Below are positions 1-42,053 of a DNA stretch of 42,053 bases, in pieces. Numbering within the stretch: position 1 is the first letter of the stretch; every line of letters begins with the position of its first letter. The notes under the pieces are model-generated. The model saw nothing but the letters and a program-made list of their open reading frames with translations. It had not been told where the DNA came from and did no database searches. Origin of the DNA: an uncultured Candidatus Peribacteria bacterium (GTDB lineage Bacteria > Patescibacteriota > Gracilibacteria > UBA1369 > LOWO2-01-FULL-3); contig CAYORB010000003.1 in the NCBI GenBank assembly GCA_964406295.1, forward strand, positions 1 to 42,053. Direction: 5' to 3'. A program made the position numbers and the translations under genes.

Positions 1-17
1 CACATAATTTAAAAGCC

Positions 18-572
18 ATGAGAAGTGTAAACAAAGTAATTATAATCGGAAACCTTACAAGAAATCCTGAAATGAGAAAAACACCAAATGGTCAAAGTGT
101 AACAACATTTGGTATTGCTACAAATCGTGAATGGACAACAAAAAGTTCTGAAAAAAAGAACTCAGCAGAATTCCACGAATGTGTAGCCTGGGCTCGTTTA
201 GCAGAAATTTGCGATCAATATTTACAAAAAGGACAACTGGTTTATATAGAAGGGTATTTAAAAACTAGAAGTTGGGATAGCCCAGAAGGTATCAAGAAGT
301 TCAAAACTGAAATTGTTGTCAAAGATATGATCAGATTAGAAAAAAAATCACGTGATGGTGAAGAAATGGATTATATTCCAGAAGACTCTTCAATCTTTGA
401 TGGTGATAACGGAAATAGTGGATCCGGTGCTTACAGCAATGGTGACGACGACAATGGAAACGATGATGATGATACTGAAAAAGAAGAAGGTAATAAAAAT
501 GAAGATAAAACACCGTCACTAACTGACGATACTGAAAAAGAAAATCCTATAGATAAAGACTTAGGACTTTAA
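18..572 (+). CDS. ssb: Single-stranded DNA-binding protein
   Basis: OB-fold N-terminus (SVNKVIIIGNLTRNPEMR...GQLVYIEGYLKTRSW); long acidic Gly/Asp/Asn tail. Confidence 0.95.
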   Translation: MRSVNKVIIIGNLTRNPEMRKTPNGQSVTTFGIATNREWTTKSSEKKNSAEFHECVAWARLAEICDQYLQKGQLVYIEGYLKTRSWDSPEGIKKFKTEIVVKDMIRLEKKSRDGEEMDYIPEDSSIFDGDNGNSGSGAYSNGDDDNGNDDDDTEKEEGNKNEDKTPSLTDDTEKENPIDKDLGL

Positions 573-611
573 GCCTAAAAAGGCCGTATTATCCTAACTA
601 ACTAAACAATT

Positions 612-3600
612 ATGCAACAACAAGACAATAAACATAACTTCAACGCCATCACTCTTTCTGTGGCGTCACCTGAAGAAATTCTTTCTTGGTCAAATGGAGA
701 AGTAAAAAAACCAGAAACAATCAACTACAGAACTCAAAAACCTGAAAGAGACGGTTTGTTCTGTGAGAAAATTTTTGGACCAACCAAAAACTGGGAATGC
801 TACTGTGGTAAATATAAAAGAATACGATACAAAGGTGTAATTTGTGAAAAATGTGGAGTTGAAGTAACCAGATCATCAGTTCTTAGAGAAAGAATGGCTC
901 ATATAAAACTAGCTGTTCCAGTAACCCATATTTGGTTCCTAAGATCTACACCTAGTCGAATTGGTTTGCTTCTTGATTTACCAATCAAAACTCTTGAACA
1001 AGTAGTATATTTTGCCGCTTATATTATTTCTGAAGTTGATGAAGAGCATAGAACTGAAGTATTAGCTCAACTTGACGAAGAATATAAAAGCCATGAAAGA
1101 AAAATCAAAGAAGAATTCAAACAAGAATCACTTGATATTGAGAAAATTGAAGATAAAAAAGCTCAAGAGCAAGCAATTTTAGATTTAGAGGAAAAATATG
1201 CTGTAAAATTAGAAGATTTAAATTTCAATCATTCTGAAACAAAAGACACATTAGAAAAAATGGCAGTAGGGAAGGTTTATTCAGAAATTGCATATAGAGA
1301 CATGTCTATGAAATTCGGTCATGTTTTTAGAGCTGGAACAGGTGCAGAAACAATTAGAGAAATCATAGGTAATCTTGACCTTGAAGCATTAATCACAACA
1401 CTTAAAGAAGAAGCAAAAAGAAGCTCAGGACAAAAACATAAAAAAATCATTAAGAGAATTAAATTAGCTGGCAGTCTGGCTAAATCCAGCATTCAACCAG
1501 CTTGGTTCGTAATGACAGTTTTACCTATAATACCACCAGATTTAAGACCTATGGTGCAACTTGATGGAGGTAGATTCGCAGCTTCAGATTTAAATGATTT
1601 ATATAGAAGAGTAATCAACAGAAACAATCGTTTGAAGAGATTGATGTCCATAGGTGCTCCTGAGGTTATTTGTAGAAATGAAAAACGTATGCTTCAAGAA
1701 GCAGTAGACACATTGTTAAATAACTCAGCTAGACAAGGGAAGACTGTATTTAGCTCAGGAGATAAAAGAAAACTACGTTCTCTATCAGACATGTTAAAAG
1801 GTAAACAAGGTCGTTTCAGACAAAATCTACTCGGTAAGCGTGTAGATTATTCTGGTCGTTCAGTAATTATTATCGGTCCAAATTTAAAGCTACATCAATG
1901 TGGTATTCCAAAACTAATGGCAATCGAGTTATTCAAGCCATTTATTATTGGCAGACTAATCAGAGATGGTTTTGCTCATAATATTAAAAACTCTGAAAAA
2001 TTAATCCAAATTGGAACAAGGGAAGTTTGGGATATTCTGGAAGAAGTAACAAAAAATCATTTCGTATTACTAAATAGAGCACCGACTCTACATAGATTGG
2101 GTATTCAAGCTTTCCAACCTGTATTGATTGAAGGTAAAGCTATTCAGATTCACCCATTGGTTTGTGCAGCCTTTAACGCCGATTTTGATGGTGACCAAAT
2201 GGCAATTCATATCCCACTTTCAAAAGCAGCGCAAAAAGAAGCTAATGAACTAATGCTTTCAAAAAACAACTTATTAAAACCATCAGCTGGTGATCCGATT
2301 ATCACACCTACTCAAGATATGGTATTAGGATGTTATTACATGACAAAGTTGACTAATGGAGCAAAAGGTGAGGGAATGACATTTTCAAATGTTCAAGAAG
2401 CTATTATCGCTTATCAAACAGGCGCTGTAGATATACAAGCACCAATAAAATGTCGTTACCAAGAAGAAATTTTAGAAACAACTGTTGGTCGTTTAATTTT
2501 CAATAGTTTCATACCATCACCTCTACCCTACTATAATGAACCTGTTGGGAAAAAGAAATTAGGTAGTATTGTAAGTGAATGTTTTGAAGCTATTGGTACA
2601 GATGAAACAGCTAAACTTGCTGATAATTTAAAAGATTTTGGATTTAAATTCGCAACAAAATCAGGAATTTCTATCAGCCAAGCTGATATGATAATCCCTA
2701 AAGGGAAAAATAAGATAATTGAAGAATCTTCTGAAGTGGTTAAAAAAATCAACAACCAATATTGGAAAGGGTTGATAACAGAAGATGAAAGATATGTTCA
2801 TACAATCAAAATTTGGGCTCAAACAAAATCTGATATTGCCAAAAATATGGTTAACAGTATAGATAATGACAACAATATCTTTTACATGATAGACTCTGGA
2901 GCCCGTGGTAACTGGGGACAGATTACTCAGTTATGTGGAATGAAAGGTTTAGTAGCAAATCCAGCTGGTAAAACCATAGAGCTCCCAATTAAATCTAATT
3001 TAAAAGAAGGTTTCAAAATTCTTGAATACTTCATCGCGACTCATGGTGGACGTAAAGGTAAATCAGATACTGCTTTGAAAACTGCAGAAGCCGGTTACTT
3101 AACAAGACGTTTAGTTGATTCTAATCAAGACGTAGTCATTAGAGAAGTAGATTGTGGATCAAAAGAATCACATAAAATAACTCGTGAAGAATCAGAGAAA
3201 ATTGGTGAAAAATTTGAGACAAGAATTTATGGACGAACTCTCGCAGAAGATTTAAAAAACGGAAAAGGTAAAAAAATTGCTGGAAAAGGATTCATTATTG
3301 AAAGAGACACAATTAAGTTGATTAGTGAAAACGATATATCTGAAGTAATCGTTAGATCTGTAATGACATGTCAAACTGAAAACGGGATTTGTGTAAAATG
3401 TTATGGTAAAGATTTAGGAACAAACGCAGAAGTAGAAATTGGTACGGCCGTTGGTATTATTGCCGCACAAAGTATCGGTGAACCAGGTACTCAGTTGACT
3501 ATGCGTACCTTCCATATGGGTGGTGTAGCTGAGGGAAGTGATATCACACAAGGTCTTACACGTGTAGAAGAATTATTCGAAGCCAGGGCACCAAAGAGTC

Positions 3601-4523
3601 CTGCGGTCATTTCAGAAATTGATGGATTATTAAAAGTTAAAAGAAAAGGTAAGATAACTGAATTAACTGTTACATCAGCTAAACCTATAGATACGACTTA
3701 CACCTTGCTGGAAGATATGGTCCCAACTGTAAAAGTTGGTGATGAAATAAAAGCTAAAATGACAATCGCTAAAGGCGAAAATCACAAAGGCTCAGTTAAA
3801 GCTGGAGAAGAAGGTACTGTAAAATCAGTTAAAGGAAATAAAATTGTCATCAAGAGTAATGGTCCAGTTGAAAAACTCTACACCATTCCTTCAATGAGAA
3901 CAGTGATTGCAGAAAACAAATCACAAGTTTCAAAAGGACAAGCTCTTACAAGCGGTCATTTAAATCTAAGAGAGTTAATGGCTCTATCAAACGAATACAT
4001 TGTTCAAAAGTACATCATGACTGAAGTACAAAGTATTTATGCTTCTCAAGGACAAAGTATCAATGATAAACACATAGAAATCATAGCAAGACAAATGCTT
4101 TCAAAAATCAGAGTTCTTGAAAGTGGTGACGGTAAATTCCTGCCTGGAGAAATAATTGACATTATTAAATTCAATAATGCAAATGCAGCACTAAGAGCAG
4201 AAGGTAAAAAAGAAGCTTCTGGAGAACGTTTATTACTTGGACTAACCAGAATCGCTCTTCACACCGAATCTTGGCTGTCAGCAGCGTCTTTCCAAGAAAC
4301 AATCCGTGTATTAGTTGAAGCTTCAACTACAAACCGTATTGATAAGCTTGAAGGTCTAAAAGAAAATGTTATTATTGGTAAATTAATCCCTGCTGGAGAA
4401 ACATACAGAAAAAATCATCCTGATTATATTGCCCCACAAATAAAAGAAATTTCAGAAGAAGAAATTGAACAATCTGAAGAAAGTAAAACTCTTGAAAGGG
4501 TAGCTCAACTACCAATCATATAA
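612..4523 (+). CDS. rpoC: RNA polymerase beta' subunit
   Basis: NADFDGD catalytic motif, N-terminal Zn ribbon (CYCGKYK...CEKC), LLGKRVDYSGRSV, trigger loop QLTMRTFH. Confidence 0.99.
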   Translation: MQQQDNKHNFNAITLSVASPEEILSWSNGEVKKPETINYRTQKPERDGLFCEKIFGPTKNWECYCGKYKRIRYKGVICEKCGVEVTRSSVLRERMAHIKLAVPVTHIWFLRSTPSRIGLLLDLPIKTLEQVVYFAAYIISEVDEEHRTEVLAQLDEEYKSHERKIKEEFKQESLDIEKIEDKKAQEQAILDLEEKYAVKLEDLNFNHSETKDTLEKMAVGKVYSEIAYRDMSMKFGHVFRAGTGAETIREIIGNLDLEALITTLKEEAKRSSGQKHKKIIKRIKLAGSLAKSSIQPAWFVMTVLPIIPPDLRPMVQLDGGRFAASDLNDLYRRVINRNNRLKRLMSIGAPEVICRNEKRMLQEAVDTLLNNSARQGKTVFSSGDKRKLRSLSDMLKGKQGRFRQNLLGKRVDYSGRSVIIIGPNLKLHQCGIPKLMAIELFKPFIIGRLIRDGFAHNIKNSEKLIQIGTREVWDILEEVTKNHFVLLNRAPTLHRLGIQAFQPVLIEGKAIQIHPLVCAAFNADFDGDQMAIHIPLSKAAQKEANELMLSKNNLLKPSAGDPIITPTQDMVLGCYYMTKLTNGAKGEGMTFSNVQEAIIAYQTGAVDIQAPIKCRYQEEILETTVGRLIFNSFIPSPLPYYNEPVGKKKLGSIVSECFEAIGTDETAKLADNLKDFGFKFATKSGISISQADMIIPKGKNKIIEESSEVVKKINNQYWKGLITEDERYVHTIKIWAQTKSDIAKNMVNSIDNDNNIFYMIDSGARGNWGQITQLCGMKGLVANPAGKTIELPIKSNLKEGFKILEYFIATHGGRKGKSDTALKTAEAGYLTRRLVDSNQDVVIREVDCGSKESHKITREESEKIGEKFETRIYGRTLAEDLKNGKGKKIAGKGFIIERDTIKLISENDISEVIVRSVMTCQTENGICVKCYGKDLGTNAEVEIGTAVGIIAAQSIGEPGTQLTMRTFHMGGVAEGSDITQGLTRVEELFEARAPKSPAVISEIDGLLKVKRKGKITELTVTSAKPIDTTYTLLEDMVPTVKVGDEIKAKMTIAKGENHKGSVKAGEEGTVKSVKGNKIVIKSNGPVEKLYTIPSMRTVIAENKSQVSKGQALTSGHLNLRELMALSNEYIVQKYIMTEVQSIYASQGQSINDKHIEIIARQMLSKIRVLESGDGKFLPGEIIDIIKFNNANAALRAEGKKEASGERLLLGLTRIALHTESWLSAASFQETIRVLVEASTTNRIDKLEGLKENVIIGKLIPAGETYRKNHPDYIAPQIKEISEEEIEQSEESKTLERVAQLPII

Positions 4524-4530
4524 AATCAGC

Positions 4531-4559
4531 TTGCAAAGGCGAAAAAGATCATATAAACT
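4531..4559 (+). promoter_or_regulatory. Putative sigma70 promoter of rpsL
   Basis: TTGCAA-N17-TAAACT in the rpoC-rpsL spacer. Confidence 0.6.
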
Positions 4560-4589
4560 CGCCGAGCTATAATATCTATACTAAAGTAC

Positions 4590-5003
4590 ATGCCAACAAT
4601 TCAACAACTCATCAAAAAAGGAAGAAAGAGAAGTAAAGCACAGAGTAAATCACCTGCAATGCAGTTCTCTACAAACAGTTTGAAAAACACAACTGTGCAA
4701 ATTGGTTGTCCACAAAAACGTGGTGTATGTGTCAAAGTAACAACTATGACACCTAAAAAACCAAACTCAGCTTTACGTAAAGTTGCAAGAGTAAGATTAA
4801 CCAACGGTGTTGAAGTAAATGCTTACATTGGTGGAGAAGGGCATAACCTACAGGAACATTCAGTTGTAGTAATTCGTGGAGGAAGAGTAAAAGATTTACC
4901 TGGTGTGCGTTATCATGTGGTACGTGGTTTAATGGATACACAAGGTGTAAAAGATAGAAAGCAAGGAAGATCTAAATATGGAGCTAAAAAGCCAAAAGCA
5001 TAA
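4590..5003 (+). CDS. rpsL: 30S ribosomal protein uS12
   Basis: [29 protein letters not shown]. Confidence 0.99.
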
Positions 5004-5026
5004 CAATAAATTAACGCGAGTCTCAA

Positions 5027-5464
5027 ATGACAACAGAACAATCAACATCACCACTTCAAGAAAAATTCATCAATTATATAATGCTTGATGGAAAAAAATC
5101 CATCGCTCAGAAAATATTTGAAGAAACATTCAAAATCATTGTTAAAAAAACTTCTTTGGAACCAGACAAGGTTTTTAAATCAGCTATAGACAATGTAAAA
5201 CCTAAGCTTGAAGTAAAAGCGAAAAGAATTGGAGGAGCAGTATACCAAGTGCCAAGAGAAGTAAAACCAAATCGTCAATTATCTTTAGCATTCAGATGGC
5301 TTATCAATGCCGCAAGAGGAAAAAAAGGATCTTCTATGGCACAAAGATTAGCAAATGAACTTATTGAAGCATCAAACGAACAAGGTGCAGCATTCAAAAA
5401 ACGTGAAGACACCCACAGAATGGCTGAAGCAAACAAAGCTTTCGCACATTTCGCAAGATACTAG
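5027..5464 (+). CDS. rpsG: 30S ribosomal protein uS7 (short N-terminus)
   Basis: DGKKSIA, RIGGAVYQVP, HRMAEANKAFAH. Confidence 0.98.
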   Translation: MTTEQSTSPLQEKFINYIMLDGKKSIAQKIFEETFKIIVKKTSLEPDKVFKSAIDNVKPKLEVKAKRIGGAVYQVPREVKPNRQLSLAFRWLINAARGKKGSSMAQRLANELIEASNEQGAAFKKREDTHRMAEANKAFAHFARY

Positions 5465-5484
5465 TAGCTTCTCTTTTTGTTTTA

Positions 5485-5512
5485 TTGACATTCCCCTATC
5501 GCGCCCTATAAT
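5485..5512 (+). promoter_or_regulatory. Putative sigma70 promoter of fusA
   Basis: Perfect consensus TTGACA-N16-TATAAT. Confidence 0.75.
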
Positions 5513-5560
5513 GCCAGGGCGTATTTTCGCTTAAATATACATAATTTAACAATTTAAAAA

Positions 5561-7645
5561 ATGTCTGACGATCTGAATAATTTACGAAACATCGGTATCA
5601 TCGCTCACATCGATGCTGGTAAAACAACTGTAACCGAACGTATCCTTTTTTACACAGGTGTGAGCCACAAAATTGGTGAGACTCACTCAGGTGAATCACA
5701 AATGGACTGGATGGATCAAGAAAAAGAAAGAGGTATTACAATCACATCCGCTGCTACAAGATGCTTTTGGGAACATTCAAAAAAAGGAAAATTCCATATC
5801 AATATTATTGACACTCCGGGACACGTAGATTTCACAGTTGAAGTTGAAAGATCACTTCGTGTGCTAGACGGTGGTGTTGCTATTTTTGATGGTGCTATGG
5901 GAGTTGAGCCACAATCAGAAACAGTATGGCGTCAAGCAGATAAGTATAACGTACCTCGTATAGCTTTCGTTAATAAAATGGACAAAATGGGGGCAGATTT
6001 CTTTAAGAGTTTAAAAAGTATTCACGAAAGACTTACTCCAAATGCAGTTGCAATCCAACTAGCAATAGGTGCTGAAAGTGAATTTGCTGGCGTAGTTGAT
6101 TTAGTAGAAAGAAAAGCTTATAAATTCGAAGGAGATTTCGGAGAAAAAGTAGTGGAAATGGACGTACCAGAAGACATGAAAGATTACATGGAAGAATACC
6201 GTGCAACATTAGTAGAAAAAGTCGCAGAACATGACGATGCGTTAATGGAGAAATTTTTAGAAGAACAAGAAATTACTATCGATGAGCTGAAAGCAGGAAT
6301 AAGAAAAGCAACAATCGCAGGAGAAATTTATCCTGTACTATGTGGTACTGCGCTAAGAAACCAAGGTGTTCAATTATTACTAGATGCAGTTTGCGAATAC
6401 CTACCAAGCCCACTCGATGTAGAAGCTATCACTGGTACAAACACAAGAACTGACGAAGAGATAAAGATAAAACCAGATTCAAGCGAGCCATTGACAGGTC
6501 TAGCATTCAAAATCGCTACAGACCCATTTGTAGGTGTACTTTGTTACTATAGACTTTACTCTGGGAAACTAGAGTCAGGTTCATATGTAATGAATAGCCG
6601 TACAGGTAATAAAGAAAGAGTTGGACGTTTGATTCAAATGCACGCAAATTCAAGAGAAGAAATTAAATCAGCATCTGCTGGTGATATCGTGGCTATAGTT
6701 GGTCTTAAAAAGACAACAACCGGTGACACTCTATGTGATGTAAGTCATAATATCGCACTGGAATCTATGGATTTCCCTGAACCGGTTATTCGTATTGCAA
6801 TAGAACCAAAAACAAAAGCTGATCAAGAAAAAATGGGTACAGCTTTAACAAAACTATCTGGAGAAGATCCAACACTAAGAATCAACACAGATGAAGAAAC
6901 TGGTCAAACAATCATAGCTGGTATGGGTGAGCTTCACTTAGATATCATCGTTGATCGTATGAAAAGAGAGTTTAAAGTAGAAGCAAACATTGGAGCTCCT
7001 CAAGTAGCGTATCGTGAAACTATTACGAGCGAAGTAAAGATGGAAGAAAAATACGCAAAACAATCTGGTGGTCGTGGTCAATATGGACACGTACACCTAA
7101 AGATCACTCCACAAGAAGCAGGTGAAGGATATGAATTTATAAACTCTATCGTTGGAGGTAAAATTCCAAAAGAATACATCCCAGCCGTTGACAAAGGTAT
7201 TCAAGAAGCTATGTCTAAAGGTGTGATTGCCAATTACCCGTTGGTAGATGTAAAAGCTGAGCTTTATGACGGAAGTTACCATGACGTAGATTCGAACGAA
7301 ATGGCATTTAAAATTGCTGGTTCAATATGTTTCCAAAACGCGGTTAAACAAGCTAATCCAGTTCTTTTAGAACCTATTATGAACGTTGAAGTTACTGTAC
7401 CAGAAGATTATTTTGGAGATGTAATGGGAGACATCAGTTCTCGTCGTGGACAAATCAATGAAAGTGGTGATAGAGGAATGGTTAAATTCATCAAAGCAAA
7501 TATACCTTTAGCATCTATGTTCGGTTACGTTGGTGATCTTAGATCAATGACTCAAGGACGTGGTAATTACACAATGGAATTTGGTCACTACGACAAAGTC
7601 CCTGCTAATGTTGCAGAAGAGATTATCGCTAAGAGAAACTCATAA
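5561..7645 (+). CDS. fusA: Elongation factor G
   Basis: [34 protein letters not shown]. Confidence 0.99.
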
Positions 7646-7652
7646 AATTATC

Positions 7653-7681
7653 TTGCGAATGCCATCATTTTCCGATAGTAT
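7653..7681 (+). promoter_or_regulatory. Putative sigma70 promoter of tuf
   Basis: TTGCGA-N17-TAGTAT; the hexamers lie within an imperfect inverted repeat (GCGAAT...ATTCGC). Confidence 0.55.
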
Positions 7682-7744
7682 TCGCCAGCCTGTCACTTAT
7701 GCACAGGTAAGTACATTTATATTAATCCATAACAAAGCAATAAC

Positions 7745-8935
7745 ATGGCTGATGGAAAATTTGATAGAAGCAAGCCGCATGTTAATGTGGGAACCATTGG
7801 TCACGTTGACCACGGTAAAACCACTTTAACTGCAGCGATCACCGTTTGTGCTGCAAAGTACTATCCAGGTGGAGTAAATAAAGTGATAGCATTCGAGAAT
7901 ATCGATAATGCTCCAGAAGAAAGAGAAAGAGGTATTACAATTGCCACTTCTCACCAAGAATACGAAACAAGCACGAGACACTACGCTCACGTTGATTGTC
8001 CAGGACATGCCGATTATGTTAAAAACATGATCACAGGTGCCGCTCAAATGGACGGTGCGATACTAGTTGTATCTGCTGCTGACGGACCAATGCCACAAAC
8101 TCGTGAACATATCCTTCTTGCTAGACAGGTTGGTGTACCAAGAATAGTTGTATTCATGAACAAAATGGATATGGCTGATCCTGAAATCGCTGAATTGGCT
8201 GAAATGGAAGTTCGTGAACTTCTTACTAAGTACGAATTCGATGGTGATAACACCCCAGTTATTTGTGGTTCTGCTCTTAAAGCAATTGAAGGTGATGAAG
8301 CTTATCAAGACAAAATCAGAGACCTTCTTGAAGCTCTTGACGCTTACATTCCTGAACCAGTTCGTGAATTGGACAAACCATTCCTAATGCCAGTTGAAGA
8401 CGTATTCTCTATTAAGGGACGTGGGACTGTTGCTACAGGTAAGATCGAACAAGGTGTAGTAAAGGTTGGAGAAGAAGTTGAAATCGTTGGTATCAAAGAA
8501 ACTAGAAAAGTAACAATTACCGGTGTTGAGATGTTCAAAAAAGAACTTGATCAAGGTCAAGCTGGTGATAACGTTGGTCTTCTGATTCGTGGTATAGAAA
8601 GAGATGAGATTGAAAGAGGGCAAGTTATCGCAAAATCAGGAACAATCACTCCTCATACAAAATTTGAAGCTGAGGTTTATATCCTTACAAAAGACGAAGG
8701 TGGAAGACATACTCCATTCTTCAAAGGTTACAAACCACAATTCTATATCAGAACAACTGATGTAACTGGTGATGTTGAATTACCTGCTGATGTTGAAATG
8801 GTGATGCCTGGTGATAATGTTAAATTCACTGTTACACTTGGATCTCCAATCGCTCTTGAAGAAGGTACTCGTTTCGCTATCCGTGAAGGTGGTAGAACAG
8901 TAGGTTCAGGAGTAATTGCAAAGATCATTGAATAA
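7745..8935 (+). CDS. tuf: Elongation factor Tu
   Basis: [32 protein letters not shown]. Confidence 0.99.
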
Positions 8936-8937
8936 CA

Positions 8938-8960
8938 GAAGTTCTGTGAAACAGAACTTC
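8938..8960 (+). repeat. Perfect 10-bp inverted repeat just after the tuf stop
   Basis: GAAGTTCTGT-GAA-ACAGAACTTC. Confidence 0.8.
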
Positions 8961-8994
8961 AAGTCTTGAAACTTCAAGCTCTAAAAAACAATTT

Positions 8995-9023
8995 AAAGAC
9001 CTCGCTCATGCGGGGTCTTTTTT
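8995..9023 (+). terminator. Intrinsic terminator after tuf
   Basis: AAAGACCTCGC-TCAT-GCGGGGTCTTT followed by a T run. Confidence 0.85.
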
Positions 9024-9055
9024 GCAATCCAACCCACCATTTTCCTCAAATAGTA

Positions 9056-9086
9056 TTGACATTAACTTCCATTACAATTATACATT
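9056..9086 (+). promoter_or_regulatory. Putative sigma70 promoter of rpsJ
   Basis: TTGACA at 9056-9061; -10 is either TATACA (17-nt spacer) or TACATT (19-nt spacer). Confidence 0.55.
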
Positions 9087-9234
9087 CGTAGTACGCCGTG
9101 TACATAGTACGTACAACAAAATCAATTTCCTGCTTTTAGGAAATCGCTCGCACAAATGGCGGGACAGCTCGAAATAGAAAATTTCCACATAGGGAAACTC
9201 TTAAAACCGAGCAAATACAGCTCGGTATTTTTTT
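9087..9234 (+). ncRNA. Structured rpsJ 5' leader with putative terminator/antiterminator
   Basis: Hairpins GTACG/CGTAC, ATTTCCT/AGGAAAT, TTTCC/GGAAA; terminator-like ACCGAGC-AAATACA-GCTCGGT-ATTTTTTT at 9206-9234; competing GCTCG at 9167-9171. Confidence 0.6.
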
Positions 9235-9247
9235 AACCCAAATGAAA

Positions 9248-9571
9248 ATGGCAGCTAAACAAAAGATAAGAATCAAAATCAAATCTTTCGATCACAAAGT
9301 AATTGATGAAACTACAAAAATCATTATCGAAAGTGCAGAAAGAACAGGTGCAATGGTTGCAGGACCTATCCCCCTACCAACAAAGATTGAAAAATTTACC
9401 GTAAATAAATCAACTTTTGTTCACAAAACTGCAAGAGAACAATTTGAAATGCGTACACATTCACGTCTTATAGACATCACAGAAACAACTCCTCATACGA
9501 TAGAAGCCCTATCAAACTTAAGCCTACCAGCAGGAGTAGAAATAGAAATCAAAATGCTGACAGAAGCATAA
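9248..9571 (+). CDS. rpsJ: 30S ribosomal protein uS10
   Basis: [32 protein letters not shown]; alternative in-frame ATG at 9242. Confidence 0.98.
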
Positions 9572-9585
9572 TCCTGTGTTAGATT
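9557..9585 (+). promoter_or_regulatory. Possible promoter of the antiporter gene, overlapping the rpsJ 3' end
   Basis: CTGACA-N17-TAGATT with TGn extended -10. Confidence 0.35.
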
Positions 9586-9613
9586 TTAAAAAACACATTC
9601 ATTCTTCAAAATC

Positions 9614-10588
9614 ATGGAATTATTATCCTGGATAGGAATATTCGTCCTATCACTGCTAGCCTTACTAAAATCTGCTGACTGGTTCACACAAACAGCAGAA
9701 AAAATCGGACTTCATTTCAAACTATCACCATTCATAATCGGTGTAACTATAGTGGCTCTAGGAACATCGCTTCCAGAGATTGCCACTTCAGTTATTTCCG
9801 TAATTGGCGGACACTCAGAGATAGTAATAGGAAATGTTGTGGGGTCAAACATAGCAAATACATTGCTAGTACTAGGTTTCACCTCGGTTATCGGAGGTTG
9901 TTTAGTAGTAAATAAAAATATAATCAAAGTAGATCTTCCCATTCTCCTAGGTGCAACTGCCATGCTTTATATAACAACTTTAGATGGGAACTTTACATAT
10001 ATAGACGGAATACTCTCCCTTTTAGCCCTAGCCACCTACCTTGTATACAATGCAACCAGCGAACACAGGGTTGAGGAAAAAGAAATGAGAGAAATTTCGA
10101 AAAAAAAAGTAAAAGAAATAAAAGAATCAAAAAAAGATCACTTACATATAAAGTATCCATTCATTCTTATTGGATCAGGTATCCTTTTATACTTTTCTGC
10201 TAACTACACAATAGAATCCGTAGTGAAAATAGCCGAATTTCTTAAAATAGGAACAGACCTCATAGCAATCTCTGCAATAGCAATTGGTACATCCCTACCG
10301 GAATTAGCAGTTTCAGCAACAGCAGCTAAAAATGGAAAAAGTGATATCGCTATAGGAAATATAACAGGATCAAATATTTTCAATGCATTAGGGGTAATGG
10401 GAATTTCGTCAATATTTGGCGATTTACATATACCAAGTAATTTCATCACCACAACAATCCCAATCTTAGTAGTAGTTACTATTCTATACACCTTCGTAAC
10501 TATGGAAAAACATATTTCAAAATGGGAAGGGATAACCCTTTTACTACTATATACAGCATTTATGGGAAAAACTTTTGGATTAATATAG
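9614..10588 (+). CDS. Calcium/sodium antiporter (CaCA superfamily, YrbG-like)
   Basis: Two alpha-repeats GTSLPE...GNVVGSN and GTSLPE...GNITGSN; about 10 hydrophobic segments. Confidence 0.92.
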   Translation: MELLSWIGIFVLSLLALLKSADWFTQTAEKIGLHFKLSPFIIGVTIVALGTSLPEIATSVISVIGGHSEIVIGNVVGSNIANTLLVLGFTSVIGGCLVVNKNIIKVDLPILLGATAMLYITTLDGNFTYIDGILSLLALATYLVYNATSEHRVEEKEMREISKKKVKEIKESKKDHLHIKYPFILIGSGILLYFSANYTIESVVKIAEFLKIGTDLIAISAIAIGTSLPELAVSATAAKNGKSDIAIGNITGSNIFNALGVMGISSIFGDLHIPSNFITTTIPILVVVTILYTFVTMEKHISKWEGITLLLLYTAFMGKTFGLI

Positions 10589-10608
10589 GGTTTTCTATAA
10601 AAAAGGTA

Positions 10609-10637
10609 TTGACTACCCAATAGTGCATCTGTATATT
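10609..10637 (+). promoter_or_regulatory. Putative sigma70 promoter of rplC and downstream genes
   Basis: TTGACT-N17-TATATT. Confidence 0.7.
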
Positions 10638-10643
10638 CGATAG

Positions 10644-10726
10644 GCATTTTTGGAATGCAAGTTAATTAGCTCTTGAGCGGGTTCACCGAAAATCTTCTCA
10701 AGGCCCCTGAAACAATCAGGATTAAC
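10644..10726 (+). ncRNA. Structured rplC 5' leader (multi-stem junction)
   Basis: GCATT/AATGC hairpin; closing stem GTTAAT(10661)/ATTAAC(10721) enclosing CTTGAG/CTCAAG (inner CGG/CCG) and CCTGA/TCAGG. Confidence 0.55.
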
Positions 10727-10738
10727 CTCTACAAAATT

Positions 10739-11326
10739 ATGACAGGAATTCTCGGAAAAAAAATAGGTATGACTCGTCTCTTTGAAGATGATGGTCGCGT
10801 GATCCCAGTTACTGTAGTAAGCTGTGAACCAAACGAGGTGGTGCAGGTTAAAACGGCAGAAAAAGATGGATATCCGGCGTTAGTCCTTGGTTTTTCCAAA
10901 TTACAAAAACCAACAAAGACTAAGAAGTTTAGAAGAGTTAGAGAATTCACTATCGCAGAAGACCAAGTAGCTAATTATAAGAAGGGAGATTTAGTTAGCT
11001 TGGAAAGCTTTGCGGGGATAGAAAAAGTGACTATCGTTTCTACTTCAAAAGGTAAGGGGTTCCAGGGTGTAATTAAGAGACATAATTTCTCTCGAGGTCC
11101 AGAAACGCATGGTTCTCATCATCATAGAGAGCCTGGGTCAATCGGGGCTTGTACTAAACCAGGGAGAGTGGCTAAAGGTAAGAAACTTCCAGGTCGTATG
11201 GGGAATGCAAGAGTGACGGTGAAAGGTGTAAAGGTGGTGTTGATAGACGATCAAAAAAATATTATTTGTTTAAAGGGTGCAGTCCCAGGGCCAAATGGTG
11301 GTCTAGTTACAATTAAAACAGTATGA
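10739..11326 (+). CDS. rplC: 50S ribosomal protein uL3
   Basis: GILGKKIGMT, SKGKGFQGVIKRH, HHHREPGSIG; ATG 10739 is preferred over the TTG 10673 in the ORF track. Confidence 0.98.
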   Translation: MTGILGKKIGMTRLFEDDGRVIPVTVVSCEPNEVVQVKTAEKDGYPALVLGFSKLQKPTKTKKFRRVREFTIAEDQVANYKKGDLVSLESFAGIEKVTIVSTSKGKGFQGVIKRHNFSRGPETHGSHHHREPGSIGACTKPGRVAKGKKLPGRMGNARVTVKGVKVVLIDDQKNIICLKGAVPGPNGGLVTIKTV

Positions 11327-11970
11327 AAATAGATTTGTATAATCAGAAAGGAGATAAGAGTGGAGCTTTAGAGCTTCCAAGTAAAATGTTTGAAGTGCCA
11401 TTTAATAAAGATCTTATTCATCAAGCTCTAGTTAGGCAGCTTGCTAATAGAAGAGTAGCTATTGCTCATGTTAAAACTAGAGGAGATGTTAGGGGTGGTG
11501 GTCGTAAACCGTTCAAACAGAAAGGTACTGGTAATGCTAGGCAGGGTACTATTCGTGCACCACATATGAAGGGTGGTGGTGTAGTATTTGGTCCAAGCAA
11601 GGATAGAAATTTTTCAAAAGACATGCCAAGAAAGCAAAGAAGGAAGGCCTTGTTCTCTGCATTGTCTGAAAAAGCTCGTAGTAATCAGATTATTGGGCTT
11701 GAATCTTATGAGGCTGAGGCGCCAAAAACTAAAGATTTTGCAGCAATGATTGCTAAAATGCCAATAGAAAGAAATGTTTTAGTTGTCATTCCGGCAAAAA
11801 ATAAATTAATTCAACAAGCAAGCAGTAATTTAGCTAATGTAAAAACTATTATTGCAAACTATCTAAATATTCACGATCTGCAAAAATATAGACAAGTTAT
11901 TATAATGAAAGACGCAGTAGAAACATTGAAAGAAGTATTTTGTAAAAGTTTAGAAAAAGAGCTTAAATAA
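11323..11970 (+). CDS. rplD: 50S ribosomal protein uL4
   Basis: KTRGDVRGGGRKPFKQKGTGNARQG; ATGA overlap with rplC. Confidence 0.98.
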   Translation: MKIDLYNQKGDKSGALELPSKMFEVPFNKDLIHQALVRQLANRRVAIAHVKTRGDVRGGGRKPFKQKGTGNARQGTIRAPHMKGGGVVFGPSKDRNFSKDMPRKQRRKALFSALSEKARSNQIIGLESYEAEAPKTKDFAAMIAKMPIERNVLVVIPAKNKLIQQASSNLANVKTIIANYLNIHDLQKYRQVIIMKDAVETLKEVFCKSLEKELK

Positions 11971-11981
11971 TTGTAAAAATA

Positions 11982-12287
11982 ATGAAAACATACTCAACAA
12001 TAATTAGATCAATCGTTACTGAGAAAAGTTCAAGAGCTCAAGAAAAGGGGTGTTATACTTTCTTGGTTAGTATGAGGGCAACTAAAGTTGATATTAAAAA
12101 CGCAATCAAAGCAATGTTTGGTGTTGAAGTGGCCAAAGTGACCACTTCAGTGTCTCCAAGTAAGTCAAGGATGTTAAAAGGTAAATATGAATGGGTGAAA
12201 AGACCGAAGTTTAAAAAAGCTATTGTAAGCCTTAAAGGTGGTAAAACTATAGATCCAAATAAAATTGAATTTAAGACTAAAAAATAA
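11982..12287 (+). CDS. rplW: 50S ribosomal protein uL23
   Basis: [23 protein letters not shown]; synteny. Confidence 0.96.
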
Positions 12288-12289
12288 TT

Positions 12290-13123
12290 ATGGCTTTAAA
12301 GAAATTTAAACCAACAACACCGAGTAGAAGACATATGACTGTAGCTTCGTTTGACGAAATTACTACAGACAAGCCAGAAAAGTCACTTTTGATTACTTTA
12401 AATAAGAAATCTGGAAGGAATAATACTGGAAGTGTTACCGTTAGACATAGAGGTGGTGGTGCTAAAAGAAGATATAGACTGATTGACTTTAAGAGAGCTG
12501 ACAAGAATGGTATAGAGGGTAAGGTTAAGACTGTAGAGTATGACCCAAATAGAACTGCCTATATTATGTTAGTTAATTACCGTGATGGTGAGAAAAGATA
12601 TCACATTGCTCCAGCAGATATAGCGGTTGATGATAAAATAATGTGCGCACCAAAAGCTAAAATTAAAGCTGGTAATAGAATGGAGATAAATAACATTCCT
12701 GTAGGATATTCTATATATAATGTGGAGTTGCACGAGGGGAAAGGTGGTCAAATGGCCAGAAGTGCTGGGTCATCATTAAAACTTGTTTCTCTTGAAGGAG
12801 ATTATGCACAAATTTTAATGCCATCTGGAGAAGTAAGGCTGGTAAGTAAAAAATGTTATGCGACAGTGGGGACGGTAAGTAATATTGAACATAGTGGTAT
12901 AAAGATTGGTAAAGCAGGAAGAATGAGGCACAAAGGTCGTAGACCGCAAGTAAGAGGTAAGGCGATGAACGCAGTTGATCATCCACATGGTGGTGGTGAA
13001 GGTGGAGCTTCTATAGGATTGAAGCACCCAAAAACTCCATGGGGATTGCCTGCACTTGGATTTAAAACTAGAAAAAGACATTATACTGATAAGATGATCG
13101 TTAAGGATCGTAGAAGAAAATAA
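12290..13123 (+). CDS. rplB: 50S ribosomal protein uL2
   Basis: [22 protein letters not shown]. Confidence 0.99.
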
Positions 13124-13132
13124 CCCTATAAC

Positions 13133-13405
13133 ATGGCACGAAGTAGTAAAAAAGGACCGTTTATTGACCCAAGATTGTTGAAGAAAGTTGCAGCAATGGA
13201 GGCGTCAGGTACGAGAAAACCAATTAAAACTTGGTATAGACGTTCAGTGATTTCACCAGAATTCGTAGGGTTTACATTCGCAGTTCATAATGGTAAACAG
13301 TTTATCCCTGTGTTTGTTACAGAAACTATGGTTGGACACAAATTAGGAGAATTCTCTCCAACAAAATTGTTTAGAGGACATGGAGGTAAATTAGCTAAAA
13401 AGTAA
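13133..13405 (+). CDS. rpsS: 30S ribosomal protein uS19
   Basis: [25 protein letters not shown]. Confidence 0.99.
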
Positions 13406-13412
13406 TTAAAAT

Positions 13413-13817
13413 ATGAAAGCAATACTTAGACAAACTAGAATCTCTTCTAAAAAAGCAAACTTAATTGCTCAATTGGTTAGAGGTAAAATGGTAGAAGAAG
13501 CTATGGGTATATTGAAATTCACACCAAAAAAAGCTGCTCCACTCTTGTATAAACTAATTGCTTCTGCAGCGGCTAATGCTGAAGAAAATTTCAAACAAGA
13601 AAAAAGCACTCTTAAAATTAAGGAGATTATAGTAACGGAAGGGCCAACATACAAAAGAAGAAATCTTATTTCTAGAGGTCGTTCTCATCCAATTTTAAAA
13701 AGAACTGCACATATTACAGTTAAATTAGAATCCGTACAAACTCCTAAGAAAAAAGAAGTTAGCACGAAAAAAGAAACTGATTCAAAAAAAGTAGAAGTAA
13801 AGAAATCTGATAAATAA
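13413..13817 (+). CDS. rplV: 50S ribosomal protein uL22
   Basis: RISSKKA, SAAANA, ILKRTAHITV; Lys-rich C-terminal tail. Confidence 0.97.
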   Translation: MKAILRQTRISSKKANLIAQLVRGKMVEEAMGILKFTPKKAAPLLYKLIASAAANAEENFKQEKSTLKIKEIIVTEGPTYKRRNLISRGRSHPILKRTAHITVKLESVQTPKKKEVSTKKETDSKKVEVKKSDK

Positions 13818-13835
13818 TTAATCTTAATCACCAAA

Positions 13836-14516
13836 ATGGGACAAAAAGTTAATCCAAAAGTAATTAGACTAGGCATAACCCACGACTGGGACTCTAAGTG
13901 GTACGCTGGAAAAAAGAACTACGGGAAGTTGTTCCATCAAGACTTGGCGATTGAAAAATTGATTAGAGATAGTTTGGAATCTGATGGTTTATCAAGAATT
14001 GAGATTATGAGAAACCAAGGTAAGATAATTATCAATATATATACATCTAAACCAGGGATAATTATTGGAAGAGGTGGTGAAAGTATTGAAAAGTTAAAAG
14101 AAAAGTTAAACAAGACATTTAAAACAGCGTTTGCAGTTAATATTAAAGAGATCAAGAAACCAATGCTAGATGCTAATGTAGTAGCTGAAAGTATTGCAAG
14201 GCAGGTGGAAAAGAGAATTTCTTACAGAAGAGCAGCAAAAATGTCTATTGAGAAGATTATAGAGTCAGGAGCACTTGGGGCGAAAGTATACTTAGGAGGA
14301 AGATTGAATGGTGTGGAAATTTCTAGAGGAGAATTTTTCAGTAAAGGAAAGATTCCTCTACATACATTTAGAGCAGATATTGATTATGCATCAGTACCAG
14401 CTCATACTACATACGGTAAAATCGGAATTAAAGTATGGATATATAAAGGAGATGTGTTCAAAAAAGATTTAAAAGATAAGTTGGCACAGGAAATAGAAGA
14501 AATAAAACAAGCATAA
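13836..14516 (+). CDS. rpsC: 30S ribosomal protein uS3
   Basis: MGQKVNP, KH motif [21 protein letters not shown]. Confidence 0.99.
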
Positions 14517-14529
14517 TTACACAGAAAAC

Positions 14530-14949
14530 ATGTTACAACCTAGAAAAGAAAAGCATAGAAGACAATTTAGAGATAGAGGGTTCCACAAAGGAATTTCTCA
14601 CAAGGGTGCTCTCATTAGTTTTGGAGACTATGCCTTAAAAGCTCAATCTTGTGCAGAAGTAACTGCAAGACAAATAGAAGCTGCTAGAAGAGCAATGACT
14701 AGATATACAAAGAGAGGTGGAAAAATTTGGATTACAATCTTTCCACACAAGAGTATAACTCGAAAAGCATCTGAAGTGCCTATGGGTAGTGGTAAAGGTT
14801 CGCCTGAATTCCACGTAGCAGTTGTGAAACCTGGAAGAATTATGTTTGAAATGTCAGGTGTAACAGAAGAAATAGCAAGAGAGGCAATGATGAGAGCTGC
14901 GCATAAGTTACCTGTAAAATGTAAATTTATCACAAAACACGATCTATAA
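14530..14949 (+). CDS. rplP: 50S ribosomal protein uL16
   Basis: [20 protein letters not shown]. Confidence 0.99.
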
Positions 14950-15182
14950 TGAAAACTACTGAAGAATTAAGAAAATTAGATACTGGAAAATTGTTACAAG
15001 AACTTGAAGAAGCGCTTAAGGAAGGATTTAAAATAAGCTTCGCTGTAAAAAATGATCAAGCAAGTAATACTGATAAAATCAAAAAATACAGGAAATATAT
15101 AGCAAGAATTAAGACAATAATTAAAGAGAAATCAAACGAAGTTCAAGGAAATTCCAAAGAAAACCTTGAAAAAGAAGTATAA
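14949..15182 (+). CDS. rpmC: 50S ribosomal protein uL29
   Basis: ELR...IARIKTII; synteny; TAATG overlap with rplP. Confidence 0.92.
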   Translation: MKTTEELRKLDTGKLLQELEEALKEGFKISFAVKNDQASNTDKIKKYRKYIARIKTIIKEKSNEVQGNSKENLEKEV

Positions 15183-15205
15183 ACAATCTATAAACTTACA
15201 TCACG

Positions 15206-15451
15206 ATGAGATCAAAAAAAGGAAAAGTAACTAGCGTAAAACAAGATAAGACAATTGTTGTAACTGTACATAGATATGAGAATCACCCAATTTATAAAAA
15301 AAGATTCAGAATCTCAAAAAAATTCCACGTTCATAATCCAGAGAATAAAGAGTTCGAAATAGGAGAAGAGGTGACATTCTACGAAACTAGACCAATCAGC
15401 AAATTGAAGAGATGGACAATCGTTAACCCAGAAGAAACTAAAAAAGCATAA
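15206..15451 (+). CDS. rpsQ: 30S ribosomal protein uS17
   Basis: DKTIVV, HPIYKKR, ETRPISK. Confidence 0.98.
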
Positions 15452-15453
15452 AT

Positions 15454-15822
15454 ATGATTCAAGACGAAACTAAATTAAATGTAGCAGATAATACAGGGGC
15501 AAAAGTAGCTCAATGTATCAAAGTTCTAGGTGGATCAAAAAGACGTTATGCTAGAATTGGAGACAAGATTGTAGTTGCTATAAAAGAAGCTAGTCCAAAA
15601 GGAGTGGTGAAGAAGAAAGCTATTGAAAGAGCTGTTGTAGTAAGACAAGTAAAAGAATTTAGCAGAAAAGACGGTTCAAAGATTAGATTTAGTGAAAATG
15701 CAGTTGTTATAATAGATAAAGATGGAAATCCAAAAGGAACTCGTGTATTTGGACCAGTTGCAAGAGAGTTAAGAGAAAGAGGGTATCAAAAAATCATTTC
15801 GCAAGCACCAGAAGTACTATAA
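15454..15822 (+). CDS. rplN: 50S ribosomal protein uL14
   Basis: [26 protein letters not shown]. Confidence 0.99.
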
Positions 15823-15834
15823 TAAATTAAAATC

Positions 15835-16158
15835 ATGAGAGTAAAAGAAGGAGACAACGTGGTAGTAATAGCAGGAAAAGACAAGGGGAAAACTGGAAAG
15901 ATTGTTAAAATCTTAAGAAACCAGGATAAAGTGGTTGTGGAAAAAGTTAATATTCGTACAAAACATATTAAAAAGACTGCGCAAAGAGCTGGAGAAAGAG
16001 TCCAATATGAAGCACCAATTCAAGCTTCAAATGTAATGATAATTTGTCCGGAAACAGGAAAAAGAACTAGAGTTGGATACAAAAAACTGGAAAATGGAAA
16101 AAAAGAAAGAATTTCAAAGAAAAGTAATCAATCATTAGATAACAAGATAAAGAAATAA
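15835..16158 (+). CDS. rplX: 50S ribosomal protein uL24
   Basis: KOW motif GDNVVVIAGKDKGKTG, EAPIQASNV. Confidence 0.98.
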   Translation: MRVKEGDNVVVIAGKDKGKTGKIVKILRNQDKVVVEKVNIRTKHIKKTAQRAGERVQYEAPIQASNVMIICPETGKRTRVGYKKLENGKKERISKKSNQSLDNKIKK

Positions 16159-16160
16159 CA

Positions 16161-16718
16161 ATGGCACAAGCTACAGACCTACAAACTAGATTCAAGAAAG
16201 AAATAATGCCTGAATTGAAAAAGGAACTATCTATCAAAAATGATATGGCGGTACCTCAAGTGACTAAAATTGTCATCAATGCTGGTATAGGAAACTACTT
16301 GAAAACACATAAAAAAGACTTCGAAACAGTTGTAAATAATATTTCTGCAATTGCAGGACAAAAAGCTTTAACTAATAAAGCTAAGAAATCAGTTTCTAAC
16401 TTTAAAATTAGAGAAGGAGACGTAGTAGGAGTAAGCGTTACACTAAGAGGAAAAAGAATGTATGACTTCTTAAACAAGCTTATAAATGTTGTATTCCCTC
16501 GTGTTAGAGATTTCCGTGGAATTTCACCAAAAGCTTTCGATGGAAATGGAAATTATAGCATAGGATTCAAAGAACATACAGTATTTCCAGAAATTAGTCC
16601 TGACGAAGTAAGTAATTTGCATGGTGTTCAAGTAAGTATTACTACATCTGCAAAAGATAATGAAGAAGGAAAAACACTACTTACATTATTAGGATTCCCC
16701 TTTAAAAAACTTAAATAA
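16161..16718 (+). CDS. rplE: 50S ribosomal protein uL5
   Basis: [26 protein letters not shown]. Confidence 0.99.
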
Positions 16719-16729
16719 CAACAATAGAA

Positions 16730-16954
16730 ATGGCAAGATGCGCCCTACATGTAAAAAATATAAGAGCAAAACTACGAGCAAGTAGACAACACGCAAGTGG
16801 TAGAAAAATTAATTTCCCAACTCGTATTTATAACAGATGTGGAAAATGTTCAAGAATTGGAGGATATATGAGAAGATTTGACCTTTGCAGAATATGTTTC
16901 AGAGAACTGGCAAGAGAAGGTAAAATCATGGGGGTTAAAAAATCATCTTGGTAA
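16730..16954 (+). CDS. rpsN: 30S ribosomal protein uS14, zinc-binding type, 74 aa
   Basis: NRCGKC...[10 protein letters not shown]...GVKKSSW. Confidence 0.97.
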
Positions 16955-16980
16955 AATACTAAACAACAATAATTAAAAAC

Positions 16981-17364
16981 ATGAATACAGATCCAATAGC
17001 AGACTTATTAACAAGAATTAGAAACGCATCTAAAGCAAGACATGAGACAACAAACGTTTCACATTCAAAAATTAAAGAAAACATTCTTAAAATTTTGAAA
17101 AACAAAGGCTTTATTGCAGATTTTTCAGTAGAAACAGAAGGAAAATTTAAAGTTTTAGAAATAGATTTAAAAGAAGAACTATCAAATATCAATATTAAGA
17201 GAGTAAGCAAACCTGGACAAAGAATTTATATGAAAAGAGATGAGCTAAAACCTGTGAAAAGCGGGATTGGAATCTCTATTATATCAACATCAAAAGGATT
17301 AATGACAAATTCAGAAGCTAGAAGACAAAATCTAGGAGGAGAATTGATCTGTGAAATATACTAA
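16981..17364 (+). CDS. rpsH: 30S ribosomal protein uS8
   Basis: DPIADLLTRIRNA, SKPGQRIY, STSKGLMT. Confidence 0.99.
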   Translation: MNTDPIADLLTRIRNASKARHETTNVSHSKIKENILKILKNKGFIADFSVETEGKFKVLEIDLKEELSNINIKRVSKPGQRIYMKRDELKPVKSGIGISIISTSKGLMTNSEARRQNLGGELICEIY

Positions 17365-17373
17365 CCAAGAACA

Positions 17374-17922
17374 ATGTCAAGAATAGGAAAAGAACCAATC
17401 AGCATCCCAAGTGGAGTTACAGTAGACATCAAAAATAACTTTGCAGTGGTAAAGGGGCCTAAAGGAGAGTTGCAAAAGCAGCTTCACACAAACATGAAGA
17501 TCGAAGTTAAAGATGATAAAATTTTTGTAACTAGACCAAACGATACAAAAGAAAATAAATCTTTACACGGGTTAACAAGAACACTTCTAGCAAACATGGT
17601 TGAAGGTGTTACTAAAGGATTTGAAAAAAGACTAGAGATTGTTGGTGTAGGTTACAAAGCAAGTGCAGCTAAAAATAAGATTACATTAAATCTTGGTTTC
17701 TCACATCCAATCGAATACATAGCAGAAGGAGTAGAATTCACAATAGACAAAGAAAATAAGAATATAATCATAATAAGAGGTATAGATAAACAAATAGTAG
17801 GAGAAGTGGCAGCAAAAGTTAGATCATACAAAAAACCAGAACCATATAAAGGAAAAGGTATTAAGTACATCGGTGAACATATCATCAGAAAAGCTGGTAA
17901 AGCTGCTGGTGCCGCTGCCTAA
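17374..17922 (+). CDS. rplF: 50S ribosomal protein uL6
   Basis: MSRIGK, GVGYKA, PEPYKGKGI. Confidence 0.99.
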   Translation: MSRIGKEPISIPSGVTVDIKNNFAVVKGPKGELQKQLHTNMKIEVKDDKIFVTRPNDTKENKSLHGLTRTLLANMVEGVTKGFEKRLEIVGVGYKASAAKNKITLNLGFSHPIEYIAEGVEFTIDKENKNIIIIRGIDKQIVGEVAAKVRSYKKPEPYKGKGIKYIGEHIIRKAGKAAGAAA

Positions 17923-17951
17923 CAATCAAATAATCTAAGAACTTAATTACA

Positions 17952-18299
17952 ATGGCAACTCAAAAAATAACAGCAAGGAATAGAAGAAAAACAAGAATTC
18001 GTTCTAAAATAATTGGAAGTGCTGAAATACCAAGATTAACAGTATTCAGAAGTTTGAATCATATTTATGCACAATTAATTGATGATAGTACAGGAACAGT
18101 GTTAGCTAGCACTTCAGACATGAAGGGGAATGAAAAAGGGACTAAAACTGAAAAAGCTAAAACTGTTGGAAAAGAAATAGCTAAAAAGGCAGGAGAGAAA
18201 AAAATTACTAAAGTTGTATTCGATAGAAATGGATATAAGTATCACGGACGTGTCAAGGCGGTAGCTGAAGCAGCACGTGAGGAAGGATTAAAATTTTAA
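17952..18299 (+). CDS. rplR: 50S ribosomal protein uL18
   Basis: [20 protein letters not shown]. Confidence 0.99.
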
Positions 18300-18317
18300 C
18301 CAGTATCTAAACTTAAC

Positions 18318-18953
18318 ATGGCAAAACAAGCATACAGAAAAAAAGGATTTAGGAAGAGGGAACCAAAAGAATTTGAAGAGGAGGTTATTAAAATTGACCG
18401 TGTAACAAGAGTAGTAAAAGGTGGTCGCAAATTAAGATTTAGAGCAACTGTCGTAATTGGTAATAAGAAAGGGAAAGTAGGTGTTGGTATAGGAAAATCA
18501 GTTGAAGTAACAGGTGCAATACAAAAAGCAATTGCAAAAGCAAAGAAAGATATGGTTTTAATAAAACTTGATGGAAATACTATTCCACATGAGACTAATA
18601 TAAAATATAAAGCTGCAAAAATTCTTCTACTGCCAGCTGTACCAGGTACAGGTTTGATAGCTGGAGGTACAATACGTAAAGTATTAGAACTTGCAGGTGT
18701 AAAAGATATTTTAAGTAAATGTTATGGAACAACAAATAAAGTAAACAATACTAAAGCCACATTCAAAGCTTTATCTGAACTAAGAGAGACTCCTGGAATG
18801 GCAAAAAGAGCTGCGGACAGAAGAAAAAAAGCTGCTGCAACAAAACCTGTAGCAAAAGCTCCAAAAACTAAACCTGAAGCAAAGAAAGCAGAAAAACCTG
18901 CTCCAAAGGCTAAACCTGAGGTAAAGAAAAAAGAAGAAACTCAATCTAAATAA
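18318..18953 (+). CDS. rpsE: 30S ribosomal protein uS5
   Basis: RVTRVVKGGR, PGTGLIAGG; Ala/Lys/Pro-rich C-terminal extension. Confidence 0.98.
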   Translation: MAKQAYRKKGFRKREPKEFEEEVIKIDRVTRVVKGGRKLRFRATVVIGNKKGKVGVGIGKSVEVTGAIQKAIAKAKKDMVLIKLDGNTIPHETNIKYKAAKILLLPAVPGTGLIAGGTIRKVLELAGVKDILSKCYGTTNKVNNTKATFKALSELRETPGMAKRAADRRKKAAATKPVAKAPKTKPEAKKAEKPAPKAKPEVKKKEETQSK

Positions 18954-18971
18954 TTAATTAACTAAGATATC

Positions 18972-19460
18972 GTGTCATTAACAGAATTAAGTAGTAAAAA
19001 CGGGAAGAAAAAAAGCAAAAGAGTAGGTCGTGGTAATGCATCAGGACATGGAACTTTTAGTTGTAGAGGAATGAATGGACAAAGCGCTAGAAGTGGTGGA
19101 AGAAGAAGACCTGGATTCGAAGGTGGACAAACTCCATACATGATGAAGATGCCAAAATTAAAAGGCTTCAAAAATCCTAACTATGTTGAATATCAACCAG
19201 TTAATATTGGACAATTAAATGATTTTGAAGATAAAACAACTGTAGACATAGAAACTTTATATTCTAAAAATTTAATTGCAAAGAAAAACAGACCAGTTAA
19301 GCTACTCGCAGGAAAAGGTGAATTAACAAAATCTTTAACAATAGTAGTTCATAAAGCATCTGCAAAAGCTATAGAAGCCGTAAAAGCTCTAAAAGGTAAA
19401 GTGGAACTTCTGCCTGGAAAAAAAATGGTAGAAAAAAAGAAAGCAAAATCTGATCAATAA
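18972..19460 (+). CDS. rplO: 50S ribosomal protein uL15
   Basis: RVGRG, GFEGGQTP; GTG start; follows rpsE directly with no rpmD. Confidence 0.97.
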   Translation: MSLTELSSKNGKKKSKRVGRGNASGHGTFSCRGMNGQSARSGGRRRPGFEGGQTPYMMKMPKLKGFKNPNYVEYQPVNIGQLNDFEDKTTVDIETLYSKNLIAKKNRPVKLLAGKGELTKSLTIVVHKASAKAIEAVKALKGKVELLPGKKMVEKKKAKSDQ

Positions 19461-19471
19461 AAATCTAAGAA

Positions 19472-20770
19472 ATGTTAAAATATATAAGCCAAATCTGGAA
19501 CTCAGAAGATCTTAGAAAGAAAATCGTATTTACTATATTAATGCTGGTTTTTTATAGATTTCTAGCTCATATTACGGTTCCTGGAGCAAACATAGAAGCT
19601 CTAAAAGGTTTAGCTAATCAAAATGAACTATTAGCAGTGTTTAGCTTATTAACAGGAGGAAGTACTGAAAGTTTCTCTATCGTTTTGATGGGTATTTCAC
19701 CTTATATCAACGCATCAATTATTATGCAACTGTTGACAGTTGTAATTCCTAAATTAGAAACCTTATCAAAAGAAGGTGAATCAGGACGTAGAAAAATAAA
19801 TTCATATACTAGATGGTTGACTCTTCCATTAGCATTTTTGCAATCATATGGGATGATAATTTTATTAAACTCTCAATCTAATATACCAATTATAAGTAAT
19901 GTATCAGACCCAACAGTTATAATCCCTGTTATGCTTACAATCTCAGCAGGTACAGTATTATTAGTTTGGCTTGGTGAACAAATTACAGAAAAAGGAATTG
20001 GTAATGGTATATCATTGCTTATTTTCGCAAGTATAGTTTCTCAAATTCCGCAATTTTTAGGACAAGGGTTATTCTTAGCTGAAGGTGATGAAAGTAAATT
20101 AATACCATTAATCATAACTGTTTTATTAACAATATTTTTAATTACAATTGTAATTTTAGTAAATGAGGGTCAAAGAAGAATTCCTGTAACGTATTCCGGT
20201 AGTGGAGTTAAATCAAAAGCTAATCAATCATTTCTTCCAATTCGTATTAATCAAGCTGGAATGATACCTATTATCTTTGCAGTAGCCATGGTTAGTTTTC
20301 CTGCAATTTTAGGACAATTCCTAGTAAATGCGACATCAGAATGGCTAAGGAGTATGGGGGAAACTTTATCAGTATTATTCGCACCATCAGGTAGTTTATA
20401 TCTTATTGCATATTACTTACTTGTAGTAGTTTTCACTTATTTTTATGTTTCAATAACATTTAATCCTGAGCAAGTGGCAGAAAATATTCAAAAAAGAGGA
20501 GGCTATGTCCCAGGTATAAGACCAGGAACTCAAACTAGTGAATACATAGGAGCAATATCAAATAGACTTACTTTATTCGGTTCAAATTTTTTAGCACTAA
20601 TAGCTATCATGCCAATAGTTGTACAATTAGCATTTTCAAGTACAGGTGTTGGATCTGTTCCATTACTAATCTCTGGAGCAGGTATAATCATTATTGTGGG
20701 AGTAGTTCTTGAATTGATTCGTCAAATCAATGCTCAATTAGTAATGCATGATTACAAAAAATTCTACTAA
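19472..20770 (+). CDS. secY: Preprotein translocase subunit SecY
   Basis: GISPYINASII, GIGNGISL, AGMIPIIFA, PGIRPG. Confidence 0.99.
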   Translation: MLKYISQIWNSEDLRKKIVFTILMLVFYRFLAHITVPGANIEALKGLANQNELLAVFSLLTGGSTESFSIVLMGISPYINASIIMQLLTVVIPKLETLSKEGESGRRKINSYTRWLTLPLAFLQSYGMIILLNSQSNIPIISNVSDPTVIIPVMLTISAGTVLLVWLGEQITEKGIGNGISLLIFASIVSQIPQFLGQGLFLAEGDESKLIPLIITVLLTIFLITIVILVNEGQRRIPVTYSGSGVKSKANQSFLPIRINQAGMIPIIFAVAMVSFPAILGQFLVNATSEWLRSMGETLSVLFAPSGSLYLIAYYLLVVVFTYFYVSITFNPEQVAENIQKRGGYVPGIRPGTQTSEYIGAISNRLTLFGSNFLALIAIMPIVVQLAFSSTGVGSVPLLISGAGIIIIVGVVLELIRQINAQLVMHDYKKFY

Positions 20771-20773
20771 TAA

Positions 20774-21793
20774 ATGGAATTCAAAAACAAGCATTCATTG
20801 GAAAAAGAGAAAATAGATAATGAGCTTTCCATATTTTTAGATTCGATAGATTTCAAAAACACATTCCAAAAATCACTTTGGAACAAAACAAAACAACATA
20901 TAAAACAAGGTGGGAAAAGACTAAGACCTGTTGCATTGCTTATGGCATATTCAGGTATTAGTGATCAAAAAAAAGATATTTATCAAGCTGCAATTTCAGT
21001 AGAACTATATCATGCATCGACTTTAATTCATGACGATATAATAGACGAAGACACTAAACGCAGGAATTCAGATACAATTTTTGAATGGGTTAGAAAAAAC
21101 AAAAGAATTAAAGATGATTCATATGAAGCGGTTTTATTCAAAAATAAAACATCAAGATTTGCCACAACACAATCAATTTTAGCCGGTAACATAGTAAATA
21201 ATATTGCCTATCAACCATTGATAAATTCTTCATTCAAAACAAGAAATGAAGCAATAAACATATTAATTGATACAGCTATAAAAGTTAATGAGGGGCAAAT
21301 TCTAGATACCTTATTGGAAACAAAAAAGCCAAGTGAAAAAGAGTATTTAAATATGATATTAAAAAAAACAGGAGAACTTTTTATCGGAAGCATAATGATA
21401 GGTTTAAAATTAGCCCAAGCAACAAAAGAACAAGAAAAAAATATGTATAACTTTGCTAAAAATATTGCACTAGCATTTCAAATTCAAGATGATTTAATGG
21501 ATATTAATCCAAATTCAAAAAAAGGACATGTACTAGGATCTGACATCAAACAAGGAAAAATGACTCTTCTTGCAATAAAAGCATTAGAAAAAAATCCAAA
21601 ATTCAATCTTCAAAAAAACATAAAAACCAGTATAGAATTTTTCAAAACTTGTGGTGCAATCGATTATTGCAAAACACTTGCAAATAAAAAAATAAATGAT
21701 GGAAAAAAATTCTTAAAACAAGCGAAACTTTCAAAAGAAAGTGAAGAATATTTCACAGAGTTTGCCAACTATATGTTAAATAGAAACATATAA
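20774..21793 (+). CDS. Polyprenyl diphosphate synthase (trans-isoprenyl diphosphate synthase)
   Basis: GGKRLRP, FARM LIHDDIID..RR, GQILD, KTG, SARM FQIQDDLMD, GSDIKQGK. Confidence 0.92.
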   Translation: MEFKNKHSLEKEKIDNELSIFLDSIDFKNTFQKSLWNKTKQHIKQGGKRLRPVALLMAYSGISDQKKDIYQAAISVELYHASTLIHDDIIDEDTKRRNSDTIFEWVRKNKRIKDDSYEAVLFKNKTSRFATTQSILAGNIVNNIAYQPLINSSFKTRNEAINILIDTAIKVNEGQILDTLLETKKPSEKEYLNMILKKTGELFIGSIMIGLKLAQATKEQEKNMYNFAKNIALAFQIQDDLMDINPNSKKGHVLGSDIKQGKMTLLAIKALEKNPKFNLQKNIKTSIEFFKTCGAIDYCKTLANKKINDGKKFLKQAKLSKESEEYFTEFANYMLNRNI

Positions 21794-21825
21794 ATTGCAT
21801 AATTTTCAAGACAAAAGTCTTTCTA

Positions 21826-21854
21826 TTGCACATCTATCCCCCACCCTTTAAAAT
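21826..21854 (+). promoter_or_regulatory. Putative sigma70 promoter of adk-map
   Basis: TTGCAC-N17-TAAAAT. Confidence 0.6.
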
Positions 21855-21886
21855 CTGCACAGATTAATTTTTTAACTTAGATAAAC

Positions 21887-22516
21887 ATGGATCTTATATT
21901 TTTTGGTATGCAAGGCTCTGGAAAAGGAACTCTTGGAAAAAACATCGCTGCTAGATTTGGTTTAGAAATTTTTGAAACTGGTGCTGAATTAAGAAAATTA
22001 TCAAAAGAAGACTCACCACTAGCTCAAAAAGTAAAATCTATAATAGAATCAGGAAATTTAGTTCCAAATGAAGTCGTGATGGAAATAGTAGAAAACTTTA
22101 TGGAAAACTTAACACCTGGAACTTCAATTTTATTTGATGGTATCCCGCGAAAAATTGAACAAGCACAATCCTTAAATGCACTTTTAGAAAAACATGGACA
22201 TCAATACACAGCTGTTCTCCTAGAAATCAAAAAAGAAACTGCATTAAGTCGATTAACAAGTCGTAGAATATGCCCAAATGACAAATTGGTATATCCAAAA
22301 GATTATAAAAAAGACAGTTGTGAAAAATGTGGCGGACAATTAATAACACGTGCCGATGATGTACCTGAAGCAATAGAAACAAGATTAAATCACTTTTTTG
22401 AACAAACAGTTCCAGCAATTGAACTATACAAAGAAAAAATGATAATTCTAAATGGTGAAGCTTCAATCGACGAAGTTAAACAAGAAGCAATCACAACATT
22501 AACTCCCTTATTTTAG
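21887..22516 (+). CDS. adk: Adenylate kinase
   Basis: P-loop GMQGSGKGT, FDGIPR, LID domain CxxD...CxxC, RADD. Confidence 0.96.
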   Translation: MDLIFFGMQGSGKGTLGKNIAARFGLEIFETGAELRKLSKEDSPLAQKVKSIIESGNLVPNEVVMEIVENFMENLTPGTSILFDGIPRKIEQAQSLNALLEKHGHQYTAVLLEIKKETALSRLTSRRICPNDKLVYPKDYKKDSCEKCGGQLITRADDVPEAIETRLNHFFEQTVPAIELYKEKMIILNGEASIDEVKQEAITTLTPLF

Positions 22517-22518
22517 AT

Positions 22519-23274
22519 ATGAAAATTATTATAAAAACAGAAGATGAAATAGATTTAATGCGTAAAGGTGGTCAAATTCTTGCAGAAACATTAGATGAAG
22601 TTTGTAAATACGCAAAAGCTGGAATTTCTACCTGGGAATTAGATCAGATAGCTGAAAATTTGATTAGACAAAGAGGCGCAACCCCAGGGTTTAAGGGGTA
22701 TCACGGATTTCCAGCCACAATTTGTACAGCAATTAACGATACTATTGTTCATGGAATTCCAACAAAACAACAAATTCTAAAAGAAGGAGATTTATTTACT
22801 GTAGACTGTGGTGTTACCTATAAAAAAATGAATACAGATGCGGCAAGATCTGTGGGGATAGGACAAATTTCATCTGAAAAATCCAGATTAATTAAAACCG
22901 CCTATGAAGCACTTTCAAGAGGAACTGATGCTGCTCAGCCAGGTAATCACATTGGAGATATTAGTAAGACAATCGCAGAAACAATTGAAAAAGCAGGATT
23001 TAAAGTTATTCACAATTTAACAGGTCATGGAGTTGGACATTCATTACATGAAGACCCAATGATTCCAAACTATTGGGATGGCCAACGTGGAGCACTTTTA
23101 AAACCTGGTATGACAATAGCAATTGAACCAATTTTTTCAGTAAGTACACATGAAATGATTACCCTAAACGATAATTGGACAATTGTAACAGATGATGGAT
23201 CTTGCTCTGTACAGGCAGAAAATACAGTTTTGATATGTAAAAATGGTAACGAAATACTTACAGTCAAAAACTAA
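22519..23274 (+). CDS. map: Methionine aminopeptidase type I
   Basis: VHGIP, VDCG, TDAAR, GHGVG..LHEDP, IAIEP. Confidence 0.97.
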   Translation: MKIIIKTEDEIDLMRKGGQILAETLDEVCKYAKAGISTWELDQIAENLIRQRGATPGFKGYHGFPATICTAINDTIVHGIPTKQQILKEGDLFTVDCGVTYKKMNTDAARSVGIGQISSEKSRLIKTAYEALSRGTDAAQPGNHIGDISKTIAETIEKAGFKVIHNLTGHGVGHSLHEDPMIPNYWDGQRGALLKPGMTIAIEPIFSVSTHEMITLNDNWTIVTDDGSCSVQAENTVLICKNGNEILTVKN

Positions 23275-23284
23275 TAAAATCCTC

Positions 23285-23313
23285 TTGCATAACCAATATT
23301 TCTCCTGTAATAT
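23285..23313 (+). promoter_or_regulatory. Putative sigma70 promoter of infA and the alpha cluster
   Basis: TTGCAT-N17-TAATAT. Confidence 0.6.
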
Positions 23314-23356
23314 CCAAAAGCTTTTTCGTCAAATCTCGTAAAAAAAGGGCATATAT

Positions 23357-23590
23357 ATGGGAAAAGATGACACAATCGAGGTGGAAGGGAAGGTTATTGA
23401 ACCGCTTCCAAATGCGCAATTCATTGTTGAACTCGAAGATGGAAGACAAATAACAGCACATTTATCAGGAAAAATGCGAATGCATTACATTAAAATTCTT
23501 CCTGGTGATGGGGTAACAATTCAATTAAGTACATACGACTTAGAAAAAGGACGTATTACATATAGACATTCTGGTAAAAAAAGAACTTAA
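23357..23590 (+). CDS. infA: Translation initiation factor IF-1
   Basis: [25 protein letters not shown]. Confidence 0.98.
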
Positions 23591-23600
23591 ACGTAAAAAA

Positions 23601-23762
23601 ATGAAAGTAGGAGCATCAGTAAAGGTAATCTGTGACGGTTGTAGAACAGTAAAAAGAAGAGGTACTCTTTCAGGAGGGAGAAGGGGTAAAAGAGGAACAA
23701 AAAAACCTATCCTTCGTGTTATTTGTAGTAAGAACCCTAGGCATAAACAAAGACAAGGTTAA
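23601..23762 (+). CDS. rpmJ: 50S ribosomal protein bL36, 53 aa with internal insertion (absent from ORF track)
   Basis: Hand translation [53 protein letters not shown]; C-C-C-H zinc ligands; infA-rpmJ-rpsM synteny. Confidence 0.95.
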
Positions 23763-23769
23763 GTCTTAA

Positions 23770-23815
23770 GTTGTCAGTATTTTTTCTTCCCCCCCGAAAA
23801 AGAAATACTGACAAC
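23770..23815 (+). repeat. Long hairpin between rpmJ and rpsM
   Basis: 13-bp perfect stem GTTGTCAGTATTT/AAATACTGACAAC, extendable to about 19 bp, oligo-C loop. Confidence 0.8.
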
Positions 23816-23835
23816 CTAGCATTTAACTAGTTGCG

Positions 23836-24210
23836 ATGGCACGTATTGCAGGTGTAAACCTACCAAAAGAGAAAAGGATCGAAGCGGCATTAACATCAAT
23901 CTTCGGGATTGGAAGAAGCACAAGTGCGTCCATCCTTGGGGAGTCAAAAATCGATGCAAACACAAAAGTGAAAGATTTAACTGAAAGTGAAATCACCACG
24001 CTTCGTGAAATAATAGGTAAAATACCAAACGAAGGTGATTTAAAAAGGAAGGTAACTTTAGACATTAAGCGTCTTCAGGAAATTGGTTCTCACAGAGGTT
24101 TTAGGCATAAAAAAGGTTTACCGGTAAGAGGTCAAAGAACTCGTTACAACGCAAGAACAAGAAAAGGGAAGAGAAGAACCGTAGCAAACAAGAAAATAGC
24201 AACCAAGTAA
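23836..24210 (+). CDS. rpsM: 30S ribosomal protein uS13
   Basis: [26 protein letters not shown]. Confidence 0.99.
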
Positions 24211-24222
24211 TAAACACATCAC

Positions 24223-24612
24223 ATGGCCGACAAGAAAAAAACTACAAAAAAAGCAAAGAGAAGAGCTGTGCCACAAGGAAACGCTCATATCCAAGCTTCA
24301 TACAATAATACAATCATTACACTTACAGATACTAACGGAGATGTGATCGCTTGGGGAAGTGCAGGGGCAAGTGGATTTAAAGGAGCTAGGAAATCTACTC
24401 CATACGCAGCTCAAATCTCAGCTGAAAATGCCGCTGAGAAAGCTAAAATGTATGGTTTAGAAAAAGTTCATGTTTATGTTAAAGGAGTTGGAAGTGGTAG
24501 AGAGCAAGCTATCCGTGGATTAGTATCTAAAGGGATTGATGTAATATCAATAAACGATATCACTCCTATTCCTCACAATGGATGTAGAAAGAAGAAACAA
24601 AGAAGAGTATAA
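24223..24612 (+). CDS. rpsK: 30S ribosomal protein uS11
   Basis: [31 protein letters not shown]. Confidence 0.99.
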
Positions 24613-24624
24613 CCATAAATAAAT

Positions 24625-25239
24625 ATGTCACGCTACACAGGACCAATCACAAAAATATCAAGAAGACTGGGAGTAATCCTATTTGCTAACGGGGAAAGCA
24701 AAACTAAAGCTTTCAATAATAAAAATTACAAACCTGGAGAGCATGGACAAAAACGTTTTTCTAAAAAATCTGAATATAAGAAACAGCTTGAAGAGAAACA
24801 AAAAGCAAGATTCATGTATGGAATCAGTGAAAAACAATCAAGAAAATATTATATGATGGCTAGCAAAAGTCAAAATGTAACTGGTGAAGAGTACATGACA
24901 ATTCTAGAAAGAAGATTAGACAATGTAATTTTCAGAGCTGGAATTGCAACAACCAGACAACAAGCAAGGCAGATTGTAAGTCATGGATTAGTTAACTACA
25001 ACGGACATAAAGCTAAAACTCCATCAATACTTGTTAAAATTGGAGATACCTTCGAAGTAAGAAGTAACAGAAAATCTTCAAAATTATTCGAAGAAATAAA
25101 GAACGCAAAACATAGGTCTCCAAAATGGCTTAAGGTAGACCTCAAAAGTCTAAAAGGTGAAGTGACTGCTCTACCTGATAAAGACGATATTGAGAAAGTT
25201 ATCGAACATCAACTTATTACTGAATTTTACTCTAAATAA
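24625..25239 (+). CDS. rpsD: 30S ribosomal protein uS4
   Basis: MSRYTGP, PGEHG, LERRLDNV, ARQIVSHG, EFYSK. Confidence 0.99.
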   Translation: MSRYTGPITKISRRLGVILFANGESKTKAFNNKNYKPGEHGQKRFSKKSEYKKQLEEKQKARFMYGISEKQSRKYYMMASKSQNVTGEEYMTILERRLDNVIFRAGIATTRQQARQIVSHGLVNYNGHKAKTPSILVKIGDTFEVRSNRKSSKLFEEIKNAKHRSPKWLKVDLKSLKGEVTALPDKDDIEKVIEHQLITEFYSK

Positions 25240-25248
25240 CAGTTTTGA

Positions 25249-25265
25249 GTCTTGCAAAGCAAGAC
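25249..25265 (+). repeat. Short hairpin upstream of rpoA
   Basis: GTCTTGC-AAA-GCAAGAC. Confidence 0.5.
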
Positions 25266-25295
25266 AATCACCCTGTCAATTAAACACAACGCAAA

Positions 25296-26270
25296 ATGCA
25301 TCAAATCCAAGAAGAAATAGGTATTCCAAAGTTTTCTATAGAGCCAATTTCAAAGAATCATGTCATTTTCACTATGAGCCCACTTCCAACTGGATATGGT
25401 GTAACTCTAGGAAACGCATTGAGAAGAATTCTTTTATCTTCACTTCCTGGAGCATGTGTAACTGGTGTGAAAATTGATGGAGCTAGCCATGAATACTCAA
25501 CTATAAAAGGACTTAAAGAAAGTGTTTTAGACTTAAATCTAAATCTAAAACTTCTTAATATTAAAAAAGATACTGCTGAGCCTTCAGTTATAACACTTGA
25601 AACATCAAAGAGTGGAAAAATATTTGCAAAAGATATTACTTGTCCTTCAGAAGTTACTATTTTGAATCCTGATCTCTATATTTGTACAGTTGAAAAAGGA
25701 ACAAAACTGAAGATTGAAATGAGAGTGGAAAAAGGAGTTGGATACATTCCCGCTTCTGTTAGACAAGCTGATGAAGAAGATGCATCAATTATTCTCTTAG
25801 ATGCTTTATATTCTCCAATTAAAAAGATTAGATATGATGTGGGACCTACTCGTGTAGGTAAGATGACAAATCTAGACAAGTTAACTTTAGAAATTGAAAC
25901 AAATGGAACCATTAGTCCTGAAGATGCCTTGAAATTCGCATCAAACATTTGTCAATCATACTTCAACCTTTTCAATGCTGAAAATATAATGGTTGAAGAA
26001 GACTACATGTCTGATATCAAATCTATCTTAGAAAAAGAGCAAGAAGAAGAAGCTAAAAAACCAAGTCAAGAAGCATATACTCCAGTGGAAATTCTTGGTT
26101 TCTCACCTAGAACACTCAACGCACTTATTAACGGAGGTATTGGTTCAATTGAACAATTATCAAAATGTACTGAAAGTAAGTTGTCAAATCTTCGTGGATT
26201 TGGTAAAAAGGCGCTCACAGAAGTTGCTTCAGCTTTAGAGAAAAAAGGATTAAAACTATCAGAAGAATAA
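25296..26270 (+). CDS. rpoA: RNA polymerase alpha subunit
   Basis: GYGVTLGNALRRILLSSLPG, HEYSTI, alpha-CTD (SPRTLNAL...GFGKKAL). Confidence 0.99.
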   Translation: MHQIQEEIGIPKFSIEPISKNHVIFTMSPLPTGYGVTLGNALRRILLSSLPGACVTGVKIDGASHEYSTIKGLKESVLDLNLNLKLLNIKKDTAEPSVITLETSKSGKIFAKDITCPSEVTILNPDLYICTVEKGTKLKIEMRVEKGVGYIPASVRQADEEDASIILLDALYSPIKKIRYDVGPTRVGKMTNLDKLTLEIETNGTISPEDALKFASNICQSYFNLFNAENIMVEEDYMSDIKSILEKEQEEEAKKPSQEAYTPVEILGFSPRTLNALINGGIGSIEQLSKCTESKLSNLRGFGKKALTEVASALEKKGLKLSEE

Positions 26271-26298
26271 CAAGCAATAAAAGGCATTAATAAATAAT

Positions 26299-26652
26299 AT
26301 GAGACATAAAGTAAAGAAAGTAAAACTAGTTGGTGATAAAGATCACAGAACCGCCTTAATGCGTAATTTGGCAATGCAGGTGATCATTTACGATAAGATA
26401 AAAACTACTTCTGCAAGAGCTAAAGCGGTACAACCATTCGTAGAAAGATTAATCACTATTGCAAAAGGAAAGAATAAAGTTCATGCAATCAGAGAAGTAA
26501 ACCGATTATTGCAGCATGAAAATGGATCAAAAAAAATCTTTGAAGTTTTATTAGAAAAATATAATGACAGAGATTCTGGATACACTAGAATTACCAAACT
26601 AGGTTACAGAAGTGGAGATAATGCTCCAGTAGTACAAATTGAACTCGTATAA
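26299..26652 (+). CDS. rplQ: 50S ribosomal protein bL17
   Basis: MRHK, IKTT.ARAK, SGYTRI, RSGDNAP. Confidence 0.98.
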   Translation: MRHKVKKVKLVGDKDHRTALMRNLAMQVIIYDKIKTTSARAKAVQPFVERLITIAKGKNKVHAIREVNRLLQHENGSKKIFEVLLEKYNDRDSGYTRITKLGYRSGDNAPVVQIELV

Positions 26653-26662
26653 CAGGCAACAC

Positions 26663-27091
26663 ATGAAAACATATATTCCAAAAAAAGAAGACATCAAACG
26701 AAAATGGTACATAATTGATGCAAAAGATAAAGTACTAGGAAGAATCGCAACAAAAATTGCCGATAAATTAAGAGGTAAAGATAAACCAATTTTTTCACCA
26801 CACATGGATAGCGGAGATTTCGTTATTATCATCAATGCTGATAAAGTAAAATTGACTGGTAATAAGATGGAGGGGAAGCTATACCACAGACATTCAGGTT
26901 TTCCTGGAGGGTATAAGAATATGAACGCAAAGGAGCTATTTGCAAAAAAACCTACAAAAGTGATGGAATTCGCTATCAGTGGAATGCTTCCAAAGAATAA
27001 ATTAAGAAAAGTATTCATGGAAAAATGTAAAATTTACGCTGGAGAAAAACATCCTCACGAAGCTCAAAAACCAGAAACTTTAGAAGTATAA
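26663..27091 (+). CDS. rplM: 50S ribosomal protein uL13
   Basis: WYIIDA, LRGKDKP, GMLPKN, HPHEAQKP; ATG 26663 is preferred over the TTG 26639. Confidence 0.98.
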   Translation: MKTYIPKKEDIKRKWYIIDAKDKVLGRIATKIADKLRGKDKPIFSPHMDSGDFVIIINADKVKLTGNKMEGKLYHRHSGFPGGYKNMNAKELFAKKPTKVMEFAISGMLPKNKLRKVFMEKCKIYAGEKHPHEAQKPETLEV

Positions 27092-27101
27092 TCAATAAAT
27101 A

Positions 27102-27542
27102 ATGACTACAAAAACTACGAAAAAAGAAGATGAGAAAAAAATTGCTACTCCAAGTGGTAGATACGACTATGCAAATGGAAAAAGAAAAAGCGCAGTAGCT
27201 AAAGTAAGATTATACAAAGGAAAAGGAGTTATAACTATAAATGACAGAGCAATTGATGATTATTTCGCTCTTAAAACTCTTATAGCCAGAATAAATAGTC
27301 CATTAAAAATAACAGGAACTACAAAAACTTTTGATATCACAGTAAAAGTAGTTGGTGGTGGAAATACAGCTCAAGCAGAAGCAATTCGTCATGGTATAGC
27401 TAAAGCTTTGGTTGAAATCGACAGTACTAATAAACCTAGCCTTAAAAAAGCAGGATTACTTACTCGTGATTCACGTGTAAAAGAACGAAAGAAATTCGGT
27501 TTAAAGCGTGCAAGAAAAGCTCCACAATTCAGCAAACGTTAA
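27102..27542 (+). CDS. rpsI: 30S ribosomal protein uS9
   Basis: [28 protein letters not shown]. Confidence 0.99.
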
Positions 27543-27599
27543 AATTTTGGCTTATTAATTTTTAGCTAAATATCTAACAATCATTTTTCTCTACTTGAT

Positions 27600-27627
27600 T
27601 TGAATTTAAATCATTCTTTGCTAGAAT
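27600..27627 (+). promoter_or_regulatory. Putative promoter of the P-type ATPase cluster
   Basis: TTGAAT-N16-TAGAAT with TGn extended -10; the ATG is only 8 nt downstream. Confidence 0.5.
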
Positions 27628-27635
27628 AACTTTAT

Positions 27636-30125
27636 ATGATTGGTCTTACCTCCAAACAAGCAAAGAAACTACTTCCCAAATATGGGTACAACGAAACTCC
27701 AAGCAAAAAAAAGTATACCAGTTTAAAAATACTTATTTCACAGTTCACCTCTTTCTTAGTAATAATTCTAATAATTGCAGGAGGTATATCTATAATTCTT
27801 AACGAATTAATAGACGGAATAGCAATACTAGCTATTGTGTTTATTAATGCCAGCATAGGTTTTATTCAAGAATACAAAGCTGAAAATGCTGTAGCAAAAC
27901 TAAAAAAATCACAAATAACTAAATGCATTGTATATCGTGATGAAGAAGAAAAAGAAATACCTGTAAGAGAATTAGTACCAGGAGACATAATCATATTAAA
28001 TGAAGGCGATAAAATCCCAGCAGATGCTGAAATTTTAGAAGCATTTTCACTAAAATTAGATCAATCTATGCTTACAGGAGAAAGTATTGCAGTAAATAAA
28101 ATAGCTGGAAAAGATTTATTATATAAAGAAACAATTATAATTTCCGGTCGTGGTTTAGCCAAAGTAATAGCAACAGGTAAAAAAACAGAATTTGGAAAAA
28201 TTATAAATCTACTTTCACAAGAAGCTGAAACAAAATCCCCTCTTGCAATACAACTAAATGAATTAGGCAAAAAAATTGGAATACTAATTTTAATATTAAT
28301 TTTAGTTTTATTTATACTAGGTTTTATACGTGGCATAGAAACTTTTGAAATGCTAATGACATCAGTTGCCTTGGGAGTCTCCGCCATACCTGAAGGAATG
28401 CCTATAATCGTCACACTCACACTTGCGATGGGAGTTACAATTCTTTCTAAAAAAAATGCCATCGTAAGAAAAATGAATTCAATTGAAACTTTAGGAGCAA
28501 CAACAGTTATCTGTTCAGACAAAACAGGTACACTTACTGTTAACGAAATGACAGTAAAAAAAATATTCACAAATTTTCAAGAAACAAAAATCCCAGGAGT
28601 GGGGTATAAAATAAAAGATAAAATTAAACTAACTTCAGCAAGTCAAAAGTTATTGCTAGAGATTTGTGAAAATTGTAACAATAGTTTTTATGGAAAACAA
28701 ATCCTTGGGGACCCAACTGAAATCGCATTAAAAGTATTAACACGCAAAGCAGGAGATGCCAAAGAATATAAAAAATTAGATGAAAAAGTATTCACTTCAG
28801 AAAGGAAAATGATGAGTACCTTTCATAAAAAAGGAAACAAGAAAATTACATATACAAAAGGGGCCTTTGAAGAAGTTTTAAAACATTGCAGCTTTATAAT
28901 AAAAAATGGTAAAAAAATAAAACTTACGGCAGCAGATAAAAAAAATATTGAAGAAATTGCAATTAAATACGCATCACAAGCATTGAGAGTTTTAGGAATG
29001 GCCTATAAAGAAGATCATTTTGAAGAAAAAAATCTAACATTTGTTGGATTAATAGGAATGATAGACCCACCACGTAAAACTGCACAAGCATCAATCAAAA
29101 CAGCAATCAAAGCTGGAATAGAAGTAAAAATAATCACAGGAGATAACGCTCTAACTGCACAAGCAATCGCAAAAGAAATAGGTATAATTACAGAAAATAT
29201 TATAACTGGAGATGAAATAGATAAACTCTCTGATAAGAAATTACTAGAAATAATACGTAATAATCAAATATTTGCCCGTACCAAACCTGAACACAAATAC
29301 CGCATAGTTGATTTACTACAAAAAGACAAAGAAGTGGTAGCAGTTACAGGAGACGGTGTTAATGATGCACCAGCTTTAAAACACGCCGATGTCGGAGTGG
29401 CTATGGGAATAAAGGGTACAGAAGCCAGTAAAGAAGTTGCAGACATAGTACTCAAAGACGACAAATTTTCTACCATAGTAAACACCATAGAAGAAGGTCG
29501 CCGCATTTATCACAACATTCTAGCCTTCATCAAATATATGCTGTCCGCTAATTTTGACACAATCATGGCGGTAGGCATATTAACATTAATAGGACAACCA
29601 TTACCTATTTTGCCTTTGCAAATACTTTGGATCAACATAGCAACTGATGCACTACCAGCGCTAGCACTCGGAATCTCACCTGCTTCAGAAGGAATCATGA
29701 AAGAAAAACCACATCCAAAAGGAGAAAATATATTTAAAAAATTTCTCAGTTTCATATTAATCGCAGCTTGTATACAAACAATCGCAAACCTAATAGTTTT
29801 TTTCTACGGCATGAATGAAGAAGGTACAAGACTAGCTCGAAGCATGGTTTTCACACAAATTGTTATGTTTGAATTATTTTTTGTTTTTGTCTGCAAAGAA
29901 GAAAAAACACTAACATTCAAATCATTTATTTCAAACAAAACTTTAATTGGAGCAGTAGGAATATCATTTTCACTACAATTGATAATGCTTTATACACCAT
30001 TCATGCAAAGTATTTTTAAAACACTTCCCCTAAATATAACACAATGGGCATTAATAATATTCTGTGCTTCATCAGCCTTCATTATCCCAAAGATTAATCA
30101 AAGTTGGAAAAAACTTATCAATTAA
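27636..30125 (+). CDS. Cation-transporting P-type ATPase (P2A, Ca2+-type)
   Basis: LTGES, PEGMP, CSDKTGTLT, KGAFE, DPPR, TGDN, GDGVNDAPAL, QILWINIATD. Confidence 0.95.
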   Translation: MIGLTSKQAKKLLPKYGYNETPSKKKYTSLKILISQFTSFLVIILIIAGGISIILNELIDGIAILAIVFINASIGFIQEYKAENAVAKLKKSQITKCIVYRDEEEKEIPVRELVPGDIIILNEGDKIPADAEILEAFSLKLDQSMLTGESIAVNKIAGKDLLYKETIIISGRGLAKVIATGKKTEFGKIINLLSQEAETKSPLAIQLNELGKKIGILILILILVLFILGFIRGIETFEMLMTSVALGVSAIPEGMPIIVTLTLAMGVTILSKKNAIVRKMNSIETLGATTVICSDKTGTLTVNEMTVKKIFTNFQETKIPGVGYKIKDKIKLTSASQKLLLEICENCNNSFYGKQILGDPTEIALKVLTRKAGDAKEYKKLDEKVFTSERKMMSTFHKKGNKKITYTKGAFEEVLKHCSFIIKNGKKIKLTAADKKNIEEIAIKYASQALRVLGMAYKEDHFEEKNLTFVGLIGMIDPPRKTAQASIKTAIKAGIEVKIITGDNALTAQAIAKEIGIITENIITGDEIDKLSDKKLLEIIRNNQIFARTKPEHKYRIVDLLQKDKEVVAVTGDGVNDAPALKHADVGVAMGIKGTEASKEVADIVLKDDKFSTIVNTIEEGRRIYHNILAFIKYMLSANFDTIMAVGILTLIGQPLPILPLQILWINIATDALPALALGISPASEGIMKEKPHPKGENIFKKFLSFILIAACIQTIANLIVFFYGMNEEGTRLARSMVFTQIVMFELFFVFVCKEEKTLTFKSFISNKTLIGAVGISFSLQLIMLYTPFMQSIFKTLPLNITQWALIIFCASSAFIIPKINQSWKKLIN

Positions 30126-30139
30126 GTACTATAAAAATA

Positions 30140-30787
30140 ATGCGTTTCGATATTCTCACAATCTTTCCGAAAATTTTCAGCTCATACTTCAATGAGAGCA
30201 TCATAAAACGTGCTCAAGAAGAAAATCTTATAGAAATACATATTCATGACATTCGCCAATTCAGCAAAGATAAACACAAAAAAGTAGACGCCATGCCTTT
30301 TGGTGGTGGAGCAGGCATGCTTATGACTCCTCAACCTTTATATGACGCAATAACATATGTAAAAACATTAAACAATGGACCTGTGGTATACATGACTCCA
30401 CAGGGAAAAACATTCACCCAAGCACGCGCAGAAAGATTTGCAAAAAAAGATCAGGATTTAATATTTCTTTGTGGTCGCTATGAAGGAATAGATCAGAGAA
30501 TTCGTGATAGTTTAATCGATGAAGAAATTTCAATAGGAAACTATGTGCTAACAGGTGGAGAATTGGCAGCAACAATTTTAATAGACAGCATATCCAGATT
30601 AATATCGGGAGTACTTGGAAAAGAAGAATCTCATCTCGAAGACTCATTTTCAAAATCTCTAGGTAGAAAAAAGGAGTATCCACACTACACACGCCCATCA
30701 GAATTCAAAGGAATGAAAGTACCAAACGTATTATTATCTGGTCACCATAAAAATATAGAAATTTGGCGCAAAAAGAATCTTAAATAA
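30140..30787 (+). CDS. trmD: tRNA (guanine37-N1)-methyltransferase
   Basis: MRFDILTIFP, PFGGGAGM, CGRYEGIDQR, SIGNYVLTGGE, EYPHYTRP; ATG 30140. Confidence 0.98.
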   Translation: MRFDILTIFPKIFSSYFNESIIKRAQEENLIEIHIHDIRQFSKDKHKKVDAMPFGGGAGMLMTPQPLYDAITYVKTLNNGPVVYMTPQGKTFTQARAERFAKKDQDLIFLCGRYEGIDQRIRDSLIDEEISIGNYVLTGGELAATILIDSISRLISGVLGKEESHLEDSFSKSLGRKKEYPHYTRPSEFKGMKVPNVLLSGHHKNIEIWRKKNLK

Positions 30788-32496
30788 TGAAACACATCCT
30801 CACACAACTTTTGACATTAATAATAGCAGGCATACCTTTTAGCCTGCTTGTCTCAAATTATTTTCAAAAGATATTTTCAAAATTCAACACTAAATTAGCT
30901 AATATAAACACTGTTTGCACAAAAGTTATTGGCACATTAACAAGAGATGAGATATCTGTTAAAAGTCTTCAATATGATAAATATAAAGTAAAAGTTGATG
31001 AAGAAAGTGACTTTCTTGAATTTTATAATCAAGAAACAAAAAAAACTATAAAAATAGAGCAGCGTGAGTTGAAAAAAGATGAAACGGTAAATTTCATGGC
31101 AATTTGTGCAACTCTTTGTCATTACGAAAAAATGAGAAACATAGAAACTGTTATGTCTCACTTCTTCCAGTTTTGCAATATTAGTAGTTCACAAATAGAA
31201 CATGAATACAAAATAATCGATGAAATTCCCTGCAGAAAAAACAAAAAAATCTCAACTGTTGTAACAATCAAAAATACAACTCAAGAGATATTTTCATTCA
31301 GCAAAGGTAATCCTAAAGCTATTTTGGAAAAATGCAGCCGCATGTTAGTGAGTGGCAATAAAATAGAAATAGACTATCAACTACGTCGCAAATTAAAACG
31401 TCAGATAAAAAGTCTCAACAAAAGAGGTGAAAAAGTAATAGCATTTGCATACAAAGGACTTCCACTAAAAAGATACGATAAATACACAGAAAGCTTTGCA
31501 GAAAAAGACATGGTACTAGTTGGAATAGTAGGATTAGGCAATTTCATAGACAAAGAACTGTCTAAACAAATAAGTGAACTTAAAAATGCAGGAGTTAAAA
31601 TTCGACTTCTCGCAAAAACCCGTGCCCGTAAAGCAATAGCTGTGGGGCAAGAATTGGGCATTGTTAACCCTCAATATTTTGAATCAATAGAAAAAGATGA
31701 ACTTGAAGATCTTAGTGATGAAAAACTTGCAAAAATGTTAGCAAACAAAGAAAAAGACTATGTTTTCTCTGAATTAAGGGAAGATGACCACAACCGTATA
31801 GTCAACATTTTAAAAAATAAAGGTGAAAATGTAATAATAGCCAACAAACGAGAGGGGTTTAGTATTAAAACAATTTTAGAACGTATACAAAAAGGTCGCC
31901 AAATAAATGCTAATACTAAAAAAATCTATTCTCATGCCTTAGTATGCAAAATAACAGAAGTGATCATGATTATTACAGCTATAGTAGTACGTGCACCACT
32001 TCCACTTTCTATTGGTTTGATCATAACAATAGATTTGATTATTAATTTGCCTTTAGAGCTAGCACTTAAACATGAACCGGAAAACAATTCCAAAGATATT
32101 AATCATACAAAATTAATAACAATTGGAGTTATCACTGGCATTATAATAAGCGGAGTATACATCTGGAGTCTCACACGTTTTGGTTGGTATCCTGGAGAAA
32201 ATATAACAGTACAAAGCGAAGCTTTTGCACAATCTGCAAGTATAGCATTCATATTATTAATTATATTTCAATTAACCAATGCCTACAAAATCCGTAGACA
32301 AAAAAATATTATTTCAAATCCATACTTACCAATCGTTAGCATAGTTGTCCTTCTTTTAACCTACAGCATGCCTAAATTCAATATTCTAAACTTAGGACCA
32401 ATCAAAAACACAATAGATTTCATCATCATACTTTTTATAATAGTTTTAGTACTTATTTTAGACAAAGCAAGTATTAAATTTCTAAAAAATAAATAA
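30787..32496 (+). CDS. Degenerate P-type ATPase homolog (lacks phosphorylation Asp, A domain and M1-M3)
   Basis: Collinear with P2 ATPases from M4 onward (SKGNP, VIAFAYK, AGVKI, GRQI, PLPL), but DKTGT is KVIGT, TGD is AKT and GDGVND is absent. Confidence 0.8.
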   Translation: MKHILTQLLTLIIAGIPFSLLVSNYFQKIFSKFNTKLANINTVCTKVIGTLTRDEISVKSLQYDKYKVKVDEESDFLEFYNQETKKTIKIEQRELKKDETVNFMAICATLCHYEKMRNIETVMSHFFQFCNISSSQIEHEYKIIDEIPCRKNKKISTVVTIKNTTQEIFSFSKGNPKAILEKCSRMLVSGNKIEIDYQLRRKLKRQIKSLNKRGEKVIAFAYKGLPLKRYDKYTESFAEKDMVLVGIVGLGNFIDKELSKQISELKNAGVKIRLLAKTRARKAIAVGQELGIVNPQYFESIEKDELEDLSDEKLAKMLANKEKDYVFSELREDDHNRIVNILKNKGENVIIANKREGFSIKTILERIQKGRQINANTKKIYSHALVCKITEVIMIITAIVVRAPLPLSIGLIITIDLIINLPLELALKHEPENNSKDINHTKLITIGVITGIIISGVYIWSLTRFGWYPGENITVQSEAFAQSASIAFILLIIFQLTNAYKIRRQKNIISNPYLPIVSIVVLLLTYSMPKFNILNLGPIKNTIDFIIILFIIVLVLILDKASIKFLKNK

Positions 32497-32744
32497 TGGA
32501 GATTCCAAGAAACAACGATTATCTCCGAATAAAGGTAATACCAAAAAGTCCAAAAAATGAAATTACAGAAATTATGGATGATGATACAATCAAAATCCGA
32601 ATAAAAGCTGTACCAGAAAAAGGAAAAGCAAACGCAGAATTAATCAAGTTTCTCAGCAAAGAACTAGAATTAGAAAAATCAAGAATATCAATAATAAGCG
32701 GAAAAACCGAACAATTGAAATTAATCAAATTAAAATGGACCTAA
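32496..32744 (+). CDS. DUF167/UPF0235 (YggU-like) protein
   Basis: IKVIPKS, AVPEKGKANAELIKFL, ISIISG. Confidence 0.9.
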   Translation: MEIPRNNDYLRIKVIPKSPKNEITEIMDDDTIKIRIKAVPEKGKANAELIKFLSKELELEKSRISIISGKTEQLKLIKLKWT

Positions 32745-33505
32745 CTGATCTACAAACAATAAAAAAATTATTAGCAGAACATAATCAAACAGCCAAAAAA
32801 TGGATGGGACAGAATTTTCTAATAAGCAGAAACGCATTAGACAAAATCCTAGAAGCAGCCAATATTCAAAAATCTGATCAAATCATAGAAGTCGGACCAG
32901 GACTTGGAGTGCTCACAAAAGAGCTAATCGAAAAATCAGATAATGTAACAAGCATTGAACTCGATTCAACCATAATACCAATATTAAAGAAAGTCATCCC
33001 CGGGAATGAACTCAAAATACTTCATCAAGACGCACTGAGATTTGAACCGCCAACAACTCCATACAAAGTTGTAGCAAATATCCCCTACAACATAACATCT
33101 CCATTGATTAATCATTTCTTGCAGGCAGAAAACCCTCCGACATCCCTCACTTTGCTCGTACAAAAAGAGGTAGCTGAAAAAATATGCAAAATCAATCCTG
33201 ATATGACAATACTTTCAATGCAAGTACATCTCTTCGGAGACGCTGAATACATAGAAACAGTAACATCTAATTGCTTCCACCCTGCACCAAAAGTCGATTC
33301 TGCCATTCTGCATATAAAATCAAACCAAAAAACAAGGCGCGAAAACGCCCTAGCAATTTTAAAACTAGCCAAGCGCGCCTTCCGCGGCCGACGCAAAAAA
33401 CTTTCAAACACACTCGCAGATCTAAAAGAAAAACTCATAGAACTAAATCTGCAAGACAAAAGACCACAGCATTTAAGTATTAAGGATTGGGGGAAGTTGA
33501 TTTAA
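32735..33505 (+). CDS. rsmA: 16S rRNA adenine dimethyltransferase KsgA
   Basis: GQNFL, EVGPGLG, VANIPYNI, QKEVA, PAPKVDS. Confidence 0.96.
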   Translation: MDLTDLQTIKKLLAEHNQTAKKWMGQNFLISRNALDKILEAANIQKSDQIIEVGPGLGVLTKELIEKSDNVTSIELDSTIIPILKKVIPGNELKILHQDALRFEPPTTPYKVVANIPYNITSPLINHFLQAENPPTSLTLLVQKEVAEKICKINPDMTILSMQVHLFGDAEYIETVTSNCFHPAPKVDSAILHIKSNQKTRRENALAILKLAKRAFRGRRKKLSNTLADLKEKLIELNLQDKRPQHLSIKDWGKLI

Positions 33506-33534
33506 ATCACATTTTAATATAAATTGAAAACACT

Positions 33535-34455
33535 ATGACAGATCTTTCAGTAAAATTTTGCGACGTTCGCTTTGAGAATCCAACAGTATTGGCTTCAGGT
33601 GTTTTAGGTGTAACTGCCAGTTGTTTACGCAATGTCGTAAATAATGGAGCTGGTGGTGTAACCACTAAATCTATTTGGTTGGAAGAACATGCTGGACATA
33701 AAAACCCAACTATGTTTGGAACTGAGCATTATTTTATGAACGCAGTTGGTTTATCAGATGGTGGAATGGATAAAGCTATGGCTGAAACTTTTCCTGAGTA
33801 TCTAGAAAATAAACCAGCACCAATTATCGGAAATGTGATTGCGAAAAATATTCATGATTTCGCTGAAGTAGTTGAAAAAATGACTAAATGCAATCCAGAT
33901 ATTATTGAAGTAAATATTTCTTGTCCTAATGTTGATGATAAGTATGGTAAACCTTTTTCATGTAGTGTTGCAGGAGCAGCAGAGGTAACTAAAGCTGTAA
34001 GAAGTTGTACTGATAAACCTTTGATTATAAAACTTACTCCAAATGTTCCAAATATTGGCGAAATTGCAAAAGCTTGTCAATCTGAAGGTGCAGATGGATT
34101 TACTTTAATTAATACTCTTTCAGGACTGGCTATTGATATAGATATGCGCAGACCTATTTTAACTAATAAATTTGGTGGAGTATCTGGTCCAGGTATTAAA
34201 CCCGTGGCAATAAAATGTGTATACGAAGTTAGCAAAGCAACTGGATTGCCTATTGTAGGAACTGGTGGAATAACTAATGGAAGAGATGCTATCGAAATGA
34301 TGATGGCTGGGGCGACTTTGGTTGGTATGGGAACTATGGTTTATTATCGTGGAGTTGAAGGGTTTGGAAAAGTTGTAGAAGAAATGAAAGAATGGTGTGA
34401 AAAGAACGGAGTTCAACATTTAGATGAAATTATTGGTGTAGCCCATAATGCTTAA
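33535..34455 (+). CDS. pyrD: Dihydroorotate dehydrogenase family 1B, catalytic subunit
   Basis: LASG, TTKS, NAVGL, EVNISCPN, KLTPN, GGVSGPGIKP. Confidence 0.96.
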   Translation: MTDLSVKFCDVRFENPTVLASGVLGVTASCLRNVVNNGAGGVTTKSIWLEEHAGHKNPTMFGTEHYFMNAVGLSDGGMDKAMAETFPEYLENKPAPIIGNVIAKNIHDFAEVVEKMTKCNPDIIEVNISCPNVDDKYGKPFSCSVAGAAEVTKAVRSCTDKPLIIKLTPNVPNIGEIAKACQSEGADGFTLINTLSGLAIDIDMRRPILTNKFGGVSGPGIKPVAIKCVYEVSKATGLPIVGTGGITNGRDAIEMMMAGATLVGMGTMVYYRGVEGFGKVVEEMKEWCEKNGVQHLDEIIGVAHNA

Positions 34456-34458
34456 AAA

Positions 34459-35271
34459 ATGGATATTAAAAAATTTGATTCAAGGTTTCAAGCTCTTGAA
34501 ATAAAGGAAATTGTGGAAGAAAGTGATAGTGTTAGAACTTTCATTTTTGACTACCCACTTGGTTCTAAACCAGGTCAATTTGTGATGTTATGGATCCCCG
34601 GGGTTGATGAAAAACCTTTTTCTGTTGCCTGGGATGATGGAAAAGAATTTTGGCTAACCATTTGTAAAGTTGGCCCAGCTACTGAGGAATTATTCAAACT
34701 TGGAGTAGGAGATAAAGTCGGTATAAGAGGACCTCTTGGTACGGCTTATAAATGGAAGAAAGGTGAACATTTAGCTGTTGTGTCAGGTGGATATGGCGCA
34801 GCTCCTATGTATTTTGTTACAAGAAAAGCTATAGAAGACGGGTGCAAAGTAGAATTTTTGACAGGTGCGCGAAATAAGGATTTATTACTTTTTGAAGAAA
34901 GAGTTGAAAGCATGGACGGAGTAAATCTTCATGTCTCTACTGATGATGGAAGTAAAGGACACAAAGGATATGTCACACAAGTTTTAGATAAAGTTTTAAC
35001 TGATAAGTCTGTAGATAAAGTTTTCAGTTGTGGACCAGAATTAATGATGAAAGCCGCTTGCGAAGTCGCTGATAAACACGATGTAGATTCTTGGATGTCT
35101 ATGGAAAAATATATGAAATGTGGAATCGGAGTTTGTGGTCAATGCGCTGTAGACGATAGTGGTGACCTTATTTGTCAAAAAGGACCTGTTATGGCCTATG
35201 ATTATGTAAAAGGATTGCCTGAACTTGGAAAATATCATAGAGACGCACAGGGAAAGAAACATTATATGTAA
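34459..35271 (+). CDS. pyrK: Dihydroorotate dehydrogenase electron-transfer subunit
   Basis: PGQFVM, KPFS, RGPLG, SCGP, MKCGIGVCGQC...C 2Fe-2S motif. Confidence 0.95.
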   Translation: MDIKKFDSRFQALEIKEIVEESDSVRTFIFDYPLGSKPGQFVMLWIPGVDEKPFSVAWDDGKEFWLTICKVGPATEELFKLGVGDKVGIRGPLGTAYKWKKGEHLAVVSGGYGAAPMYFVTRKAIEDGCKVEFLTGARNKDLLLFEERVESMDGVNLHVSTDDGSKGHKGYVTQVLDKVLTDKSVDKVFSCGPELMMKAACEVADKHDVDSWMSMEKYMKCGIGVCGQCAVDDSGDLICQKGPVMAYDYVKGLPELGKYHRDAQGKKHYM

Positions 35272-35292
35272 TGTAATTTAAATAAATATATT

Positions 35293-35937
35293 ATGAGTGT
35301 TGCAAAAAATATTGCAGAAAATCTTTTGAAACGTGAAGCTGTAAAGGTTTCTGTTGAACCTCCTTTTACTTGGACTAGTGGAATTAAAAGCCCGATCTAT
35401 TGTGATAACAGAAAAATGATTTCCTTTGTTGAAGAAAGAAAAGCCGTAGTTGATGCTTTTAAAGCAATGATTAAAGAGAAAGGACTGACTTTTGACGTAA
35501 TTGGAGGAACTGCTACAGCAGCTATTCCTTGGGCTGCATTTTTAGCTCACGAATTAGATGTGCCTATGGTATATATTCGTCCAAAAAAGAAAGAACATGG
35601 TGCTGGAAAACAAATTGAAGGAGCTCTTGAACCTGGTAAAAAAGTACTTATTGTTGAGGATTTAATTTCTACTGGTGGATCTAGTGTAAAAGCAGCTGAG
35701 GCTGTACGTGAGGAAGGACAATGTATAGTTGAAGATATTTTAGCGATTGTAACTTGGGATTTTGATAAATCAAAAACAGCTTTTGCTGAAGGAAATTTAA
35801 ATATGCACACGTTAACTGATTTTGCACACATTGTAACTTCAGCCGGTGAAATCGGAAGCATTACAGCTGAACAACAAGAAACAGTACTTGGTTTCGCTTC
35901 TGATCCAGCTGGATGGGGAGAAAAAATGGGACTTTAA
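35293..35937 (+). CDS. pyrE: Orotate phosphoribosyltransferase
   Basis: FTWTSGIKSPIYCDNR, KEHG, PRPP motif VEDLISTGGS. Confidence 0.97.
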   Translation: MSVAKNIAENLLKREAVKVSVEPPFTWTSGIKSPIYCDNRKMISFVEERKAVVDAFKAMIKEKGLTFDVIGGTATAAIPWAAFLAHELDVPMVYIRPKKKEHGAGKQIEGALEPGKKVLIVEDLISTGGSSVKAAEAVREEGQCIVEDILAIVTWDFDKSKTAFAEGNLNMHTLTDFAHIVTSAGEIGSITAEQQETVLGFASDPAGWGEKMGL

Positions 35938-35976
35938 ACTACAAACCTAACTGAAAATATTTAAATTTTTATTAAC

Positions 35977-36924
35977 ATGGCTAAGAATTTTGCAGATAAG
36001 TTAATCGATGCGATTAAAAAGAAAGGGAATCCTATTTGCGTAGGTCTAGATCCACGCTTAAATCAAATTCCTGAATTTATTTTAGGAAAAATTCAGAAAA
36101 ACACAGATCTTAGCCCCACAGAGATGGCAGCTGAAGCTATCATTGAGTTTAATAAAGGAATTTTAGATGCTGTTGCTGATCTTGTTCCTGTGGTAAAACC
36201 ACAAATCGCCTTCTATGAAATTTATGGAGCTGATGGTATACGTGCATATCAGGAAACTTTAAAATATGCGAAAGAAAAAGGTGTTTTGACTATTGCTGAT
36301 GCAAAACGAAACGACATTGGATCAACTGCAGCAGCCTATGCTAGGAGTTTTCTTGGTGAAGTTGAAATATTTGAAGGAAGTGAAAACGAAGTGGTTACTC
36401 CAATTTTTGATGCAGATTCTTTAACAGTAAATGCTTATCTTGGTTGGGATGGTGTGAAACCTTTTGCTGAGGAATGTGATAAATATGACAGAGGACTTTT
36501 TGTTTTAGTCAAAACTTCAAATAAAAGCAGTGGTGATTTACAGGATCTGCAAATGGCAGACGGTAGATCTGTTTACGAAATAATGGGACATTATGTAGAT
36601 AGCTGGGGTGCTGATTATATAGGTGAAAGCGGATACAGCTTTCTTGGTGCAGTAGTTGGTGCAACTTATCCAGAAGAAGCTAAAAAATTACGTAGAATTA
36701 TGCCAAATTCAATTTTCTTGGTTCCAGGATATGGTGCTCAAGGTGGTGGAGCAGCAGATGTTAAACCATGTTTTAATGAAGATGGTCTTGGAGCAATTGT
36801 AAATTCTTCACGTGGAATCATTTTTGCATACGAGAAAATGGAAGATTTCAGACCTGCAGCCTACGCTGAAGCAGCAAGAGCAGCCGTAATGGAAATGCAA
36901 AATGACCTAGATAGTATTTTCTAG
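35977..36924 (+). CDS. pyrF: Orotidine-5'-phosphate decarboxylase (long type)
   Basis: CVGLDP, KPQIAFYE, DAKRNDIGST, VVGAT, PGYGAQGG, NSSR. Confidence 0.96.
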   Translation: MAKNFADKLIDAIKKKGNPICVGLDPRLNQIPEFILGKIQKNTDLSPTEMAAEAIIEFNKGILDAVADLVPVVKPQIAFYEIYGADGIRAYQETLKYAKEKGVLTIADAKRNDIGSTAAAYARSFLGEVEIFEGSENEVVTPIFDADSLTVNAYLGWDGVKPFAEECDKYDRGLFVLVKTSNKSSGDLQDLQMADGRSVYEIMGHYVDSWGADYIGESGYSFLGAVVGATYPEEAKKLRRIMPNSIFLVPGYGAQGGGAADVKPCFNEDGLGAIVNSSRGIIFAYEKMEDFRPAAYAEAARAAVMEMQNDLDSIF

Positions 36925-37415
36925 TCCTCTATCTGCAAATTAACAACATCAATTAGACGGTTATGTACTAGAACAAGGTTTTCTCCATAACTATCTATTT
37001 TTTCAAAATATGGCTCAGCTTCAGCAAGTACAAATCCATTGAGCTTAAGCATATCAACAAACTCACCAGCATAAGCTAAGTAAGCATCAACTTCTGCCTT
37101 GTAAAAGTCATTATATCCAATAATAAAAACATTCTGATCTTCAGTAAATTTAGCAGATTCAAAATAATTATCCAATTCAGAAGCAACAAAAACAAAATTC
37201 TCATAATAACTAACTAATTCATCAATGTCATCCCCCTCCTCTATGGCATAATATTGATCATAAAAAGCTTCCTCCGCCACAATAAGAGCATCCATACGGT
37301 TTACAAGACCGTTATGTACAGCCGTAGAATCAACAAAAAGATTATCACATCCGCCCAATGAAAAAACAAAAATAGAAAGCGAAACAAGAATCAAAAATGT
37401 AAATATTTTTTTCAT
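36921..37415 (-). CDS. Hypothetical acidic lipoprotein
   Basis: MKK + hydrophobic stretch + lipobox LGGC; fills the pyrF-pyrB gap; stop codon overlaps the pyrF stop (CTAG). Confidence 0.75.
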   Translation of the reverse strand: MKKIFTFLILVSLSIFVFSLGGCDNLFVDSTAVHNGLVNRMDALIVAEEAFYDQYYAIEEGDDIDELVSYYENFVFVASELDNYFESAKFTEDQNVFIIGYNDFYKAEVDAYLAYAGEFVDMLKLNGFVLAEAEPYFEKIDSYGENLVLVHNRLIDVVNLQIED

Positions 37416-37481
37416 AACTTTAAAGTAAGCAAACCTAAAAACAACATTAACCTTTTTTCAAATAAATTCAAGAAGAAGAAA

Positions 37482-37528
37482 TTGACTTAATACAGCTTAT
37501 CTTGATAATCTCACTATCAGCAAGATAA
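37482..37528 (+). promoter_or_regulatory. Putative pyrB promoter with overlapping inverted repeat
   Basis: TTGACT at 37482; -10 is GATAAT or TAATCT; TTATCTTG(37497)...CAAGATAA(37521). Confidence 0.45.
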
Positions 37529-37538
37529 AAAAAAAAAC

Positions 37539-38546
37539 ATGCAAGACACTTTATTGGATAAATTAAATCAGATCAGAAAAGGACGTGATTTAAAAAATAC
37601 AGACATTATAAGTATAGAAGATTTATCAACAGAGGAAATAGAAATGATACTGGAACTTGCAACAGAAATGGAAGATTATCTTCAAGGCAACATGAAAAAA
37701 TCCAACTTGCTTAAAGGTAAAACACAGATCAATTTTTTCATGGAAAATTCAACTAGAACACGAACATCTTTCGAACTAGCAGGTAAAAATTTAGGAATAG
37801 ACACTATCAACATAGCTGCCAGTTCATCTTCACTAAAAAAAGGAGAAACTTTATTGGATACAGCAATTACTATAGATCAATTACAACCAGACATAGTCGT
37901 AATGCGAACAGCTTCATCAGGGGCTGTGAAATTTTTCGCTAAAAACGTGAAGGCAGCAGTAATAAACGCAGGAGACGGCTGGAACGAACATCCATCACAA
38001 GGATTATTAGATCTACTTACAATGAGAAGATTTGTAGACAAAGATTTAAAAGGTAAAAAACTTGTAATCGTTGGAGACATACTCCACAGTCGCGTGTTTG
38101 GTTCACTTGCAAGAATAGCAAAAAGATTCGGAATGGAAATCGTGGTAAGCGCACCACATACATTAATAAGGCCAAACCTGGAAGAAGAATGGAGAATAAA
38201 ACACGAACCTAAAATTGAAAAAGCATTAGTAGATGCAGATGTGGTTTATGTACTCAGATTACAAACTGAAAGAGCAGCAGCAGCTTATGTGCCTACACTT
38301 AGAGAATATTCAAAGACATACGTGATCAACGCAAAGAGAATGAAACTTGCAAAACCAAGCGCAATAGTGATGCACGCCGGACCTGTGATTAGAGAATTAG
38401 ATGTTCATACAAACATATTAGAAACTGAAACTTCAGTGGTTAAAAACCAAGTATTTAGCGGATATTGCATCAGATTTGCACTGCTTTGGTTACTCGGCGA
38501 AAAACGTAAAGAAAAAAGCATAACACCAAGACTATTCAAATCATGA
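37539..38546 (+). CDS. pyrB: Aspartate carbamoyltransferase catalytic subunit
   Basis: ENSTRTRTSFE, KGETL, NAGDG..EHPSQ, GDILHSRV, RLQTER. Confidence 0.97.
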   Translation: MQDTLLDKLNQIRKGRDLKNTDIISIEDLSTEEIEMILELATEMEDYLQGNMKKSNLLKGKTQINFFMENSTRTRTSFELAGKNLGIDTINIAASSSSLKKGETLLDTAITIDQLQPDIVVMRTASSGAVKFFAKNVKAAVINAGDGWNEHPSQGLLDLLTMRRFVDKDLKGKKLVIVGDILHSRVFGSLARIAKRFGMEIVVSAPHTLIRPNLEEEWRIKHEPKIEKALVDADVVYVLRLQTERAAAAYVPTLREYSKTYVINAKRMKLAKPSAIVMHAGPVIRELDVHTNILETETSVVKNQVFSGYCIRFALLWLLGEKRKEKSITPRLFKS

Positions 38547-39814
38547 AAAAATTACTTATAAAAAATGGACGCATTATAGACCCTGCAAATAACATAGATG
38601 AAATTGCAGACCTACTTGTTGAAGATGGTAAAATAAAAGAAATAGGACAAAATATAGAATCAGAAAACACAGAAATAATAGACGCAAGTAACAAAGTTGT
38701 AAGCCCAGGGTTCGTAGACATTCACGTACATCTTCGTGAACCTGGCAGAGAGGACAAAGAAACAATAGCAAGTGCATCAAAAGCCGCAGCAAAAGGCGGT
38801 ATTACTTCAGTTGTAGCAATGCCAAATACCATGCCTGCCGCAGACAATCAAACAGTAATAGAATATGTGCTTTCCAAGGCAAAGAAAGAAGCAGTAGTGA
38901 ATATTTTTGTATCAGGAACAATAACCAAAGGGCTAAACGGAAAAGAGATATCAGAAATTTGGGAACTAAAAGAAACTGGAGCAATCGCAGTAAGTGATGA
39001 CGGTTTTGATATACAAAATTTGGACACATACAGAAAAGCAATGCAATATTGCAAAACTCACGACATGCCAATCATTTCACACACAGAAGATAAAGATTTA
39101 GCAAAAGACGGACAAATGCACGAAGGAAAAATATCAAGCCGATTAGGTCTCAAAGGAATTCCAGCCTGCGCTGAAGACGCCGCAACAGCCAGAATAATCT
39201 GTATATCGGAAGACACTGACCATCCCATACATTTCACACATGTCTCAACAAAAGGATCAGTAGCATTAGTAAAACTTGCTCAAGAAAGAGGTTTAAAAAT
39301 AACAGCAGATACCACACCACATCACTTTTCATTAACAGATGATGCTGTTGCCGAATACGATACTTACGCAAAAGTTAATCCACCACTTCGAAGCGAAGAT
39401 CATAGAAAAGGAATACTAAAAGGATTAACAGACGGAACAATTTCAGTAATAGCAACAGATCACGCACCTCATCTTTGGACAGAAAAAGAACGTGAATTTG
39501 ACGCAGCACCATGCGGAATAATTGGATTTGAAACAATGCTGCCACTGATAATAACTAATCTGGTAAACACAAATGTACTAACACTTCCAGAAGCAATAGC
39601 TAAAATCACTATCAATCCAGCAAAAATACTGAAGATGGAAAAAGGAACACTAAGTAAAGGAGCAGACGCAGATATAACAATTTTCGACCCAAAAGCTAAA
39701 CAAGAAATTGATAGAACAAAATTCGAATCAAAAGGTCAAAATTCCCCATTCCACGGAATGACACTACAAGGAATCATAACCCATACAATCGTAGATGGAA
39801 ATATAATAAATTAA
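38543..39814 (+). CDS. pyrC: Dihydroorotase (class I, about 423 aa)
   Basis: DIHVHLREPG, MPNT, KVNPPLR, ATDHAPH; ATGA overlap with pyrB. Confidence 0.96.
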   Translation: MKKLLIKNGRIIDPANNIDEIADLLVEDGKIKEIGQNIESENTEIIDASNKVVSPGFVDIHVHLREPGREDKETIASASKAAAKGGITSVVAMPNTMPAADNQTVIEYVLSKAKKEAVVNIFVSGTITKGLNGKEISEIWELKETGAIAVSDDGFDIQNLDTYRKAMQYCKTHDMPIISHTEDKDLAKDGQMHEGKISSRLGLKGIPACAEDAATARIICISEDTDHPIHFTHVSTKGSVALVKLAQERGLKITADTTPHHFSLTDDAVAEYDTYAKVNPPLRSEDHRKGILKGLTDGTISVIATDHAPHLWTEKEREFDAAPCGIIGFETMLPLIITNLVNTNVLTLPEAIAKITINPAKILKMEKGTLSKGADADITIFDPKAKQEIDRTKFESKGQNSPFHGMTLQGIITHTIVDGNIIN

Positions 39815-39822
39815 AGCATCTT

Positions 39823-40872
39823 TTAAATTTTAGAAAGAAGCCCAAATAAATGCTTAGCACTAGGGATTCTCGCAAGACGCTCCACAGGGTCTTTCTTCAA
39901 CAACTCCATAACTAATTCACTCAAAAAAGAAGGTATTTTATTATTTCTTCTATTTCTATAAACTATAGGAATTGGAGGTTTTTCTCTATGAGCATCTCTA
40001 GAAGACTTAAAATCAGAAATAAAACCAGGCACATTGTCATAAGGATGATGATTCATCAATAAACGATAAAAAACACAGGCTATGCCATATAAATCAGAGG
40101 CAACACCAGCATTATTTTCATAAGCATCTATATCACTCCCTTTAGCAGGCCAAGATTCTGGAGCTATAGTACTCAGATTACCACCAAAACAGTTTTTTGG
40201 TGACAATACTTTATGATGAACCAAACCATAATCTAACAAAACAACTCTAGAACTGCCTTGATCATATATAATATTATCAAATTTCCAATCCCTATATACA
40301 TATCCCATCTCATGCATATAATGAGCAGCAAAAGCTAAATATTTCGCAATATACACAGACTCAGCAACAGAAAACCTATATCTATCATTGACCAATTTAT
40401 TAAGAGTATCACCTTCAACATATTCCATAACAATTTTTTGACAATCATTATTAGTATCCATAACAACAGCATACAATTCAGGAAAAACTGTTAATAAAAT
40501 TTCATTATTAATTTTCCCACGTAACTTTTCAACCAAAGCATTCAAAGACATCAAAACAGCAGCTTCACGATTCATACATTCACGAGTAATTTGCACCTTT
40601 TTCGACAATTCTTCAGAGACAATATCAGGATCAAAACATTGTCTAAGCTCTTTAACAACCACATCAACCTCATATTTAGCACTCTTAGCACGCCACACAA
40701 CACCATGAGCACCACTGCCAATAACATTATAAAGTTCAACTCCCTCATTCCCTTCCGAAATAATTAAAGGAGATATTACACCCTCCCACCCTGAACATTC
40801 TTCTTGAACCACCAAACTTCCCACCGGACCTTTCTCCGAACTCAATTCTGAACTTAGAGAAAACATAAACAT
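39823..40872 (-). CDS. Hanks-type Ser/Thr protein kinase, soluble
   Basis: GSGAHGVV Gly loop, VVVK, alphaC Glu (REA), MEYVEG, YRDWKFDN, DYG, APE, SDLYGIA. Confidence 0.88.
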   Translation of the reverse strand: MFMFSLSSELSSEKGPVGSLVVQEECSGWEGVISPLIISEGNEGVELYNVIGSGAHGVVWRAKSAKYEVDVVVKELRQCFDPDIVSEELSKKVQITRECMNREAAVLMSLNALVEKLRGKINNEILLTVFPELYAVVMDTNNDCQKIVMEYVEGDTLNKLVNDRYRFSVAESVYIAKYLAFAAHYMHEMGYVYRDWKFDNIIYDQGSSRVVLLDYGLVHHKVLSPKNCFGGNLSTIAPESWPAKGSDIDAYENNAGVASDLYGIACVFYRLLMNHHPYDNVPGFISDFKSSRDAHREKPPIPIVYRNRRNNKIPSFLSELVMELLKKDPVERLARIPSAKHLFGLLSKI

Positions 40873-40894
40873 TTTTTATAAGACTTCCTGGATG

Positions 40895-40924
40895 ATACTA
40901 CACAACTTTTTTGCAAACATGCAA
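40895..40924 (-). promoter_or_regulatory. Possible promoter of the kinase gene
   Basis: Minus strand TTGCAT-N18-TAGTAT, divergent from the carA promoter. Confidence 0.4.
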
Positions 40925-40955
40925 GCCTCGCCATACATATCTATACAACATACCC

Positions 40956-40984
40956 TTGCACTCCCCTCTTCTCCACAATACAAT
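40956..40984 (+). promoter_or_regulatory. Putative sigma70 promoter of carA
   Basis: TTGCAC-N17-TACAAT, 10 nt before the ATG at 40995. Confidence 0.6.
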
Positions 40985-40994
40985 GCTTCAGAAA

Positions 40995-42053
40995 ATGAAT
41001 AAAATAAAACTCATCCTCAAGGATGGCACAACATTCTCCGGAGAAAGTTTCGGTGCAGAAGTACATTCTGCAGGGGAGGTAGTTTTCAATACTTCTATGG
41101 TTGGATACCCAGAAAGCTTCACTGACCCTTCCTATACGGGACAAATCATGGTTTTAACATATCCACTAATAGGAAATTATGGAGTTGGAGATATTTGCAG
41201 AAACGAAGACGATATTTCAGAAAGATTCGAAAGTGATGATATTCACATAAAAGGATTAATAGTTAGTGAGTATTCTGAAAATCACAATCATTGGGATGCA
41301 AAAAAATCATTAAGTGAATGGTTAAAAAAAGAAAGCATACCAGCTATTTCAGGTATAGATACCAGAGCCTTAACTAAAAAAATACGTGAACATGGAACTA
41401 TATTAGGACAAATTGTTCCAGACAACGAAGAGAAAGGGAAATTTTACAATCCTGATTTAGACAATCTAGTCGCAATGGTTTCAACAAAACACGTAAAAAC
41501 ATATAATAGAGGACCAAAAAAAATAATTTGTGTAGATTGTGGAATGAAAAACAATATTTTAAGAAACTTTCTAGATAGAGATGTAACAGTAATTCGCGTG
41601 CCATGGGACTACGATTTTATGGAAGCAGGACTAGAATTTGACGGTATTTTTCTATCAAATGGCCCAGGTGATCCATCAATGCTAACAGAACTACATAAAA
41701 ATCTCAAAAAAGCCATGGAGCTGAAAAAACCTATTTTTGGAATATGTCTTGGATCACAAATCATGGCACTCGCGACAGGCGCTAAAACTTATAAATTGAA
41801 ATTTGGCCATAGATCACAAAACCAACCTTGTATAGACACAGAAACAGGCCATTGCTATATCACAAGCCAAAACCATGGATTTGCCATCGACCCAAAAAGT
41901 CTTAAAAAAGGATGGAAAGTATGGCTCAAAAACGCTAACGACAATACAGTAGAAGGAATCAAACACGAAACTCTTCCTTTCTTTTCCTGCCAATTTCACC
42001 CTGAAGCAAGCCCAGGACCAACTGACACACAACACTTCTTCGATCAATTTGTA
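40995..42053 (+). CDS. carA: Carbamoyl-phosphate synthase small subunit (runs off window end; absent from ORF track)
   Basis: Hand translation: GEVVFNT, TDPSYTGQ, YPLIGNYG, GIDTRALT, SNGPGDP, GICLG, SQNHGFA, QFHPE; no stop before the window end. Confidence 0.97.
   Translation, partial: MNKIKLILKDGTTFSGESFGAEVHSAGEVVFNTSMVGYPESFTDPSYTGQIMVLTYPLIGNYGVGDICRNEDDISERFESDDIHIKGLIVSEYSENHNHWDAKKSLSEWLKKESIPAISGIDTRALTKKIREHGTILGQIVPDNEEKGKFYNPDLDNLVAMVSTKHVKTYNRGPKKIICVDCGMKNNILRNFLDRDVTVIRVPWDYDFMEAGLEFDGIFLSNGPGDPSMLTELHKNLKKAMELKKPIFGICLGSQIMALATGAKTYKLKFGHRSQNQPCIDTETGHCYITSQNHGFAIDPKSLKKGWKVWLKNANDNTVEGIKHETLPFFSCQFHPEASPGPTDTQHFFDQFV

Follow-up and report, generated by a model that had tools for sequence, protein, structure and literature searches.

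A truncated, catalytically degenerate P-type ATPase homolog conserved downstream of trmD is a candidate non-pumping pseudoenzyme

The trmD locus and the loss of catalytic motifs

The window, by which we mean the whole 42,053-nucleotide stretch of DNA that was analysed, carries on its forward strand a truncated, catalytically dead homolog of the P2-type ATPases (P0001, positions 30787 to 32496, + strand), encoded in a single stop-free frame of 569 amino acids. The gene sits directly downstream of trmD, which encodes the tRNA m1G37 methyltransferase (30140 to 30787, +), and directly upstream of a DUF167/YggU-family gene (32496 to 32744, +). Both junctions are TAATG overlaps, as the original prediction had stated: the trmD stop codon TAA (30785 to 30787) runs into the P0001 ATG (30787 to 30789), and the P0001 TAA (32494 to 32496) runs into the ATG of the DUF167 gene (32496 to 32498). 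The conserved slot ends with rsmA/ksgA, encoding the rRNA adenine dimethylase (32735 to 33505, +), and on the other side of trmD lies a canonical P2-type pump, P0002 (27636 to 30125, +, 829 amino acids), with all Pfam domains and a TIGR01522 score of 682 bits. A scan for promoters and terminators around the locus gave counts at or below the shuffled expectation. Public contigs from four runs of two studies, possibly the source samples, reproduced positions 27636 to 33450 with zero to two differences and no indels; two strain-level differences fall within the P0001 gene, and both are nonsynonymous and conservative (V448I and V520L). Public data matching the locus consisted solely of DNA contigs from marine or seawater metagenomes, with no RNA record among them.

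P0001 and P0002 are recognizably related by BLASTP (E value of 3e-16, 22% identity over residues 140 to 442), and in a MAFFT alignment P0001 can be aligned with P0002 from M4 through the C terminus, which bears out the homology that had been read from the sequence by eye. Pfam searches placed P0001 above the cut-offs for Cation_ATPase (PF13246, the N domain; 30.2 versus 21.7 bits) and Cation_ATPase_C (PF00689; 35.7 versus 27.3 bits) and detected neither E1-E2_ATPase (PF00122) nor Hydrolase (PF00702). Searches with phmmer against pumps in the PDB returned E values as low as 1.9e-16. Nonetheless, the protein scored below every NCBIfam P-type cut-off, with 17.4 versus 62.3 bits for TIGR01494 and 65.9 versus the required 610.75 bits for its top subfamily match, TIGR01524. 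P0001 can be assigned to the P-type ATPase superfamily by its N domain, C-terminal membrane domain and overall fold, but it lacks the hallmarks of a functional E1-E2 pump: the phospho-Asp, the A domain with TGES and M1 to M3, the TGD and GDGxND motifs, and a sufficient TIGR01494 score.

Alignment confirmed every motif change listed in the original prediction. In P0001, IPEG is replaced by IPFS and ICSDKTGTLT by VCTKVIGTLT, a degenerate phosphorylation loop (30913 to 30942, +, residues 43 to 52) with Lys46 at the position of the phospho-Asp. Within the P-domain remnant (31522 to 31860, +, residues 246 to 358), NFID stands in place of DPPR and AKTR in place of TGDN, and a 32-residue deletion has removed GDGVND and the next approximately 30 residues. 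The absence of the A domain and of M1 to M3 was likewise confirmed, there being no PF00122 match and the protein starting at the M4 equivalent, and the retained parts, the N-domain SKGNP motif and the C-terminal helices, were recovered both in the alignment and as the PF13246 and PF00689 matches. Because all residues established as essential for the P-type mechanism are missing, we infer that P0001 is incapable of completing the Post-Albers cycle.

The same losses extend to all 78 members for which we counted residue columns, hereafter the dead-form family. The phospho-Asp column is occupied by N in 29 members, D in 15, P in 12, T in 10, G and S in 4 each, and other residues in 4; the Lys that follows it is retained in none, V, I or L being found there in 74. 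The TGD columns are variable, and where canonical pumps have the N and D of GDGVND, 77 and 78 members, respectively, show a gap. The catalytic motifs are thus lost in 78/78 members, and their columns vary freely.

Distribution, origin and selection

The truncated form was found in 49 of 56 genomes and 27 of 30 genera of one Peregrinibacteria-type family; the remaining 18 families of the order, sampled by 149 genomes, yielded none. Clustering at 50% identity gave about 60 groups that match P0001 over its full length in a single stretch, and by our own reading of the survey, 38 uninterrupted frames of 557 to 619 amino acids are spread across 27 genera. The gene order in relatives is trmD-X-DUF167-rsmA, at the end of a ribosomal-protein gene cluster. 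At dead-form loci, trmD is directly upstream in 27/27 cases and DUF167 downstream in 24 of the 25 with downstream sequence; DUF167 also directly follows canonical slot pumps. All nine loci without the dead form hold a canonical pump in the same slot, with TGES in eight of nine plus PEGL, DKTGT, DPPR, TGD and GDGVND. Orthologs of P0002, with 60 to 68% identity, are located between rpsI and trmD in relatives.

A tree of 44 rows and 531 columns resolved the dead forms as a single clade (SH-aLRT 100, stem 0.81), sister (SH-aLRT 92) to slot pumps of the same family and nested within a long slot-pump clade (SH-aLRT 100), while the neighbour-type pumps formed a separate clade (SH-aLRT 95). An AU test rejected a tree in which the dead forms group with the neighbour-type pumps (delta lnL 130, p = 0.00012), and two inserts, YKE.P.K....Y.E and GW.WGE, are common to the dead forms and their sister clade and absent from the neighbour type. 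The original prediction implied that P0001 had arisen as a duplicate of the adjacent pump; synteny, tree and AU test all reject a copy of P0002, which belongs to a different lineage, and P0001 is instead the trmD-linked pump's own ortholog, degenerated where it stood. We consider it highly probable that P0001 descends, in its original position, from a canonical slot pump of 875 to 953 amino acids and that selection has kept it. Terminal branches of the dead forms (0.5 to 0.7) are longer than those of canonical pumps (0.15 to 0.3), corresponding to a 2- to 3-fold faster evolution.

We also looked for truncated yet catalytic intermediates among matches of 560 to 654 amino acids that aligned in more than one stretch and found none. 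Nine such matches, aligning in two or three stretches (P0135, P0141, P0148, P0151, P0156, P0158, P0169, P0179 and P0216), are best read as fragments of canonical pumps: GDGVND is present in 9/9 and DKTGT in 6/9, the three without DKTGT start after the motif, and most lack the N terminus. As in P0001, DKTGT is missing from the divergent family members P0121 to P0132 and P0144.

Estimates of dN/dS by the NG86 method were 0.042 and 0.090 for the dead form, similar to those for trmD (0.027 and 0.073) and rsmA (0.037 and 0.112). Within genera, the median was 0.104 (range, 0.042 to 0.141) in the 20 of 33 pairs that were usable (dS between 0.05 and 1.5; 8 of the 33 were saturated). These omega values are approximate because dS approached or exceeded 1 in most pairs; the least saturated pair (dS of 0.37) gave an omega of 0.093. 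Interrupted copies were seen in 3 of 49 cases, namely, G017 (split into 361 and 145 amino acids, with M5 and M6 missing), G026 (frameshifted, 441 and 142 amino acids) and G033 (a TAG codon, on a 1-kb contig), and these may be assembly errors in metagenome-derived genomes or real decay. Together, the low dN/dS, far from 1, and the loss of catalytic residues in all members support the view that the dead form is a pseudoenzyme under purifying selection. The original prediction of a selected pseudoenzyme rather than a decaying gene has in this respect held up across the family.

Nucleotide pocket and remodelled membrane core

The N (nucleotide-binding) domain (30967 to 31521, +, residues approximately 61 to 245; PF13246) carries E120, K154, K173-G174 (in SKGNP) and K216. 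Its mean pairwise identity among dead forms (0.44) is as high as among canonical relatives (0.40). The nucleotide-contact columns are nearly fixed in the 78 dead forms (E in 77, K in 76, K in 78 and G in 78), and the canonical Arg of the pocket is Lys in every member. The adenine-stacking Phe, present in 27 of 28 canonical pumps, is replaced by Ser in 43 and Thr in 21 of the 78 members. We take the pocket positions to correspond to SERCA E442, F487, K492, K515 and R560. Because the stacking Phe has given way to Ser or Thr, nucleotide binding by the dead form may be weakened or changed. Moreover, almost all residues that are invariant in the dead forms are also present in the canonical sister clade and are thus inherited, and they could serve fold stability and not ligand binding.

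An AlphaFold2 model of P0001 was compact, with a pLDDT of 90.4, and Foldseek matched it to Na,K-, H,K-, SPCA and SERCA pumps with E values of about 1e-27 to 1e-25. The model predicts seven transmembrane helices, with the N terminus out and the C terminus in, together with an N domain that is well folded and part of a P domain. The first helix is the M4 equivalent (30790 to 30876, +, residues 2 to 30), kinked at P17. This Pro, kept in 77/78 dead forms, is the sole remnant of PEGL in P0001; the ion-binding Glu is lost and the six residues following P17 are deleted. The model lies closer to structures in the E2 state (query TM-score, 0.71 to 0.77) than to those in the E1 state (0.54 to 0.62), which describes a predicted conformation and is not evidence for one.

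The remaining helices make up the M5-M10 membrane domain (31861 to 32493, +, residues 359 to 569), delimited by PF00689 and the model helices. At the former ion site, P0001 has K388 and D416 where canonical pumps have Asn, N420 where they have Asp, and E391 and Q495. This core recurs across the dead forms (K388 in 74/78, D or E at 416 in 76/78, N420 in 76/78), and the K388 column is Asn in 26 of 28 canonical relatives. In the second aligned stretch of the phmmer match, chain 8k1l_A has its M5 Lys at the K388 position. M4, M5 and M7 to M10 are the least conserved parts of the dead forms (0.30 to 0.36). From these patterns we infer that selection preserves the nucleotide pocket of the N domain together with a charge-balanced core, in which K388, paired with D/E416 and E391, would fill the former ion site.

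Possible roles of the dead form

The best overall explanation, which we favour with modest confidence, is that P0001 is a selected, non-pumping pseudoenzyme with seven transmembrane helices, probably nucleotide binding and descended from the slot pump. The ancestral state would have been a canonical P2-type cation pump between trmD and DUF167-rsmA. In the ancestor of most of the family's genera, a second pump, from another clade, would have come to lie between rpsI and trmD, after which the resident pump would have shed its first approximately 280 residues (the N-terminal segment, M1 to M3 and the A domain) and lost the phospho-Asp, TGD, GDGVND and the M4 Glu. The product would be a non-catalytic, membrane-anchored nucleotide binder that senses or regulates with no obligatory tie to the adjacent pump. 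That P0001 acts in this way, as a nucleotide-binding sensor or regulator and not as a transporter, is a tentative reading; the suggestion of a membrane nucleotide sensor in the original prediction gains from the fixed N-domain contact positions as a lead, the binding itself being predicted. A more elaborate and rather speculative version would have the headpiece bind ATP or ADP through the Lys/Gly/Glu/Lys pocket and drive the Lys-Asp core through the long M5, the core in turn gating a minor leak of ions or protons, or controlling some partner, for example the incoming pump.

A direct partnership, in which the dead form would serve the active pump next to it as a subunit, regulatory or structural, and live and dead protomers would form a heteromer, had been put forward in the original prediction and now appears rather unlikely. 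In 23 of the 28 dead-form genomes examined, the gene directly before trmD encodes a neighbour-type pump, and the four examined family members with a canonical slot pump have no neighbour-type pump, so that the two events coincide. Where the adjacent pump has been lost in G016, the copy is far more divergent than its congeners (44% versus 82% identity), which would fit some dependence on the pump. However, the dead form is intact in the other 5 of the 28 genomes, which have no adjacent pump (G004, G032, G022, G016 and G014), even in G014, where only a 62-amino-acid remnant of that pump is left. It is also intact and constrained (omega of about 0.08 to 0.12) in all six genomes of one genus, of which the two examined (G004 and G032) lack the adjacent pump. 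The idea is thus weakened, and any partnership is a prediction. A complex prediction for the dead form with the DUF167 protein gave a score of 0.00 and a mark of 0.32, which is evidence neither way.

A ligand-free structural membrane protein, whether scaffold or anchor, that owes its retention to its fold or to a surface for protein-protein contacts, with N-domain conservation reflecting stability only, is distinctly unlikely. The sharing of most invariant residues with the canonical sister clade, the loss of the adenine-stacking Phe and the compact, high-confidence model are what such a protein would show, but the strictest fixation falls exactly at the nucleotide-contact positions (78/78, 78/78, 78/78 and 77/78) while the catalytic columns of the P domain are free, and the Arg-to-Lys swap keeps the charge. 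We give still less credence to passive ion movement at the remodelled M4-M6-M8 site, whether as a leak or along a pathway gated by nucleotide, which we regard as very unlikely. The ion-site columns are not randomized and carry a new conserved polar set (K388, E391, D/E416, N420 and Q495); however, canonical pumps wall the pathway with M1 to M3, which the dead form lacks, the buried Lys/Asp pair suggests a filled rather than an open site, and M4, M5 and M7 to M10 are the least conserved parts. In addition, a Lys at the M5 Asn position occurs in pump variants that, according to the accessible text of PMC10756188, have Lys in place of ion-binding-site Asn residues and carry fewer ions per cycle.

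A functionless duplicate or relic, open by chance or by its operon position, is largely refuted and highly improbable: the interrupted copies and faster evolution would suit it, but the many uninterrupted frames with low dN/dS (0.04 to 0.14), the retention of 1.7 kb in reduced genomes of approximately 1.2 Mb and the AU test against duplication of the neighbour do not. That P0001 is one half of a split pump, the C-terminal one, has next to no probability and is refuted for this genome as far as an assembly of 70 contigs allows. Only the truncation speaks for it, the motifs of that half are lost anyway, and the genome, which marker counts put at 100% complete, has a single PF00122 match, the sole E1-E2_ATPase domain, inside full-length P0002.

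Few membrane enzymes are understood as well as the P-type ATPases, and to our knowledge conserved non-catalytic members are barely known. Dead ATPase paralogs kept for nucleotide binding or complex building are familiar from the F1 alpha and V1 B subunits and from degenerate ABC nucleotide-binding domains; the principle is the same in unrelated folds, although a complex with a live partner is established there and would be a prediction here. By descent, the relatives of the dead form are canonical P2-type ATPases (PMR1/SPCA-, SERCA- and LMCA1-like), the nearest being the trmD-linked pumps of 913 to 953 amino acids in the same family and order, which occupy the same slot and share its lineage-specific inserts. 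M4 to M10 and the N-domain fold are held in common (Foldseek query TM-score up to 0.77), whereas the dead form has seven transmembrane helices instead of ten and lacks the N-terminal segment, M1 to M3, the A domain, the phospho-Asp, TGD, GDGVND and the M4 Glu. Artemia Na,K-ATPase alpha2KK and other M5-Lys pumps have a Lys at the M5 ion site like K388, but they work and have all catalytic motifs; the dead form adds the loss of the M4 Glu and the N/D swap in M6.

A search of article full texts on P-type ATPases described as truncated, inactive or pseudo-forms, on FUPA families and on the pumps of Peregrinibacteria returned nothing on the dead-form family, and one on DUF167/YggU yielded nothing of use. 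The closest published case that we found is eukaryotic TMEM94 (ERMA), whose P-type-like fold, in the accessible text of PMC12134183, has no TGES, undetectable ATPase activity and micromolar AMPPCP binding; its status is disputed, since PMC13322241, in its accessible part, calls it a Mg2+ ATPase. As described in these sources, TMEM94 shares a P-type-like architecture with the dead form and may be a non-cycling nucleotide-binding relative, but it differs in having ten transmembrane helices and an A-like domain and in being eukaryotic.

Survival of the canonical ancestor in the same slot of sister genera makes the family a natural experiment, the comparison showing that the N domain and a membrane core with a new balance of charges are the parts still selected once pumping is gone. 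In this marine Peregrinibacteria-type bacterium, an old pump seems to have been turned to a non-pumping job. If the more elaborate, speculative version of the sensor reading were true, no bacterial P-type ATPase pseudoenzyme would have been assigned a signalling role before this one, and the locus would illustrate in nature how a gene displaced by a xenolog can be put to new use. Judged from its sequence, this genome encodes one working P-type pump, not two. Source annotations of the dead-form members read "Ca2+-transporting ATPase," "magnesium-transporting ATPase (P-type)" and "cation-translocating P-type ATPase," and such labels inflate transport capacity in metabolic reconstructions of reduced genomes.

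The truncated P-type ATPase homolog and its family

P0001, the truncated P-type ATPase homolog, is encoded by an uninterrupted ORF of 569 aa (30787 to 32496, + strand) with a TAATG overlap at both ends, its start with the trmD stop and its stop with the DUF167 start. Contigs from four public runs recovered the region with zero to two differences and no indels; these runs may be the source samples and so are not independent. Two strain variants in the gene, V448I and V520L, are conservative transmembrane (TM) changes.

When compared by BLASTP with the adjacent P0002 (27636 to 30125, + strand; 829 aa), a complete canonical pump by Pfam and TIGR01522 (682 bits), P0001 matched over residues 140 to 442 (E value of 3e-16, 22% identity), and multiple alignments widened the match to the stretch from pump M4 to the C terminus. 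The original prediction had described a pseudo-pump with replaced catalytic motifs, and every change it listed was found: PFS for PEG, CTKVIGTLT for CSDKTGTLT, NFID for DPPR, AKTR for TGDN, and deletion of GDGVND, with SKGNP retained. The only Pfam matches in P0001 were PF13246 (N domain, 30.2 bits) and PF00689 (C-terminal membrane domain, 35.7 bits); the A-domain/M1-M4 and HAD hydrolase models gave no match in this search, and all NCBIfam P-type models scored far under their cut-offs. An AlphaFold2 model (66-row alignment; pLDDT 90.4, pTM 0.73) contained a kinked N-terminal helix (residues 2 to 30), a beta-rich head that combines N-domain and partial Rossmann elements, and a membrane part comprising a long M5 (360 to 400) and five more membrane helices, giving seven TM helices in total. 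Foldseek matched this model to Na,K-, H,K-, SPCA- and SERCA-type pumps (E values of 2e-27 to 1e-24), and from homology and the Lys residues after the first helix, we infer that the N terminus lies outside. P0001 is a member of the P-type ATPase superfamily by fold and descent; it lacks every functional mark of membership tested, namely, DKTGT, TGES and the A domain, TGD/GDGxND, and scores at curated cut-offs. Judged by these motifs, it cannot be phosphorylated or dephosphorylated in the manner needed by P-type pumps.

A word-indexed search with P0001 returned 91 proteins at an E value of ≤0.001. Of these, 77 (E ≤ 6e-78; 335 to 612 aa) were 34 to 48% identical to P0001, save near-identical copies and one at 77%; after a gap, the remaining 14 were pumps of full length (E ≥ 2e-15). 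When 1.84 billion cluster representatives were searched with a profile, about 60 were listed, of 520 to 604 aa, whose match covered the whole profile in one stretch. Matches to canonical pumps fell into two or three pieces, interrupted at profile positions 354/358, the site of the GDGVND deletion. The ESM Atlas held one cluster of 56 members, most commonly from Candidatus Peregrinibacteriota, with PF13246 on 100% of members, PF00689 on 84% and no Hydrolase family given. In source annotations, family members appear as working Ca2+ or Mg2+ ATPases or under the name "C-terminal domain-containing protein."

We surveyed 205 genomes of the order, from 19 families. The truncated single-stretch form (the dead form) was confined to the Peregrinibacteria-type family f1, where it occurs in 49 of 56 genomes (47 from the survey plus contig-end fragments in G018 and G034) and 27 of 30 genera; none was found in the other 149 genomes, from families besides f1. 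The remaining seven f1 genomes represent three genera: five have a canonical pump in place of the dead form, and the search matched nothing in the other two (57% and 89% complete). By our reading of the survey table, 38 copies are uninterrupted frames of 557 to 619 aa, that of G001 is shorter (487 aa), and contig ends cut about eight. Three copies are interrupted: by TAG in a 1-kb contig in G033; by division into two ORFs, one for the head (361 aa) and one for M8-M10 (145 aa), with M5-M6 missing, in G017 (contig C64, 1617 to 3234); and by one frameshift into 441 and 142 aa in G026 (contig C43, 3600 to 5347). The head part of the latter two is still well conserved (43 to 44% identity to P0001), and their interruptions are either real decay or remodeling or errors in the metagenome-assembled genomes. 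The dead form is a family, not an accident.

Origin in the trmD slot

The dead form lies directly downstream of trmD in 27 of 27 loci examined; of the 25 that have sequence beyond it, 24 continue with DUF167 and then rsmA, the exception being G022. In nine loci without it, four from f1 (G003, G031, G027 and G029) and five from other families, this slot is occupied by a canonical pump of 875 to 953 aa. PEGL, DKTGT, DPPR, TGD and GDGVND are present in all nine and exact TGES in eight; the slot pump of G046 (contig C22, 5912 to 8743) has the other five motifs without the exact TGES string. Of 28 dead-form genomes examined, 23 have an ortholog of the neighboring pump (60 to 68% identity) in the interval from rpsI to trmD; a search of four f1 genomes with a retained canonical slot pump revealed none.

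In a maximum-likelihood tree (IQ-TREE quick search, LG+G4, 44 rows, 531 shared columns), from which a motif filter left out 5 of 21 dead-form ORFs (G022, G015, G020, G032 and G005), the dead forms were a single clade (SH-aLRT 100) on a long stem of 0.81. Their sister was the canonical slot pumps of f1 (92), inside a long slot-pump clade (100), and neighbor-type pumps grouped apart in a clade of their own (95), joined by pumps from two other families. Placing the dead forms and neighbor type in one clade was rejected by an AU test (delta lnL 130, p = 0.00012); this grouping was set after the tree was seen, though it is the one implied by the original prediction. Independently of the tree, two lineage-specific inserts (YKE.P.K....Y.E and GW.WGE) are common to the dead forms and their sister pumps and absent from the neighbor type. 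Together, the inserts, tree, AU test and slot synteny indicate that P0001 is the resident slot pump degraded in place, and they argue against its implied origin as a copy of P0002. P0002 itself looks like an incoming second pump, either transferred from another family or an old paralog.

The window (1 to 42053) is nearly all one + strand array, from a ribosomal-protein/RNA polymerase cluster to pump-trmD-dead form-DUF167-rsmA-pyrD, and no tRNA genes were found in it. The longest trmD ORF (30104 to 30787) begins at TTG 30104, and no ortholog alignment reaches upstream of its residue 13 (MRFDILTIF); the true start is probably ATG 30140, in which case the apparent overlap with the pump-gene end (30125) would not be real. 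The DUF167/YggU gene (32496 to 32744), found at the same position in 24 other loci, follows the slot in nearly all genomes of the order examined, whether the slot pump is live or dead, and often overlaps the stop codon of the slot gene. Its conservation is high, with 16 columns invariant among 23 sequences, and YggU-family proteins might conceivably be linked in function to cation pumps.

Selection and residue conservation

Nei-Gojobori dN/dS ratios for the dead form, trmD and rsmA were 0.042, 0.027 and 0.037 in the congeneric pair G036/G019 and 0.090, 0.073 and 0.112 in G032/G004. Among 33 within-genus pairs (eight saturated; ORFs of G022 and G113 missing from the set), the 20 with dS between 0.05 and 1.5 gave a median dead-form omega of 0.104 (range, 0.042 to 0.141), and the least saturated pair (dS of 0.37) gave 0.093. 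With dS close to 1 in most pairs, these omegas are approximate, yet they lie far under 1, and the dead form is maintained as a protein. The original prediction of a selected pseudoenzyme is supported by the lost catalytic motifs, the presence across f1 and this low omega. The dead form evolves faster than the working pumps (end branches of 0.5 to 0.7 versus 0.15 to 0.3), and dead forms are 36 to 44% identical to P0001 where adjacent pumps are 60 to 68% identical to P0002. Between G036 and G019, dS is uneven along the locus (pump, 2.13; trmD, 0.83; dead form, 1.21; DUF167, 0.31; rsmA, 0.31), which could mean that the segment from pump to dead form has recombined or been replaced between close relatives.

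We then compared residues in 78 family members and 28 canonical relatives. The phospho-Asp column of the family holds N in 29 members, D in 15, P in 12, T in 10, G and S in 4 each and other residues in 4, and the following Lys is kept in none of the 78. In the TGD columns, G and D vary freely and T is Thr/Ser in 66/78; the GDGVND N and D columns are gaps. The most fixed positions are N-domain sites that contact nucleotide in canonical pumps: a Glu (77/78), a Lys (76/78), a Lys-Gly (78/78 each) and a Lys that replaces the canonical Arg (78/78), which we take to be the equivalents of SERCA E442, K492, K515 and R560. The stacking Phe (27/28 canonical pumps) is Ser/Thr in 64/78 members, a replacement to be weighed as a genuine caveat on nucleotide binding.

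Mean pairwise identities in dead forms and slot pumps, two sets unlike in phylogenetic depth so that only the pattern across regions counts, were 0.44 and 0.40 for the N domain, 0.30 and 0.65 for M4, 0.43 and 0.79 for the first P-domain segment, and 0.36 and 0.61 for M5; the dead forms invert the usual pattern. By its residues, their membrane ion site is remodeled, not randomized: a deletion removes the PEGL Glu and the next five residues, Lys388 stands in place of the M5 Asn (74/78), E391 is retained (59/78), Asp/Glu416 stands in place of the M6 Asn (76/78), and Asn420 in place of the M6 Asp (76/78).

Possible functions

A nucleotide-binding head, held by a self-neutralized membrane domain, would be the target of selection, and for that reason we tentatively favor a non-catalytic nucleotide-binding membrane protein that may act in sensing or regulation. 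The alignment pairs K388 with the M5 Lys of the alpha2KK sodium pump of Artemia (8k1l_A), a subtype described as carrying Lys in place of Asn within its ion-binding sites and as having a reduced stoichiometry (PMC10756188). The closest described analog found is TMEM94, which has a P-type-like fold; in one study, it was reported to have no TGES, to show no ATPase activity and to bind AMPPCP (PMC12134183), an account that a later paper disputes (PMC13322241). Full-text literature searches turned up no paper describing a bacterial family like this one, and the public runs listed as containing the stretch include no RNA datasets. For specialists in pumps and pseudoenzymes, the dead form is clearly of interest, within the limits of a single uncultured family.

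That the dead form is a partner of the adjacent pump, as originally proposed, retains some probability but appears rather unlikely to us, weakened by intact copies in five genomes without that pump. G016 (contig C1, 2726 to 4405) may hint at constraint relaxed after pump loss: its dead form is 44 to 45% identical to those of two congeners (G035, which keeps the adjacent pump, and G111), which are 82% identical to each other, and its pairs give an apparent omega of 0.31 to 0.35 with saturated dS. No such effect is seen in genus g4, where G004 and G032 have intact dead forms without the adjacent pump and all six genomes have a constrained copy; the copies of G016 and G022 are intact as well. In G014 (contig C2), the dead form is intact at 561 aa downstream of a 62-aa ORF (2766 to 2954) between rpsI and trmD; with 60% identity to residues 49 to 86 of neighbor-type pumps, this ORF is, on sequence grounds, a pump remnant that marks secondary loss. 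Further readings, which we rate as less likely still, are a pure scaffold, a passive pathway, a decaying relic and a split gene. The last, with the N-terminal half encoded elsewhere, was ruled out: the only E1-E2_ATPase match in the genome, 100% complete by markers, lies within P0002, and therefore the missing half of P0001 is not encoded elsewhere.
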